From: Patescibacteria group bacterium
GTDB lineage: Bacteria > Patescibacteriota > Minisyncoccia > Phycocordibacterales > JAKFXT01
Assembly: GCA_021731245.1 (NCBI GenBank)
Contig: JAKFXT010000002.1
Location: 24,164 to 88,163, forward strand
Reading direction: 5' to 3'
Length of the DNA: 64,000 bases
Positions 1 through 64,000 of this stretch are shown here, piece by piece (position 1 is the first letter of the stretch; the number at the start of each line of letters is the position of its first letter). The translations under genes were made by a program, and so were the position numbers. The notes beneath the pieces are model-generated. The model was given only the letters and a program-made list of their open reading frames with translations, was not told the DNA's origin and ran no database searches.

Positions 1-329
1 GATTAAATTTGGTAATAAATTTTGCCTACAATAGTATTTTCGGAATATTCATACCGCTTGTTGTTTCTCTTTTGGTACCAGCGACAATAATAAGCTCTAG
101 CGCAGGAGTGGCTTTTATATACTTGGTCTTACTTATGGTTGTCTATTTTATTATTGTTCACATAATCAATCTCGCTTTGTTGTCTTTCGTCTTGAATAAA
201 GAAAATCCTTTTTGGAAATGGGGGATTAAGGTCAATATGATTGAAGCGCTCAAGAGATTTATATTTTCTATTGCATCTGTATTTGCTTATCTTTGTTTGA
301 GTATGGCTTATTTGTTTGTGGTTTTGTAA
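1..329 (+). CDS. Hypothetical multi-pass membrane protein. Likely the C-terminal part of a gene that starts upstream of the window; the frame is open to position 1 and the track start is TTG.
   Basis: The ORF track protein is strongly hydrophobic with several predicted TM helices. There is no in-frame stop between position 3 and the TTG at 9. Confidence 0.3.
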   Translation, partial: LNLVINFAYNSIFGIFIPLVVSLLVPATIISSSAGVAFIYLVLLMVVYFIIVHIINLALLSFVLNKENPFWKWGIKVNMIEALKRFIFSIASVFAYLCLSMAYLFVVL

Positions 330-612
330 ATTATTAATAATAAATAAAATTATGGGAATGGAAGCATTAGATTTTACTAAAGACAAAGAGGGAGAGTCCA
401 ATGAAGTGGACGTATCTTCTGCCAATAAGCTTTTGGAAGATATTAAGGCACTCGAAGGTTCTGGTAATCAAGAAGGACAGGTTGGTTTAGTTGAAGAAAT
501 TAAATTGAAAATCTCAGACTTAGAAGATATACAAAAATTCGCACCAAATTCTCAAAATGTAAGAAAAGCTCTTTCAGAACTACGAGGACACCTTCAACGT
601 CTAACTAACTAG
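316..612 (+). CDS. Hypothetical small acidic, coiled-coil-like protein. The real start may be the internal Met near 352.
   Basis: A 98-aa ORF that converges on dacA. No recognisable motif. Confidence 0.3.
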   Translation: MWFCKLLIINKIMGMEALDFTKDKEGESNEVDVSSANKLLEDIKALEGSGNQEGQVGLVEEIKLKISDLEDIQKFAPNSQNVRKALSELRGHLQRLTN

Positions 613-675
613 GAATTTACTTAAATTCACCCCCAAGCCTAAGGCCCAGCCTTATGGCATGAGGACAGTGGGATT

Positions 676-1584
676 TTATCTCCACTCGAAGGAATCCACG
701 GCCCAGTGTGCTAAGCGGGCAGTGTCGGCAAAGTTCTCATTACTTTTCAATACTACAAATACTAGATAGCCCTTTTTGTTGGGGGCTTCTGTGATGAGGG
801 CTAGGTTTTTCTTAGCATTTGGTGTTTCGCCGGTTTTACCTCCTAAAATAATAAGAGGGAATGAGGAGAATCGTAAAAGTATATTAGTACTCGTTGCAGT
901 TATGCTTTTTGACCTTTCTATATCATAGGCAATGAATTCATCCTGTCGGCTTACTTCTATGATCTTAGGATATTTCTTCTGTATATAAATGATGAGCTTT
1001 GCGACTTCATCCGCGTTAGACATATTACTTTTTTCTTCTTCAAGACCACTTGGATTTACGAAACTTGTATCTTTTAGACCAAGTTCAAATGCTTTGGCAT
1101 TCATTTTGTCTATAAATGCTCTGTATCCGAAAGTATTAGCAAAGCTCTCGGCTGCGTCATTGTTCGATGGGAGCAACATCAGGTGAAGCAGGGAATCATA
1201 GCTCCATTTTTCACCGCCTTTGAAAAGAAATGAAGAATTTCTATCATTTGCGACCGTTTCTGTAATAGTGATTGGCATACTCTTGTTTACATTTTCTTCA
1301 GCGATGAGAGCGGTCATCAGCTTGGTGACGCTTGCAATAAGGCGAATTTCTTTATAATTCTTTTCAAACAAATCTTCTTCATAACTTCCGTCGGTTGAGA
1401 CAAATCTTATTAAAGCGCTCTCAGCTGTAATCTCGGGAATTTCTGTTACCGGTTTCTTGGTGATAGTTATTTCCTCTTTTTCATCTATTGGAGCAGCTTT
1501 CTCTTTAGGAATAAAAATGGCAATCAAAAAGGCTATTATAAAAATAGCGATGAATAGGAGTATTAATTTTTTCAAAAGATACAT
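676..1584 (-). CDS. dacA: D-alanyl-D-alanine carboxypeptidase (serine peptidase S11, PBP5-like) with an N-terminal membrane anchor
   Basis: Has the SxxK active site (SVTK), an SxN motif (SNN) and a KTG motif (KTGET). N-terminal TM helix. This is the classical low-molecular-weight PBP architecture. Confidence 0.75.
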   Translation of the reverse strand: MYLLKKLILLFIAIFIIAFLIAIFIPKEKAAPIDEKEEITITKKPVTEIPEITAESALIRFVSTDGSYEEDLFEKNYKEIRLIASVTKLMTALIAEENVNKSMPITITETVANDRNSSFLFKGGEKWSYDSLLHLMLLPSNNDAAESFANTFGYRAFIDKMNAKAFELGLKDTSFVNPSGLEEEKSNMSNADEVAKLIIYIQKKYPKIIEVSRQDEFIAYDIERSKSITATSTNILLRFSSFPLIILGGKTGETPNAKKNLALITEAPNKKGYLVFVVLKSNENFADTARLAHWAVDSFEWR

Positions 1585-1617
1585 AAGTGTTCCCTTATCG
1601 TATCTCTAGTTTAACCC

Positions 1618-2715
1618 TTAAAAGTTATTTAGTGGAATTACCCAAGAATCCCCAAGCCACTCCCATTTGTCACTCATACCGCCATATATAAACAATTTAT
1701 CTTTAAATATTGTGGCTCTATGATCTTCTCTTGGTGCCCAAGCGCCATCTGGTATTTTGTTCCAATCGCGTCCATTAAAGCTAAACCAAGTATCTGCTGT
1801 GCCTAGATTTGTCTTGGCATCAAGGCCACCAACTAAGAAAAGAATGTTTTTGTAAGAAACAAGGACTTGCCCTTGGATTTTGCCAATCTCTGAATCAGAT
1901 GATACGAGAGTCCAATTTATAGCGTCAGGTGAAGTCCATAAATCATTGAAGCCAACATCTCCTGTGTCCATTCCGCCATATAGAACGAATTTGTTATTAA
2001 AATAAGCGACATCATGATCCCAGCGAGAATGCCACGGAGCGCTTTCTGTCAAAACTTCCCAATCAAAACCGTTCTCACTAACCCAAACATCATTGAATCT
2101 TTTGTGTTGCTCATAATTTACTCCACCGAAGACATACATCTTGCCCTTAGAAACGAGCATACGTCCACCTTCACGCGCACCAAACTCTGGTCCTTTGTCT
2201 TCTTTTTTCCAACTTTTTCCGTCTTCACTTGTCCAAATATTCTTGTTGTAACCAATGGTCGGACCCCAACCACCCATAAGGAAAATTCTCCCTTTGAATG
2301 GAACTATAGACATAGAGCGCATCGGCGGGAGATTAGAGCTTTCTTTTTCGAGAGTCCAATTTATGCCATCTGCGCTTTTCCAAATGTCATTGTAGTATTT
2401 TGCCTTTTCATAATTAGGTAAGCCATTTACAAATGTGCCTGTAGCGTCGAGGCCACCAAATAAATAAAGATTGTCGTTCCACTCATATATTTCATGAGAG
2501 TCACGCTTACCCCAAGGAGAATTTTGGCTTATTTGTGTCCAAGATAGATTTTCTACACCACTTCTTTCTAATCCTTCTATTGACGCTAATAATCTCTCTG
2601 ACTCTATTTCATAGGTTAGAGATTTATCACTTGAGATGACGAAAATAATAGCAAAAGCTACTACTATGAAAAATAGTCCGTTTACAGAAACTTTGTGGGG
2701 GATTGGTTGGTGCAT
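1618..2715 (-). CDS. Kelch-repeat beta-propeller protein with an N-terminal TM anchor
   Basis: Six repeats, each carrying the diglycine signature (LFGGLD, LMGGWG, VFGGVN, LYGGMD, LVGGLD, IYGGMS) followed by W/Y positions typical of Kelch/galactose-oxidase blades. Confidence 0.7.
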   Translation of the reverse strand: MHQPIPHKVSVNGLFFIVVAFAIIFVISSDKSLTYEIESERLLASIEGLERSGVENLSWTQISQNSPWGKRDSHEIYEWNDNLYLFGGLDATGTFVNGLPNYEKAKYYNDIWKSADGINWTLEKESSNLPPMRSMSIVPFKGRIFLMGGWGPTIGYNKNIWTSEDGKSWKKEDKGPEFGAREGGRMLVSKGKMYVFGGVNYEQHKRFNDVWVSENGFDWEVLTESAPWHSRWDHDVAYFNNKFVLYGGMDTGDVGFNDLWTSPDAINWTLVSSDSEIGKIQGQVLVSYKNILFLVGGLDAKTNLGTADTWFSFNGRDWNKIPDGAWAPREDHRATIFKDKLFIYGGMSDKWEWLGDSWVIPLNNF

Positions 2716-2716
2716 T

Positions 2717-3262
2717 TTAATTTTTGTTTAAAAACTCAATCATTTTTTCTAATGCTATTTTACGCATTGATGTTTTATGTTTTTCGTCATCTGTCATTTC
2801 TGCCCATGTTTTGTCATATCCTTTTGGTATAAAAATCGAGTCCCATCCAAAACCCGCTTCTCCTTTGGGTGTTTTTGCAATAGTACCTTCCATTGAACCA
2901 TTGAATGTGTGTACTTCCTTGCCGTCATAAATAGCAAACTGTACTTCAGCAAATGCATTTCTATCATGAGAACCTGCTAATAATCCACAGAGGCCCTCGT
3001 TACCCAAGGTATCCAAGAACCATCTTATTAATGGCCCTGGAAGAGCCTTAAGGGTGACGAAAGTCAGAGAGACATCTTCAACTAACACTGGTGATTTTAC
3101 TATTTCGTAAGCTCGTCTAGCCTTATCTTGGACTACTTCTTTTAGGTCAAGAGACTGTATTTCTTTTAAATCCAGTTTTTTATGTTCAACAGGTAAATGG
3201 AAATAATCACTCAAATATTTTGCTTTTCCTGCATTTCCCGTTATAAAAGTAAGTTTTTCCAT
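2717..3262 (-). CDS. rdgB: Non-canonical purine NTP pyrophosphatase (Ham1/RdgB family, dITP/XTP-ase). The probable start is the MEKLTFITGN Met at 3262, not the track start at 3334.
   Basis: ITGNxGK N-terminus, a central motif like SHDRNAF...GFGWD, and a size of ~180 aa, all typical of Ham1/RdgB. Confidence 0.8.
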   Translation of the reverse strand: MEKLTFITGNAGKAKYLSDYFHLPVEHKKLDLKEIQSLDLKEVVQDKARRAYEIVKSPVLVEDVSLTFVTLKALPGPLIRWFLDTLGNEGLCGLLAGSHDRNAFAEVQFAIYDGKEVHTFNGSMEGTIAKTPKGEAGFGWDSIFIPKGYDKTWAEMTDDEKHKTSMRKIALEKMIEFLNKN

Positions 3263-3457
3263 AATTTTTCGCACTGGTGGACCTATGGGGAATCGGACCC
3301 CAAATTCGATCATGCCATGATCGCGTATTACCACTATACTATAGGCCCTTGAACAAGCTTTTAGTTTTTAGCTACTAGCTTTTAGGAAAGAGTATACTAG
3401 AAATTATTACCTTTCAAATACTTGACTTGAAAGTATTAGGGGGGAGATAATTAGAAT

Positions 3458-3733
3458 ATGAAGAAGAATAAAACAGAAATGAATATGAATGATCTCGCTA
3501 TTATGGTGCAAAGGGGATTTGCTGAAACTGCTACAAAACAAGATTTGCACGAATTAAGGCTGGAAATTAAGGATAACTATGCTACCAAAGCGGAGTTAAG
3601 ATTGGAAATAAAGAATCTTAAAGATGATATAGAGATTATGATGAGTAAGTATATAGGTAGTTTTCGTAAAGATTTCGATGATTTGGCAAAGAGAGTAAGG
3701 AAATTGGAGGATAAGGTTTTTACTAACCGTTAG
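3458..3733 (+). CDS. Hypothetical coiled-coil protein. Appears to be expressed from a leaderless or near-leaderless promoter.
   Basis: TTGACT-N18-GATAAT sits immediately upstream, with the ATG 5 nt after the -10. A heptad-like charged repeat runs through the ORF, which ends at a terminator. Confidence 0.4.
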   Translation: MKKNKTEMNMNDLAIMVQRGFAETATKQDLHELRLEIKDNYATKAELRLEIKNLKDDIEIMMSKYIGSFRKDFDDLAKRVRKLEDKVFTNR

Positions 3734-3752
3734 TTATTTTTTGTATGGGAGT

Positions 3753-3800
3753 AAGGACTCATTGGTACAACGGGTCTTTTTTTTGTGTCTTTTTTAAATA
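3753..3800 (+). terminator. Rho-independent terminator after the 3458..3733 gene
   Basis: Stem aggacuc/gggucuu followed by a long T run (tttttttt...tttttt). Confidence 0.5.
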
Positions 3801-4138
3801 GTAAATAGTTTTATATTCAGAAGTATTCGGACTGAGGATTTGTGAAAGAGCGAGCTTGTCTCCAGATGTTTTGTCGGAACATCTGTAACAACTCTTTTGC
3901 AAAACCAATATGTTTAGAATACGCGGGGCATTGGGTCTTGGTTTAACAATAATAATACTCCAAAACCTTGTGCCAGAGATCTTCGGAGCTTTTAGCAAAA
4001 CTCTTCTCACTTTTTTCAATGTGTTCATTAAGACATTGGAATTAGTTGATTTGAATTCGGTTGCAGATGTGAACCGTTTTCGCTAGAAGTTACATCGTCC
4101 CCGCGCAACTGCCGGGGACTTTCGTATTTAGGGGTTTT

Positions 4139-4166
4139 TTGCTACAATCTGTCTTGCCCATATAGT
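4139..4166 (+). promoter_or_regulatory. Candidate sigma70-type promoter for the ATP synthase operon
   Basis: TTGCTA-N16-TATAGT, located ~25 bp upstream of repeat copy 1 and atpB. Confidence 0.35.
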
Positions 4167-4190
4167 GTATTTTGGGCACTTTTTATTGTA

Positions 4191-4331
4191 TGGATCCCGT
4201 AGTAGAAAATGGCATTAGAGGAAGGCGGGGGATACAAAATATTACAATGGAGTCGAATATTAAAAGCAGAATTAATTTGAGTGGTCATATTGCTCTATAA
4301 AAGAGCGATGCCATTTTTCACTACCGGATGG
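4191..4331 (+). repeat. Copy 1 of a ~140-bp inverted-repeat-flanked element. Its last bases form the atpB start codon.
   Basis: Left arm TGGATCCCGTAGTAGAAAATGGCATTAGAG and right arm CTATAAAAGAGCGATGCCATTTTTCACTACCGGATGG form a ~28-bp imperfect inverted repeat. The element ends ...CACTACCGGATGG with the ATG at 4328. Confidence 0.85.
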
Positions 4332-5074
4332 ACCATATTCACATATCACTTGCGGCCGAGAAAATAGGCGAAATAGCAGGATTTCCCATAACTAACGCTC
4401 TTTTAATGTCTTTGATTGCGACGGCTATTTTGACCACATTTGCTTTTTTACTCCTAAAAAATATAAAACTTATTCCAAGTCGATTGCAAACGGCAGGAGA
4501 AATGGTGGTAGGAGGGATTTATTCATACACAGCAACAACCTTAGAAAGTGAAACAATGGCTCGTAAGTATTTCCCAATAATAATTACAATTTTCTTTTTT
4601 GTATTAATTTCAAATTTTTTACATTTTCTACCTGGAGTTGGAAGCATTGGATTTTACTCTGAAGATCATGGAGTTAAGGTCTTTGAGCCACTTTTCCGAT
4701 CAGCGAGTACTGACCTTAATGTCACTCTGGCTCTCGCTTTGATTGCTTTCTTTACTATTCAAACAGCTGGTGTAAAAGCTTTGGGACTTTTTTCATATTT
4801 AGGTAAATTTTTCAATTTCAAATCTCCTTTAGGTTTTTTTGTTGGCATGATAGATTTGTTTTCGGAACTCGCTCGTCTTATATCATTTTCTTTCAGATTG
4901 TTCGGTAATATTTTTGCAGGAGAAGTTATTATTGCTGTTATTATATTCTTTGTTCCCGTGATATTGCCGGTTCCCTTGATGGCGTTTGAAGTGTTTGTGG
5001 CACTGATTCAGGCGGCCGTATTTGCTTTACTTACTCTATTTTTTATTAAAGTAGCAGTAACGGAGCATCATTAG
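4328..5074 (+). CDS. atpB: F0F1 ATP synthase subunit a
   Basis: Multi-TM protein with the conserved C-terminal R-containing helix (SFRLFGNIFAGE). First gene of the atp operon. Confidence 0.9.
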   Translation: MDHIHISLAAEKIGEIAGFPITNALLMSLIATAILTTFAFLLLKNIKLIPSRLQTAGEMVVGGIYSYTATTLESETMARKYFPIIITIFFFVLISNFLHFLPGVGSIGFYSEDHGVKVFEPLFRSASTDLNVTLALALIAFFTIQTAGVKALGLFSYLGKFFNFKSPLGFFVGMIDLFSELARLISFSFRLFGNIFAGEVIIAVIIFFVPVILPVPLMAFEVFVALIQAAVFALLTLFFIKVAVTEHH

Positions 5075-5129
5075 AAGGTCGATTATTATTATTTCCGCCA
5101 TAGGCGGACCAGCTTGTGGCTGGAGTTAA

Positions 5130-5369
<240 letters not shown>

Positions 5370-5401
5370 TTAAGTAAAATAGTCAGATTAAAAAATAAAA
5401 A

Positions 5402-5541
5402 TGGAATCCTGTAGTAGAAAATGGCATTAGAGAGAAAGTGAAAATATAAAAAATTATGTTAAAGTCGAATATTAGTAATTTAATTAAAATAAACTGGTAA
5501 CAGCTCTCTAAAGAGCGATGCCATTTTTCACTACGGGATGG
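5402..5541 (+). repeat. Copy 2 of the inverted-repeat element. It ends on the atpF start codon.
   Basis: Same terminal arms as copy 1 (…GTAGTAGAAAATGGCATTAGAG … AAAGAGCGATGCCATTTTTCACTACGGGATGG). Its internal ~60 bp are nearly identical to copy 3. Confidence 0.85.
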
Positions 5542-5984
5542 AAGAATTAGCTAAAGTATTTGGTGTAGATTGGAAGCTCCTTTTGGTGCAGCTAATTAAC
5601 TTTGGTATTTTGCTTTTCATTTTGCAAAGGTTTCTTTATAAGCCACTACTTAAAATAATTGATGATAGGAAAGCTATTGTTGAAAAAGGAGTGGGGGATG
5701 CAGAGGAAGCGAAGGTTGCATTAGAGAAAGCCGGAGAAGAAAGTAGTTTAATAGTTGATGGCGCTAAAAAGGAGGCGCGCGACTATTTAAACACTACTAA
5801 GAATGACGCCGCTTTAATTAAAGAAAAGATTATGGCGGATGTAGAAAAGGAGAAAGAGAGAGTGTTAAAAGAAGCGGCAATTTCTGCAAAGAGAATGGAG
5901 GAAGAGGCGATTTTGAAATCAAAAGAATCAATTTCTAAAATGGCTGTTCTCGCAGCAGAAAAGATATTGAAGGAGAAACACTAG
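5538..5984 (+). CDS. atpF: F0F1 ATP synthase subunit b
   Basis: N-terminal TM helix followed by a long charged coiled-coil (E/K/A-rich). Operon position between atpE and atpH. Confidence 0.8.
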   Translation: MEELAKVFGVDWKLLLVQLINFGILLFILQRFLYKPLLKIIDDRKAIVEKGVGDAEEAKVALEKAGEESSLIVDGAKKEARDYLNTTKNDAALIKEKIMADVEKEKERVLKEAAISAKRMEEEAILKSKESISKMAVLAAEKILKEKH

Positions 5985-5985
5985 T

Positions 5986-6369
5986 ATGAATAAATATCTT
6001 TTAGCTGATGCTCTAATAATGAAAGGAAAGGAATCCGCGAGCTCACTCGAGCATTTCCTCACTAAGTTGAATTCTTATTTGAAGGAAACACATAGAGAGA
6101 AACTTCTTAAAGATACACTCCTACTTTTAAAGTCAAAAAGAATTAAGTCACAAAATAATGCCAAAATTCTAAGCTCTAAAGAACTTACTGAAAAAGAAAT
6201 AAAAAATATAAAAGAAAAGCACGAAGATATTTTAAAAGAAAAGAATTTGATTTACGAAATAGATAAAGATTTAATCGGAGGGTACAGAATTGAGACGATA
6301 AACACTAGAGTGGACACCACATATAAAAGAGAACTCAGTGATTTGTACCAGCTTATGAGTAAAGAGTAA
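5986..6369 (+). CDS. atpH: F0F1 ATP synthase subunit delta (OSCP), unusually short at 127 aa
   Basis: Position between atpF and atpA. C-terminal motif ...LIGGYRIETINTRVDTTYKRELSDL resembles the delta C-terminal domain. The N-terminal domain appears reduced. Confidence 0.6.
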   Translation: MNKYLLADALIMKGKESASSLEHFLTKLNSYLKETHREKLLKDTLLLLKSKRIKSQNNAKILSSKELTEKEIKNIKEKHEDILKEKNLIYEIDKDLIGGYRIETINTRVDTTYKRELSDLYQLMSKE

Positions 6370-6374
6370 AAATA

Positions 6375-6513
6375 TGGATCCCGTAGTAGAAAATGGCATT
6401 AGAGAATGGTAGAAAATATAAAATATTATGATAAGGTCAAACATTAGTAATTTAATTAAAATAAACTGGTAACTTGCTCCAAAAGAGCGATGCCATTTTT
6501 CACTACAGGATGG
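6375..6513 (+). repeat. Copy 3 of the inverted-repeat element. It ends on the atpA start codon.
   Basis: TGGATCCCGTAGTAGAAAATGGCATTAGAG … AAAAGAGCGATGCCATTTTTCACTACAGGATGG, with the ATG at 6510. Confidence 0.85.
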
Positions 6514-8051
6514 ATGATAAATTAATACAAAAAATAATAGATAAAATAGAACACTTCACTCCTACGAGTGGGAATAAGGAAGTGGGCTCTGTTATTACCG
6601 TTGGAGACGGTGTGGCTGAAATAGAAGGCTTGAGTGGCGCCATTATGTCTGAAATGGTGCTCTTTTTGGAAAATGACAATAAGTCGCTTGAAGAAAATTT
6701 AAAAAATAAGAAACAACTTTTTGGTCTCGTTCTTAACTTGGAAGAGCGAAGTGTGCGCGTGATTATTTTGGGAGACTCCAGTCGTGTGAAAGAAGGAATG
6801 AAAGTAGAAAGATTACACAAAGTTCTTTCTATTCCTGTTGGTGAAGGATTTTTAGGAAGAGTGGTAAATACTTTAGGAGAACCGCTTGATGGTAAAGGTC
6901 CTATTAAAGAAAGTGCAGTTTATCCGATTGAGAGAGACGCATATGGAGTTATTGATAGACAATCAGTGAACACCCCACTTCACACCGGATTAAAAGCAAT
7001 TGATGGAATGGTTCCGATTGGTCGCGGACAAAGAGAGTTGATAATTGGAGACAGAGGATCCGGAAAGACGGCAATTGCAATTGATGCGATTATAAATCAG
7101 AAACACGAAGAGGAGAGCAATAGACCAATTTGTATTTATGTTGCTATTGGTCAAAAAGAATCAAAGACAGCGCGCCTTGTAAAAGAATTAGAAGAAAAAG
7201 GTGCTTTGCAATACTCAATTATTATTTCAGCGGGAGCAAGTAATCCCGCCGCTCTTCAATTCCTAGCGCCTTACGCTGGGGCAACTATGGGAGAGTATTT
7301 TATGGAGAAAGGGAAAGACGCTCTAGTTATTTATGATGATTTGTCTAAACAAGCTGTAGCTTACAGACAATTGGCTTTGATTTTGAGACGCCCACCAGGA
7401 CGCGAAGCATATCCAGGAGATGTGTTTTATCTACACTCAAGATTGTTGGAGCGCGCAGCCAAACTTTCTAAAGAAAAAGGAGGAGGCTCTCTTACAGCAC
7501 TTCCTATTATTGAAACTCAAGAAGGTGATGTGTCAGCCTATATTCCGACAAACGTAATCTCTATTACTGACGGACAAATTTATCTTGATATGGATTTGTT
7601 TAACAAAGGATTGAAACCGGCAATTAATGTGGGAATTTCTGTGACACGCGTTGGAAGTGCGGCGCAAACAAAAGCTATGAAAAAAGTAGCGGCAAAAATT
7701 CGTCTAGAGCTTGCACAATTCCGCGAACTTGAAGCGTTTATGCAATTCTCACAAGACTTGGATGCGGAAACCAAAGCACGTATTGATAAAGGACGCAGGC
7801 TTTCTGAAATTCTAACTCAATATAAATTGGAGCCAGTTCCATTTGAAACACAGGTTGCTGTGATTTATGCTGGAGTATCTGGTTATTTTGATAAAACTCC
7901 AATTGAAGAAGTGCGAGACACTGAAAAGAATTTACAAATGCACCTTGAGTCACGTGGGAAGGATGTTCTAAAAGCTATACGCGAAACTAGAGATTTGTCA
8001 GCTGAAACTGAAACGGCATTGAAAGCTACTTTGACTCAATTCTTCTCATAA
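6510..8051 (+). CDS. atpA: F0F1 ATP synthase subunit alpha. Start placed at the Met that coincides with the repeat end.
   Basis: Walker A-like GDRGSGKT and the alpha-specific central domain and C-terminus. The upstream in-frame residues ([12 protein letters not shown]) are repeat sequence. Confidence 0.95.
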
Positions 8052-8054
8052 AAT

Positions 8055-10356
<2,302 letters not shown>

Positions 10357-10358
10357 AA

Positions 10359-10589
10359 ATGTTTACACTGACTATTACAAATGTTGAGAATGTGCTTTTT
10401 CATGGACAAGCCAAGTCTGTGACAGTGCCAGGAAGTGAGGGAGAAATGACAATACTTCCAAATCATATTTCACTTGTAAGTGGATTAAAAAATGGACAAA
10501 TAACAGTAAGAGGAGAAGAAGATTCTTTTTTCAAAATAGAAAAAGGCGTGATCAAAGTTTCTCCAGAGGAAGTGCTTATCTTGGTGTAG
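10359..10589 (+). CDS. atpC: F0F1 ATP synthase subunit epsilon, N-terminal beta-sandwich domain only (76 aa)
   Basis: Operon position and an epsilon N-domain pattern (VTVPGSEGEMTILPNHISLVSGLKNGQITV). The C-terminal helical hairpin is absent. Confidence 0.8.
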   Translation: MFTLTITNVENVLFHGQAKSVTVPGSEGEMTILPNHISLVSGLKNGQITVRGEEDSFFKIEKGVIKVSPEEVLILV

Positions 10590-10614
10590 TTTTTCTGCTA
10601 AAATTATCTGTATT

Positions 10615-10839
10615 ATGTTACAGAATTTTTTATTCAAATCACTTTTAAAGAGTAAGTTAAAAGATGTGCCTGCTGAACAGCAAGAAAAGATTTTTTCTGC
10701 GATTGAGAAAAACCCTGATTTATTTACAACAATAGCTAAAAAAATTGAAGAGAAAGTAAAAAGTGGTCAAAGCCAGCAAGAAGCTGCTATGAGTGTAATG
10801 ATGGAACATCAAACAGAAATTGGAGAAATGATGAAATAG
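10615..10839 (+). CDS. Hypothetical small soluble protein
   Basis: 74-aa ORF after the atp operon, charged and helical. No motif recognised. Confidence 0.35.
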   Translation: MLQNFLFKSLLKSKLKDVPAEQQEKIFSAIEKNPDLFTTIAKKIEEKVKSGQSQQEAAMSVMMEHQTEIGEMMK

Positions 10840-10841
10840 TT

Positions 10842-11432
10842 ATGGTTAATAAGAAAAAGATACTAGTTCTTTTGGGCCACCCAGATTGGGATTCTATGTG
10901 TGGTTATCTCGCTACTCGTTATCAAGAGGGCGCGGAAGAAGCTGGACATGAAGTAAGAAGAGTAAATATTGGGGACATACAATTTGATCCAATTTTGCAC
11001 AAAGGATATAAGGTGATTCAAGCGCTTGAGCCAGATTTGATTTCATTACAAAAAGATTTTAATTGGGCAGATCATATTGTCGTTTTGTATCCAAATTGGT
11101 GGAGTACAATGCCTGCAAAACTTAAAGGACTTTTCGATAGGTTCTTTCTACCTGGTTTTGCTTTCAGAATAAATAAAGGAACAATAATTCCTTCTTGGCA
11201 GAAATTACTAAAAGGGAAAACAGGAAGAATAATAATAACGATGGACAGTATTCCAATTCTTATAAGAATTTTCGTGGGAGATTATAGTAATGAAATAAGA
11301 CGAGGTATTTTTTGGTATTCAGGTATTTGGCCAACGAAAGTGACTCCTATTGGTCCTATTCAAACAATGGGACCAGAAAAAAGAACCGCTTGGGGAGACA
11401 AAATAGCTCAGTTTGGCAAAGAAGCAAAGTAA
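10842..11432 (+). CDS. Flavodoxin-like fold NAD(P)H dehydrogenase (quinone) / FMN reductase family protein
   Basis: N-terminus KILVLLGHPDWDSMCGYLA and the ...WSTMPAKLKGLFDR pattern are typical of the Flavodoxin_2 / NAD(P)H:quinone oxidoreductase family. Confidence 0.7.
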   Translation: MVNKKKILVLLGHPDWDSMCGYLATRYQEGAEEAGHEVRRVNIGDIQFDPILHKGYKVIQALEPDLISLQKDFNWADHIVVLYPNWWSTMPAKLKGLFDRFFLPGFAFRINKGTIIPSWQKLLKGKTGRIIITMDSIPILIRIFVGDYSNEIRRGIFWYSGIWPTKVTPIGPIQTMGPEKRTAWGDKIAQFGKEAK

Positions 11433-11459
11433 ATAAGTTTGTGATATAAATCGACCTCT

Positions 11460-12551
11460 ATGTCTTTATCTGTTGGAATTGTCGGTTTACCAAATGTGGG
11501 GAAATCCACGCTTTTTAATGCATTAACTAAGAACTCTGTTCCTGCAGAAAATTATCCATTTTGTACTATTGATCCATCAGTAGGGATTGTACCCGTGCCT
11601 GATGAAAGACTTTGGAAATTATCTGAATTTTCTAAATCAGCTAAGACACTTCCTGCGGTAGTGGAATTCGTAGATATTGCGGGATTAGTAAAAGGTGCAT
11701 CCGAGGGGCAAGGTCTTGGTAATAAGTTTTTGGCAAATATAAGAGAGACGGACGCAATACTGGAAGTGGTGAGAATATTTGAGAATGCTGATGTGATACA
11801 CGTGGACGGAGGGATAAATCCAATAAGAGATATAGGTGTAATAAATCTTGAATTAATGCTATCGGACTTGGATACAGTAAATAAAAGACTTGGAAATGTG
11901 GAGCGTGATAAAAAAAGAGGTGAAAAAAGTGCTGTAATAGAATTTGATGCATTAGCAAAAATTAAAGCAGCTTTAGAATCTGAAAAAATGGCACACACAA
12001 TTACACTTGATGAAAAAGAGCAACCTTTGATAAAACAATTAAACCTTTTGACCAATAAGCCAATTCTCTACGCTCTTAATAAACAACAGGGTGGAAAAAA
12101 CATTGATGAGAATAATAAAGAAGAATTTAATAAATTAATTGAATATATAAAAAGTATAGGTGGAAATTATTTAGTATTTGACGCTAAGACAGAAGATGAA
12201 CTCAAAGAGTTTAGCGAAGAAGAAAAAAAAGAATTGCAAAGCAATACCGATATTAGCGGAGTAAACAATTTGATTAAGAAATCTTACGAGTTACTTAATC
12301 TCATTACTTATTTCACAACAGGTGAAGATGAAAGCAGGGCTTGGACTATTAAGAAAAATTCAACGGCACCAATTGCGGGCACGGCCATTCATAATGATTT
12401 CAAAGATAAATTTATAAGAGCAGAAGTTATTTTCTGGAGTGAATTACTAGAAAGTGGCTCATATGCAGTCGCTCGTGAAAAAGGATTAGTCAGAATTGAA
12501 GGTAAGGAATATATAGTCAAAGATGGGGACGTCGTAGAGTTTAGGATTTAA
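11460..12551 (+). CDS. ychF: Ribosome-binding ATPase YchF (Obg-like GTPase family)
   Basis: P-loop GIVGLPNVGKSTLFNALT, G4-like motif NKxD, and the C-terminal TGS-like domain. 363 aa. Confidence 0.9.
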   Translation: MSLSVGIVGLPNVGKSTLFNALTKNSVPAENYPFCTIDPSVGIVPVPDERLWKLSEFSKSAKTLPAVVEFVDIAGLVKGASEGQGLGNKFLANIRETDAILEVVRIFENADVIHVDGGINPIRDIGVINLELMLSDLDTVNKRLGNVERDKKRGEKSAVIEFDALAKIKAALESEKMAHTITLDEKEQPLIKQLNLLTNKPILYALNKQQGGKNIDENNKEEFNKLIEYIKSIGGNYLVFDAKTEDELKEFSEEEKKELQSNTDISGVNNLIKKSYELLNLITYFTTGEDESRAWTIKKNSTAPIAGTAIHNDFKDKFIRAEVIFWSELLESGSYAVAREKGLVRIEGKEYIVKDGDVVEFRI

Positions 12552-12577
12552 AAAAAGAAACCCCACCGAAGTGGGAT

Positions 12578-12868
12578 TCAATAGCCGCCTTCTGTTTTCG
12601 GCTTCTCAAGCTCTGATATCTTTTCTAGCCAATCCGTTTTTGATACCCGGTACGATCCAGGGAGGACATGGGTGACGAATCCTTCTTCGTCTTCATCGGG
12701 AGTTGCTAGACGAGTACGGTAGAAAATCGCAGAAGCAATTTTCCCATCCCAGAAGGTGTTTTGCCAGTCTATCGAACGCCCTGTTTCTTGTACTCTAGAT
12801 TTTACTGATGTGGGTGGACATAAAGGTGCGGAGTAGTTCCACCAGTCGTATTCTTCCATCATCCTCAT
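12578..12868 (-). CDS. Hypothetical small protein. It is locally GC-richer than its neighbours and has a good SD, unlike them.
   Basis: AAGGAG sits 9 nt upstream of the ATG. Downstream is the hairpin cccac-cgaa-gtggg followed by a T run on this strand. Local GC is clearly above the surroundings. Confidence 0.35.
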   Translation of the reverse strand: MRMMEEYDWWNYSAPLCPPTSVKSRVQETGRSIDWQNTFWDGKIASAIFYRTRLATPDEDEEGFVTHVLPGSYRVSKTDWLEKISELEKPKTEGGY

Positions 12869-12975
12869 GGAGGTGTCTCCTTGTGGCTGTCTTATGCCAA
12901 TAAAACATATAAAATATCTATAATCAAACTAGGAAAAATATTGTCATATTGCCTATAAACAAGTATATTTTCTTA

Positions 12976-15825
12976 ATGATTTCGTACGACCATAAGAAAA
13001 TTGAAAAAAAGTGGCAAGCTATTTGGGAAAAAACCAAAGCTTTTAAAGCTAAATTTCCTTCAAAAACAAAGAAATTTTATGGTCTTATAGAATTCCCGTA
13101 CCCATCAGGTGATGGACTCCACGTGGGGCATATTAGAAGTAATACCGCTATGGATATTATTTCTAGAAAGCGTCGTGCTGAAGGATATAACGTACTTTAC
13201 CCAATGGGCTGGGACGCCTTCGGACTTCCTACAGAAAACTATGCGATTAAGACGGGAATTCATCCTGCTATTGTCACGAAGCAAAATACAGACACATTCC
13301 GAAAACAATTAAAAAATTTAGGATTCTCTTTTGATTGGGATAGAGAAATAAATACAACGGACCCAAAATATTATAAATGGACACAGTGGATTTTCTTACA
13401 ATTATTTAAAAAAGGCTTAGCTTATAAAGCCACTATACCTATTAATTGGTGTTTGAACTGTAAAGTTGGTTTAGCGAACGAAGAGGTGGTAGACGGAAAA
13501 TGCGAAAGATGTGGGGGACCAACAGAAAAAAGAGACAAAGAACAGTGGATGCTTGCTATTACTAAGTATGCTGACCGATTGGATAAAGATTTGGATTCCG
13601 TTGATTATTTACCGCAAATAAAAACACAACAGAGAAATTGGATAGGGCGTTCTGTAGGGGCTGAAATTGAATTTAAAATAAAAGGGACTGATAGTAGTTT
13701 AAAAGTTTTTACTACAAGACCAGATACGCTTTTTGGTGCCACATATGTAGTAATTGCACCAGAGCATAAAATTATAGATACGCTTAAAAATAAAATTAAT
13801 AATGCTCTTGAAGTGGGTATGTATGTGCAACTTGCAGCCAATCAAAATGAGATGGAACGTCTTGCAGAAGGTAAGGAAAAAACAGGTGTAGAAATAAAAG
13901 GAATTAAAGCAATTAATCCTGCAAATGGAGAAGAGCTTCCTGTTTATGTAGCTGACTATGTTTTATCTACATATGGTACGGGGGCAATAATGGCAGTTCC
14001 AGCGCACGATGAGAGGGATTATGAATTCGCTAAGAAGCTTAGTTTGCCAATCAAAGAAGTTGTAATACCAAGCAGAATAGATAGAAATAATCCACCGCGT
14101 AAAGAAGGTAAAAAAACAGTAGAAAGGACCAATGTTCATGCCATTATTAGAAATCCAAAGAATGGAAATATTTTGTGTTTAAAATGGAAAAAACAACCGT
14201 GGATTACTTTTCCTATGGGTGGAGTTGAAAAGGGAGAGGATTTGGTGGAAGCGGCTAGACGTGAGGCACGAGAAGAAACCGGCTATACCAACTTAAAGTT
14301 GGTGAAAGTCATGGGAGGTCTTGTTAAAGCTGAATATTTTGCGACGCATAAAAATGAAAACAGAGTGTCTTGGACCAACGCCGTAATGTTTGATTTAAGT
14401 GATGAATTTCAAGAAGAAAGGAGCGAGGAAGAAAAAAATAATTATGACCTTGTTTGGTTTTCTAAAAATGAAATAACTTATCCAAAAATAGTCCACGCAG
14501 AACTCGATATATGGTTATCACGTTGGGATAAAGAAGATTTTACATATATAGAGGAGGGTGTACTTATAAATTCTGGAAAGTTTGATGGAATGGAAAGTGA
14601 AAAAGCTAAGTCAGAAATTACAAAATTTGTTAAAGGTAAAAAAGTTACTAAATTTAAACTCCGTGATTGGGTTTTTTCCCGTCAAAGATATTGGGGGGAG
14701 CCGATACCTGTAATTAATTGTAAGAAATGTGGGCTTGTTCCAGTGCCCGAAAAACAACTTCCTGTATTACTGCCTGATGTAAAAAATTATAAGCCAACTG
14801 ATAATGGAGAATCTCCACTTGCAAATATTAATTATTGGGTAAATGTGAATTGCCCAAAGTGTAAAGGTAAAGCAAAAAGAGAAACTGATGTTATGCCAAA
14901 CTGGGCCGGGTCCTCTTGGTACTTCCTTCGTTATACGGACTCAAAAAATAATAAGGAATTTGCCTCTAAAAAGGCGCTTAAATACTTCACGCCCATTGAT
15001 TGGTACAACGGAGGAATGGAACACACTACACTACATCTTCTTTATTCAAGATTTTGGCACAAGTTTTTGTTTGATTTGAAATTAGTGCCAACAAAGGAAC
15101 CTTATCAAAAAAGGACTTCACATGGACTTATTCTTGCAGAAGGAGGAGTTAAAATGAGCAAGTCAAAAGGGAACGTTATTAACCCAGACACAATAGTAGA
15201 AAATGTCGGGGCGGACACTCTTCGTTTGTATGAAATGTTTATGGGTCCATTTGATCAAGCTATTGCTTGGAATGAAGACAGTATGGTTGGATGCCGCAGG
15301 TTTATAGAAAGAGTTATAAAACTAAGTGAAAAAATTAAGAATATACCAAATAAAAATGGAGATGAAACACTTGAAGTCTTAATAAATCAAACTATAAAGA
15401 AGGTGACTGAAGATATTGAGAGTATGAAGTTTAATACTGCCGTGAGTGCCATGATGATACTCTGTAATGAATTTGAAAAAAGAGAATTTATTTCAAAAAA
15501 TGAATTTGAAGTGTTTATAAAAATACTTTCTCCATTTACACCGCACATAACAGAAGAGCTCTGGCAGAACATTGGCAATAAAGGAAGTGTCCATTCTGTA
15601 AAATGGTCCGTATTTAATAAAAATAAATTATTAAATGATGAAGTTAATATTTCAGTTTCGGTGAACGGTAAAAGTAGGGGAATCGTAAAAGCAAAAAATG
15701 ATGCCACGGAAGAAGATGTTATACGTTTAGCAAAGAAGAATTCTGAAATAGAGAAGTGGATTAAAGAGTATGAGAAAGTTATATACGTTAAGGGTAAAAT
15801 TATAAATTTCGTAACAGGTAAATAA
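12976..15825 (+). CDS. leuS: Leucyl-tRNA synthetase with a Nudix hydrolase domain inserted after the editing-domain HDxRD motif. An alternative start exists at 12949.
   Basis: HIGH motif (HVGH), KMSKS, two Cys4 zinc knuckles, the TTRPDT editing motif and AHDERDYEFA. A ~160-aa insert (14065-14550) carries a perfect Nudix box, GGVEKGEDLVEAARREAREETGY. Confidence 0.9.
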   Translation: MISYDHKKIEKKWQAIWEKTKAFKAKFPSKTKKFYGLIEFPYPSGDGLHVGHIRSNTAMDIISRKRRAEGYNVLYPMGWDAFGLPTENYAIKTGIHPAIVTKQNTDTFRKQLKNLGFSFDWDREINTTDPKYYKWTQWIFLQLFKKGLAYKATIPINWCLNCKVGLANEEVVDGKCERCGGPTEKRDKEQWMLAITKYADRLDKDLDSVDYLPQIKTQQRNWIGRSVGAEIEFKIKGTDSSLKVFTTRPDTLFGATYVVIAPEHKIIDTLKNKINNALEVGMYVQLAANQNEMERLAEGKEKTGVEIKGIKAINPANGEELPVYVADYVLSTYGTGAIMAVPAHDERDYEFAKKLSLPIKEVVIPSRIDRNNPPRKEGKKTVERTNVHAIIRNPKNGNILCLKWKKQPWITFPMGGVEKGEDLVEAARREAREETGYTNLKLVKVMGGLVKAEYFATHKNENRVSWTNAVMFDLSDEFQEERSEEEKNNYDLVWFSKNEITYPKIVHAELDIWLSRWDKEDFTYIEEGVLINSGKFDGMESEKAKSEITKFVKGKKVTKFKLRDWVFSRQRYWGEPIPVINCKKCGLVPVPEKQLPVLLPDVKNYKPTDNGESPLANINYWVNVNCPKCKGKAKRETDVMPNWAGSSWYFLRYTDSKNNKEFASKKALKYFTPIDWYNGGMEHTTLHLLYSRFWHKFLFDLKLVPTKEPYQKRTSHGLILAEGGVKMSKSKGNVINPDTIVENVGADTLRLYEMFMGPFDQAIAWNEDSMVGCRRFIERVIKLSEKIKNIPNKNGDETLEVLINQTIKKVTEDIESMKFNTAVSAMMILCNEFEKREFISKNEFEVFIKILSPFTPHITEELWQNIGNKGSVHSVKWSVFNKNKLLNDEVNISVSVNGKSRGIVKAKNDATEEDVIRLAKKNSEIEKWIKEYEKVIYVKGKIINFVTGK

Positions 15826-15828
15826 TAT

Positions 15829-15963
15829 ATGGAATCGTTTTGGGGTCTGCTTTTTTTCGTTTTTAGAATGGGGTTCTTTTTCTTATTTGGGATTATTATG
15901 TTGCCGGCTATGGGCCTAGTACTAGTCTTTTGGGATCCTTGGATGAGCCTCATTGAGGACTAA
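15829..15963 (+). CDS. Possible 44-aa hydrophobic peptide (below the track threshold)
   Basis: ATG at 15829, strongly hydrophobic (MESFWGLLFFVFRMGFFFLFGIIMLPAMGLVLVFW...). No RBS. Speculative. Confidence 0.15.
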   Translation: MESFWGLLFFVFRMGFFFLFGIIMLPAMGLVLVFWDPWMSLIED

Positions 15964-16046
15964 ATGTTGTGTAATTTGGTACCCTTGACGAAGAAAGGTT
16001 GAGGTGGTAGAAATAGGTCTGTTACGAGATTCTTTACTCCGTATTC

Positions 16047-17078
16047 ATGTCTATCAAACTTACATTTAAACCAAAACAAGTAGTCAAAAGGCTTTTGTCA
16101 GCCCTTCCTCCACGTGCCTCCGACGTGGTTGTTAATCGTTATGGTCTTGGAAAAACACCAGAAAGAATGACACTTGAAGCTATTGGAAAGAACTACAAAA
16201 TCACCAGAGAAAGAGTTCGTCAGATTGAGAATTACTCTTTTGGTGTTATAAGGAAATCTCCACTTTATAATAAAGAAAAAGCTATTTTTGATGAGTTACA
16301 AACAGTGGTGGATGAGATGGGCAATGTCGTTTCGGAACATCATCTTTTGAAAAATATTTCTGAAGATTTGAGTACGCAAAATAATATACACTTTCTACTA
16401 GTGTTGGGAGATGCTTTCAAGAAAAGAAAAGAGGATGAACATTTTAATCACCGCTGGTTTGTGGATGATTCTTTGGCTAATAAAGTTGAAACGGCTTTGA
16501 AGAAACTTTATGAGACACTTGAAGATGAGGCTATTATACCGGAGTCAGAAATGATCTCTACATTTTTAGATAGTTTGAAAGAAATTTCAGAAAAATACAG
16601 AAACGATGAAATAGCCAAAAGATGGCTAGGTTTGTCTAAAAAAATTGGACATAATCCACTTGGAGAATGGGGCATCTCTCATTCTTCAAATATAAAAGCT
16701 AAGGGTATGCGTGACTTCGCCTATCTTTCTATTCGTCGTCACGGATCCCCAATGCACTTTACTGAAGTTGCCAAGTCTATAAAACAGCTTTTTGATCGTG
16801 AGGCTCATGTTGCAACATGCCATAACGAACTTATAAAGGATAAGAGGTTTGTTTTGGTTGGACGTGGGCTTTATGCGCTTTCTGAATGGGGCTACTCATC
16901 TGGTGTTGTAAAAGATGTTATTCGCGAAATAATAAAGAAATATGGGCCACTTAGTAAACAAGAGGTGGTAGATAAAGTTTTGAAAGAAAGATATGTAAAG
17001 GAAAATACTATTGCCGTGAACTTACAAAACCCAAAGTTTTTCAAAAAGAATAAAGAGGGTAAGTATAGTATTGTTTAA
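16047..17078 (+). CDS. Sigma-70 region-4-like HTH protein with a C-terminal winged-helix-like domain. Putative transcription factor.
   Basis: The N-terminus (TLEAIGKNYKITRERVRQIE) matches the sigma70 region 4.2 helix-turn-helix signature. Promoter TTGACG-N17-TAGAAA lies upstream at ~15990. Confidence 0.5.
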   Translation: MSIKLTFKPKQVVKRLLSALPPRASDVVVNRYGLGKTPERMTLEAIGKNYKITRERVRQIENYSFGVIRKSPLYNKEKAIFDELQTVVDEMGNVVSEHHLLKNISEDLSTQNNIHFLLVLGDAFKKRKEDEHFNHRWFVDDSLANKVETALKKLYETLEDEAIIPESEMISTFLDSLKEISEKYRNDEIAKRWLGLSKKIGHNPLGEWGISHSSNIKAKGMRDFAYLSIRRHGSPMHFTEVAKSIKQLFDREAHVATCHNELIKDKRFVLVGRGLYALSEWGYSSGVVKDVIREIIKKYGPLSKQEVVDKVLKERYVKENTIAVNLQNPKFFKKNKEGKYSIV

Positions 17079-17107
17079 TAAATTGTAATTTAATTAGTTA
17101 ACAAAAA

Positions 17108-17140
17108 ATGACTCCTCAAGGGTCATTTTTTGCGTTACAA
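17108..17140 (+). terminator. Rho-independent terminator
   Basis: aATGACtcctcaaggGTCATtttttt. Confidence 0.5.
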
Positions 17141-17142
17141 TA

Positions 17143-18438
17143 TTGGGAATGGATATTTTCATAGAACTTTTTAGAGAGACTATCAGTGTCTTTACAGGAC
17201 CTGAGTTTGCGCTTGCTTATAAGTTTGTTTATGTCACCTCTCCTTTTTGGCTACCTTTTTTCTTAGCAATTTCTTTTTGGTATGTTTGGGTAAATTATAT
17301 TAGATCGCGCTACATAGCTTCTTTGGAGTATATTTTACTTGAAATAAAATTACCACCAGAGGTATATAAATCACCGCTTGCAATGGAATTAGTTTTAAAT
17401 GGTCTGTACACCACTGCGGGAGAGACTGGTTGGTATAAACTTTATATAAGAGGTTCGACGAGAGCTTACTTTTCTTTTGAAATAGTTTCTCTCGAAGGGA
17501 ATGTTCATTTGTATGTTTGGGCAAGAAAAATAACTAAAAATATAATTGAATCACAATTTTATAGCCAATATCCTAATATAGAAATTACAGAAGTGCCTGA
17601 TTATACAGATATGGTAGCTCATTATGACCCCAGTATTTATAATTTGTGGGGTGCGCATTATAAATTGAAATTACCTGACCCATACCCAATAAAAACATAT
17701 TTAGATTTTGGATTAGAAAAAGACCCGAAAGAAGAATTTAAGGTGGATCCCTTATCGGCTGTTATTGAATATCTCAGTGTCTTAGGTAAAGGAGAATATG
17801 CCTGCTTCCAGTTTGTATTCCGTGCTCATAAAGAGAAGGCAAAAGGTGGGTCTTGGTTTAAGAAAACTACTTGGCAAGATGAGGCGCGAGAGATAATAGA
17901 TGAGATTTATGAAAACATGGAAAATGTTCAAGAAACCGAAGATGGCGAAAGGCGTTTTAGGCGCTCTCCTACAAAAGGAGAGAGTATGGCACTTGAAAGA
18001 TTGGAAAGAATTATAACCAAGCCCGCTTTTGATGTCGGTGTTAGGTCTTTATATTTTGCTAAACCGGAAAATTATAAAGGTGTTAATATTCCTGGACTTG
18101 TTAATATTTTTAAACAATTCGGTGGGGTTACTTTTGATGATAAGTCTCACAATCTAGCTTACTCATATAACACTTTGGCTATTTCAGGGGCTACTGATTA
18201 TGACTACCCTTGGCATGATTTTAGAAAAATAAGAGAAATGTCTAATCGTTATGAAATAGTTGACGCCTATAGAAGAAGACAGTTCTTCCATACTCCACAT
18301 AAGATGGATGAAGTTTTTGTCTTAAGTACGGAAGAATTGGCGACTTTGTTCCACCCAATTGGAACTGTATTACAGACATCTAATATTGAGCGTATTTCTT
18401 CACGCAAAGCTGAGCCGCCAAGAAATTTACCGAGATAG
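17143..18438 (+). CDS. Hypothetical protein with an N-terminal TM segment
   Basis: 431-aa ORF with no recognisable catalytic motif. Confidence 0.4.
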   Translation: MGMDIFIELFRETISVFTGPEFALAYKFVYVTSPFWLPFFLAISFWYVWVNYIRSRYIASLEYILLEIKLPPEVYKSPLAMELVLNGLYTTAGETGWYKLYIRGSTRAYFSFEIVSLEGNVHLYVWARKITKNIIESQFYSQYPNIEITEVPDYTDMVAHYDPSIYNLWGAHYKLKLPDPYPIKTYLDFGLEKDPKEEFKVDPLSAVIEYLSVLGKGEYACFQFVFRAHKEKAKGGSWFKKTTWQDEAREIIDEIYENMENVQETEDGERRFRRSPTKGESMALERLERIITKPAFDVGVRSLYFAKPENYKGVNIPGLVNIFKQFGGVTFDDKSHNLAYSYNTLAISGATDYDYPWHDFRKIREMSNRYEIVDAYRRRQFFHTPHKMDEVFVLSTEELATLFHPIGTVLQTSNIERISSRKAEPPRNLPR

Positions 18439-18442
18439 TTTT

Positions 18443-19414
18443 ATGCCCGAGTTCCTCATAAACAGGAAGCGCTTTTTCATCGCCCATTTCCTTTCAATGT
18501 GTTTTTTCTTATTTATTTTTTATGGAGTTTTTTTAAGTGCGCCTTATAATTTTCCAGTAGACAAAATGGTAGTTATTCCTAAAGGAACGACGGTTTTAGC
18601 TGCTGGGGAATTATTAAAAGAAAATAGAATTATTTCTTACCCATCAATTTTTTCAATGATTGTAAAAATTACAAGTCCTAACGATGCGATTATTGCTGGA
18701 GGATATATTTTTAGAGAGAGAGAAAGTGTCATAACTGTCGGTAGGCGCCTTGCCACAGGACGTCATGAGCTCGACACAATTAAGATTACCTTTCCTGAGG
18801 GTCTTACTGTTAAGGAAATGGCAAAATTATGTAAAGATAATTTGCCACTTTGTGATGAAAAAGAATTTATAAAATTGGGGGCCTCACTTGAAGGATATCT
18901 ATATCCTGATACTTATTTTTTTATTCAATCTTCAATTGCTGAAGATGTTATACAAATGATGAAAGATACTTTTAATCAAAAGATTCTACAACTTGATAAA
19001 GAAATAAAATCTTTCGATAAATCAGAGAAAGATATACTTATAATGGCTTCTATTTTAGAAAAGGAGGCACAAAACTTTGAAAATAGAAAAGCGGTGGCCA
19101 GTATTCTTTGGAAGAGAATTTCTATAGGTATGCCACTACAGGCTGATGCTACGCTTCAGTACGAAACTGGTAAAAATACCTATCAACTTACAACAGAAGA
19201 TTTGGCAAAAAAATCTCCTTACAACAGTTATACAAGTAAAGGTCTTCCTCCAACCCCAATAGCAAATCCTTCAATTGAATCTATAAGGGCGGCAATAACT
19301 ATAAAACCAACTAAGTATCTTTATTATTTGACTGATAAAAGCGGTAATTTCTACTTTGCAGAAACCCATGAACAGCATGTCATTAATAAGCAGAAATATC
19401 TTAATAGCTTTTAG
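18443..19414 (+). CDS. mltG: Endolytic murein transglycosylase MltG (YceG-like)
   Basis: N-terminal TM helix, a YceG-like domain with the conserved ...MASILEKEA... and the C-terminal YNTY...GLPP pattern. Confidence 0.8.
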   Translation: MPEFLINRKRFFIAHFLSMCFFLFIFYGVFLSAPYNFPVDKMVVIPKGTTVLAAGELLKENRIISYPSIFSMIVKITSPNDAIIAGGYIFRERESVITVGRRLATGRHELDTIKITFPEGLTVKEMAKLCKDNLPLCDEKEFIKLGASLEGYLYPDTYFFIQSSIAEDVIQMMKDTFNQKILQLDKEIKSFDKSEKDILIMASILEKEAQNFENRKAVASILWKRISIGMPLQADATLQYETGKNTYQLTTEDLAKKSPYNSYTSKGLPPTPIANPSIESIRAAITIKPTKYLYYLTDKSGNFYFAETHEQHVINKQKYLNSF

Positions 19415-19455
19415 GCGCTAGCTTTAAGAAAAGAATAGGGTAATCTAGGTTCCGT

Positions 19456-20502
19456 ATGAATGTTAAAGGAAAAAAAGTGTTTGTTGGTATGTCAGGGGGC
19501 GTAGACTCATCGGTTTCAGCCTATCTACTTAAAAAAGCGGGATATGACGTTACAGGTGTTTTTATTAAGGTTTGGCAGCCAGACTTTGTTCCATGCACAT
19601 GGAAGGAAGATAGATTAGATGCTATGAGAGTGGCGGCCTCTTTAAATATTCCTTTTAAAACACTAAATCTGGAAAAAGAATATAAGGAAGGAGTTATTGA
19701 TTATATGATTGAAGAGTATAAAGCAGGAAGAACGCCTAATCCAGACGTTTTTTGTAATAAAGAAGTTAAATTTGGAGCTTTTTTAAATTGGGCAATTAAG
19801 AATGGGGCGAATTATGTGGCTACGGGTCACTATGCTCAAAATAAATCCCAGCTTTTAAAAGGGAAAGATGATAGTAAGGATCAGAGCTACTTTTTATGGA
19901 CGTTGACGGAAGAACAGTTAAAACATATTTTATTTCCAGTAGGGGGTATGAAAAAGACTGAGGTGAGGAAAATTGCAGAAAAAGCCGGACTTGCCACTGC
20001 AAATAAAAAAGATAGTCAGGGATTATGTTTTATTTCAAATATTGATATGAAGCAGTTTCTTAAGCATTTTATAAAAGAAAAAAAAGGAAACGTTATTGAT
20101 GAAAAGGGGAAAGTTTTAGGCAAACACAGTGGAGTGGTGTTTCATACAATTGGTGAAAGAGGGGGATTTGAAATTAATGAGGCAGCTCCGGACAATAAAC
20201 CCTATTATGTAGTGAAAAAAGATGTTTCAAAAAATGAAATTATTGTTTCCCATGTTCCACATGCGGGGGAATCTTTCAAATCAAAATTTTTGATTAATAA
20301 TATTAATTTTGTATCAAAAAAAGAAAATGACTTTAATTGCGTTGCTCAAATTCGTTATCATGGAGAATTTTTGCCGTGCCAAGTTTCACTAAATAAAAAA
20401 GAAAATACGGTGACTTTCAAAAAACCCACACTTGTTTCGTCTGGCCAATCAATTGTTTTTTACGACAAAGAGGTTTGCTTGGGAGGAGGGATAATAAATT
20501 AG
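19456..20502 (+). CDS. mnmA: tRNA-specific 2-thiouridylase MnmA
   Basis: PP-loop SGGVDSS, the conserved catalytic cysteines and a C-terminal beta-barrel. 348 aa. Confidence 0.9.
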   Translation: MNVKGKKVFVGMSGGVDSSVSAYLLKKAGYDVTGVFIKVWQPDFVPCTWKEDRLDAMRVAASLNIPFKTLNLEKEYKEGVIDYMIEEYKAGRTPNPDVFCNKEVKFGAFLNWAIKNGANYVATGHYAQNKSQLLKGKDDSKDQSYFLWTLTEEQLKHILFPVGGMKKTEVRKIAEKAGLATANKKDSQGLCFISNIDMKQFLKHFIKEKKGNVIDEKGKVLGKHSGVVFHTIGERGGFEINEAAPDNKPYYVVKKDVSKNEIIVSHVPHAGESFKSKFLINNINFVSKKENDFNCVAQIRYHGEFLPCQVSLNKKENTVTFKKPTLVSSGQSIVFYDKEVCLGGGIIN

Positions 20503-20525
20503 CAGCTTTTTTACATATTGCTATA

Positions 20526-21374
20526 ATGTCTGAAATGAAAAAACCTCTATTGGTTCTAAAAGAAAATGGTGAACTTGAGGCATTTGATGCTTCTAAATTT
20601 GTACACTCTCTTCATCGCTCCGGTGCGTCTGACAAGACAATTACCACTCTTTTAAAAGAAGTTAGGAATGAATTACATCAAGGGATGCCAACCAATTTAA
20701 TCTATAGGAATGCTTACGACCAGTTAAGAAGACTCGAGAAACCGGCTGCTATGAGATATTCGCTTAAAAGAGCGGTACTAGACCTGGGACCATCAGGGTT
20801 TCCTTTTGAGGATTTTATAGGGGAAATATTTAAAGCTAAGGGTTTTAGCGTAGAAACGGGAGTTATGATGCAAGGATCTTGCGTTGAGCACGAAGTTGAT
20901 TTGGTGGCTACAAATGAAAAAAAGTCTATCGTTGGAGAAGTGAAGTTCCACAATGAACTCGGAATGAAATCCGACTTAAAAGTAGCTTTATATGTTAATT
21001 CGCGTGTTGAAGATTTAAAAAAATATAGAGCGGAGAGAGGAGAAAGGGCCATTGACGAAGGTTGGCTTATAACTAATACCAAATTTTCAAAACCCGCCGT
21101 GCACTATGCAAACTGCAAGGGCTTAAAAGTTTTAAGTTGGACATACCCTCGTTATGGGAATCTACAAGATTTAATTGAAGAGACTAAGATACATCCAATA
21201 ACGGCACTAACGACACTTTCTAGAGGTGAGAAGAATCAACTTTTACAAAACAAAATAGTTTTATGTAGAAATATAAATGAGAATGAAAAAGCACTTAAAT
21301 CAATTGGCATAAGTGGTCTGAAGCTTGGGCGCGTGCTTGAAGAAGGTAAAATGATGTGCGAAAATACTTTATAA
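20526..21374 (+). CDS. ATP-cone domain fused to a restriction-endonuclease-like (Mrr/PD-(D/E)xK) domain
   Basis: The N-terminus (LVLKENGELEAFDASKFVHSL...) is ATP-cone-like. The central region (FEDFIGEIFKAKGF...EHEVDLVAT...GEVK) matches Mrr-type catalytic core spacing. Confidence 0.5.
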   Translation: MSEMKKPLLVLKENGELEAFDASKFVHSLHRSGASDKTITTLLKEVRNELHQGMPTNLIYRNAYDQLRRLEKPAAMRYSLKRAVLDLGPSGFPFEDFIGEIFKAKGFSVETGVMMQGSCVEHEVDLVATNEKKSIVGEVKFHNELGMKSDLKVALYVNSRVEDLKKYRAERGERAIDEGWLITNTKFSKPAVHYANCKGLKVLSWTYPRYGNLQDLIEETKIHPITALTTLSRGEKNQLLQNKIVLCRNINENEKALKSIGISGLKLGRVLEEGKMMCENTL

Positions 21375-21375
21375 T

Positions 21376-21825
21376 ATGTTGGAATCTTTCTTTGCATTTA
21401 ACATTCCATTACTAATAAAACTTTTACTGGCTATTTTACTTGGTGGCTTGATTGGTGTTGAAAGAACCATGGCCAATAAAATGGCGGGGCTTCGAACCTA
21501 TGCATTCGTTTCACTTGGCTCATGCTTGCTTATAATTATTTCTTCTCTGACAACTGATAATTTTGTTAGTGTTACTGATTTTGACCCCCTTAGAATTGCT
21601 GCAGCCATAGTAATGGGAATCGGTTTTATTTGTGGAGGGGCTATCATTTATCACGATAATAGACTTTCAGGCTTAACTACTGCTGCTGGTATGTGGGTAG
21701 CTTCTGGTATTGGGGTTGCTGTTGGTTTTGGGTACTTTTCTCTTGCGATAATGACGACAGTTCTTACTTTATTTATTTTCTCTACTCTTTGGGAGGTAGA
21801 GGAGAAATTCAAAAAGAGTGAATAA
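21376..21825 (+). CDS. MgtC/SapB family membrane protein
   Basis: LLGGLIGVERTMANKMAGLRTYAFVSLGSCLL is the MgtC-family signature. 149 aa, 4-5 TM helices. Confidence 0.75.
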   Translation: MLESFFAFNIPLLIKLLLAILLGGLIGVERTMANKMAGLRTYAFVSLGSCLLIIISSLTTDNFVSVTDFDPLRIAAAIVMGIGFICGGAIIYHDNRLSGLTTAAGMWVASGIGVAVGFGYFSLAIMTTVLTLFIFSTLWEVEEKFKKSE

Positions 21826-21852
21826 TTGTAAGCATGTTATAATTGCTTACAA

Positions 21853-22662
21853 ATGGCTTATAAATCAAGAATAACCACTCGAGGTTTGTTTGAAGCTAAG
21901 GATACAAGTCCCTATAAAATTTCTAGATCAAAATTGGATTTATTTTCTGATTGTCGTCGTTGTGCTTATTTAGATATGAGATTGGGCGTGAAGAGGCCTT
22001 CGATGCCAGCTTTTACTTTGAATAATGCCGTGGACGAACTTTTAAAAAGAGAGTTCGATATACACAGGGCTAATGGAACGGTCCACCCACTTCTTAATAG
22101 TTACGGGGTAAAGGCAATTCCATTTAACGATGAGCGAATGGATGAGTGGAGAGACGCACTTCGTCGTGGCATATCTTATTTTCACGAGCCAACAAATATA
22201 ATTTTAAGAGGTGGCGTGGATGATGTTTGGATAAATGATGATAAAGAAATAATAATTGTTGATTATAAAGCAACAAGTAAAAAAATTGGCCCATCATCTG
22301 GTGAAGATCTTTATCCTTCATATAAAAAACAAATGGAGATATATCAGTGGCTCTTTAGGAAAAATGGATTCAAAGTTTCGCCAATTGGATATTTTGTTTA
22401 TGTAAACGGTAAATCTGATGCCAAAGCATTTGATGCCAAATTAGAATTTGATTTGAAACTGATTCCTTATGAAGGAAATGATTCTTGGATAGAAGAAATG
22501 TTGTTTGATTTAAAGAAAACATTACTCTCTGATCAAATACCAGAAGTTGGGATTTCGTTTGGCGGTGGCCCTTGCGAATATTGTTCTTACAGAGAGGATG
22601 CGGGTAAGATTTTAATGTCAATTCATTCTAAAAATAAAAATGGTAAAAAAGAGTCTATTTAA
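21853..22662 (+). CDS. PD-(D/E)xK nuclease superfamily protein (RecB/Cas4-like) with N- and C-terminal Cys pairs
   Basis: CxxC near the N-terminus (CRRCAY) and CxxC near the C-terminus (PCEYC). A GGVDD...IIVDYK motif (D...D/ExK) lies between them. Confidence 0.5.
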   Translation: MAYKSRITTRGLFEAKDTSPYKISRSKLDLFSDCRRCAYLDMRLGVKRPSMPAFTLNNAVDELLKREFDIHRANGTVHPLLNSYGVKAIPFNDERMDEWRDALRRGISYFHEPTNIILRGGVDDVWINDDKEIIIVDYKATSKKIGPSSGEDLYPSYKKQMEIYQWLFRKNGFKVSPIGYFVYVNGKSDAKAFDAKLEFDLKLIPYEGNDSWIEEMLFDLKKTLLSDQIPEVGISFGGGPCEYCSYREDAGKILMSIHSKNKNGKKESI

Positions 22663-22930
22663 AGAAAGGGTTCAGAGAGCCGTAAGAAGTATCCCGAAAG
22701 GGAAAACTTTTTCTTATGGGGAAATTGCCAAAATGTCTGGTAATCCAGGCGCTGGAAGAGCTGTCGGAACTATAATGGCTAATAATTTTGATAAAACCAT
22801 TCCATGTCACAGGGTTGTGAAAGCAGGTGGAAAAATTGGTAACTACAATCGCGGAGGAATTAGTAAAAAGATAGAATTATTGAAAAAAGAAGGAGTTGAA
22901 ATTAAAGCTGGCAGTGTGGTAAAACAATAA
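22640..22930 (+). CDS. Methylated-DNA-protein-cysteine methyltransferase DNA-binding domain protein (MGMT family, 96 aa)
   Basis: The active-site signature IPCHRVV (PCHR) and an HTH segment. Stand-alone C-terminal Ogt domain. Confidence 0.7.
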   Translation: MVKKSLFKERVQRAVRSIPKGKTFSYGEIAKMSGNPGAGRAVGTIMANNFDKTIPCHRVVKAGGKIGNYNRGGISKKIELLKKEGVEIKAGSVVKQ

Positions 22931-22931
22931 A

Positions 22932-24686
22932 ATGACTTCTGAAGAAATACGTAAACGCTTTTTAACTTTTTTTGAGACTAGAGGGCATAAAATTATACCC
23001 TCAGCTTCACTTGTGCCAGAAAATGACCCCACTGTCCTTTTTAATACAGCGGGAATGCAACCTTTAGTCCCGTATCTTATGGGAACACTTCATCCTGCTG
23101 GAAAACGCCTTGTAGATGTACAAAAATGTGTTCGCACTGGAGACCTTGAAGATATAGGCGACAATAGACATTTTTCTTTTTTTGAAATGATGGGAAATTG
23201 GTCTTTAGGTGATTATTTTAAAAAAGAAGCAATAACCTGGAGCTACGAATTCCTTACTTCTAAAGATGAAGGTTTGGGATTAGACCCATCTCGTCTTTAT
23301 GTAACTTGCTTTGAGGGCGATGACAATGCTCCGAAGGATGATGAATCTCCTAAGATTTGGATGGATTTAGGAATTCCTAAAGAAAGAATTTATTTTTTAG
23401 GAGCCGAAGATAATTGGTGGAGTCCAGGAGACAATGGTCCGTGCGGACCTGATACTGAGATGTTCTATGATTTTACTGAAAAAGGTACGGGGAAACTTTC
23501 TAAAGAAGAGTTTCTTAGTGCTGTAAAAAGTGAACATCTTATTGAAATCTGGAATGATGTTTTTATGGAGTATCAAAAAAAGGATGGAAAAGTTATCGGT
23601 AAATTAACTCAAAAAAACGTAGATACGGGCGCTGGGCTTGAGCGTATAAGCGCTTTGATGCAGAAAAAGAAAACGGCATACGACACAGATCTTTTTGAAG
23701 GAATTATGAGTAAAATAAAGGATTTTTCATTGGAACCAAATACCAAATCAATGAGAATAGTAGCCGATCACATTAGAACTTCTGTTTTTCTTATAGCTGA
23801 TGGAGTTACTCCTTCTAATACAGACCAAGGATATATTTTGCGTCGACTTTTGCGTCGGGCTGTCACTTCCGCTGATAAACTTAAAATGAAAAGTGGAGAT
23901 ATTTCACTATTGGCCGATGTAGTTATAGAAAAATATCAAAATATTTATTCAAATCTTAAAGAAAAAGAAATTGATATAAAACGCGAGATAAATGAAGAGG
24001 AAACAAGGTTTAGAAAAACTCTTACAGAAGGATTGAAGGAATTCAAAAAACTTTCAACAGGTAAGATTACAGGACATGAAGCTTTCACCCTCTTTTCTAC
24101 TTATGGCTTTCCATTTGAAATGACGAGAGAGCTGGCTATTGAATTTGGCAAAGAAATTGACGAGAATGCTTTTAAAGAAGAAATGATGAAGCATCAAGAA
24201 ATATCGCGCGTAGGAGCTGAACAAAAATTTAAAGGGGGTCTTGGAGACACGAGTGAAGTGTCTGTTAAATATCACACAGCTACTCACTTGCTTCACCAGG
24301 CACTTCGAGATGTTTTAGGAGACAAAGTTTATCAAAAAGGAAGTAATATAACACCGGAGAGATTGCGTTTTGATTTTTCATATGGAGAAAAGATGACTCC
24401 AGAGCAGAAAAAATTAGTAGAAGATTTAATTAATGACAAAATAAATCAGTCTTTACCTGTAACATATGAAGATTTACCAATAGACGAGGCTAAGAAAAAG
24501 GGGGCTATCGGATTATTTGAAGAAAAATATGGAGATAAAGTAAGAGTTTATAAAATAGGGGATTTTAGTTTGGAATTTTGTGGAGGCCCTCATGTCAATA
24601 ACACTAAAGAACTTGGTATTTTCAAAATAGAAAAAGAGGAAGCAATTTCGGCTGGAGTAAGAAGAATTAAAGCAACCCTTAAATAA
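22932..24686 (+). CDS. alaS: Alanyl-tRNA synthetase, short form (584 aa) lacking the C-terminal C-Ala/oligomerisation domain
   Basis: Class II AlaRS N-terminus (FFETRGHKIIPSASLVP...) and editing-domain motifs HxxxH (HTATHLLH) and CGGPH. Confidence 0.9.
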   Translation: MTSEEIRKRFLTFFETRGHKIIPSASLVPENDPTVLFNTAGMQPLVPYLMGTLHPAGKRLVDVQKCVRTGDLEDIGDNRHFSFFEMMGNWSLGDYFKKEAITWSYEFLTSKDEGLGLDPSRLYVTCFEGDDNAPKDDESPKIWMDLGIPKERIYFLGAEDNWWSPGDNGPCGPDTEMFYDFTEKGTGKLSKEEFLSAVKSEHLIEIWNDVFMEYQKKDGKVIGKLTQKNVDTGAGLERISALMQKKKTAYDTDLFEGIMSKIKDFSLEPNTKSMRIVADHIRTSVFLIADGVTPSNTDQGYILRRLLRRAVTSADKLKMKSGDISLLADVVIEKYQNIYSNLKEKEIDIKREINEEETRFRKTLTEGLKEFKKLSTGKITGHEAFTLFSTYGFPFEMTRELAIEFGKEIDENAFKEEMMKHQEISRVGAEQKFKGGLGDTSEVSVKYHTATHLLHQALRDVLGDKVYQKGSNITPERLRFDFSYGEKMTPEQKKLVEDLINDKINQSLPVTYEDLPIDEAKKKGAIGLFEEKYGDKVRVYKIGDFSLEFCGGPHVNNTKELGIFKIEKEEAISAGVRRIKATLK

Positions 24687-24744
24687 AGAAAATACTAACA
24701 GTTGGAAGCTGTAAGGGGTTCACTTATCTTGCTATAATTTATTC

Positions 24745-25950
24745 ATGGCATTTTTCTCTTTTCTTGAAGATAAAAAAAATACTAAAATAAAAATAGTTCT
24801 ATTTTTGGACGCTGGCAAAGGCCATGCGCGCGGTGCGGTTGTTGAAATGCGCAATGATATACCCCATATTCTTTATTCCGTTTCAGGAGAGAAAAAAATA
24901 GGACTACCTGAAAGTAAGGAGTCTTTGTCTCTCGCTATGTCTTCACTAGAAGAGGTTTTGCAAGACATAGCGAGAGCTCTTCAAAAATCAGTATTTAAAA
25001 ATAAAAGTTATGTTGCAGAAGAAGTTTGTTGTATTTTAGCTGAGCCATATTATTTATCGCACACATCTCTAATCACTGAAACACAAAAAGAACCATTTAC
25101 TGTTACGGAGGGAGTTATAAAGAAAATAATGAGCTCGTATCACGAGTTGCTTCCAGAAGCTCACAAAGAGGTTTTACTGGACTCCAATCCTGATGTAATT
25201 CATGAAAAAATAATTGAAGTTCGTATAAATGGATACCACAGCGATAATCCATACGGAAAAATGGCTAATGAATTACAACTTGCGGTATTTAGAACAAAAA
25301 TAAATAAAAATATTGTAGATTCTATAATTAAAATCGTAAAAAAAGTCACACCAGCTCCTCTTTCTGTAGAGCCGTTATCCCTTGCCGCCTTTATCACTGT
25401 CCGTAATAGACTGAGCACAGATAAAGATTTTATTCTAGTTACTGTGGGGAATGATGTTTCCGAAATTTCTTTGATTAGAGATCACGCTCTACTTGAGACA
25501 GTTTCATTTCCTTTTGGTAAACACTCTTTAGCAAGATTAATTGCATCTAAAATCTTTGCCACCCCAGAAGAGGCCTTAACAAGGTTGGGGCTTTATCACG
25601 ATAAAAAACTTTCTAAAGAAAGTGAGGCGGCGTTTTTCCCAGTTATGGAAGAAACTCAGGCTTTGTGGTTTTCATATCTTGAGAAATCATTAGTAAGTCT
25701 TTCAGGGGAAGTGATGATACCGGAAAATATTTATATATTTGTAGACACGGATCTTAAAGACATGCTCGGATCAAACATCACACAAAAAGGTTTTGCGAGT
25801 CAAACACTTGTTCCTAATGGATTCATTATTAATACATTAGATACAAGCGCTCTTTCTGAACAGTGTACTTTTGGGTTGGATATTCGTTTCGACACCATAC
25901 TAGCTATAGCAGCATCGTTCGCTGGAGCATCCAAAGAATCTTTAAGTTAG
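24745..25950 (+). CDS. Actin-like ATPase superfamily protein (PilM/FtsA-like)
   Basis: Phosphate-1-like IVLFLDAGKGHARG, a connect motif EPLSLAAF, and a phosphate-2-like LVTVGNDVSEISLI. The order fits the ASKHA fold. Confidence 0.4.
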   Translation: MAFFSFLEDKKNTKIKIVLFLDAGKGHARGAVVEMRNDIPHILYSVSGEKKIGLPESKESLSLAMSSLEEVLQDIARALQKSVFKNKSYVAEEVCCILAEPYYLSHTSLITETQKEPFTVTEGVIKKIMSSYHELLPEAHKEVLLDSNPDVIHEKIIEVRINGYHSDNPYGKMANELQLAVFRTKINKNIVDSIIKIVKKVTPAPLSVEPLSLAAFITVRNRLSTDKDFILVTVGNDVSEISLIRDHALLETVSFPFGKHSLARLIASKIFATPEEALTRLGLYHDKKLSKESEAAFFPVMEETQALWFSYLEKSLVSLSGEVMIPENIYIFVDTDLKDMLGSNITQKGFASQTLVPNGFIINTLDTSALSEQCTFGLDIRFDTILAIAASFAGASKESLS

Positions 25951-25978
25951 TAATAAATTTGTGATAAAATAGATTTCT

Positions 25979-27340
25979 ATGAAGAGAAAGATTGTACAAG
26001 ATGTAATACCACCTAAAGAAGGACGAAGTATAAGGAATATTCCCATACCACAACGTGTTTCTAAAAATGAAACTTCAGAGATTGAGAGCCGTGTTAACAA
26101 TAATGTGATTAGGCAGGAGGCTGTTATTGGCGAAGATGTCTCTACTCAAAATCGTAAGAAAAATATAGAAGTTACCACTATACCAGCTGTCGAAAAAAAG
26201 AATTTCAGCGGTAAGTTGAAGTTCGTCTTTTTTATTTTAGGAACAGCTATTGTTTTTGGTGGAGGATATTTTATATATCTATTTTTTAATATTGGGGCTG
26301 TGGTAACAGTCACTCCTAAAGAAAAAGAGATTTACGTAGATAATTCCTTCGTATCTAAAAAAACCGCTAAGGAAGGAGAGTTGAATTTTGAAGTAATCTC
26401 ACTTGTGGAAACTATGGAAAAAGCTGTGCCTACAACGGGAGAGAAGAAAGTTGATAAAAAAGCAAGAGGAGAGATTGTCGTATATAACGATTATAGCACC
26501 CAGTCTCAAAGACTTATAAAAAATACTAGATTTGAAACCCCGGAAGGTTTAATTTTCAAATCAGAATCATCTATCGTCGTACCGGGTCAAACTAAAAAAG
26601 ATGGTAAAAGTACACCTGGTAGTGTCGGAGTTGTCGTTGTTGCTGATGAATCTGGAGAAAAATACAATGTGGATTTGAAAGATTTCACTATTCCTGGCTT
26701 TAAAAATGAACCCGAGTATGAAAAGTTTTACGCTCGCTCAAAAACAGCCATGACAGGTGGCTTTAGTGGAATTATAAAGACAGCTTCTCCAACAGATATA
26801 GAAATTGCTCGCAAAGAATTGACCGTAGTGTTGAAAGAAAAAGTACAGAAGGCGGTAAGTGAGAAAGTTCCAGCAGGATTCATTTTATTCGATAATGCTT
26901 TTTTTACATCATTTGAAACATTATCAAACCCGGAAGACAGTAATGTTTCAATGAAAGTTTTAGCAAATGCCATTATCTTTAATAAAGATAATTTAGCTAA
27001 AATATTGGCGGGATTAAAAATAGATGACTATAGGGGAGAAAATATAACTTCTAATGTATTAGACAAAATGTCTCTGAAAGTAGATCCTAAAGAGGCAACA
27101 CCTTGGATTACGGGGGTATTTCCAGTCACTTTTACAGGAACAACTACTTTAACTTGGAATATTGATACGGGTAAACTACGAAAAGACTTGGTTGGTGTGC
27201 CCAAAAACTTTGTCAACGATATATTTAAAAATTATATAGGTATTGATAAGGCTGAAGTTGCTCTAACTCCAACATGGAAATCTGTTTTTCCAGAGGACGA
27301 GGGTAAAATAGAGATAAAGATTAAGCCGTCCCTAGAGTAG
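25979..27340 (+). CDS. Hypothetical bitopic membrane protein. Possibly a PilN/PilO-like partner of the upstream actin-like ATPase.
   Basis: An ~80-aa cytoplasmic N-terminus, one TM helix (FVFFILGTAIVFGGGYFIYLFF) and a ~350-aa extracytoplasmic domain. Confidence 0.35.
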   Translation: MKRKIVQDVIPPKEGRSIRNIPIPQRVSKNETSEIESRVNNNVIRQEAVIGEDVSTQNRKKNIEVTTIPAVEKKNFSGKLKFVFFILGTAIVFGGGYFIYLFFNIGAVVTVTPKEKEIYVDNSFVSKKTAKEGELNFEVISLVETMEKAVPTTGEKKVDKKARGEIVVYNDYSTQSQRLIKNTRFETPEGLIFKSESSIVVPGQTKKDGKSTPGSVGVVVVADESGEKYNVDLKDFTIPGFKNEPEYEKFYARSKTAMTGGFSGIIKTASPTDIEIARKELTVVLKEKVQKAVSEKVPAGFILFDNAFFTSFETLSNPEDSNVSMKVLANAIIFNKDNLAKILAGLKIDDYRGENITSNVLDKMSLKVDPKEATPWITGVFPVTFTGTTTLTWNIDTGKLRKDLVGVPKNFVNDIFKNYIGIDKAEVALTPTWKSVFPEDEGKIEIKIKPSLE

Positions 27341-27491
27341 AGAACCTCAAAATACTAGGCCCCTTGCCGTATATAGCCCTTTAATGCTAGTCTATTTGAA
27401 CTGCAGTCAATTTTGCTGTTTGCTCTGTTTTTATTGACGATTGCAGTATTTTTGTGTTAGGATTCTAACTTCGTTCTACAAATACTTTCTA

Positions 27492-27713
27492 ATGGGTACT
27501 GAAAGAGAAAAGGAAAAAAAAATCGGTATCGTCCTAGAAGCGCTTCCAAATACGCTTTTTCGCGTTGAATTGAAAGACAGTAAAAAGGTGATACTGGGCT
27601 ATTTGTCAGGAAAAATGCGACTTCATAGAATCAGGGTCCTTATTGGAGACACTGTAGAGGTAGAAATAGACCCGTATAACGAGGAAAAAACAAAAATAAT
27701 AAGACGTTCATAA
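27492..27713 (+). CDS. infA: Translation initiation factor IF-1
   Basis: S1-like fold sequence ([54 protein letters not shown]). Promoter TTGACG-N18-TAGGAT at ~27425. Confidence 0.85.
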
Positions 27714-27715
27714 AA

Positions 27716-27829
27716 ATGAAAGTAAGAACCTCTGTAAAAACAATCTGTGCTAAATGCAAAATGATTCGAAGAAAAGGTCGGGTCTGTGTAATTTGCGCTG
27801 ACCCAAGACATAAGCAAAGACAAGGTTAA
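27716..27829 (+). CDS. rpmJ: 50S ribosomal protein L36
   Basis: 37-aa [40 protein letters not shown] with the C-x2-C...C-x4-H zinc-ribbon pattern. Not in the ORF track because it is too short. Confidence 0.85.
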
Positions 27830-27844
27830 TTTTAAATATATATT

Positions 27845-28225
27845 ATGCGTATTGTAGGAATAACACTTCCAGATAATAAAAGAATTGAATATGCCCTAAC
27901 AGCTCTTTATGGTATTGGAATTTCTACTTCTCGTTCTATTTTAGATAATGCAAAAGTGGATGCCACTAAAAAAACAAAGGAATTAACTGCGGAAGAAGAG
28001 AATTCAATTCGTACCTTGATTGAAAGTATGAAAATTGAAGGAGATTTGCGCAGAAACGTCGCTTCAAATATTAAACGTCTCAAAGATATAAAGTCTTATA
28101 GGGGGAGTCGTCACACAAAACATTTGCCAGTAAGAGGACAAAGAACGAAGACAAACACTCGTACAGTTCGTGGAAACGTTAGAAGAACTATGGGATCTGG
28201 TCGTCGTGCGGTAGAAAAAACATAA
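27845..28225 (+). CDS. rpsM: 30S ribosomal protein S13
   Basis: MRIVGITLPDNKRIEYALTALYGIG... is the canonical S13 N-terminus. Conserved gene order. Confidence 0.95.
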   Translation: MRIVGITLPDNKRIEYALTALYGIGISTSRSILDNAKVDATKKTKELTAEEENSIRTLIESMKIEGDLRRNVASNIKRLKDIKSYRGSRHTKHLPVRGQRTKTNTRTVRGNVRRTMGSGRRAVEKT

Positions 28226-28226
28226 T

Positions 28227-28661
28227 ATGGGTAAAAAACGCGTAGCTTCAAAATCAGGTGGTGAAGTGGATCAAGGTCTTCGTGCTAAGTCCTTGTCTAA
28301 GGGTGCTAAAAAAAGAATTGATATCGGTGTTCTATATGTTGAATCAACTTACAACAACACCCGTGTTCTCTTGGCTGATAAAAGTGGTAATGCAGTTTGT
28401 GCATCATCAAGTGGCTCTCTAGGGTTTACCGGAGCGAAAAAAGGGACTCCTTTTGCTGCAGCTAAAGTGGGGGAATTGATTGGGGAAAAGGCAGTAGCGG
28501 TTGGGGTAAAAAATGTAGACGTGATAATAAAAGGAGTGGGGTCTGGTCGCGAAGCAGCAGTTAGAGCCTTCACAAGCAAAGGAATAGGATTACTTTCAAT
28601 AAAAGACGTTACACCAGTGCCACACAATGGACCAAAAGCTAAAAAGCCAAGAAGAATTTAA
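28227..28661 (+). CDS. rpsK: 30S ribosomal protein S11
   Basis: Canonical S11 core (YVESTYNNTRVLLADKSGNAVCASSSGSLGFTGAKKGTPFAA). Confidence 0.95.
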   Translation: MGKKRVASKSGGEVDQGLRAKSLSKGAKKRIDIGVLYVESTYNNTRVLLADKSGNAVCASSSGSLGFTGAKKGTPFAAAKVGELIGEKAVAVGVKNVDVIIKGVGSGREAAVRAFTSKGIGLLSIKDVTPVPHNGPKAKKPRRI

Positions 28662-28670
28662 ATAAAATAT

Positions 28671-29282
28671 ATGATAGTAGGACCAAAATATAAAATAGGT
28701 AAAAGATTAGGCGCGGGTGTTTTTGAAAAATGCCAAACTCAAAAGTTTGCCATATCAGAAGCTCGTACTGGTAAGAAAAATAAAGGCCGCCGTGGTGGTC
28801 GTAGTGATTACGCTAAGCAATTTTTGGAAAAACAAAAAGTGCGTTACACCTATGGAATTATGGAGAAGCAATTCAAAAATTACATAATAAAAGCTAATGA
28901 CACTAAAAATATAAAGCCAGCCGATTATCTCTATCAAATGCTTGAACAAAGATTGGATAATGTTGTCTATCGTTTGGGTCTTGCAAAGACAAGACGTGGA
29001 GCAAGACAAATGGTTTCTCACGGCCACATATTATTGAATGGAATTAAAGTAACTGTTCCATCAGCTAATGTGAAAGTCGCTGATGTGATTAAAATTCGTG
29101 AAGGAAGTAAAGTCAGTCCACTTTTTACAAATCTGGAAGAAAGATTTAAGGAATACACAATGCCAGCGTGGGTCTCATTCGATGTTAACAAGGGAGAAGG
29201 CATAGTAAAACAGAATCCAACTTACGAAAGAATGAGTCTTCACTTTGACCTTTCTCCGGTTTTGGAGTTCTACAGTCGTTAA
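28671..29282 (+). CDS. rpsD: 30S ribosomal protein S4
   Basis: S4 domain (YRLGLAKTRRGARQMVSHGHILLNG). Conserved order S13-S11-S4-rpoA-L17. Confidence 0.95.
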   Translation: MIVGPKYKIGKRLGAGVFEKCQTQKFAISEARTGKKNKGRRGGRSDYAKQFLEKQKVRYTYGIMEKQFKNYIIKANDTKNIKPADYLYQMLEQRLDNVVYRLGLAKTRRGARQMVSHGHILLNGIKVTVPSANVKVADVIKIREGSKVSPLFTNLEERFKEYTMPAWVSFDVNKGEGIVKQNPTYERMSLHFDLSPVLEFYSR

Positions 29283-29339
29283 GCATTGATTATTACTAAC
29301 TTTTGTTGTAAAACATTATTCATTATTAATTTTTAATAT

Positions 29340-30299
29340 ATGTCAGAAATAAACGTTATATTGCCATCAAAACCTAAGGTTGTAGAAGAAAGTGCAACTA
29401 GTGGAACTTATGAAATAGACGGCCTTTACCCTGGTTATGGCCATACGCTTGGAAATTCTCTAAGAAGAATAATTCTGTCTTCTCTTCCGGGTGCGGCTAT
29501 TACTAATGTAAAAATAGACGGCGTTAGTCACGAATTCTCAACTGTTTCTGGCATAAAGGAAGATATAGTGACCGTTCTCTTAAATTTGAAGAGAGTTCGC
29601 ATCAAGATGTTGACTGATGAGCCACAAACTCTAAGTATCTCTGTCAAAGGGGCTAAGAGTGTTGAGGCGTCTGACATAAAAGCGCCCGGTCAAGTTGAAA
29701 TAATTAACAAAGACCAGCACATAGCAACTCTTACAGAAAAATCATCTTCTTTTGAAGTAGAGATGAGAGTAGAAAGAGGGATTGGTTTTGTTTCTAAGGA
29801 AAACATACAGAAAGATCGTGTTGAAATTGGCGCCATTGCACTTGATGCAAGTTTTACTCCTATTCGCCGTGTTAACTATGAAGTAGAGAATATGCGCGTT
29901 GGAGACAGAACTGACTTCAATAGATTGAAATTATTTATAGAAACAGACGGAATAATCACTCCTCATGAAGCACTTGAAAAAGCTATTGAAACAATGATTA
30001 ATCAGCTTCGAGCTATTGTTGGTTTCAAAGAAGAAGATTATGCTCTTCCTGCAAAAGAAGAGGTTTCAACTTCAAAAGAAGTTAAAATTTCAATTGACCC
30101 AGAACTCCTTAAAACTAGAATTGAAACTATGGATCTTTCACCAAGAACAATAAACGCCCTTAATACAGCTAATATAAGAACACTAGGCGGACTTGCTCGT
30201 AAAAGAGAGGAGGACATCTTGGATATAGACGGCTTGGGAAGTAAGGGGATGCAAGAAATTAAAAAGGCATTAGCGGGTTTTGGTATCGGTCTTAAGTAA
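29340..30299 (+). CDS. rpoA: DNA-directed RNA polymerase subunit alpha
   Basis: Has the N-terminal dimerisation domain and the C-terminal alphaCTD (DLSPRTINALNTANIRTLGGL). Confidence 0.95.
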   Translation: MSEINVILPSKPKVVEESATSGTYEIDGLYPGYGHTLGNSLRRIILSSLPGAAITNVKIDGVSHEFSTVSGIKEDIVTVLLNLKRVRIKMLTDEPQTLSISVKGAKSVEASDIKAPGQVEIINKDQHIATLTEKSSSFEVEMRVERGIGFVSKENIQKDRVEIGAIALDASFTPIRRVNYEVENMRVGDRTDFNRLKLFIETDGIITPHEALEKAIETMINQLRAIVGFKEEDYALPAKEEVSTSKEVKISIDPELLKTRIETMDLSPRTINALNTANIRTLGGLARKREEDILDIDGLGSKGMQEIKKALAGFGIGLK

Positions 30300-30322
30300 T
30301 ATATAGAAATAATTAAAATTTT

Positions 30323-30673
30323 ATGAGACATCACAGAAAAGGTCGAGCTTTCGCAAGAAAGGATAATCAAAGAAAAGCATTGCTAAGATCTTTAGCGCGT
30401 GGACTTATTCTTAATCAAAAAATGGAAACTTCTATTGCTAAGGCAAAGGAAATTCGTCCTATTATCGAAAAACTTATAACCAAAGCTAAGATAAATAATC
30501 TAACCACAAGAAGACTTCTACAGTCTCGTTTGGGGAATAATGATTCTTCAATAGATAAATTATTTGAAACAGCTAAACGTTTTGAAAAAAGAAACGGTGG
30601 TTATACAAGAATAATAAAATTACCAATTCGTAAGAGTGATAGTAGTGAAAGAGCTATTATTGAATTTGTTTAG
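30323..30673 (+). CDS. rplQ: 50S ribosomal protein L17
   Basis: MRHHRKGRAFARKDNQRKALLRSLA is the canonical L17 N-terminus. Confidence 0.95.
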   Translation: MRHHRKGRAFARKDNQRKALLRSLARGLILNQKMETSIAKAKEIRPIIEKLITKAKINNLTTRRLLQSRLGNNDSSIDKLFETAKRFEKRNGGYTRIIKLPIRKSDSSERAIIEFV

Positions 30674-30685
30674 TAAATTATTTAT

Positions 30686-31033
30686 ATGAAAGAATATACA
30701 ATAGACGCTAAAGAACAAAAACTAGGACGCCTTGCAAGTAAGGTAGCGGTTATTCTTATGGGTAAAAATGTTACAACTTTTCGTAAAAATCTTTTCCCAA
30801 GTACTAAAGTTCATATAATAAACGCATCAAAAATTTCTATAACTGATCGTAAGTTGGATGAAATAACTCATAGTCGTTATTCAGGTTATCCAGACGGACT
30901 TAAACAAAAATCAGGAACAATTATACGTTCACAGAAAGGAACGGAAGAACTCATCCGTCATGCTGTATCACGTATGTTGCCTAAGAACAAACACAGAAGT
31001 GGTATGCTTAAAAACTTAAGTGTTTCAGAGTAA
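30686..31033 (+). CDS. rplM: 50S ribosomal protein L13
   Basis: L13 N-terminal pattern (TIDAKEQKLGRLASKVAVILMGK) and conserved rplM-rpsI pairing. Confidence 0.9.
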   Translation: MKEYTIDAKEQKLGRLASKVAVILMGKNVTTFRKNLFPSTKVHIINASKISITDRKLDEITHSRYSGYPDGLKQKSGTIIRSQKGTEELIRHAVSRMLPKNKHRSGMLKNLSVSE

Positions 31034-31049
31034 ATAAATTTAAAGTATT

Positions 31050-31457
31050 ATGGATACAAATAAAAAAGATAAATATATAGAAGGTGTAGGTCGCAGAAAG
31101 ACAGCCATTGCCAGAGTTCGCATTTCCAAGAATTCAAAGCCAACGTTTGCTGTGAATGGCAAGAAGCTTTCTGAATATTTTGATTTGAAAGAACACCAGC
31201 ATATAGCCCTGGAATCTCTAAAAAAGGCTTCTATGGAAGATTCTTTCTCTATTTCGGCTAAGGTATTAGGAGGCGGTATTGCCGCTCAAGCTGACGCAGT
31301 GCGACACGGTGTAGCGCGTGCTTTAATAGATTTCAACATAGACCTAAGACCAGACTTAAAACACGCTGGGTTCCTTAAGAGAGATCCACGAGCTAAGGAA
31401 CGTAAGAAATTCGGTCTTAAAAAAGCAAGAAAGGCACCTCAGTGGAGTAAGCGCTAA
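31050..31457 (+). CDS. rpsI: 30S ribosomal protein S9
   Basis: The C-terminus (...RDPRAKERKKFGLKKARKAPQWSKR) is canonical S9. Confidence 0.9.
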   Translation: MDTNKKDKYIEGVGRRKTAIARVRISKNSKPTFAVNGKKLSEYFDLKEHQHIALESLKKASMEDSFSISAKVLGGGIAAQADAVRHGVARALIDFNIDLRPDLKHAGFLKRDPRAKERKKFGLKKARKAPQWSKR

Positions 31458-31516
31458 AGAAGAGAAATTTCCTCTTGACTTTTGGGTTAGTTTTTAGAAA
31501 AATAATATTTTTTGAT

Positions 31517-32128
31517 ATGACAAATGAATTTTCTAAAAAATATGATACGGGGGTAGATGGAAATGATGGGGTGATTTCTAATGATGCACCCGAGGAAGCT
31601 TTTGTATTAGAAGAAGGAGAAGAAGCTGATATTAAAGCTACGGAAAAACTTCACGAACTTAGAGATAAGCTGAAAGCTTGTGAAAAAGAAAGACTAGAAT
31701 ATCTTTCTGGCTGGCAAAGAAGTAAAGCTGATTTTATAAATGCAAAGAAAGAAGTTGCAATAGAAAAAGAAAGCTTCATCTCTTTTTCTGAAGGCGCTTT
31801 GATTAAGGACCTTTTGCCCGTGCTTTCTAGTTTCAGCGCCGCTATGGCTGACAAAAAAGTCTGGGAAGAAGTTCCTCTTAATTGGAGACAAGGGGTTGAA
31901 TATATATATAGCCAATTAATGCAGGTCCTCTCGACAAGGGGCCTTGAAGTAAAAGAGCCGAGGGATGAGAGGTTTGACCCAAACTTACACGAAGCTGTCG
32001 GAGAAGAAATAGTTGATACTGAAGACAAAGATCATAAGATATTAAAAACACTTTCACCGGTTTTTTTACAAAAAAGTAAAGTGATTCAGCCAGCAAAAGT
32101 GATAGTTGGAAGATTTCCCAAAAAATAA
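31517..32128 (+). CDS. grpE: Nucleotide exchange factor GrpE
   Basis: A long paired helix with RSKADFINAKKE (similar to the RxxADFENYRKR consensus), a C-terminal beta-domain, and a position immediately upstream of dnaK. Confidence 0.8.
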   Translation: MTNEFSKKYDTGVDGNDGVISNDAPEEAFVLEEGEEADIKATEKLHELRDKLKACEKERLEYLSGWQRSKADFINAKKEVAIEKESFISFSEGALIKDLLPVLSSFSAAMADKKVWEEVPLNWRQGVEYIYSQLMQVLSTRGLEVKEPRDERFDPNLHEAVGEEIVDTEDKDHKILKTLSPVFLQKSKVIQPAKVIVGRFPKK

Positions 32129-32294
32129 TGAGCGCAGTGACTATATTTTTTGAGGACCCAGCACCTTATTGCGATAAATAAACTTATTAAGTAATATGTC
32201 CATCATCAAACAAAATAAAATTAAACATTTAATAACTTAAAAGGTGCTGGGTGATGATTTTTATAGTCGTTACCACTCCTTAAAAATTAATCAT

Positions 32295-34181
32295 ATGTCA
32301 AAAATACTTGGAATAGATTTAGGAACAACAAATTCAGCGATGGCCATAATAGAAGGGGGTGAACCTCGTATTATAGAAAATGTGGAGGGAGTTCGTACAA
32401 CGCCTTCTATTGTTGCTATTTCTAAAGCTAATGAGCGTTTAGTAGGACAGCTTGCCAAAAGACAAGCTGTAACGAATCCGGCCAATACTGTATACGGTAT
32501 AAAGCGTTTTATTGGACACTCATTTGAAGAAGGTGCTGTGCAACAAGACAAGAAAACAGCTTCATATAAAATAGAGAAAAGTGAGAACGGTGGAGTAAAG
32601 GTTCAACTCGGAGGAAATTGGTTTACACCAGAACAAATATCAGCTCTTATTTTGCAAAAATTAAAAACTGACGCTGAAAGTAAATTGGGAGAAAAAATAA
32701 CAGAAGCCATAATTACAGTTCCTGCGTATTTTAATGACGCCCAAAGACAAGCAACAAAAGACGCAGGCGCAATTGCAGGACTTGATGTAAAAAGAATCAT
32801 TAATGAACCAACTGCCGCCGCTCTCGCATATGGGTTTAATAAAAAGAAAAATGAAAAAATAGCCGTCTTTGACTTTGGTGGTGGAACTTTCGATATCTCT
32901 ATTCTAGAAGTAATACATGACGCTGAAGGGAATGACACAATTGAGGTTAAATCAACCGACGGGGACTCACACCTGGGTGGACGCGACATTGATCAAACTA
33001 TAATGCGCTTTATTGCCAGTGAATTTAAAAAAGAAAGTGGAATTGATGTGATGAACGATCCTCTTGCTGTTCAAAGACTTGATGAAACTGCAGAAAAAGC
33101 AAAACACGAGCTTTCTACTACAATAGAAACAGAGATAAACATTCCCTTCATAACTTCCGGCGTATCAGGTCCTCAACACTTATTAATGAAATTAAGTAGA
33201 GCAAAACTTGAAGAATTAACAGCTCCTTTTATAGACAGATCTATCGAAATAAGTAAGAGGGCAATGGATGCTTCTGGAATATCATTTGGAGAATTGAGCG
33301 AGGTTATCTTAGTTGGCGGACAAACTAGAATGCCAGCTATACAAGAAGCGGTAAAGAAACTTTTTGGCAAAGAACCAAATAAGTCTATTAATCCAGATGA
33401 GGTGGTGGCAATAGGCGCTGCAATTCAAGCGGGTATTCTCCAAGGAGATGTAAAAGATGTCTTACTTTTGGATGTTATACCGCTTTCTCTTGGAATTGAA
33501 ACATTGGGAGGAGTTGCAACTCACTTAATCGATAAAAATACTCATATACCAGCAAGTAAGTCGCAAGTATTTTCTACTGCGGCTGATAATCAAACTTCTG
33601 TTGAAATTCATATAACTCAGGGCGAAAGACCTCTGGCAACAGATAATAAAAGTTTGGGAAGATTCATATTGGATGGTATTCCACCATCGCCTCGTGGTAT
33701 GCCGCAAATAGAAGTTACCTTTGATGTGGATGTTAATGGAATTCTACAAGTTAAAGCGAAAGATAAAGCCTCTGGTAAAGAACAGTCTATAAGAATAGAG
33801 GCTCGTTCTGGATTAACGGATGATGACATTGAGAGAATGAAAAAAGAAGCTGAGGTTCATAGCGAGGAAGACAAAAAGAAGAAAGAAGAAATTGAACTTA
33901 AAAATCAAGCCGAACAACTTATATATGTTTCCGAAAAGTCTTTGAAAGATGCGGGGGACAAAGTAACAGCTGAACTTAAAACAAGTGTAGAATCTAGAAT
34001 TGCAGATTTGAAAAAAGCTAAGGATAGCGGTACAGGTCTTAAAGAAGCGCTGGATTCTTTGTCAACGGAGCTTTCAAAAATAGGAGAAGCTATGCAGAAA
34101 AACACACCTCCTCAAGAAAATAAAACTGATGATAACAAAGGTGAAGGAGAAGCTCCTATACGTGACGCTGAAACTAAGTAA
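32295..34181 (+). CDS. dnaK: Molecular chaperone DnaK (Hsp70)
   Basis: N-terminus [15 protein letters not shown], and the [12 protein letters not shown] and [11 protein letters not shown] signatures. Confidence 0.95.
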
Positions 34182-34228
34182 ATTCAATTAAATTTGATAA
34201 AAAATATTGAAGTCGTATAATAAAAAGT

Positions 34229-35284
34229 ATGGCTAAAAATTACTACAATATTTTAGGTGTAGAAAAAAGCGCTACTAAAGACGATATAAAGAAGGCCTTT
34301 CATAAAATGGCTCATAAATATCACCCTGATAAAAAGGGGGGTGATAGTGATAAGTTTAAAGAAGTGAATGAGGCCTACGCCATACTTTCAGATGAGAATA
34401 AAAGAGCCGAATATGACGCTTATGGACAAACTTTCCAGAGCGGAAATGGCGGTGCTGGTTTTTCTGGTTTTAATGGATTTGATTTTAGTGGGCAAGGCTT
34501 CAACACAGAAGATCTGGGAGATATCTTCGGGGATATTTTTGGTGGTGGGAGAGAAAAAGTTAATCGCGGGCGCGATATCTCTATTGATTTGGAACTTTCT
34601 TTTGATGAAAGTATTTTTGGGGTGGAGCGTAAAGTTTTGATATCAAAATTATCTACTTGTGAAATATGTAAGGGAAGTGGCGGAAAACCAGGAACAACGC
34701 TCGATAAATGTAAAACTTGTAATGGAAATGGGAAAATTCGTGAAAATCGTCGTTCGTTTTTCGGTTCAGTTAGTGTCACTCGCTCATGTGATACCTGCGG
34801 AGGAACTGGCAAAATGCCAAAGGAAAAATGTGGAACTTGCCATGGAGAAAGGGTGCTTAAAAGACAGGAAGAAATTACAATTGCCGTTCCAAGAGGAATT
34901 GATCATGGGGAGGTTATACGCTTAACCCAAAAGGGGGAAGCTTCTCCAAATGGCGTTGCGGGAGATTTGTATGTGAGAATTCACGTAAAAAACCATGCAA
35001 CCCTTAGAAGAGATGGTAATAATTTAATTACGAATATATCTATAAAGCTAACGGACGCACTACTTGGCTCAGAATATAAAATAGAAACTCTTGAGGGTCC
35101 TCTTACAATAACAATTCCTGCCGGTATATCTTTCGGAGAAATATTAAGAGTCAAAGGCAGAGGTGTGCCGTATGAAAAGAATCATCGTGGCGACTTACTT
35201 ATTAAAGTGTCTATTGCTATACCACAAAAATTATCTAAAGAATCTAAGAAACTTTTGGAGGAATTAAAAAAGGAAGGCGTTTAA
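34229..35284 (+). CDS. dnaJ: Molecular chaperone DnaJ
   Basis: J-domain with HPDKK, a Gly/Phe-rich linker, and four CxxCxGxG zinc-finger repeats. Confidence 0.9.
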   Translation: MAKNYYNILGVEKSATKDDIKKAFHKMAHKYHPDKKGGDSDKFKEVNEAYAILSDENKRAEYDAYGQTFQSGNGGAGFSGFNGFDFSGQGFNTEDLGDIFGDIFGGGREKVNRGRDISIDLELSFDESIFGVERKVLISKLSTCEICKGSGGKPGTTLDKCKTCNGNGKIRENRRSFFGSVSVTRSCDTCGGTGKMPKEKCGTCHGERVLKRQEEITIAVPRGIDHGEVIRLTQKGEASPNGVAGDLYVRIHVKNHATLRRDGNNLITNISIKLTDALLGSEYKIETLEGPLTITIPAGISFGEILRVKGRGVPYEKNHRGDLLIKVSIAIPQKLSKESKKLLEELKKEGV

Positions 35285-35335
35285 ATGTGGAGAATAAATT
35301 CAATAAATAACAATTAGTGTAGTAAAATATAGACT

Positions 35336-35809
35336 ATGTCTGTCGATATTATTGTTCTAGTTGTCCTGCTTTTTTTAATATTAGGAGGAATACTCCATTT
35401 TGGTAAAAGTGTTGGCGTTGCGATTATTTTTTCTATACCCATAACAGCTTTCCTCTATGACAGACTTCCATTTTTAGAAAAAATTACAACCTTTGCCAAA
35501 GGTTCCGTTGGAATTGAGGTAGTTAAAGTTTTGGTTTTTATAATACTCTTACTTGTCGTATATATAGTGGTTCGTAAAGCTGTGTCAGTTGTATTCCCTT
35601 GGAATCCACTGCCAAAAGTGTTTGAGGGCTCTGTTATAACAATAATCGTTTTTGGTCTTTTAGTTACAACTCTATCAACTTACATTGACCCGAGTTTCAT
35701 AACTTCTCATCTTCCTTTTGTTTCTAAAATCCTCAATATACCGAACATCCTCTTTTGGTGGATGGTCGGCAGTATGTTTTCTTTGATTTTTATACTGAAT
35801 CAGAACTAA
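35336..35809 (+). CDS. Hypothetical multi-pass membrane protein (possibly CvpA-like)
   Basis: 157 aa with 4 predicted TM helices. The assignment is weak. Confidence 0.35.
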   Translation: MSVDIIVLVVLLFLILGGILHFGKSVGVAIIFSIPITAFLYDRLPFLEKITTFAKGSVGIEVVKVLVFIILLLVVYIVVRKAVSVVFPWNPLPKVFEGSVITIIVFGLLVTTLSTYIDPSFITSHLPFVSKILNIPNILFWWMVGSMFSLIFILNQN

Positions 35810-35813
35810 ATAC

Positions 35814-36506
35814 ATGATACCGGCCCTTATACCCTTTTTACTTCAAAATTTAATTTGGATACCAACTCAACTCTTTTTGAGAACTTTCGGACACTTTAAA
35901 GTCTCTGGCTTAGAAAATTTAAAAGATCTCAAGGGCTCAGTCATTTTTGTCAGCAATCATACGAGTGAACTTGATCCAATTCTACTCCCAGCATCCCTCC
36001 CCTTATTTTCTAGGTTTTATCCAATTTTCTATGTCTCTCGCGAGAAAACTTTCTATAACATAAGACAGATATTGAAACGTATTTTTTATGGAGGTTTTTT
36101 CTTTGAAATATGGGGTGCTTATCAAACTCACGTCGGAATACATAATTACGAAGAATCTTTGAAAACTCATATAAAAATTTTAGAAAAAGGACACTCCCTT
36201 TTTATATTCCCAGAAGGAAAAAAGAGTGTCGATGGTAATTTACAAGAGGGGAAAGGCGGAGCTACTTTCTTATCCCACAGAACAAATACACCAATTGTCT
36301 CTATTGCTATAATAGGAGTATACAAAACAAACTTAATGGATTTTCTTCTGTTTAGAAATAATTTTAAGTTGATTTTTGGTAAGCCAATTTACCCTAATGA
36401 GTTGTTTGTAAATAAAATTGATAATTATCATCAGTATAAGACGATTATCAATGACAAGGTGATGCCTTGTATTCAAAAATTGTTAAGTGAATCTTCTAGA
36501 GAATAG
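35814..36506 (+). CDS. plsC: 1-acyl-sn-glycerol-3-phosphate acyltransferase (PlsC family)
   Basis: The HxxxxD acyltransferase motif (NHTSELD) and the FPEGKKS block. Confidence 0.75.
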   Translation: MIPALIPFLLQNLIWIPTQLFLRTFGHFKVSGLENLKDLKGSVIFVSNHTSELDPILLPASLPLFSRFYPIFYVSREKTFYNIRQILKRIFYGGFFFEIWGAYQTHVGIHNYEESLKTHIKILEKGHSLFIFPEGKKSVDGNLQEGKGGATFLSHRTNTPIVSIAIIGVYKTNLMDFLLFRNNFKLIFGKPIYPNELFVNKIDNYHQYKTIINDKVMPCIQKLLSESSRE

Positions 36507-36529
36507 CAGCTTATTGATGTATTATTTTT

Positions 36530-38191
36530 ATGATGTTAAGCCAAGAAGCCATAGAGGTAATTTTAAATATTAAAGGTAAGACAGTTACTACGCCAGAAGA
36601 TATGGCGGACAGACTAAACATTACCTTTTATCCCTTATCTAAAGATCGCACCATATCACCTCAAATGGAGGAGTTTAGTGCTAAATTAAAAGAAGTATTT
36701 GAAAAACTCAAAGTTAATGTAGTACCTTACTCAGAGTCCCTAGAAGTAGTACCCCTGAAAAAGCGCCTGAAGCGTGGTGTGTATATTCTATTAAATAATT
36801 TTCTATATTTATTCGAAAAAACATATGGAAAAAAAGAAAAACGACACTATTTTGACGTCGAAACATTCAAAGGCATATTAAAAAATCAAAGAATTAAGCC
36901 AGGAATTTCTATAGTTGCTTGTGGAGAAAATGATATAGGTAATCTTCCTATTGAAAAAACTTCAAGTTTTCGTCACAGCTCTGTAATTACTATTTTGGAT
37001 AAGCCAATAACGATCAATAAAGATAGTAACTTCTACGATCATTTTGACACCGCAATGTCTCTTTTTGCTTATCACATGACTAATATAATTATATTAGTTG
37101 ATAAAGAAGAATGGACTCTCTACAATTTTAACGCGTCACACCCTACATATAACTTAACCAACACTTTTGAAAAGGGAGTTCTTTATGGACTAATTCCTAA
37201 AATAGTAGCGCCAATTTTACCCTATAGATTTTCTGATTTTATTGTAAATAAAAACTCTTTTAATATTGATGATACTAACCATTCTTATATCGTAAGAGAT
37301 TTAGTGGAAAGCGGTAAATTATTTGAACAATCTGGACTTTACCCTAAAGGTAAGAAAATTGACGATCTCCCTTTTCGTAATACATTTCATCGTTGGATTG
37401 GTAAAATACATCTAGATAATAGAAGTGGTATGAGTTATGGATTCTTGGCCTATCAAATCCCTGCGAGACTCTCGCCTCTAATTCCTTACAATGATAAGGA
37501 AAAGATTTTCGGTAAAAACACTAAAATAGATAAAGATTATTTCTTCTATAAAAATGAACTTTATGCACTTATAGAATTAAAGGATGGTAAGTTTTTTATG
37601 AAAATTCCAGAAGTTTGGATTCTAAGCCAACGGTCAGGATCTGATAAAACTAATATAAATCCTAACAAAGATTTGGTTAAGCTTGGCTTAAAAGATGGAG
37701 AGATGTATCTCCAAACACCAAAAGGATTGGCATTAAAAAATGATTATAAACCATCTTTCGATACGGGGGTTATTCTTTCTCATGCTGTAGGTAATGCCAT
37801 AGTTGCATCAATACTTAATCACTATGATTCGAATGATGCTTTTGCAAAAAGAGTCTCTAACAAGGGCCTTTCTATAAGTCATTGGCATGGTTATATAAAT
37901 CCAAAATTTATACCAGAAGGTTGGTTTTTATATGGTGAAAATAATCCAAACGTATCTTGCTCCTCTCCTCAATCAGCCATATATGCGATCGACGGTAAAT
38001 TTAAGGTATTTTTAGAAGCTCTTCGAGAAAATAAGAAGTTTCTTGGCGATATTCACATAGAACCACATCACGGTACTAACATTTCATATCCGTCACTAAT
38101 AGAATTAGGTAGTTACTTTGTAAAGAATATAGAAGCGGCTAGCTTAGGAAATAAATATTTATCCTCTTATGAAAGCAAGGAAAATGTATGA
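36530..38191 (+). CDS. Hypothetical 553-aa soluble protein. Its stop overlaps the start of the downstream histidine kinase (ATGA overlap), suggesting translational coupling.
   Basis: Long ORF with no recognised motifs. The 3' end ...GTATGAttc shares bases with the kinase start. Confidence 0.45.
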   Translation: MMLSQEAIEVILNIKGKTVTTPEDMADRLNITFYPLSKDRTISPQMEEFSAKLKEVFEKLKVNVVPYSESLEVVPLKKRLKRGVYILLNNFLYLFEKTYGKKEKRHYFDVETFKGILKNQRIKPGISIVACGENDIGNLPIEKTSSFRHSSVITILDKPITINKDSNFYDHFDTAMSLFAYHMTNIIILVDKEEWTLYNFNASHPTYNLTNTFEKGVLYGLIPKIVAPILPYRFSDFIVNKNSFNIDDTNHSYIVRDLVESGKLFEQSGLYPKGKKIDDLPFRNTFHRWIGKIHLDNRSGMSYGFLAYQIPARLSPLIPYNDKEKIFGKNTKIDKDYFFYKNELYALIELKDGKFFMKIPEVWILSQRSGSDKTNINPNKDLVKLGLKDGEMYLQTPKGLALKNDYKPSFDTGVILSHAVGNAIVASILNHYDSNDAFAKRVSNKGLSISHWHGYINPKFIPEGWFLYGENNPNVSCSSPQSAIYAIDGKFKVFLEALRENKKFLGDIHIEPHHGTNISYPSLIELGSYFVKNIEAASLGNKYLSSYESKENV

Positions 38192-39849
38192 TTCTAAATT
38201 TTGCTATTAACTATTATAGTGTCTCTCTTTTTATAGGCGGTTTTGTTGCTCTTCTTTCAGGAGCCGTAGTCTTTTTGAATGATAGAAAAAGTTTTACAAA
38301 TTGGAGTTGGCTACTACTAAATATAAGTAGCTCCATATGGAGCTTTGCTTATTTTCTAATGATTACCGCAGGAGATGTAATTTCTGGATACAGGTACAAT
38401 GTGATATTGCACTGGGGGGCTATTTGTATACCCTTCTTTTATTTTCTTTTTATACTTGGAATAACAAAGACCTTAAGTAGGTTTAGGACACTTGCTTTTG
38501 TCATAGGAACCATTGCTTTATTTTTTTCAGTAATAAATCAATCTCTACTATTCGTTGATAAGGTTCTTCCAAAATTTGTTTTCAACTATGCACCAAATGC
38601 AGGTCCATTTTATATATATTTCACAATTTATTTTTTCTCAATAAATATAATTGCGGGATTAATTTTACTAGAAAAAATATTAAAAAATAAAGACTCTAAA
38701 GAGGCCTCTCAATTAAAGCAGATACTGTTTTCTTCTGCAGCTGGGTTCATTGGAGGAGGGAGTGTTTTCTTTCTCACTTTCAATATAAATCTTCCACCGT
38801 ACCCAATAATTTTATTTGCTCTTTACCCGATAATAATTGCTTACGCAATCTCTAAATATAATCTATTTAATGTAAAACTGATTGCTACAGAACTTTTAAT
38901 ATTTTCAATTTGGTTAATATTAACTGTAAAGATGGTACTCACTCAGAGTTTCTACGATCAATTAATAGACGCCACTCTATTACTAATTACTATTGTCCTA
39001 GGAATATTCTTAATAAGGAGTGTTTTGAAAGAAGTTAAGCAACGTGAAGAAATTGAAAAATTAGCAAGTCAATTAACAGCCGCCAATGCACGATTGAAAG
39101 AACTTGATAAATTGAAGTCGGAATTCGTTTCCATTGCCTCCCACCAACTTAGAAGTCCACTTACGGCCATAAAAGGTTACGCCTCACTCATCTTGGATGG
39201 CTCCTACGGAAAAATTACTTACGGAGTACATGAAGCGGTAAACAAAATATTCCAGTCCAGCGTGTCACTTGTCATAATGGTTGAAGACTTCTTAAGTATT
39301 TCTCGTATAGAACAGGGAACAATGAAATATAATTTGGAAACTATTGATATTGAGGAATTAATTAAAACGGTAGTAGGGGAACAAGAGGCAAATGTTGAAA
39401 GGGTGGGGCTCAAGATTAGTTTTTCAACTGATAAAAAACCACCCTATCTTGTCAGTATTGATATAAACAAAATAAGACAAGTGATAACAAACTTAATAGA
39501 TAATTCTGTTAAGTACACACCTAAGGGTTCCATCTCTGTTCGTCTATATAAAGAACCATCCAGAAATAAAATTATGTTTTCTATATCTGACACCGGTGTT
39601 GGAATTGATAAAGAAACCATACCTCAATTATTTGCTAAATTTAGTAGAGCTAAAGATGCAAATAAGGTTAATGTTGTGGGAACTGGGCTTGGATTATACA
39701 TAGTTAAAGAAATTATAATGGGTCACAAGGGCCGTGTCTCTGTAACGTCCGAGGGTAAAGGGAAGGGGTCTAATTTCTTTGTAGAACTAGATGAGAATTT
39801 AGATGCCGCGCGCGTAAACAGGGTTAATGAGTTTGCAAAAAGTGTTTAA
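38188..39849 (+). CDS. Sensor histidine kinase with an N-terminal membrane domain of ~9 predicted TM helices
   Basis: HisKA H-box (SIASHQLRSPLTAIKGY), HATPase_c N/G boxes (DNSVKYT...ISDTGVGID...GTGLGLYIVKEI). Eight to nine hydrophobic helices at the N-terminus. Confidence 0.8.
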   Translation: MILNFAINYYSVSLFIGGFVALLSGAVVFLNDRKSFTNWSWLLLNISSSIWSFAYFLMITAGDVISGYRYNVILHWGAICIPFFYFLFILGITKTLSRFRTLAFVIGTIALFFSVINQSLLFVDKVLPKFVFNYAPNAGPFYIYFTIYFFSINIIAGLILLEKILKNKDSKEASQLKQILFSSAAGFIGGGSVFFLTFNINLPPYPIILFALYPIIIAYAISKYNLFNVKLIATELLIFSIWLILTVKMVLTQSFYDQLIDATLLLITIVLGIFLIRSVLKEVKQREEIEKLASQLTAANARLKELDKLKSEFVSIASHQLRSPLTAIKGYASLILDGSYGKITYGVHEAVNKIFQSSVSLVIMVEDFLSISRIEQGTMKYNLETIDIEELIKTVVGEQEANVERVGLKISFSTDKKPPYLVSIDINKIRQVITNLIDNSVKYTPKGSISVRLYKEPSRNKIMFSISDTGVGIDKETIPQLFAKFSRAKDANKVNVVGTGLGLYIVKEIIMGHKGRVSVTSEGKGKGSNFFVELDENLDAARVNRVNEFAKSV

Positions 39850-39868
39850 TTTAAATTAAAATTAAAAG

Positions 39869-40564
39869 ATGGAATTTACAACAACATTCTTTTTCATAGT
39901 AGGAGGGACACTCTGTCTTGTAACTTCTATTTTCTTTTTCATTTCATATTTTAAGACAAAACAAAGAGCAAGTCTTTCCCTCGCTTTTGTATCTTTTTGG
40001 ATAGCGCTACATGCTTACGCTTTTTCACTACCAACAATAATAGACCCGGGTAATCTTGAACTCCTAGCGGTTGGATACATAGTGGGAATTGCAGCCCTCT
40101 TTTTAGTACAGATTTCTGGTCTTGAAGTTCAAAACTTTATGACAAAACATGCTACTAATATTAATTTCCCAACAATAGGTAGTCTACTGATAACTCTAGT
40201 GGCCTCCATAACATTAATTATCATGTCTTATGACTTTAGAACACCCATATTTAATGATTCTGGTATTATTTTTTGGAATGTAAATAAAATAGCTCAGTGG
40301 CTTATTGGCTTATCTAGTCTCACATACGGTCTTTTTTGGAATTATGTTTTTTATCAAGCGGCTATAATAGTAGATGATTCTTACGCTCGCTTCAGATTGA
40401 TGATAATAGGTATAGCAGGAACGAGTATGGGAACTACTGCTTTTTTGGTTCACACATCATCAAGTGAAATACAAACTCTCACTGGACATATAATATTCGT
40501 TATTTCAGGCCTAATGATCTTGGGTATATTCATAATCCCAAAGAGACTTTTCTCATCCAAATAG
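39869..40564 (+). CDS. Hypothetical multi-pass membrane protein
   Basis: 231 aa with ~6 TM helices. Followed by a terminator. Confidence 0.45.
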   Translation: MEFTTTFFFIVGGTLCLVTSIFFFISYFKTKQRASLSLAFVSFWIALHAYAFSLPTIIDPGNLELLAVGYIVGIAALFLVQISGLEVQNFMTKHATNINFPTIGSLLITLVASITLIIMSYDFRTPIFNDSGIIFWNVNKIAQWLIGLSSLTYGLFWNYVFYQAAIIVDDSYARFRLMIIGIAGTSMGTTAFLVHTSSSEIQTLTGHIIFVISGLMILGIFIIPKRLFSSK

Positions 40565-40576
40565 AGCTTCAAAAAA

Positions 40577-40608
40577 ACGGCATTATACCCTTTAAATTAA
40601 GGGTCTTT
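40577..40608 (+). terminator. Rho-independent terminator
   Basis: ACCCTT-taaatt-AAGGGT followed by cttttttg. Confidence 0.55.
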
Positions 40609-40625
40609 TTTGTTAGGATGATGCA

Positions 40626-41609
40626 ATGACTAAAAAGGTGTTGGTTTCAGGAATTCAAGCAAGTGGACGCCTCCACTTTGGCAATTATTTTGGTGCTATG
40701 AAACAAAATGTAGCCCTAACTGAAAGTGGAGAATATGAGTCTTTTGTATTTATAGCTGACTACCACGCCCTAACAACCTTAAAAGACAGGGATTCTCTAT
40801 CGAAGGCAACGAGTGAGATAGTTGCAAGTTATATGGCCTGTGGATTAGATACCAAAAAAGTAGCTCTTTTTAAGCAATCGGATGTACCACAACATACTGA
40901 ATTAGCGACAATCTTTAATAACGTTGTTACTGTTCCTTACCTTATGCGTGCCCACGCATTTAAGGACCACGAAGCAAAAAACAAAGAGGTGAATGTGGGT
41001 CTTTTTGATTATCCAGTTTTAATGGCAGCAGACATTTTGATGTATCAAGCAGATATCGTTCCTGTAGGATCTGACCAAAAACAGCACGTTGAATACGCAC
41101 GCGACATAGCTGGTTTTTATAATAGAGCTTGGGGAGTAGATTATTTCAAACTTCCTAAAGAATATATTTTAAAAGATGTCGCAACAGTTCCAGGAATTGA
41201 TGGACAAAAAATGAGTAAGAGTAAGGGAAATGTAATTCCACTTTTTGAAGATGAGGAAGAGCTTAAAAAGGCAGTAATGGGAATAGTAACTGATAGTTCT
41301 ACGCCAGATGATAAGAAAAACCCTGACGAAAATATCATCTATAATATTCACAAGCTTTTCTTGGATGACAGTCAGAACTCTGAATTAAGAAATAAATTTG
41401 AAAACGGTGGATACTCATATAAAGAAGCCAAAGACGACTTACTAAAGACTATTATTGATTGGAGAAAAGGTAAAAAAGATATTTATGATGGACTTATAAA
41501 TAATCCTGAAAAGATAAAGGAAATATTGAAAGAAGGTGGAGAAAAAGCTAAGAAAAAAGCTACGGAAACAATGCACGATGTCCGCTTACAAACCGGTTTA
41601 GACTTTTAA
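40626..41609 (+). CDS. trpS: Tryptophanyl-tRNA synthetase
   Basis: Class I HIGH-like motif (LHFGNYFGA), KMSKS, and a ~330-aa size. Confidence 0.9.
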   Translation: MTKKVLVSGIQASGRLHFGNYFGAMKQNVALTESGEYESFVFIADYHALTTLKDRDSLSKATSEIVASYMACGLDTKKVALFKQSDVPQHTELATIFNNVVTVPYLMRAHAFKDHEAKNKEVNVGLFDYPVLMAADILMYQADIVPVGSDQKQHVEYARDIAGFYNRAWGVDYFKLPKEYILKDVATVPGIDGQKMSKSKGNVIPLFEDEEELKKAVMGIVTDSSTPDDKKNPDENIIYNIHKLFLDDSQNSELRNKFENGGYSYKEAKDDLLKTIIDWRKGKKDIYDGLINNPEKIKEILKEGGEKAKKKATETMHDVRLQTGLDF

Positions 41610-41613
41610 ATTT

Positions 41614-42924
41614 ATGGAAAGAATATTAATCAAAGATTTAAAAAGTGAAGTGAGTAAAAGTGTCCTTATTAAAGGGTGGGTTTCTGTACGTCGCGACCAA
41701 GGTAAAATGGTCTTTTTTGATATTCGTGACAGGTCCGGTTCAGTCCAAGGGGTGGTCTTACCTCAAGCGACAGAGGCTATCTCTGTGGCTAAAGAAATTC
41801 GTCCAGAATATGTAGTTGAAATGGAAGGGATTGTTAACCAACGTCCTCCTAAAAATATAAATCCTGAAATACTAAATGGAGATATTGAACTTGAAATCAA
41901 ATCAATAAAAATACTTTCAGTTGCGGAGCCGCCTTTTGAATTGCAAAGTGAAATAAATATTGATACATATTTAGACCATCAGCCATTTACGCTTCGTTCA
42001 AGTCGCGCGAGAGACGTATTTAAAGTCCAGGAAACTCTTATTTCAGGATTCCGTGAAGGACTTAGAAATCAAGATTTTACAGAATTTCAAGCGCCAGCGC
42101 TTGTAGGAGGAGATGCAGAAGGGGGAGCGGCTGCTTTTACAGTTGATTATTATTACAATCAAAAAGCGTATCTAGCTACAAGTCCGCAATTTTATAAACA
42201 AATAATGGTTGGTGTATATGAAAGATGCTTTGCTACACCAAAAGTGTTTCGTGGAGAGAAGCATGCGACAACAAGGCATCTTTCAGAATATTCTTCATTG
42301 GATTTCGAAATGGGTTTTATAAATGATCACACTGATGTGATGGAGGTTTTAGAAAAGACAATAAATCACATAGTGTCCAGCATTAAAGAAAAACATACCG
42401 ATATATTAAAAAGATTTAATGTAGAAGAAATATTATTGCCGAGAAAAATCCCAGTACTGAAATTACGTGAAGTACAAAAAATATTAGGTGTAGCAGAAGA
42501 CCCAGATCTTGAACCAGAACAAGAGCGTGCGATTTCCGAATGGGCAAAAGAAAATCATAAAAGTGATTTTGTCTTTGTAACTCATTATCCTGTAAGTAAG
42601 AGACCTTTCTATACCTATGAGGATGAGAGCGATAAGGGTTTTACTAAAAGCTTTGACTTACTCTTTAGAGGCTTGGAAATTACAACTGGGGGACAACGTG
42701 TACACAATCACGATGAACTTATTGAGAGAATGAAAATGAAAGGGCTGGATCCTAAAAAATTCCTATTTTATCTAGAAGCTTTTAAGGTAGGCATGCCTCC
42801 TCATGGTGGCTCTGCAACAGGACTTGAGCGTCTTACAGCTCGTATATTGGGATTATCTAACGTAAAAGAAGCCACTCTCTTCCCAAGAGACATAAATCGC
42901 ATAGACACACTTCTTTCAGAGTAA
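41614..42924 (+). CDS. aspS: Aspartyl-tRNA synthetase, archaeal/eukaryal-type (436 aa, lacking the bacterial GAD insertion)
   Basis: Class II motif 2 (FRGEKHATTRHLSEYSSLDFEMGF), the QSPQ-type LATSPQFYKQ, and motif 3 GGSATGLERL. The short length suggests the non-discriminating type. Confidence 0.8.
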   Translation: MERILIKDLKSEVSKSVLIKGWVSVRRDQGKMVFFDIRDRSGSVQGVVLPQATEAISVAKEIRPEYVVEMEGIVNQRPPKNINPEILNGDIELEIKSIKILSVAEPPFELQSEINIDTYLDHQPFTLRSSRARDVFKVQETLISGFREGLRNQDFTEFQAPALVGGDAEGGAAAFTVDYYYNQKAYLATSPQFYKQIMVGVYERCFATPKVFRGEKHATTRHLSEYSSLDFEMGFINDHTDVMEVLEKTINHIVSSIKEKHTDILKRFNVEEILLPRKIPVLKLREVQKILGVAEDPDLEPEQERAISEWAKENHKSDFVFVTHYPVSKRPFYTYEDESDKGFTKSFDLLFRGLEITTGGQRVHNHDELIERMKMKGLDPKKFLFYLEAFKVGMPPHGGSATGLERLTARILGLSNVKEATLFPRDINRIDTLLSE

Positions 42925-42939
42925 TTACAAAGTCTTCCT

Positions 42940-43674
42940 ATGACCGATTTTTCTGTAAAACTAGATCAATTTGAAGGACCTTTAGATTTACTTCTAAATC
43001 TAATAGAGGATAGGAAAATGCACATAAATGACATTTCTTTGTCTAAAGTAACGGATGATTTCTTGTCTCACGTTAAAGAAATAGAAGAATACAAGCCAGC
43101 AAAAGTGGCTCATTTTATTTTGATAGCGTCCACCTTACTCTTAATAAAATCAAAGTCACTCCTCCCAACACTTTCCTTAACCACAGATGAGCAGGCTGAT
43201 ATTAAAGATTTAGAATACAGACTCAAAATGCTTCAAAGAATGCGAGATTTGAGTTTGGGTATAAAAAAGCAGTTTGGAAAAAATATAATTTTTCAAAAAT
43301 CAGAAAATAGATACTTTCAGCCAGTTTTTTCTCCAGAACCTGAGATTAATAAAGATGGGCTTTTGGAGTCAATAAAGAATGTAATAAATTCTATACAAAT
43401 AAAGGAGTTGCTTCCAAAGGTTTTAGTTAAAAAGGTCATAAGTATAGAGGAAATGATTAATAGACTCGTAGATAGGGTGCAAAAATCACTCAAGACTTCC
43501 TTTAGAGATTTCGCTAAAAACCAAGGAGGAGGGGATGAACGGATAAATCTAATAGTGGGTTTCTTGGCAATGTTAGAATTAGTTAAACAAGGAGCTGTTT
43601 CTGTTGCCCAGCAAGAAGATTTTGGTGACATTGAGATAGAAACTGCTTCAGTTGGGGTTCCTAGAATAATATAA
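42940..43674 (+). CDS. scpA: Segregation and condensation protein A
   Basis: FEGPLDLLLNLIEDRKMHINDISLSKVTDDFL is the ScpA N-terminal signature. Confidence 0.85.
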   Translation: MTDFSVKLDQFEGPLDLLLNLIEDRKMHINDISLSKVTDDFLSHVKEIEEYKPAKVAHFILIASTLLLIKSKSLLPTLSLTTDEQADIKDLEYRLKMLQRMRDLSLGIKKQFGKNIIFQKSENRYFQPVFSPEPEINKDGLLESIKNVINSIQIKELLPKVLVKKVISIEEMINRLVDRVQKSLKTSFRDFAKNQGGGDERINLIVGFLAMLELVKQGAVSVAQQEDFGDIEIETASVGVPRII

Positions 43675-43679
43675 AAGCC

Positions 43680-44252
43680 ATGGAACTCTCAAAATTAATT
43701 GAAGCTATACTTTTTTGGAAAGGAGAACCTATTTCTATTAAAAAATTATCTGAAATAACGAAAAAAAGTATATCGGATATTAATGAAGCTATAACAGTCC
43801 TAGAAAACTCTCTTTCTGAGAGAGGTGTCACTCTATTAAAAAAAGATGACGAGGTAATGCTTGGAACCAAAGGAGAAGCTAGTTCTTTAATTGAAAGCTT
43901 AATAAAAGAAGAACTTCAGAAAGACTTGGGTAAAGCGGGGCTTGAAACTCTCTCTACCATTCTTTATTTAGGACCGGCGACACGAAGCGAAATTGATTAT
44001 ATAAGAGGAGTAAATTCTTCTTTTATAATACGCAATCTACTTATAAGAGGATTAGTTGAGCGTTCTGAAAATGTCCCAAACAAAAGAGGTTACGCTTATA
44101 GTCCAACCTTTGATTTACTTTCTTATTTAGGAATTACTAAAGTAGAAGATTTACCAGAATACAAAGAATTACAGCAAGAATTACTTGAACGTAAAGATGA
44201 AAAGGAACGTGTTGATTATGAACAAAAATTATCAGAAAGTAAACAAGAATAA
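43680..44252 (+). CDS. scpB: Segregation and condensation protein B
   Basis: Tandem winged-helix protein (LIEAILFWKGEPISIKKLSEIT...) directly after scpA. Confidence 0.85.
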   Translation: MELSKLIEAILFWKGEPISIKKLSEITKKSISDINEAITVLENSLSERGVTLLKKDDEVMLGTKGEASSLIESLIKEELQKDLGKAGLETLSTILYLGPATRSEIDYIRGVNSSFIIRNLLIRGLVERSENVPNKRGYAYSPTFDLLSYLGITKVEDLPEYKELQQELLERKDEKERVDYEQKLSESKQE

Positions 44253-44257
44253 ATATT

Positions 44258-45328
44258 ATGATAATTGATGTTGTAAAAATATTTCTACCGACAGTCCTTT
44301 CCTTCGTTATAGGTATTACTTTGACTCCACTTCTGACTCATTACCTTTACAAATACCAAATGTGGAAAAAGAAAGCTGGTAAAATTGGGCTCGACGGAAA
44401 AGAAACTGTCATATTCAATCAATTACACAAAGAAAAAGAAGTGGGAACCCCTAGAATGGGAGGAGTCCTTGTTTGGCTCTCTGTTATTACAACGGCATTT
44501 ATTTTATGGTTTCTCGATTATATTTTCTTTGGTTCTACCTTTGATCAGCTAAACTTCTTCAGCCGAAATCAAACTTGGATTCCTATTGCAGCCATGTTTG
44601 TAGGTTCATTGGTTGGACTTATTGACGATTACTTAGAAATAAAGGGGACTGGAACTCATTTTTCAGGGGGGCTTTCACTTAAAAAAAGATTATTAGCTGT
44701 CGCAACCGTGGCTCTTCTTTGCGCTCTTTGGTTTTATTTCAAACTTGAAGTTGCAACTATCTGGCTTCCAGTTTTTGGTGATTTATATATTGGACCATTT
44801 TTCATTCTTTTGTTTGTTATTGTTGCTATAGCTATATATTCAGGTGGAGTCATAGATGGTATAGATGGCCTTTCTGGTGGAGTTTTTGCAGCTATGTTTT
44901 CTGCTTATGCTGGTATTGCTTTCTATCAACAACAATTGGACTTAGCTGCCTTTTGCGGAGTAGTAGTTGGAGGAATTCTTGCTTTTCTTTGGTTCAATAT
45001 TCCACCTGCTAGATTTTATATGTCAGAAACAGGTATGATGGGTCTCACTATAGCTCTATCAATTGTCGCCTTTATGACAGACTCTCTCGGAGAGGGAAAC
45101 GGTCTCATAGTTTTACCAATTATTGCTTTCCCACTTGCTATCACAACTCTTTCAAATATTTTACAATTATTCTCTAAAAAAATACGTGGAAAAAAATTAT
45201 TCTTAGTAGCGCCACTTCATCATCACTTTGAAGCATTAGGCTGGCCACCTTATAAAGTTACTATGCGTTATTGGATAGTTAGCGTTGTCTGCGCAATCTT
45301 TGGTTTAACCCTTGCCTTAATGCTTTAA
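44258..45328 (+). CDS. mraY: Phospho-N-acetylmuramoyl-pentapeptide transferase
   Basis: Glycosyltransferase family 4 motifs (GTPRMGGVLVWLSV, GLIDDY) and the mraY-ftsW-murG context. Confidence 0.85.
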   Translation: MIIDVVKIFLPTVLSFVIGITLTPLLTHYLYKYQMWKKKAGKIGLDGKETVIFNQLHKEKEVGTPRMGGVLVWLSVITTAFILWFLDYIFFGSTFDQLNFFSRNQTWIPIAAMFVGSLVGLIDDYLEIKGTGTHFSGGLSLKKRLLAVATVALLCALWFYFKLEVATIWLPVFGDLYIGPFFILLFVIVAIAIYSGGVIDGIDGLSGGVFAAMFSAYAGIAFYQQQLDLAAFCGVVVGGILAFLWFNIPPARFYMSETGMMGLTIALSIVAFMTDSLGEGNGLIVLPIIAFPLAITTLSNILQLFSKKIRGKKLFLVAPLHHHFEALGWPPYKVTMRYWIVSVVCAIFGLTLALML

Positions 45329-45335
45329 AATAAAT

Positions 45336-46436
45336 ATGGGCTCAAACAGATATGACAGAGTTCTCTTTTTCATAGCAGCTGTACTGATTGTCGGTGGTTT
45401 CATAATATTTTCCTCAGCTTCTTTAGGACTTTTAGCACGCGAGGGGGCAAGTTTTGGCAGTATTGCTTTAAAACAATTAATTTTTGGTTTAGGCTTTGGA
45501 AGTGTTGCTTTTTTTATTGCCTTAAATTTACATTATAAAAATTATAGGAAATACGCCTTTTATTTTTTCTTATCGGCCATAATTTTAACCTGTCTTGTTT
45601 TTGTACCTGGTATTGGTTTTTCTCACGGAGGAGCTAAACGTTGGATTGAATTTGCTTCAATTTCTTTTCAACCTGGAGAATTACTAAAGATTGCTTTTGT
45701 AATATATTTTGCCGCTTGGCTTTCTGCTATAAAAGATAAGGTTCAAGTCTCTCGCTTTGGCGTAATACCTTACATAATATTGTCTGTAATAGTGGGCGGC
45801 ATTCTTCTTGCTCAACCAGACACAGATGGATTTCTAATAATTGCTCTAACTGGATTCATAATGCTCTCCGTCTCCGGTGCTAATTGGAAACATTTTATTT
45901 TATTTGCAATTCTCGGAGCTGTCGCTGTAGGAGGTCTTTTTTATACTAAACCATACATAAAAGATCGTGTTTTGACTTTTTACAAGCCAGAGTTGGCTGA
46001 TGACCTTGGTTCTGGGTATCAAATAAATCAATCCTTGATTGCAATAGGCTCCGGAGGGCTCTCTGGTCGGGGCTTTGGCCAAAGCATACAAAAATTTGAA
46101 TATTTACCAGAACCGATAGGGGATTCTATATTCGCCGTTGCAGGAGAAGAATTCGGTTTTATTGGCACAACCACGCTACTTATATTTTTTATTATTTTTG
46201 CATTACGTGGAATTAAAATATCAAGCAACGCGAAGGACTCATTCGGGCAATTATTGGGTATTGGCATTGTCCTCCTGATTATCATTCAGTCCTTTATAAA
46301 CATGGCTTCGATGATTGGTCTTTTCCCACTCTCTGGGACCCCTCTCGTATTTGTAAGCCAAGGGGGAACATCTCTCATGTTGGCGCTTGCTGAAGTGGGG
46401 ATTCTCTTAAACATATCTAGATACCAGAAGAGCTAA
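45336..46436 (+). CDS. ftsW: SEDS-family peptidoglycan glycosyltransferase FtsW/RodA
   Basis: ~10 TM helices with a conserved C-terminal region (GLFPLSGTPLVFVSQGGTSL). Lies between mraY and murG. Confidence 0.85.
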   Translation: MGSNRYDRVLFFIAAVLIVGGFIIFSSASLGLLAREGASFGSIALKQLIFGLGFGSVAFFIALNLHYKNYRKYAFYFFLSAIILTCLVFVPGIGFSHGGAKRWIEFASISFQPGELLKIAFVIYFAAWLSAIKDKVQVSRFGVIPYIILSVIVGGILLAQPDTDGFLIIALTGFIMLSVSGANWKHFILFAILGAVAVGGLFYTKPYIKDRVLTFYKPELADDLGSGYQINQSLIAIGSGGLSGRGFGQSIQKFEYLPEPIGDSIFAVAGEEFGFIGTTTLLIFFIIFALRGIKISSNAKDSFGQLLGIGIVLLIIIQSFINMASMIGLFPLSGTPLVFVSQGGTSLMLALAEVGILLNISRYQKS

Positions 46437-46450
46437 GCAAATGAGCCAAA

Positions 46451-46470
46451 AATGGCTTTTTTTGATATAA
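46451..46470 (+). terminator. Rho-independent terminator after ftsW
   Basis: AGCCAaaaaTGGCT followed by tttttttg. Confidence 0.45.
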
Positions 46471-46522
46471 TTAGCCCTATACGGTCATGGATGAGGGAGT
46501 CTTAATTTAGCTTTAAAACCCA

Positions 46523-47650
46523 ATGAAAATACTATTCACCGGTGGCGTCACGGGAGGGCATTTCTATCCTATTATCGCCATAGCCAAGGAAGTACAGAAA
46601 ATAGCAAAAGAGGAGCATGCTTTGCCCCCTAAGATGTACTTTATGGCGCCCGGCCCATATGACACCAGGCTTCTTTTTGAAAATGAGATTGAATTTATTC
46701 AGGCCCCAGCGGGTAAAATGCGTCGTTATTTTTCTATAGCTAACTTTTTTGACTTAATAAAAACTTTTATTGGTGTAATTAAAGCGATAATATCGGTCTT
46801 CTCTGTATATCCAGATGTTGTTGTAGGGAAAGGTGGGTACGGTTCATTTCCAGCACTTTTGGCCGCAAGATTGTTTAATATACCAGTGATAATTCATGAG
46901 TCCGACACAGTACCTGGAAAAGTTAATTCTTGGGCGGGTAAATTTGCCACTCGCATCGCAACGTCCTACCCAGAAACTGTTAAATTATTTTCAGAAGAAA
47001 GAACTGCTTGGACGGGACAACCAATAAGATATGAAGTGACTCAGCCGATTAAAGAAGGTGCTCACGAATTTCTAAAACTTGAAAAAGAAGTACCGATAAT
47101 TCTTATTTTGGGCGGCTCTCAAGGAGCTCAAAAATTAAATGATGTCATTTTGGATTTACTTCCAAAATTATTAAATAAGTATCAAATAATTCACCAGACA
47201 GGAGAGGCGAATTATAAAGATGTGATTAATACAGCTTCTGTTGTTCTAGAAAAACATGAGCACCCTACTCGTTACAGGCCATTTGCGTATTTAAATGAAT
47301 TGGCTCTTCGAATGAGCGCAGGAGTCTCTTCCGTTATAGTCACTCGTGCCGGCTCTACTTTATTTGAAGTAGCAAGTTGGGGATTACCTTCAATTGTTGT
47401 GCCAATTGGAGAAGATGTAAGTCATGACCAGACTACAAACGCTTTTGCATATGCAAGGTCAGGTGCCGCAAACGTAATAGAAGAAAAGAATTTAACTTCA
47501 AGCATTTTGGATTTTGAAATTGATAAAATAATGAATAACAAAGATTTGCAAGAAAATATGAAGAAAGAGGCTTTAGCTTTTGCCAAACCGGACGCAGCAA
47601 AAAAAATAGCTAGGGCCATCTTTGAAATAGCTATTAAACACGAATCATAA
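46523..47650 (+). CDS. murG: UDP-N-acetylglucosamine--N-acetylmuramyl-(pentapeptide) pyrophosphoryl-undecaprenol N-acetylglucosamine transferase
   Basis: N-terminus MKILFTGGVTGGHFYPIIAIAKE and the GT-B C-domain GGSQGA. Confidence 0.9.
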   Translation: MKILFTGGVTGGHFYPIIAIAKEVQKIAKEEHALPPKMYFMAPGPYDTRLLFENEIEFIQAPAGKMRRYFSIANFFDLIKTFIGVIKAIISVFSVYPDVVVGKGGYGSFPALLAARLFNIPVIIHESDTVPGKVNSWAGKFATRIATSYPETVKLFSEERTAWTGQPIRYEVTQPIKEGAHEFLKLEKEVPIILILGGSQGAQKLNDVILDLLPKLLNKYQIIHQTGEANYKDVINTASVVLEKHEHPTRYRPFAYLNELALRMSAGVSSVIVTRAGSTLFEVASWGLPSIVVPIGEDVSHDQTTNAFAYARSGAANVIEEKNLTSSILDFEIDKIMNNKDLQENMKKEALAFAKPDAAKKIARAIFEIAIKHES

Positions 47651-47652
47651 AA

Positions 47653-49047
47653 ATGAAAATAATTACCCGATTTCCACCGAGTCCAACGGGACTTCTTCAT
47701 ATAGGTAGTGCAAGAACCGCCCTTTTTAATTATTTATATGCCCAAAAAGAGGGGGGTAAAATGCTTTTGCGCTTTGAAGACACTGATAAGTCTCGTTCCA
47801 AAAAAGAATATGAGGAAGATATTTTCAAAGGGCTTGAGTGGCTTGGAATGGGGTTTAGTGAAGTCTTTCACCAATCAGAAAGAACTTTAGTTTATAGAAA
47901 ATATTTGGAAAAACTTTTAGCGGAAGAGAAAGCTTATTATTCTGATGAAAGTAAGGTCACAGAATTTAAAAGTGAGGGAGATGAATCAGAAAACCCAGCT
48001 GAAACTCTTATAGACGCTCCACTTCGCGTGATAAGACTTAAAAATCCTAAAAAAGTCATAACTTTTAATGACGCTGTGCGTGGCGAAATCTCAATTGATA
48101 CTACTGAACTTGGTGATTTTATTATCGCAAGAAGTATAGAGGAACCCCTATACCACTTCGCGGTCGTGGTAGACGACTTTGAAATGGAAGTAAGTCATAT
48201 AATAAGAGGGGAGGACGGAATATATAATGCACCAAGGCAAATATTGATACAGGAAGCAATCGGTGCACCTCGCCCCGTTTATTGCCATATACCATTCGTT
48301 TTAGGCGAGGATAAAAGCAAACTCTCTAAAAGGCATGGTGCAGTGTCCGTGAATGAATACAGAGCCATGGGAATTCTGCCGGATGCCCTTTTAAACTATT
48401 TAGCACTTCTTGGCTGGAACCCAGGAACTGAAAAAGAAATATTTACTCGTGAAGAGCTTATAAAAGAATTCTCTTTCTCTAAAATTCAAAAGAGTGGAGC
48501 TGTTTTCAATCTCGAGAAGCTCCGTTGGGTAAATAGAGAGCATATAAAAAATATGCCTCTGCCTGATTTCAAAAAGTTAGTACTTTTGTGGATTCCTAAA
48601 GAAATAACGACACTTCCTGAGTGGAGTGATGATCGTCTTAATAGATTTCTACCAGATTTGAAAGATAGAATTGCTGTTTTAAAAGAAATAAATGATTTGG
48701 CGAATGCAGGCGAACTTTCTTATATATTTGATAAACCACAATATGAAACAGAACTTTTATTACCTAAGAAGGGCGAAAAAAGTAAGGAGGTGCTCGTCTC
48801 ACATCTAGAAAAAGTTGTTGATTTTATAAGCACAATAGATGCTACAAAACTTTTCAACAAAGATACTGTAAAGGAAGCAATTTGGGATTATGCAGGAGAA
48901 CAAGGTAGGGGGAATGTACTCTGGCCAATGCGTGTTGCCCTTTCTGGTAAGCAGAAATCACCTGACCCATTTACCCTTTCAGAAATTTTTGGAAAGGAGC
49001 AGACCACAATCAGATTGCAGAGCGCTATAGCATTGCTCAAAGGTTGA
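47653..49047 (+). CDS. gltX: Glutamyl-tRNA synthetase
   Basis: N-terminus TRFPPSPTGLLHIGSARTALFNYLYA (HIGH-like), and KLSKR. Confidence 0.9.
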   Translation: MKIITRFPPSPTGLLHIGSARTALFNYLYAQKEGGKMLLRFEDTDKSRSKKEYEEDIFKGLEWLGMGFSEVFHQSERTLVYRKYLEKLLAEEKAYYSDESKVTEFKSEGDESENPAETLIDAPLRVIRLKNPKKVITFNDAVRGEISIDTTELGDFIIARSIEEPLYHFAVVVDDFEMEVSHIIRGEDGIYNAPRQILIQEAIGAPRPVYCHIPFVLGEDKSKLSKRHGAVSVNEYRAMGILPDALLNYLALLGWNPGTEKEIFTREELIKEFSFSKIQKSGAVFNLEKLRWVNREHIKNMPLPDFKKLVLLWIPKEITTLPEWSDDRLNRFLPDLKDRIAVLKEINDLANAGELSYIFDKPQYETELLLPKKGEKSKEVLVSHLEKVVDFISTIDATKLFNKDTVKEAIWDYAGEQGRGNVLWPMRVALSGKQKSPDPFTLSEIFGKEQTTIRLQSAIALLKG

Positions 49048-49072
49048 GAAGTTAAAATCAAATTGTAAATTT

Positions 49073-50452
49073 ATGTTTAAAAAAGCTCTTCACAAAAAAA
49101 TAAAAATCTTCTTCTCAGCAACTATTTTACTCTCAGTTCTTTTTCCTAATATACTCATATCAGTGAGTGCCCAAGTATCGACAAGCACCCTAACCTCAGT
49201 AGAAGAAGCTGAAGCGGCACTCAAAGCCGAGGAAGACGCTCGCCTTCAAAAGGAATCTAGTATTTCTCAAATAAAATCCCAAATAAGTACCAAAAACCAA
49301 GAAATAGCGGAACTGGAAAAAGAAATAAAAGAATTCCAAGAACAAATACAAAAGACGGGCACAGAACAAAAAACCTTAAATAATGAGCTTAAAACTCTAG
49401 AATTAACCCGCAAAAAACTAGCGGCGGATATTTCTCTTACTAATAAGAAAATAGAAAGTACAAATCTTACAATTCAATCCTTAACTAAAAATATTTCGCA
49501 AAAACAAAGCGCTATCGGAGTCCAACAAGACGGACTTCGTTCAACCATAAAAAAAGCTAAAGAAGCTGATGACTTTTCATTACTTGAGGCACTTCTCAAA
49601 AATCAATCACTAAGTACTTTTTGGAATACAAAAATTGAGCTTGCTGAACTCCACGAAAGCATGTCGGCTCGTGTACAGACGCTTCTTGCCATAAAAGAAG
49701 ACCTGACTAAAACCAAGACAACGACAGAAGTAGAGCAAAAAAAACTAACTAAATTAAACAGCCAATTGGGAGATCAGAAAAACATTGTTGAAGTAAATAA
49801 AAAACAAACAGATCAAGTACTAAAAGAAACAAAAAATAAAGAGTCGGAATATAAAAAGCTATTAGCGGAACGCGAGGCACGTCGTCTTGCTGTAGAAAAA
49901 GAAGTTAGTGACTACGAGTCGCAGCTTCGCCTCATCATTGACCCAAATAGTTATCCAACACCAAGCAAAGTGCTTTTTGCGCCACTTGATATTTTACTTA
50001 TGACGCAGGCTTTTGGTGACACTGACTTCGCAAGACAAAATGCCGGTGTTTATAGTGGTAAGGGTCACAATGGAGTGGACTTCAGAGCATCTCCCGGAAC
50101 TCCAGTAAAGTCCGCCGCATCCGGCATTATCCTTGGAACAGGAAACACTGACACAGTGTGTCCTGGGGCCTCATACGGCAAATGGGTATTTATAAAGCAC
50201 GGCAACGGTCTCTCCACCATTTACGCCCACCTCTCGCTTATAAAGGCCGTGGAAGGGACTCAGGTTGAGGCAGGGGAACTCATTGGATATTCAGGTAATA
50301 CTGGATACTCCACTGGCCCACACCTACACTTTGGATTATTCGCTTCTCAAGGAATTCAAATAACAAATCTTAAGAGTAAGGTTTGTCGTGGTACTTACAG
50401 AGTTCCTGTTGCGGACCTACGTGCCTATCTAAACCCAATGTTGTATCTCTAG
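49073..50452 (+). CDS. M23-family metalloendopeptidase with an N-terminal signal/TM segment and a long coiled-coil (EnvC-like)
   Basis: HxxxD (GHNGVD), the ...GNTGYSTGPHLHF motif (HxH) and ~250 aa of heptad-repeat coiled coil. Confidence 0.8.
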   Translation: MFKKALHKKIKIFFSATILLSVLFPNILISVSAQVSTSTLTSVEEAEAALKAEEDARLQKESSISQIKSQISTKNQEIAELEKEIKEFQEQIQKTGTEQKTLNNELKTLELTRKKLAADISLTNKKIESTNLTIQSLTKNISQKQSAIGVQQDGLRSTIKKAKEADDFSLLEALLKNQSLSTFWNTKIELAELHESMSARVQTLLAIKEDLTKTKTTTEVEQKKLTKLNSQLGDQKNIVEVNKKQTDQVLKETKNKESEYKKLLAEREARRLAVEKEVSDYESQLRLIIDPNSYPTPSKVLFAPLDILLMTQAFGDTDFARQNAGVYSGKGHNGVDFRASPGTPVKSAASGIILGTGNTDTVCPGASYGKWVFIKHGNGLSTIYAHLSLIKAVEGTQVEAGELIGYSGNTGYSTGPHLHFGLFASQGIQITNLKSKVCRGTYRVPVADLRAYLNPMLYL

Positions 50453-50516
50453 GGCTGTATTTGTAACCCACAAGCAATAACTTACAACTCATCATATTTA
50501 AGATAAAATTACATTA

Positions 50517-50831
50517 ATGAAAAGACAAACAAACGGGGGATTAGTGGGGCTCATAATAATGATAGTAATCGGAATATTTGCGCTTAGTTATTTTGGGATT
50601 TCTATTCGCGGTATAACCGAGTCCGACACAGGTAAAGAAAATATCGGTTTCGTAAAAGAAACTTCTATAAAGATTTGGGATGGTTATCTCAAAAAACCAG
50701 CTGAATATCTCTGGTATGACATTTGGCTAGACCTATCATGGCACCCATTTGTAGAAACATTAAAATCCCTTAAAGCGGGTAGGGGAACGGGAATAGAGCC
50801 ACCCACACCCAATCTCACTTCTGTAGATTAG
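50517..50831 (+). CDS. Hypothetical small membrane-anchored protein
   Basis: One N-terminal TM helix. 104 aa. Confidence 0.35.
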   Translation: MKRQTNGGLVGLIIMIVIGIFALSYFGISIRGITESDTGKENIGFVKETSIKIWDGYLKKPAEYLWYDIWLDLSWHPFVETLKSLKAGRGTGIEPPTPNLTSVD

Positions 50832-50836
50832 TTTTT

Positions 50837-51316
50837 ATGTCACACATAAACGAGAAAATTGACTACACAGTGGATGTTTATATTGTCTACAAAAATAAAG
50901 TACTGCTCCGTTTACATGAAAAATACAATGTTTGGCTTGGAGTTGGTGGCCACATAGAACTTGATGAAAATCCAAATCAAGCAGCAATTCGTGAAGTAAA
51001 AGAAGAAGTTGGTCTCGACATAACTATTTTTAATTCCTTAGATTTAGAAATATCTAAAATTAATAAAGAAAAAAAGAATGGAAAATATTTAGAATTAATA
51101 CCTCCAGTCTTTATGAATATGCATCCAATAGATGATATTCACAGTCATGTATCTTTAATATATTTCGCTGAAGCCAAGAATGATGAGGTTATTCCAGAAA
51201 ACATTGATGATCAATGGAAATGGTTGTCCAAAAAAGAATTAGAGGAAATGCAAAATGAAATTCATCCTCAAGTTTATCTCTATGCAAACAAAGCATTAGA
51301 GTGTTTGACAAATTAA
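50837..51316 (+). CDS. Nudix hydrolase
   Basis: Perfect Nudix box, GGHIELDENPNQAAIREVKEEVGL (Gx5Ex7REUxEExGU). Confidence 0.75.
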   Translation: MSHINEKIDYTVDVYIVYKNKVLLRLHEKYNVWLGVGGHIELDENPNQAAIREVKEEVGLDITIFNSLDLEISKINKEKKNGKYLELIPPVFMNMHPIDDIHSHVSLIYFAEAKNDEVIPENIDDQWKWLSKKELEEMQNEIHPQVYLYANKALECLTN

Positions 51317-51394
51317 ATAATAAATTGTAAAGTTTTTAAAGCGTACAAATTGGGCAATCTTGCCCAAACCAAACAAAGAAAGGTGGATAAAACC

Positions 51395-51826
51395 ATGGAA
51401 GAAGACCCGGGCTTTTTGAGGAGGAATCTCCTCTACAAGTATCTGGGAGATGTGGAGCCATACATCAAGCGCTATTACTGGGTGGCCATCATCTGCGGAG
51501 TGGTCCTCTGGTACGGCTGGCTCCCCAGCGGTTGGGTCAAGGCCTCTACTTGGGTTGCCTTCATCCCAACGCTTTTCGTTGCCTTATTTCACTTCGTTTC
51601 CGCTTACAACACAAGACGTGAAGAAAGACAGGAAATTGAGGAAAGAAAATCGAAGAAAAACAAAAAACCAAGCAACGAGGACACTGTCATCAGCCTCGAG
51701 ACAAGAAGAATTCGGGCGGCGAAAAAAAGGCAGGAGGAAGCCCAGCAGGCCGCCGCAAAAAAGGAAGGGGAGAGAAAAGAGCAGGAGAAACAAGACCACC
51801 TGGACTTCACCCAGGTCCAGAAGTAA
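51395..51826 (+). CDS. Hypothetical protein with two TM helices and a highly charged K/E/R-rich tail. Start chosen at the SD-preceded Met.
   Basis: AAAGGTGGA sits 7 nt upstream of the ATG at 51395. Followed by the terminator GGCCGGAAGC-ccagc-GCTTCCGGCC plus a T run. Confidence 0.5.
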   Translation: MEEDPGFLRRNLLYKYLGDVEPYIKRYYWVAIICGVVLWYGWLPSGWVKASTWVAFIPTLFVALFHFVSAYNTRREERQEIEERKSKKNKKPSNEDTVISLETRRIRAAKKRQEEAQQAAAKKEGERKEQEKQDHLDFTQVQK

Positions 51827-51842
51827 GAACACCAAGAACACC

Positions 51843-51880
51843 CCGGCCGGAAGCCCAGCGCTTCCGGCCATTTTTTTATT
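51843..51880 (+). terminator. Rho-independent terminator (plus strand)
   Basis: ggccggaagcccagcgcttccggcc followed by atttttttatttt. Confidence 0.65.
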
Positions 51881-51894
51881 TTATATAAAAACAA

Positions 51895-51917
51895 ACGCCC
51901 CGACGCGACGTCGGGGC
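51895..51917 (-). terminator. Rho-independent terminator for the convergent minus-strand gene
   Basis: gccccgacg-cga-cgtcggggc followed, on the minus strand, by a T-rich run. Confidence 0.55.
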
Positions 51918-51921
51918 TGGC

Positions 51922-52179
51922 TTACTCCTTCCATGAAAAGGTTTCTCCTTCCTCAATGCCAGCGAACTTGGATTCTTTGACTTCGACCTTGAACTCGCCG
52001 TTCTGGTCCTTCTCGTAGACATAGACCAGCACCGTTCCTTTCGGTGTGATGGGGGTGTCGAGGTTTCCGTATTTTATGACGAGATTTATTTCCAGTTTTT
52101 CCCCCGTTTGGATGACAGTAGCCCCGTACAGACCGCTTTCGAGGTCAGACGATGGCTTAAGCAGGGAAATATCGGGCAT
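51922..52179 (-). CDS. Hypothetical 85-aa protein
   Basis: AAAGGA SD, GC-rich codon usage, and its own terminator. Confidence 0.45.
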   Translation of the reverse strand: MPDISLLKPSSDLESGLYGATVIQTGEKLEINLVIKYGNLDTPITPKGTVLVYVYEKDQNGEFKVEVKESKFAGIEEGETFSWKE

Positions 52180-52248
52180 ATAATGTCCTTTGCAGAGGGT
52201 CAGAATTGACTAATTTGCACATTATCTTGTTTTACAAAAAGTGTCTAT

Positions 52249-52278
52249 TCATTACCCTTTGACCAAATAAGGAGTCGA
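52249..52278 (+). promoter_or_regulatory. Candidate promoter for the 52330 gene. It is embedded in a repeated 17-mer.
   Basis: TTGACC-N18-TAATGT. The -35 lies inside TTACCCTTTGACCAAAT (52242-52258). Confidence 0.4.
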
Positions 52279-52329
52279 GAGTAATGTATTTTTAGGCAGT
52301 TCAACTAATTCCGACAGGAGGATTCCGCA

Positions 52330-52740
52330 ATGGCTGCAATGAAAGCTCCAAAAAACAAACCTTTCGCAACCAAAGCGAAAGTCCTTTTCTATGATGGATT
52401 GAGAGTCTTTGCCACCGAAGTGCCACACGGCCTCAAAGTGGTTTTCTGGCCGATTGAGAGTCAGCGTCATTACAAAAATACGCCCGCAACGATGGGGAGA
52501 TTGATTCTCTTGACCAATGCTCCTCGCGAAAGTCACGTGCTGCTCGAAGTGGATGGCGTTCCAAGAAAAGAATGTGGGCGCATGATGCGAATTCTTGGCT
52601 TTTGCTTCATCAGCGGAGACCACCGCGAAGGACATTTCTTGTCCTCTCGCAAAATGTCGAGAAACCATCGCAGTCACGATTCTCGCAACAAACTCATCAA
52701 CCAGTGGGTCAAAGGAGAAATCGACACCTGCTCACGTTAA
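52330..52740 (+). CDS. Hypothetical 136-aa protein
   Basis: Strong RBS ACAGGAGGattccgcaATG and a clean downstream terminator. The overlapping antisense ORF lacks both. Confidence 0.5.
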   Translation: MAAMKAPKNKPFATKAKVLFYDGLRVFATEVPHGLKVVFWPIESQRHYKNTPATMGRLILLTNAPRESHVLLEVDGVPRKECGRMMRILGFCFISGDHREGHFLSSRKMSRNHRSHDSRNKLINQWVKGEIDTCSR

Positions 52741-52745
52741 AATTC

Positions 52746-52790
52746 AACCGCTTCACAGGAAACCTGGGAGCGGTTTTCTGTTTTTATAAT
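52746..52790 (+). terminator. Rho-independent terminator
   Basis: AACCGCT-tcacaggaaacctggg-AGCGGTT followed by ttctgttttt. Confidence 0.6.
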
Positions 52791-52798
52791 TGAAAAAA

Positions 52799-52966
52799 TT
52801 ATTCAGGTTTCTTTTTATAAACTTCGTAAGCTGAATAAAGAACGAGCCAGACACAAAATATATAGAGCCAAGTATCATCTTTGCCGTTTACCCACCAAGC
52901 GATTACAAGAAAAGCAAAGACCCCGATGAAGACGAACATCATTCCGTATTTCTTTAAGATATCCAT
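52799..52966 (-). CDS. Possible 55-aa two-helix membrane peptide (MDILKKYGMMFVFIGVFAFLVIAWW...)
   Basis: An ATG-initiated ORF below the track threshold. Hydrophobic, found by manual translation. Confidence 0.3.
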   Translation of the reverse strand: MDILKKYGMMFVFIGVFAFLVIAWWVNGKDDTWLYIFCVWLVLYSAYEVYKKKPE

Positions 52967-53001
52967 AATATTTCAATTGTTACAGATGGATTATTTGTTT
53001 T

Positions 53002-53205
53002 TTATGAACTACCATCACCACCGCCACTGCCGCCATCACCAGTAGAGCCTCCGTCAGTACTTTCAGAGCCATTTGCTCCATCTGCTTCAGAGCCTGACTC
53101 TTCAGAATCATCTGAGGGAAAGACGGGAGCAGTATAGGCGCCTCCATCTCCACTATCCTTATTAGGTTTCTTAGGTCCAAACATTTTTTTGAATATTTCA
53201 AACAT
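53002..53205 (-). CDS. Hypothetical small acidic Gly/Ser/Asp-rich protein (67 aa)
   Basis: Low-complexity acidic tail (DGGSTGDGGSGGGDGSS). Preceded on the minus strand by a ~290-nt GC-rich leader. Confidence 0.35.
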   Translation of the reverse strand: MFEIFKKMFGPKKPNKDSGDGGAYTAPVFPSDDSEESGSEADGANGSESTDGGSTGDGGSGGGDGSS

Positions 53206-53284
53206 ATAACTAATTATATCAGGCTTTGTATCTTACCTCCTTGACCAAATAAAAAAAGCCGCACCCAATTTATTTTTATTATAA

Positions 53285-53490
53285 ATTCTGGGGTACGGCT
53301 GGTATTGCGAGCCAACAAACGAGCTGACATCGAGAGTGTTTCGAGCAAAACAACGAGAAGAACAACGAGTCGCGAATGACCCCCGAGGAACCACGACGCG
53401 CATCAGACCTTGAAAGAACTTGGGGACGGCCGTCCCTTTCGAACTCCCAGAAGACCTGTTGGCCTAGCGTCAACCGTAACCCCTCGGAGG
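53285..53490 (-). ncRNA. Candidate structured GC-rich non-coding RNA or long 5' leader. Family unknown.
   Basis: Upstream minus-strand promoter TTGACA-N18-TATTTT (plus coordinates 53497-53526). The ends pair (GGGGTTACGG with CCGTACCCC). Internal hairpins include GGGACGG/CCGTCCC. No convincing ORF. Confidence 0.3.
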
Positions 53491-53551
53491 TATATAGAAA
53501 ATAACAATTAGATGACTTTCTGTCAATTCACCCTCGAAAAAGGAGATTGTC

Positions 53552-54037
53552 TCACAAAATAGAAAAAGTAAGTGTCATTGGAGAATGGAAAGGTGTGGCA
53601 CTCCATTGCCCCTTTAACTTACGAAAACATTCTTGCGTCATTCTAATAGATTCCTCAATAAGCCAAGGCGGCAATGGTTCATGATAACTATTATATAAAT
53701 TATTAAAGCTCTCCATCGCTTCAATGGGAGTAATTAAATCTTTCATTACAGCCGTTAGTACTCCTACGACTCGCTCGGTATTTACGATCTCAGAATCTCG
53801 CAGTGGGTCTGAGCTACCTAGCCCAGAAGAAAGCTCAGCGTAAGATTTTCCTGATGCCAATAATCCAAAGAACGAATATTTAAGGCCCACCTGTGTTTCA
53901 AGTGCATAATGAATCAAGTCATGCTCAAGGGTGCTCTTCGTCTCATTTTTTACTATATCCCAGTCTCCATCTCCTTTTCTATATTCAAACATGTGATGGG
54001 TCGGGGATATTCGGGTAAAACGGATCGTGAGAATCAT
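53552..54037 (-). CDS. Hypothetical 161-aa protein
   Basis: ORF in the island with no recognised motif. Confidence 0.45.
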   Translation of the reverse strand: MILTIRFTRISPTHHMFEYRKGDGDWDIVKNETKSTLEHDLIHYALETQVGLKYSFFGLLASGKSYAELSSGLGSSDPLRDSEIVNTERVVGVLTAVMKDLITPIEAMESFNNLYNSYHEPLPPWLIEESIRMTQECFRKLKGQWSATPFHSPMTLTFSIL

Positions 54038-54129
54038 TCACTTATTTTATCAAATTATGTAGAACCTTGAAAAAGGAAAGAAAAGTGATAGAAATAAAGG
54101 TAGACCACCTCACAGGAGGGAGATAACAC

Positions 54130-54225
54130 ATGGAAGACCACGGTGATACGATTCCGCCAGTCGGCTCTTATCAGACGATTGCCTTCGCGGTTTGCCACCC
54201 AGTAAAATTCGTACAGTCGCTCTAG
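54130..54225 (+). CDS. Possible 31-aa peptide (MEDHGDTIPPVGSYQTIAFAVCHPVKFVQSL)
   Basis: Strong RBS CAGGAGGGagataacacATG. Upstream TTGAAA-N17-AGAAAT at ~54066. A downstream plus-strand terminator at 54268-54296. Confidence 0.3.
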   Translation: MEDHGDTIPPVGSYQTIAFAVCHPVKFVQSL

Positions 54226-54267
54226 AGAATGTTTACCGAAGCGGCTGGCTGGCAATAGCCCACCTTT

Positions 54268-54296
54268 TTCTCAACCCCCCGCTTCGGCGGGGTTTT
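54268..54296 (+). terminator. Rho-independent terminator (plus strand)
   Basis: CCCCCCGC-ttcg-GCGGGG followed by ttttttc. Confidence 0.6.
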
Positions 54297-54370
54297 TTCT
54301 TTACCCTTTGACCAAATGGGGGATTAGGTGGCAAAAGATATAAAACAGGATGATGTGCGGAAAGAAAAAA

Positions 54371-54676
54371 TTACCTCTTCTTCGGTTTTGGTTTCTCAGG
54401 TCCTTTCTTGTCAGAATCTCCAATATCTTGTATCGGAGACATTAACGGTTCATTCGAAAGCCGAGCGTCAAATTTTTGTCCAGTTTTCGCTTCGATTTCT
54501 TCTACTTGTTTTAAAAGCAATCTTCCTATTTGTTTGGCGGTGGCTAAGTGGAAAAGAAACGTATATTTCTCTGTCCCTGACCTCAACCAGAACTGAAGTA
54601 AGCCATTCACAGCCTGAGCTTTAGCTTCGTCGACAAAAATCTTTTCAGGGCCATTTGTAAATATAGGGTCTTCCAT
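54371..54676 (-). CDS. Hypothetical 101-aa protein with a basic C-terminal tail. Apparently leaderless.
   Basis: Near-consensus promoter TTGACA-N16-TAGAAT whose -10 ends ~7 nt before the ATG. No SD. Confidence 0.5.
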   Translation of the reverse strand: MEDPIFTNGPEKIFVDEAKAQAVNGLLQFWLRSGTEKYTFLFHLATAKQIGRLLLKQVEEIEAKTGQKFDARLSNEPLMSPIQDIGDSDKKGPEKPKPKKR

Positions 54677-54682
54677 ACAAAC

Positions 54683-54710
54683 ATTCTATTACTGTGAATA
54701 ATAGTGTCAA
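54683..54710 (-). promoter_or_regulatory. Near-consensus sigma70 promoter (TTGACA-N16-TAGAAT) for 54371..54676
   Basis: Plus-strand tgtcaa at 54705-54710 and attcta at 54683-54688. Part of a repeated 25-nt module that also occurs at 53521-53545. Confidence 0.45.
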
Positions 54711-54750
54711 TTACCCTTGAAAAAGGAGCTGAGGGGAGTAGGATGGGGGA

Positions 54751-55503
54751 ATGGAAACTTTTATTAAGTGGTGGCCCAGAGTAATCGCTTTCATTTCAGG
54801 TTACATTTTGGGTTCATATATTATGGATTTTTGGTTAACTCGTGTATTGAAAATACCTACTACACTTGGAGATTGGGCATACATAGCAGAAATCATTACT
54901 GGGTTCTCAATAATTATTGCAATAATTGAGTATTACTCTCACCAAGAAAAAGATAAAAAAATTGCTGTTGCTGACCAAGTTCACATGCTACGAACCGAGG
55001 TGATTGATGGATATGAAAAAGCTTTCAGGTCAATAATTCCTGCTTTAAAGATAAAAATGTTAGTTTTTCCTAGACCAATACCTATTGTGGAAGAATTTAG
55101 TTACTCTTGGGTTATTGAAAATTATGAGGATATAACACAAGAGCAAAACTTTATTCTCAGAGAACTAATGAAAAACGATATTTATTGGGGACATAAAGAA
55201 ATTAACAGTTATTTAAATGTATTAGAGGAATTAGCAATTCGTATAAAAATAACCGGAACTGTAAATGACCCAACTTTGGGTGCCATAAAACAAACTTTTG
55301 TAAGTAGCGTTGAATTATTTTTAATAAAAATTTTAGAAATGATATCAAATAATGATTCTTATTATCGCAACATAAGGTGGCTTTATTCAAAGTGGTATAA
55401 AGACGAAGATGTTGACCGAAGCCTACTAGAAGTTAGACAGAAAAAAATTAATGACAGTATTGAGGATGGGGTTCGTAAAAAAAGAGAAAAACTATCTAAA
55501 TAA
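54751..55503 (+). CDS. Hypothetical protein with two N-terminal TM helices and a ~190-aa cytoplasmic domain
   Basis: AT-rich ORF at the island's right edge. No motif recognised. Confidence 0.45.
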   Translation: METFIKWWPRVIAFISGYILGSYIMDFWLTRVLKIPTTLGDWAYIAEIITGFSIIIAIIEYYSHQEKDKKIAVADQVHMLRTEVIDGYEKAFRSIIPALKIKMLVFPRPIPIVEEFSYSWVIENYEDITQEQNFILRELMKNDIYWGHKEINSYLNVLEELAIRIKITGTVNDPTLGAIKQTFVSSVELFLIKILEMISNNDSYYRNIRWLYSKWYKDEDVDRSLLEVRQKKINDSIEDGVRKKREKLSK

Positions 55504-55751
55504 GGTTTCTAACTTTTTTTTAATGAACGTGTGTTATGCCAAAGAAGATATGCCAAGCCATTTTTATAGTTACTTTTTCATATAAAAATAGGGAAGTGAC
55601 TCCCCCGATTTTATAAGAAATTTTTTAAAGAATTTATTTTGTAATTAATTCAAGTAGATTGTGCGATAGGAAAGTGATCTACGTTATCTTTTACGAATGT
55701 CGGACTTTGATTACTATTGCTTTTGCGACATTCGAGTTATAATTAGTAGAT

Positions 55752-56426
55752 ATGACCCTTCGTACACAAAAGACTGGGACCCAATCACCTTGGACGACAG
55801 AAGAACTTAAAAGTGGTTTATTACATTTTCATAAAGAAAATGGTCATTATCCAACTTCAACAGAAATTGATAACTATCAATATTTACCTTCAGCAAGAAC
55901 AATTGAAAGAAGTCACGGTGGGCTCGTTGAATTGAGGAAAAAATTAGGCCTTGGCGATGAACATGACTACAGATTAGGCTCTCACAGCTCAAAACGAGCT
56001 CATACCATCAATACCAGAGCTCACAAAACAGAAGATATTGTCTACCAATTTTTAATTGAAAAGTTTGGCAAAGAATTTGTGCATCGTGAATACTTTTTTA
56101 CTGATGATCACCGTACAAGAGCTGATTTCTTCGTCTACGATGAAGGAAAGGGCTTCTGTGTAGATGTATTCTACCCAAACTCAACAAGAAACCTCACAGG
56201 ATGCCTCAATATAAAGTTAAATAAATATAATAAAGAATACATGGGCTTTGTCCCATATCCAGTCATTTTCCTACAAATGAATGAGAGTATAGACGATGAT
56301 TCATTAAATAAACTCCTGAAAAATAAAAAGCGCCAATTATTAAGTAATCAATACCTAATGGGTTGGGAAGCATTCAAAGAATTCACTAAATCTAGAAAAG
56401 CTTTGTCTGTTAGAAGAACCAAATAA
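55752..56426 (+). CDS. Hypothetical protein, possibly endonuclease-like (Vsr/PD-(D/E)xK-like core)
   Basis: RADFFVYDEGKGFCVDVFYP resembles the ...DF.....VDG..WH... core of Vsr/DUF559-type endonucleases. The N-terminal W..EEL......G..P helix is HTH-like. Weak. Confidence 0.35.
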   Translation: MTLRTQKTGTQSPWTTEELKSGLLHFHKENGHYPTSTEIDNYQYLPSARTIERSHGGLVELRKKLGLGDEHDYRLGSHSSKRAHTINTRAHKTEDIVYQFLIEKFGKEFVHREYFFTDDHRTRADFFVYDEGKGFCVDVFYPNSTRNLTGCLNIKLNKYNKEYMGFVPYPVIFLQMNESIDDDSLNKLLKNKKRQLLSNQYLMGWEAFKEFTKSRKALSVRRTK

Positions 56427-56655
56427 TATTAAAGGGGAGTATCGTTTTAATTAAACCCCACACCCCCTTTACTTCTATAGCTTATAGCTATGTCGCACAA
56501 GCTTCCCGCGTAAAAGATATATTGTGCGACGTTACCTCTATAGAGCCTTTGACCCATCAATACAACCTTAAAGACCCCTTCCCTTACTTAATATGTTTAT
56601 ATTGTTTTGGATTCCAGGCTGGCGTACAAGATATAAATATTTCCATATTCCCTTG

Positions 56656-56922
56656 CTAATAAAACTTTTCTTTTTTATTTATTAAAATTAAATCCCCAGA
56701 ATTTATTTTTTTACTTTTACCATTTATAACGACTTTCCCTGAACCATTTAATACATAGGCCATTTCCTTTGACTTCAGGTTCGTTGATACCCCATTTTGA
56801 GGATATCTACCACTTATTTTGGCCAAAGCGCCGTTTATTGAACGTTCTTTGAGCCCATACTCATAAACCAAACAATTTTTATCATTAAACTCTTTCCTCT
56901 TTATCTTTTTAATTATTTCCAT
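56656..56922 (-). CDS. Small cupin-like protein (88 aa)
   Basis: Glycine-rich beta-barrel pattern (AYVLNGSGKVVINGKSKKINSGDLILI). Confidence 0.35.
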   Translation of the reverse strand: MEIIKKIKRKEFNDKNCLVYEYGLKERSINGALAKISGRYPQNGVSTNLKSKEMAYVLNGSGKVVINGKSKKINSGDLILINKKEKFY

Positions 56923-57358
56923 AAATTTCTTTTCTTATTTTCATCCAAATTTTACCCATCATGTTTTCTCCTGAACCATTTTCTCCCGTACCCCAGAAAT
57001 AATCTTCTGGATGATTTTTCTCAATAATTTTATCAGCGGTCTTTATAAGCATTCTTTTGACATCGTCATGCTGTTCTAATTTTGCCTTCATAACCTTTTC
57101 CATGACAGAAACCTTATCAAAAGGTTCCTTGCGACCATTTTTACTTCCTCCATACTCTCTGGCAAGAAATGCGCTCGGAGCTTCTTTTATCTTCTTTCTT
57201 ATTTCAATATCAGAAAATTTGGAAACCTGATAGGCATGTTCTGATGTCATATACTCTTCCCCCTCGAATACTACTTTGTGCGCTGAGAAATTTGAAAGAA
57301 GATAGAATGGCCCTTCGTAAAATTTAATTTTATTATCATCAGTAGACTTACTCTCCAT
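56909..57358 (-). CDS. NADAR/YbiA-family (DUF1768) protein
   Basis: FYLLSNFSAHKVVFEGEEYMTSEHAYQVSKF... and the DYFWGTGENGSGENMMGKIWMKIR region match YbiA/NADAR. Confidence 0.7.
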   Translation of the reverse strand: MESKSTDDNKIKFYEGPFYLLSNFSAHKVVFEGEEYMTSEHAYQVSKFSDIEIRKKIKEAPSAFLAREYGGSKNGRKEPFDKVSVMEKVMKAKLEQHDDVKRMLIKTADKIIEKNHPEDYFWGTGENGSGENMMGKIWMKIRKEIYGNN

Positions 57359-57665
57359 ACATTTCTAATTTTATTTTTTGAAGCTCCTCAATTGTTTTTG
57401 AATCAGTAATTTTTGTAAATCTAGGAAAAGTTTTTCCATCTTTTTCTACCATACCCATCCACATATCTAATGGGCGCACAACATGTGTCGCCGGAGCTAA
57501 AAAATCATTTTCATAAAGAGGTCTGTATATGACGGTGTAATTTCGTTCTTCAGAATGAAGTGCGACTCCAACATATTCATAAGAATAGTTATTCATATCC
57601 CCTTTCGGGTCGTGTTTGTAATGATAATAGAATCCTTTTTCCGGAATTTTTTTAATTATCTCCAT
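57348..57665 (-). CDS. Small conserved protein, paralog 1 (resembles DUF1653 by recall)
   Basis: KGFYYHYKHDPKG...YRPLYE...VRPLDMWMG.VEKDGKTFPRF.KITD. About 60% identical to the adjacent gene. Confidence 0.45.
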   Translation of the reverse strand: MEIIKKIPEKGFYYHYKHDPKGDMNNYSYEYVGVALHSEERNYTVIYRPLYENDFLAPATHVVRPLDMWMGMVEKDGKTFPRFTKITDSKTIEELQKIKLEMYGE

Positions 57666-57990
57666 ACATTTCTTTTTTAGTTTTTTCCAATTCTTTTATA
57701 ATTTTTTCATCAGTAATCTTGGCAAATCTAGGAAATGTCTTCCCATCTTTTTCTACTATACCCATCCACATATCTAATGGACGAACATCATACATTTTAC
57801 CTGCCTTGTAAACTGCCGCCTCATATAATGGTCTATAAATTATCATATTCTCATCTTCCGGTCGGCAATCTTCTTCTGTGTGCACTCCTGCGCCAATATA
57901 TTCATAAGCGTAATTATTTACACTCCCCTTCGGGTCGTGTTTGTAATGATAATAAAATCCTTTTTCAGGAACTTTAGTAGGTATTTTCAT
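57652..57990 (-). CDS. Small conserved protein, paralog 2 (tandem duplicate)
   Basis: Same motif set as 57348..57665. The two genes overlap by 14 nt. Confidence 0.45.
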   Translation of the reverse strand: MKIPTKVPEKGFYYHYKHDPKGSVNNYAYEYIGAGVHTEEDCRPEDENMIIYRPLYEAAVYKAGKMYDVRPLDMWMGIVEKDGKTFPRFAKITDEKIIKELEKTKKEMYGDN

Positions 57991-58019
57991 ATAAAAAATA
58001 ATATCACATAAACAGAAAT

Positions 58020-58048
58020 CGTCCGCGAGACGATCTCTGCGGACGAAA
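58020..58048 (-). terminator. Rho-independent terminator for the 58051..58506 gene
   Basis: GTCCGC-gagacgatctct-GCGGAC followed on the minus strand by gatttctgttt. Confidence 0.5.
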
Positions 58049-58050
58049 AA

Positions 58051-58506
58051 CTACTTTGCTTTGGGATATTTGGGATACCAGAATGGATGCCACGTCCACG
58101 GCAAAATCTTGTAGATATAGCTTGAGTGCCATCCAAACCTGGTGATGATCCAACGATTCTGGTCTTCGATGTCTTTCCAGCCGTTGTCATACCCTATTTG
58201 CCACCCCGAATCTCCCCAGTCCACCCCGATGCGAGTTCCAGAAGCTCCTCCTGGGGCCTCAAACTTCCACTTGCGAAAGTTGAACTTGAAAACCGCGAAG
58301 TGGATACGGCCCTTATAGGCGCTTCCCATAGGCCACTGCCAGAAGTAGAGATCCCAGCTAAAGAAGCCGTAGAACCTCCAAGAAACGAGGGGCGGAATGG
58401 AGTTGTTCAAGAAGAAGTCCTTGAAACTCCACCAAAACGACCTGAACCTGAAACCAATGCGACTTTCAATGCGACGGAACGCTTCCAAACAAATCGAGTT
58501 TCTCAT
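58051..58506 (-). CDS. Hypothetical Trp/aromatic-rich protein (14 Trp in 151 aa), GC-rich
   Basis: SD GGAAGGGG sits 8 nt upstream. Terminators lie on both sides. The overlapping plus-strand ORF looks like a wrong-frame reading. Confidence 0.5.
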   Translation of the reverse strand: MRNSICLEAFRRIESRIGFRFRSFWWSFKDFFLNNSIPPLVSWRFYGFFSWDLYFWQWPMGSAYKGRIHFAVFKFNFRKWKFEAPGGASGTRIGVDWGDSGWQIGYDNGWKDIEDQNRWIITRFGWHSSYIYKILPWTWHPFWYPKYPKAK

Positions 58507-58593
58507 TTTGAAAACCCCTTCCTGAGTTGGTGTTCTGTAGCAAAAATACTGCCTACTTGTAACATTAAAAAATTAATAGACTAATGTAAAGCA

Positions 58594-58625
58594 AAAAGCC
58601 CCCCGATGTTACATCGGGGGGCTTT
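58594..58625. terminator. Bidirectional rho-independent terminator
   Basis: GCCCCCCGATG-ttac/gtaa-CATCGGGGGGC flanked by A and T runs. Confidence 0.65.
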
Positions 58626-58736
58626 TTGGATAATTTCTGGTTTTATAATGACAAGCGAGGAGCGGAGCGAAAATTTATTTTCATTTCGTCCGAGTGAAGT
58701 CATTATATAAGAGCGACCTCACCTTTCCTGCTGCTT

Positions 58737-59195
58737 CTATTTCTTATTAAGAGCCAACTTTGCTTCAGTTTTTAACTTAGCTATTTTTGGTCCCCAACAA
58801 GGCTTTGAGGCACTCCATGGTTGTAAGCCTTCTCTCTCATAGAGATATCTAGCGTATGCCATATTGCCTTTCAAGTCATAGATGTCGTAACCAAGTTCTT
58901 CTGAGTCTACCTGATGGTAGTGCTCATTAACCTGCATAACACCTACGTCCTTACTATTAACCACACCGCGAATCGTATTACCTTCACTATCCGCTTGGCG
59001 GAAACGTGACTCACAATACGCTACTTGAATCATCTCTGGGATGTCTTCAAAGTATGAACGAACTTCTTTTTCAACGAAAATGTATTTCTTATTCTCCTTG
59101 CGGGAACTTTCCGTTATTAGCACTTCCTCCTGTTTAGGAGTTGGTACTTGTTCGTTTACCGGTTGATTATCATTATTGTTAATGTTCGAGATCAA
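58737..59195 (-). CDS. Transglycosylase-like (lysozyme-like) domain protein. Start codon uncertain (TTG in the track, no in-frame ATG).
   Basis: VAYCESRFRQ...GVMQVNEHYH resembles Rpf/SLT-like transglycosylase domains (CES...G..Q.N..W). The in-frame upstream region encodes a hydrophobic stretch without an ATG. Confidence 0.45.
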   Translation of the reverse strand: MISNINNNDNQPVNEQVPTPKQEEVLITESSRKENKKYIFVEKEVRSYFEDIPEMIQVAYCESRFRQADSEGNTIRGVVNSKDVGVMQVNEHYHQVDSEELGYDIYDLKGNMAYARYLYEREGLQPWSASKPCWGPKIAKLKTEAKLALNKK

Positions 59196-59579
59196 AAAAA
59201 GTATTCCTGTTGCTAACCCGATAATAGTCGTATTTTAGCTCCTAATGTCGTCTAGGGATTTCCTTTTGACACAGGTTTTGTGCCAAACATTCGCCCCTAA
59301 ATGAAAAAACCAGATGTTATCTGATTTCTTTTATACTATCATATTTTTATTCTTCTGTCAATACTTCCCAATAAATTCACCATTTGGTCAATGGATAATA
59401 AATGGCTATAAATATAGCTATTTTTCCATTTTTCATCTCACAATAGGTTATGACTTTTTTCAAACCTTACCAAGGACGGGCTGCCAAGAGCCCATCTTCA
59501 ATCCCCTATCCCCACTTATGCTTCCTTATTACCCCCCAATTTGCGATAATCTAGTCATTAAAAATTTTTAAACTATATT

Positions 59580-60047
59580 ATGTTGAATAAACTAATGGGT
59601 TGTCAGTGGTGTTCAGATGCTTGGCAAGATGCGGGCAAGCTTGTGCTACGTGTTGTGCTCGGTGCGGTTTTGTTTATGCACGGCTATCAGAAAGTCGTCA
59701 CAGTAGGAGTTGATCAAGTTACAGCTGGGCTCTTTGGAGCAGGTGCTCTAAATTGGCCAATGCCATCACTTTGGGCCTACTTGGTAAGCTATGGTGAATT
59801 AATCGCTGGAGCACTTCTTATTGTCGGATTATTCACTCACTGGGCGGCTAAAATTGGTGTTGTGATTGCCACAGTCGCCCTTTTTTCAGTACATATAAAA
59901 AATGGTTTCTTCTTAGGAACTGGAGGATATGAATACATACTCCTTATTCTTGCAGCATCTGTCGCTATAATGACTACAAGTTCTGGAAAATATTCAGTAG
60001 ACACTTGGTGTAAAAACAGAAACTCTTCAATGGGAGGAGGAATGTAA
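59580..60047 (+). CDS. DoxX-family membrane protein
   Basis: Four TM helices with the DoxX-like LRVVLGAVLFMHGYQKV... pattern. Confidence 0.65.
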   Translation: MLNKLMGCQWCSDAWQDAGKLVLRVVLGAVLFMHGYQKVVTVGVDQVTAGLFGAGALNWPMPSLWAYLVSYGELIAGALLIVGLFTHWAAKIGVVIATVALFSVHIKNGFFLGTGGYEYILLILAASVAIMTTSSGKYSVDTWCKNRNSSMGGGM

Positions 60048-60079
60048 TCTCAAATTACAGGATTCTCAAAAGAAACCCC

Positions 60080-60112
60080 CGTCAGAGTCTAGGCTCTGAC
60101 GGGGGTTTGACT
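60080..60112 (+). terminator. Rho-independent terminator
   Basis: CCCGTCAGAG-tctagg-CTCTGACGGG followed by ggtttgacttt. Confidence 0.5.
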
Positions 60113-60132
60113 TTAATAAACACAAATATATA

Positions 60133-60567
60133 GTGATTTTGGACAACAAATTCTGCACCCACACACAGGAGATTCCACCAATGGAACCCGTTTGCTCAGT
60201 AAACACCTTCAAACAGCTCATGAGCTTAATCGTCCTTATTGCTTTTTTCGGGGCAATCATCGGAATGGTTGTCTTCTTCATCACCCGCCGGCAAAATGCG
60301 GGTACCATTCTGGAAACTGCCGCTTGGAGCTCACAATATCTGACTCCTGGAATTTACAGATTTCAAATAATCAATCGAAGTCTGGGGTTAGTCGCGCTTC
60401 AAAAAACTTCAGGCGATACCTTGCGTGTCTGGAAGTTTACAGCAGGGTTGCCATCTGCTTTTGACGGAAGTGACCAGGACGAGGGATTGATAACATACGA
60501 CCCGGGAGTCGATTCGATACATTACAGTGACAGATGGGCAAATACACCCAAGCTGGTTGGTGCTTAA
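60133..60567 (+). CDS. Hypothetical membrane-anchored protein
   Basis: One TM helix (LMSLIVLIAFFGAIIGMVVFFI). Followed by the terminator GCCGCCTACGT-ggaa-ACGTAGGCGG. Confidence 0.4.
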   Translation: MILDNKFCTHTQEIPPMEPVCSVNTFKQLMSLIVLIAFFGAIIGMVVFFITRRQNAGTILETAAWSSQYLTPGIYRFQIINRSLGLVALQKTSGDTLRVWKFTAGLPSAFDGSDQDEGLITYDPGVDSIHYSDRWANTPKLVGA

Positions 60568-60582
60568 ATCCATCTCCTTCTT

Positions 60583-60615
60583 CAAAGGCCGCCTACGTGG
60601 AAACGTAGGCGGTTG
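60583..60615 (+). terminator. Rho-independent terminator
   Basis: gccgcctacgtggaaacgtaggcggttgtttta. Confidence 0.6.
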
Positions 60616-60621
60616 TTTTAT

Positions 60622-61014
60622 TTATCCAACGTAAACAAAATCATTAGTTGGATTCGGCTCGTCAGATTTCTTAAAGCCATTCTTAATCCAAAAGTTTTCA
60701 CTAGGAGTCTGTACCTGCACAGCACGAATATCCTTTAAATTATTTTCCTGTGCCCAAGACAATACAGATTCTATTGATTTACTTCCAAAACCACTATTTT
60801 TCTGACTATCTGGTAGCGTTGTCATATTTGTTATAACCAAATCTGCCCCACTGTAATCTTTTAATACTATTCTTATGGTTGTCATAGCGTCTTCAAATGG
60901 AAATTTAACAATGTAGGCATTTTCAGATAAATTATCTAATTCTACAGTTGCTCCATAATTTTTCAGAAGCTCCATCCTAGGGTCATATGATATTTTTTCT
61001 ATTTTATTTTCCAT
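60622..61014 (-). CDS. GNAT-fold acetyltransferase-like protein
   Basis: A loose motif A (GFGSKSIESVLSWAQEN) and C-terminal SENFWIKNGF. Confidence 0.4.
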   Translation of the reverse strand: MENKIEKISYDPRMELLKNYGATVELDNLSENAYIVKFPFEDAMTTIRIVLKDYSGADLVITNMTTLPDSQKNSGFGSKSIESVLSWAQENNLKDIRAVQVQTPSENFWIKNGFKKSDEPNPTNDFVYVG

Positions 61015-61023
61015 AGCCCTGAC

Positions 61024-61617
61024 TTATTTCCACGGCATCTCAAACTTATCAAATTCTGGCAAAAACTTTTTATCATAAAGCAGTCTGTGTGCCACTTCTG
61101 CGTGTGAAATCGCTCCAGTCAAAGCATTGTGTGGCTTTGGTTCTTCCGGAATACCACAATATTGCAAAACGGCATCAAGATTTAACGCTGAGTGGCGTTT
61201 AATTTCATCAAATGGTGGCACCAGCCCTCTCTTTATTATGTGCATATAACAAAGAGAATGAGTGTCAATAATTCTATGAGCCAAAGAACATTCGAGATGA
61301 ATTCTTGCGCAAGCATGCTTTATGAAATCTCTATCAAAAGAAACATTTTGTCCGACTAAGGTTCTATCCTCACAACTATCAATCCAACGCATAAACTTCT
61401 CTACCAATTCCCCCTCAGTCTGTTTTTTAGTATCAGTTATTTCTTCGTCCGTCTGTCCATGTATAGCAGTCGCTTCCTCTGAAATGTGTGCCCCATCCCA
61501 AATACGACATTCGCCATAAAAGCGCTTATCTTTGTCATTCAAATCAACTGCTCCAATACTTATAATAGAATGTGTATTTGGATTAGTGCCTGATGCTTCT
61601 ATGTCTATAGCTATCAT
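61024..61617 (-). CDS. DEDDh-family 3'-5' exonuclease (DnaQ-like)
   Basis: Exo I (IAIDIEASG), Exo II (LVGQNVSFDRDFI) and Exo III (HNALTGAISHAEVAHRL, the H-x4-D type). Confidence 0.7.
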   Translation of the reverse strand: MIAIDIEASGTNPNTHSIISIGAVDLNDKDKRFYGECRIWDGAHISEEATAIHGQTDEEITDTKKQTEGELVEKFMRWIDSCEDRTLVGQNVSFDRDFIKHACARIHLECSLAHRIIDTHSLCYMHIIKRGLVPPFDEIKRHSALNLDAVLQYCGIPEEPKPHNALTGAISHAEVAHRLLYDKKFLPEFDKFEMPWK

Positions 61618-61632
61618 CCCTGTAGTGAAATT

Positions 61633-61911
61633 TCAGTTTGTTAAATCTTTCGACTTTTTACTATACAAAAACTCTTTTAATCGTCTTTTCAGTAGTCTAC
61701 CACCTTGGGTTGTTTTTAAATAATATTCTCGTCTCCTAGCGTCTTTTTCATCCAAGCACGCTTCATAATAAATTATTTTCCAAGGCTTATATTTTTTAGT
61801 CGAAAGATTTAACCCTTGATTATGTTCTTTAAACCTCTTTTTTAAATCACTAGTAAACCCTATATAAATCTCTCCATTTTTATCACTTTGTAATACATAG
61901 TTGTAGAACAT
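61633..61911 (-). CDS. GIY-YIG domain nuclease-like protein (UPF0213/YhbQ-like)
   Basis: FYNYVLQS...GEIYIGFTSDLKKRFKEHN...E carries the GIY...YIG...R...E...N signature. Confidence 0.8.
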   Translation of the reverse strand: MFYNYVLQSDKNGEIYIGFTSDLKKRFKEHNQGLNLSTKKYKPWKIIYYEACLDEKDARRREYYLKTTQGGRLLKRRLKEFLYSKKSKDLTN

Positions 61912-61950
61912 AATCGAACTGAAATTCTACTACGGGGTCATTTCTTTGTT

Positions 61951-62310
61951 TTATAAACCTTTGCAATTAGAGGCCTTATTATAACCTGCTTTTTCCGCTT
62001 CCTCCGAATTTTCAAAAGTGATTAGATTTTCTGGCTTTATTTTTAAAGCCCCAGGGCACCATGGCAAATGATAAACTTTACCGTTTTTTGACCCCACTAC
62101 CCCACCATTTGTAACCGGCAGAGAATTGGCCACCGAAGCCACTAAATCTGATGAATCTGCTGAATTAATTATAGAAATAGGCTCTTTTTTCTGTTGTTTT
62201 ACAGAAAGCCGGCCCAAACCAAAACTGCCGAGCCCCACCAAAATAATGACAATAATGAGTATAATCTCGTCCTTGCCTTTTAGCTCAAAATGTTTTAAAC
62301 TCTCTTTCAT
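61951..62310 (-). CDS. Membrane-anchored protein with a C-terminal sunset-like domain (YHxxxC...GYxxxxxC)
   Basis: One TM helix, then KVYHLPWCPG...AEKAGYNKASNC. Confidence 0.35.
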   Translation of the reverse strand: MKESLKHFELKGKDEIILIIVIILVGLGSFGLGRLSVKQQKKEPISIINSADSSDLVASVANSLPVTNGGVVGSKNGKVYHLPWCPGALKIKPENLITFENSEEAEKAGYNKASNCKGL

Positions 62311-62354
62311 TCCTCAGATTATACTTTAATTAGGATAAAAAATAACACTTAAAT

Positions 62355-62627
62355 ATGGCATCAAGAAAAGCGGGGGGTTCCGCCAAAAACCTGACTGACT
62401 CAAATGCTCAATACCTGGGTATTAAACTTTACGCGGGAGAAATTGCCAAAATTGGTAATGTAATAGTCCGCCAAAGAGGTACTGACATAATGGCAGGAAC
62501 TAATGTATCTTTAGGTAAAGACCACACTCTATTTGCATCAAAAGACGGTATCGTTTCATACGGCACAAAAAGAAAAACCCATTTCAATGGAAAAACTGTC
62601 GTTAAAAAGATAGTGCACGTAAAATAA
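62355..62627 (+). CDS. rpmA: 50S ribosomal protein L27
   Basis: KAGGSAKNLTDSNAQYLGIKLYAGE...RQRGTDIMAGTNVSLGKDHTLFA is the L27 signature. Confidence 0.9.
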   Translation: MASRKAGGSAKNLTDSNAQYLGIKLYAGEIAKIGNVIVRQRGTDIMAGTNVSLGKDHTLFASKDGIVSYGTKRKTHFNGKTVVKKIVHVK

Positions 62628-62632
62628 ATAAA

Positions 62633-62662
62633 AAAACCCGCCGACCTAGGCGGGTTTTTTCT
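62633..62662. terminator. Bidirectional rho-independent terminator
   Basis: aaaaaaaCCCGCCgacctaGGCGGGttttttc. Confidence 0.7.
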
Positions 62663-62665
62663 TGA

Positions 62666-62869
62666 TCAGGAAATTCCCAGCTCGCAAGAGGGCGGTATAC
62701 CAAAATCTGCCAGTTTCTTGTCGCCCTTGGCGATAGCCGTCACATCATCGAAGCTCAGCTGGGGATAGTCCTCGAGGATCTGACAACGGAGCTTGAGTTG
62801 CTGCATACTCAAGCCTTCGACATTTGCCTGTATTGCGTTGGAATTTTCAAGAACCTTTTTTGCAATCAT
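62666..62869 (-). CDS. Hypothetical small GC-rich protein, the last gene after rplI on the minus strand
   Basis: SD AAGGAGA precedes the second Met. GC ~50% over ~200 bp within an AT-rich context. Confidence 0.35.
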   Translation of the reverse strand: MIAKKVLENSNAIQANVEGLSMQQLKLRCQILEDYPQLSFDDVTAIAKGDKKLADFGIPPSCELGIS

Positions 62870-62913
62870 CCACATTCTCCTTAGGTGATGTGCTTACTAA
62901 TAAAAAATTTAGC

Positions 62914-63357
62914 TTACATTCTTTCTATAGTCAATTTAAACTTCCCTTCCCTATTATTTATCTTTATTTTTATTGAATGTTCCCCAACGATTTTTATAGG
63001 TTCATCTAAAACAATAGCTCCATCTGGTAACTCCAACCGAGTTTGCTTTTTAAGAGCCTCAGCTATTTCTTTACTATGAATCTTGGCATATAAATGACCT
63101 TCTTCATTCGCCTTTCCTTTTATAGTAACGACAGTATTTTTAATCGTTTCAAAATTACTATTAAGTAACTCTTCCTGTATTTTCAAATGAGCAGAGTGTT
63201 CGGCCTGTTTCTCCTTAACGCGAGCGAGAGCTTCGGGGGTGGCTGTCTCCACCAATTTCTTAGGTATTAAAAAGTTAATAGCATGTCCAGAAGACACCTC
63301 TTTAACTTCGTATTTCTTTCCAAGTTTTGGAACATCTTTAAGTAAAATTACTTTCAT
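62914..63357 (-). CDS. rplI: 50S ribosomal protein L9
   Basis: MKVILLKDVPKLGKKYEVKEVSSGHAINFLIPKKL is the L9 N-domain. Confidence 0.9.
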   Translation of the reverse strand: MKVILLKDVPKLGKKYEVKEVSSGHAINFLIPKKLVETATPEALARVKEKQAEHSAHLKIQEELLNSNFETIKNTVVTIKGKANEEGHLYAKIHSKEIAEALKKQTRLELPDGAIVLDEPIKIVGEHSIKIKINNREGKFKLTIERM

Positions 63358-63369
63358 ATATTTATTTCA

Positions 63370-64000
63370 TTATTGCATTTTTACCGTAATTTGCGGAGTA
63401 TTTAAAATCCAATCACCTGAACTTGTAGCGTTCTCTTTTCTCAATATTTCCGCCGCCTTTTCTAATTGAATGTCTCCCTCTTTTGCATATTGGTCTTGCG
63501 TCATCTTAACCTCAATGTCTGGCACAATACCTTGTTTTGAAATAGAGACGCCGTTTGGGGTGAGCCAGCGAGCAATAGTAACCTTAAGAGATGTCTTGTC
63601 CGAAATTTGTATTAATTCTTGCACAGACCCTTTACCAAAAGTTTTTTCTCCAATAATTCTCGCTTTTCCATGATCACGCAGTGCTCCAGCCAAAATTTCT
63701 GATGCTGAAGCAGATCCACCGTTTACCAAAATAAGCATTTTCAATTTGTCATTAAAAATATTATAGCCACTACTTCTGTGAGTTTTCTCATTCTTAGCGT
63801 CGCCTGAATCTTCTCTGACCACTATTTTTCCAGGAGCGAGAAACCAGCTAGCAATATCCACAGCAGATTCCAAATATCCCCCTGGATTATTTCTTAAATC
63901 TAAAATTAATTTGTCACTACCTGAATCCACAAAAGCACGGAGTGCTTCTCTAAATTTACCGAAAGAAATTTCAGAAAAATTATATAATTTAATTACATAT
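63370..64000 (-). CDS. ctpA: Carboxyl-terminal processing (tail-specific) protease, S41 family. The C-terminal part only; the gene continues past the window end.
   Basis: LILDLRNNPGGYL, catalytic-region motifs (GEKTFGKGSVQ), and an open frame extending to position 64000. Confidence 0.8.
   Translation of the reverse strand, partial: YVIKLYNFSEISFGKFREALRAFVDSGSDKLILDLRNNPGGYLESAVDIASWFLAPGKIVVREDSGDAKNEKTHRSSGYNIFNDKLKMLILVNGGSASASEILAGALRDHGKARIIGEKTFGKGSVQELIQISDKTSLKVTIARWLTPNGVSISKQGIVPDIEVKMTQDQYAKEGDIQLEKAAEILRKENATSSGDWILNTPQITVKMQ

What the first reader, a model, noticed from the sequence alone, without database searches (positions are those of the whole stretch)
56656..57990. Cluster of a cupin, a NADAR/YbiA-family protein and two tandem DUF1653-like paralogs with overlapping genes
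Four minus-strand genes lie head-to-tail with 11-14-nt overlaps. Two ~105-aa paralogs are ~60% identical and share the motifs KGFYYHYKHDPKG…IYRPLYE…VRPLDMWMG.VEKDGKTFPRF.KITD. Next is a YbiA/NADAR-domain protein, a family whose members include N-glycosidases and, by established work, ADP-ribose-processing enzymes. Last is a small cupin. Recent tandem duplication and tight translational coupling suggest a functional module. NADAR domains have been linked to reversal of nucleic-acid ADP-ribosylation, which makes a role in defence, counter-defence or metabolite damage control plausible.
Basis: partly seen in the sequence, partly recalled or inferred. Interest (0 to 1): 0.55.

Follow-up and report, generated by a model that had tools for sequence, protein, structure and literature searches.

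The report
Small DUF1653–NADAR–cupin operon in a Patescibacterium
Four small overlapping genes in a tiny-genome groundwater-type bacterium (two unknown-function DUF1653 barrel proteins, a YbiA-type sugar-base-bond hydrolase and a broken cupin gene) form a real operon that looks like nucleotide/ADP-ribose clean-up housekeeping, not a defence system, so it is only mildly interesting.

Summary
Four minus-strand ORFs overlap by 14, 11 and 14 nt. Two are DUF1653 proteins, 63% identical. One is a YbiA-type NADAR. The last is a cupin.

The interpretation needs three corrections.
- The cupin is cut short by a TAG at a conserved Trp codon, so it is probably a recent pseudogene.
- The DUF1653 pair is not a recent duplicate. 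Copy A is the "long" subtype. Copy B has a "short"-subtype N-terminal part and a long-type C-terminal part.
- No toxin (ADP-ribosyltransferase, ART) or defence signature lies nearby.

The window is a Patescibacteria (CPR) chromosome.

The DUF1653–NADAR link is facultative. NADAR lay within 5 kb in 1 of 80 DUF1653 loci, and DUF1653 lay near 0 of 80 broad NADAR loci. Among nine close Patescibacterial NADAR contexts, DUF1653 was adjacent in two and nearby in a third. A natural DUF1653::NADAR fusion also exists, as do NUDIX::DUF1653 and nucleotidyltransferase::DUF1653 fusions. NADAR orthologs usually sit beside NUDIX, ITPase-like, HIT and ASCH genes.

DUF1653 models as a Tudor/SH3-like barrel, not an enzyme fold.

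Best reading: a nucleotide/ADP-ribose housecleaning operon, with DUF1653 as an accessory binding protein. The families are known and the novelty is modest.

The parts
57652..57990 (-). DUF1653 paralog A (112 aa), 'long' subtype with the EDCRPED insertion. It is the first gene of the operon.
   Evidence: ORF. Pfam PF07866 at 42.9 bits against cutoff 23.5. Its N-terminal part is 93% identical to P0002 of the relative L170.
57348..57665 (-). DUF1653 paralog B (105 aa), a mosaic. Residues 1-63 are the 'short' subtype and the C-terminal third is long-type-like.
56909..57358 (-). YbiA-type NADAR protein (149 aa), with no N-terminal extension. It carries E40, K47, E113, D119 and W122.
   Evidence: Pfam NADAR at 83 bits against 35.1. 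TIGR02464 at 83.1 bits against 73.7. PDB profile search: E. coli YbiA 2b3w at E=5e-34, 8bau at 1e-9. Residue conservation; residue roles from PMC11543638.
56656..56922 (-). Cupin ORF truncated to 88 aa. It lacks the last beta-strands.
   Evidence: ORF. Sub-threshold cupin hits. The 113-aa homolog next to NADAR in L004 passes the Cupin_2, AraC_binding and Cupin_3 cutoffs.
56656..56658 (-). Premature TAG stop at the conserved Trp codon of the cupin (window KFY*QG against homolog KYFWVG).
   Evidence: TAG is an ordinary stop in 12 of 53 long ORFs of the window. The same allele is present in Logan contigs L001 and L002.
56584..56655 (-). Remnant 3' end of the cupin gene: 23 in-frame codons plus TAA, still homologous (the TPAW motif is kept).
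57646..57684 (.). Direct-repeat copy at the A/B overlap junction (39 nt).
   Evidence: the repeat finder family D4, 85% identical to 56903-56941, spacing 743 nt.
56903..56941 (.). Direct-repeat copy at the NADAR/cupin overlap junction (39 nt). With its partner it brackets the B+NADAR unit.
   Evidence: family D4.
58592..58628 (.). Perfect 17-18 bp GC-rich hairpin with T/A runs on both sides. It terminates the upstream SLT-like gene and marks the upstream limit of the operon's promoter region.
   Evidence: (I5).

Best explanation
This is a lineage-specific, co-transcribed and probably translationally coupled operon of small housekeeping genes in a Patescibacteria (CPR) chromosome.

Its enzyme is a 'naked' YbiA-type NADAR. 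This is an N-glycosidase that cleaves ribosyl-N bonds. The family's demonstrated substrates are riboflavin-pathway ribosylamino-pyrimidines and guanine-linked ADP-ribose.

In Patescibacteria its orthologs sit in mix-and-match clusters of nucleotide and ADP-ribose 'housecleaning' enzymes: NUDIX, NTPase_I-T/ITPase, Ham1, HIT and ASCH. The likeliest role is therefore removal of aberrant or toxic N-ribosyl/ADP-ribosyl compounds or adducts, that is, damage control.

The two DUF1653 proteins are non-catalytic Tudor/SH3-like beta-barrels, rich in conserved Tyr, His, Lys and Arg. I infer that they act as accessory ligand- or partner-binding subunits that are sometimes coupled to NADAR, NUDIX or nucleotidyltransferase enzymes.

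The cupin is a His-poor (one His), non-metal type, and it has recently been inactivated by a nonsense mutation.

Shown: gene identities, overlaps, the truncation, the mosaic paralog history, the neighbourhood statistics and the fold. Inferred: co-transcription, the substrate, and any physical DUF1653-NADAR partnership.
For: Gene identities are.

The window is a CPR chromosome. It carries ribosomal protein L9, RNase T and DoxX, and is syntenic with L175. All DUF1653 relatives come from Patescibacteria MAGs.

Neighbours of the NADAR orthologs:
- L003: NADAR-NUDIX-ASCH-HIT, then NUDIX-NTPase_I-T-NUDIX-MTase-Ham1.
- L004: NADAR-cupin-NUDIX.
- L007: DUF1653-NADAR-NUDIX.
- L171: HIT-NADAR-NUDIX.
- L182: NADAR-ASCH.
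- L183: DUF1653-NADAR-NTPase_I-T-HhH-GPD.
- L134: cupin-NADAR-S51-NUDIX.

Natural fusions exist: DUF1653::NADAR, NUDIX::DUF1653, DUF1653::NYN and CTP_transf_like::DUF1653.

Catalytic residues are conserved (PMC11543638).

The literature already links NADAR with Nudix and NAD salvage (PMC9503650).
Against: The linkage is rare overall: 1 of 80 DUF1653 loci and 0 of 80 broad NADAR loci. DUF1653's usual neighbours are unrelated housekeeping genes such as L9, L27, GluRS, SecDF and an M23 peptidase.

AF2 of the natural fusion gave pTM 0.56 with a disordered linker, so no confident interface was predicted.

Most CPR bacteria lack riboflavin synthesis (my own knowledge, not tested here), so the classical YbiA substrate may be absent.

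DUF1653 proteins are near-neutral or acidic (median pI 6.2), which argues against generic nucleic-acid binding.

The broken cupin shows that the four-gene set is not under joint selection.

No expression data are available.
Confidence: 0.55

Rival explanations
1. Fortuitous packing. The four genes are unrelated small housekeeping genes pushed together in a compact, recombination-shuffled region of a reduced genome. The overlaps reflect genome compaction rather than a shared function.
For: 79 of 80 DUF1653 loci lack NADAR and 80 of 80 broad NADAR loci lack DUF1653. The close relatives L170 and L175 have different partners at the same syntenic site: GNAT or SDR instead of the cupin, and no DUF1653 in L175. 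The cupin is decaying. The CPR nucleotidyltransferase domain is fused promiscuously to many small domains.
Against: Adjacent pairs recur and involve two different DUF1653 subtypes (70-aa and 105-aa), so they are unlikely to trace to one event. An in-frame DUF1653::NADAR fusion exists. My rough estimate of the chance rate is about 1% per context.
Confidence: 0.28
2. Nucleic-acid repair or counter-toxin module. The NADAR removes ADP-ribose from guanine in DNA or RNA after modification by foreign ART toxins. DUF1653 would supply the substrate-targeting surface that 'naked' YbiA-type NADARs lack, by analogy with the N-terminal extension of DarT1-associated NADARs.
For: YbiA-family enzymes hydrolyse guanosine-ADPr in vitro (PMC11125620). 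DarT1-associated NADARs have an N-terminal extension proposed to bind ssDNA (PMC11543638). In the fusion P0404, DUF1653 sits N-terminal to NADAR. DUF1653 is also fused to a NYN RNase and to NUDIX. L183 has a DNA glycosylase and RecQ downstream. The Tudor/Sm-like fold is compatible with this role.
Against: DUF1653 proteins are not basic (median pI 6.2). No confident domain docking was predicted. No ART was found nearby. The association is rare.
Confidence: 0.12
3. Toxin-antitoxin or anti-phage system. The NADAR would be the antitoxin, as in DarT1-NADAR or YarT-YbiA, and a neighbouring small protein (DUF1653 or the cupin) would be the toxin.
For: The YarT-YbiA pair shows that YbiA-type NADARs can be antitoxins next to a small toxin gene (PMC11125620). 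There are weak hits to PADLOC PDC-M42C (26.9 bits) and to NCBIfam DS32_2 (46.5 bits).
Against: Neither neighbour has an ART fold. DUF1653 is a Tudor/SH3-like barrel and the other neighbour is a cupin. DUF1653 occurs without NADAR in 79 of 80 loci, which is incompatible with an unneutralised toxin. The DS32_2 score is far below its cutoff of 240. The locus sits in conserved chromosomal synteny rather than in an island of defence genes.
Confidence: 0.04

Closest known systems
E. coli YbiA (PDB 2B3W), the YbiA family of the NADAR superfamily (PF08719 / TIGR02464)
   Same: A single 'naked' NADAR domain of about 150 aa. The profile E-value to 2b3w is 5e-34. It scores above the TIGR02464 cutoff. The catalytic Glu/Lys pair, the last-strand Glu and the D..W motif are conserved.
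   Different: The host is a CPR bacterium that probably lacks the riboflavin pathway, so the physiological substrate is unknown. Here the gene overlaps a DUF1653 gene upstream and a cupin gene downstream.
DarT1-NADAR and YarT-YbiA toxin-antitoxin pairs
   Same: They contain a NADAR hydrolase encoded in a tight two-gene arrangement. YbiA-family members can reverse guanine ADP-ribosylation.
   Different: No ADP-ribosyltransferase gene is adjacent. The window's NADAR lacks the Asp variant and the N-terminal extension of DarT1-linked NADARs. The neighbours are a beta-barrel protein and a cupin.
DUF1653 (PF07866; crystal structure 3BE3, Bordetella bronchiseptica, function unknown)
   Different: The Patescibacterial form is longer (105-112 aa). 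It has an added C-terminal helix and a very conserved GFYYHYKHD motif. It comes in two subtypes (long and short), and both are present here in tandem.
CarD/CdnL/Mfd RNA-polymerase-interacting domain and other Tudor/SH3-like barrels
NAD+/ADP-ribose network neighbourhoods (NADAR with Nudix, NadM-type adenylyltransferase, Macro, SLOG) described by Aravind and co-workers
   Same: NADAR orthologs lie next to NUDIX genes, and a cytidylyltransferase-like enzyme is nearby in L004.
   Different: DUF1653 and this His-poor cupin were not mentioned as members in the passages I read. A full-text search for 'DUF1653' found a single unrelated paper.

Membership tests
NADAR superfamily, YbiA family | Match to the family HMMs above the curated cutoffs | tested here: met
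   PF08719 at 83 bits (cutoff 35.1). TIGR02464 at 83.1 bits (cutoff 73.7).
NADAR superfamily, YbiA family | Conserved catalytic Glu and Lys (E43/K50 in P. nicotianae), Glu rather than Asp or His in the last beta-strand, and the D..W motif | tested here: met
   E40 is invariant. K47, D119 and W122 are at least 90% conserved in 48 homologs. E113 sits in 'IIEKN', aligned to E. coli 'LVEHT' with a one-residue loop insertion. The position of E113 rests on my reading of the alignment, not on a structure.
NADAR superfamily, YbiA family | Core YbiA fold without an N-terminal extension | tested here: met
   The protein is 149 aa. The HMM covers residues 13-145, and the profile match to 2b3w is full length.
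NADAR superfamily, YbiA family | N-glycosidase or ADP-ribosyl-guanine hydrolase activity | not testable with these tools
   This needs a biochemical assay.
DarT1-NADAR / YarT-YbiA toxin-antitoxin systems | An adjacent ADP-ribosyltransferase toxin gene | tested here: not met
   The upstream neighbours are DUF1653 proteins (Tudor/SH3-like). The downstream neighbour is a cupin. The next gene is convergent and has no ART hit.
Known anti-phage defence systems (PADLOC, NCBIfam DS32_2) | A protein match at family-level score | tested here: not met
   The only PADLOC hit is PDC-M42C at 26.9 bits, for the NADAR. DS32_2 scores 46.5 bits against a cutoff of 240. The other three proteins have no hits.
DUF1653 (PF07866) | HMM match above the cutoff and the 3BE3-like fold | tested here: met
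Cupin superfamily (Cupin_2 / EutQ-like) | HMM match above the cutoff | tested here: inconclusive
   For the window protein, even with the stop read as Trp, Cupin_2 scores 23.1 bits against 27.2. The orthologous 113-aa protein in L004 passes Cupin_2 (29.4), AraC_binding (26.6 against 21.1) and Cupin_3 (25.6 against 23.5).
Cupin superfamily (Cupin_2 / EutQ-like) | An intact double-motif barrel, with metal-binding His residues in enzymatic cupins | tested here: not met
   The ORF stops at codon 89 of about 112. The read-through sequence has one His in total and it is not in the motif positions.
   B's N-terminal part is 73% identical to P0011 but 54% to A. A's N-terminal part is 93% identical to P0002 and 81% to P0063. 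Among the top 120 homologs, 56 are short-type and 56 are long-type.

The most novel reading that the evidence does not exclude
DUF1653 is a previously unrecognised accessory domain of the NAD+/ADP-ribose-processing network. It would be a small aromatic-rich barrel that binds an ADP-ribose-type or nucleotide ligand, or a modified nucleic-acid end. It would hand that substrate to, or regulate, YbiA-type NADAR, NUDIX, NYN and nucleotidyltransferase enzymes. On this reading the DUF1653-NADAR operon in this window is the unfused form of such a two-component hydrolase. It would give a first functional handle on a protein that is very well conserved across Paceibacteria-type CPR bacteria.
Probability: 0.2. 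Interest if true: 0.5.

Novelty: new member of a known kind. Interest (0 to 1): 0.3.

Why it matters
If the facultative DUF1653-NADAR/NUDIX link is functional, it would give the first lead on DUF1653. This is a structurally solved family of unknown function with about 2,100 clusters at 50% identity. It is unusually well conserved in Patescibacteria, with 54% mean column identity. The link would also hint at how 'naked' YbiA-type NADARs obtain substrate specificity. Otherwise the locus is an ordinary small-gene operon. It shows how reduced CPR genomes shuffle, recombine and lose small housecleaning genes. It does not point to a new defence system.

Tried and rejected
- **Rfam.** A search of the whole window at gathering threshold found nothing. 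A search of 56300-58800 at E<=1 gave only far-sub-threshold hits centred on the terminator hairpin.
- **Defence and phage libraries.** PADLOC and PHROGs gave no defence signature. The NADAR matches phrog_1017, which has unknown function.
- **Stop-codon reassignment as an explanation for the cupin TAG.** Rejected, because TAG ends 12 of 53 long ORFs in the window.
- **DUF1653 as a minimal ART toxin** (it has conserved H, Y and E residues). Rejected on fold and on its distribution without NADAR.
- **Unsupervised clustering of neighbours.** In the 80 DUF1653 loci no neighbour family occurred in more than 14 loci, and those that recurred were housekeeping genes. In the 80 metagenomic NADAR loci no neighbour family occurred in more than 9 loci. 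Those loci are too diverse and the contigs too short to be informative.
- **AF2 of the natural DUF1653::NADAR fusion with an unpaired MSA.** It gave pTM 0.56 and a disordered linker, so it is inconclusive for an interface.
- **The afdb50 fold library.** It was not available.
- **Full-text search for DUF1653.** It returned one unrelated proteomics paper.
Full report
**Observation.** The ORF listing shows four minus-strand ORFs at exactly the stated positions: 57652-57990 (112 aa), 57348-57665 (105 aa), 56909-57358 (149 aa) and 56656-56922 (88 aa). Each start codon lies 11-14 nt upstream of the previous gene's stop, giving overlaps of 14, 11 and 14 nt (sequence). Pfam gives DUF1653 for both, at 42.9 and 56.5 bits against a cutoff of 23.5. 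It gives NADAR for the third, at 83 bits against 35.1. The fourth gets only sub-threshold cupin hits. NCBIfam places the NADAR above the cutoff of TIGR02464, 'riboflavin biosynthesis intermediates N-glycosidase' (83.1 against 73.7), and far below the anti-phage NADAR model DS32_2 (46.5 against 240).

**Genomic setting.** The window is cellular, not viral. It carries tRNA-Ala. On the same strand upstream of the cluster it carries ribosomal protein L9, an RNase T-like exonuclease, DoxX and a small SLT-like protein. All close homologs of all four proteins come from Patescibacteria/Paceibacteria MAGs. A relative, L175, has the same order: L9, L27, a 119-aa gene, RNase T, DoxX, a 131-aa gene and NADAR. 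The NADAR therefore sits in conserved chromosomal synteny. A perfect 17-18 bp hairpin at 58592-58628 terminates the SLT-like gene. The cluster's promoter must then lie in 57991-58590. The gene downstream of the cupin is convergent. The same four-gene arrangement, with the same truncated cupin, is present in two Logan contigs.

**The cupin is broken.** The 88-aa ORF ends at a TAG. In the same frame, 23 further codons follow down to a TAA at 56584. The homolog that follows NADAR in L004 and L005 is 113 aa. It aligns as 'GDLILIEPGEKYFWVGDLTMFVSSTPAWYPEQ' against the window's 'GDLILINKKEKFY*QGNMEIFISCTPAWNPKQ'. The TAG therefore replaces a conserved TGG (Trp) codon. TAG is a normal stop in 12 of 53 long ORFs of the window, so recoding is unlikely. 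The preserved downstream homology indicates a recent nonsense mutation. The L004 protein passes the Cupin_2, AraC_binding and Cupin_3 cutoffs, while the window protein read through the stop stays just below them. It has a single His, so it is not a classical metal-dependent cupin.

**The paralogs are not a recent duplicate.** Among the 120 best homologs there are two equally common subtypes. The 'long' subtype has an EDCRPED-like insertion and VYKAGK. The 'short' subtype has neither. Copy A is long-type. Copy B's N-terminal two-thirds are short-type, at 73% identity to P0011 and 70% to P0003 but only 54% to A. B's C-terminal third is long-type-like, at 77% to A, 95% to P0002 and about 50% to short-type proteins. 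P0002 is the single DUF1653 of a close relative, L170, whose SLT-like gene is 88% identical in DNA to the window's. At the DNA level P0002 follows A over the first ~240 nt and B over the last ~100 nt. Recombination between tandem copies has therefore shaped this locus, either as a deletion in L170's lineage or as conversion here. None of the 80 other DUF1653 loci has a tandem pair. Polypeptides with two DUF1653 stretches do exist elsewhere, for example P0454. A 39-nt direct repeat, 33/39 identical, marks both the A/B junction and the NADAR/cupin junction and brackets the 743-nt B+NADAR unit. I did not resolve whether this reflects a recombination event or convergent coding of similar termini.

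**Is it a conserved module?**
- *From the DUF1653 side.* A scan of one genome per GTDB species returned 271 relatives, and I examined the best 80 loci with ±5 kb of flank. NADAR occurs in only one of them, L049. There the order is DUF1653, an NTPase_I-T gene and a NADAR fragment. The usual neighbours are L9, L27, GluRS, SecDF and an M23 peptidase, each in at most 14 loci.
- *From the NADAR side, broad sample.* Eighty metagenomic loci, mostly 37-48% identical and from many phyla, contain no DUF1653. One of them, L134, contains this cupin directly upstream of NADAR, followed by Peptidase_S51 and NUDIX genes.
DUF1653 lies immediately upstream of NADAR in L007 (a 70-aa form with a 14-nt overlap) and in L183 (a 69-aa form). 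In L004 it lies 2.3 kb away, as a CTP_transf_like::DUF1653 fusion. L170 adds a fourth linked pair.

With a rough chance expectation of about 1% per context (my inference), this is an enrichment. The events are few, and L007 and L183 may share ancestry, because both lie downstream of SecA. The commoner NADAR neighbours are NUDIX (L003, L004, L007, L171, L134), NTPase_I-T (L003, L183, L049), ASCH (L003, L182), HIT (L003, L171) and Ham1 (L003).

**Fusions.** An exhaustive profile search of 1.84 billion representatives found 2,105 DUF1653 proteins at E<=1e-3. Among the longer hits, Pfam shows three fusions:
- DUF1653::NADAR: P0404, 241 aa, in frame with a short linker.
- NUDIX::DUF1653: P0367.
- DUF1653::NYN: P0359.

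P0404 is encoded next to two NUDIX genes and a PNPOx-like gene (L181). The CPR cytidylyltransferase-like domain is fused to DUF1653 in about five sequences, but also to DUF3850, a cupin, HAD and other domains. One PfkB 'fusion', P0393, looks like a frameshift artefact. Together with the adjacent pairs, these fusions make a facultative functional link between DUF1653 and NADAR/NUDIX-type enzymes plausible.

**What the NADAR is.** A profile of 48 homologs matches E. coli YbiA (2B3W) at E=5e-34 and the extended NADAR 8BAU at only 1e-9. Schuller et al. (PMC11543638) describe E43, K50, E125, D130 and W133 of the P. nicotianae enzyme as contacting ADP-ribose and name E125 as the YbiA-family marker. 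The corresponding residues here are E40, K47, E113, D119 and W122. The protein has no N-terminal extension. According to PMC11125620, YbiA-family enzymes also hydrolyse guanosine-ADP-ribose in vitro, and one is the antitoxin of the small ART YarT. PMC9503650 describes NADAR as co-occurring with Nudix and NAD-salvage genes and as probably acting on soluble ADPr derivatives. There is no ART next to this gene, and PADLOC finds no system. The TA/defence reading is therefore not supported.

**Mechanism proposed.**
- *Shown:* gene identities, overlaps, the truncation, the mosaic paralog history, the neighbourhood counts and the fold.
- *Inferred:* the genes are transcribed from a promoter in 57991-58590 and translated by coupling across the ATG-N8-11-TAA overlaps.
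- *Inferred:* the NADAR cleaves an N-ribosyl bond in an aberrant nucleotide or ADP-ribose-type compound or adduct, as part of the housecleaning set that CPR genomes keep (NUDIX, ITPase-like, HIT, ASCH).
- *Inferred:* the DUF1653 proteins, possibly as an A/B heterodimer, bind a ligand or the enzyme.
- *Inferred:* the cupin is no longer functional.

I give this reading a confidence of about 0.55. The main rival is that the juxtaposition has no functional meaning (0.28).

**Novelty and verdict.** All four proteins belong to known families. The NADAR-NUDIX context is already described. The defence idea fails. The 'recent duplication' and 'intact module' claims are wrong. What may be new is the recurrent but facultative coupling of DUF1653 to NADAR, NUDIX and nucleotidyltransferase enzymes. 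A full-text search found no paper discussing DUF1653 function. This is a modest lead, not a surprise. Interest: 0.3.

Noticed in passing
window 56584-56658: The cupin has an in-frame TAG at a conserved Trp codon, followed by 23 still-homologous codons. This looks like a fresh pseudogene. The same allele is present in two Logan assemblies.
   Followed up: yes
window 56903-56941 and 57646-57684: A 39-nt direct repeat (33/39 identical) sits at two gene-overlap junctions and brackets the 743-nt DUF1653-B+NADAR unit. It could be a recombination scar or convergent coding of similar protein termini (EMYGDN*/MEIIKK against EIYGNN*/MEIIKK).
   Followed up: partly
window 57348-57665; locus L170 1327-1662: DUF1653-B is a mosaic of a short-type N-terminal part and a long-type C-terminal part. 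The close relative L170 has one DUF1653 that is A-like in its 5' two-thirds and B-like in its 3' third. L170's NADAR is only about 45% identical to the window's and is followed by a GNAT gene instead of the cupin.
   Followed up: yes
window 57991-58590: This ~600-nt stretch has higher GC (about 0.42). Its only ORFs are two mutually antisense ~151-aa ORFs (58051-58506 minus strand, Trp-rich; 58126-58584 plus strand, Pro/Glu-rich). Neither has a Pfam, PHROG or PADLOC hit, and Rfam finds nothing there. The relative L170 has an unrelated 132-aa gene at this position. Its nature is unexplained.
   Followed up: partly
window 58592-58628: A perfect 17-18 bp GC-rich palindromic hairpin is flanked by A/T runs on both sides. 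It is a likely bidirectional intrinsic terminator after the SLT-like gene. It also attracts spurious sub-threshold Rfam leader and sRNA hits.
   Followed up: partly
window 52000-56430: This is a block of ORFs without family matches (53552-54037, 54371-54676, 54751-55503, 55752-56426), and GC is raised at 50-54 kb. The 224-aa ORF at 55752-56426 has a sub-threshold homing-endonuclease-associated repeat hit. The block may be a variable or mobile region abutting the operon.
   Followed up: no
L181 1644-2369 (P0404); P0367; P0359; L004 6875-7585: Natural DUF1653 fusions exist: DUF1653::NADAR, NUDIX::DUF1653, DUF1653::NYN and CTP_transf_like::DUF1653. A two-DUF1653 polypeptide also exists (P0454).
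   Followed up: partly
L003, L007, L171, L182, L183: In several Patescibacteria the NADAR gene lies a few genes downstream of secA. A variable set of small genes lies around it: M15 peptidase, HIT, DUF1653, NUDIX, ASCH and NTPase_I-T. This looks like a hotspot for small housecleaning genes.
   Followed up: no
window 50837-51316 (+): A NUDIX hydrolase gene lies about 5.3 kb from the cluster. It is not adjacent, unlike in most NADAR-ortholog loci.
   Followed up: no
L134 4609-6741: In an unrelated metagenomic contig of 593 kb, the same cupin family lies directly upstream of NADAR with a 7-nt overlap, followed by Peptidase_S51 and NUDIX genes. This is a second independent cupin-NADAR adjacency.
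   Followed up: partly
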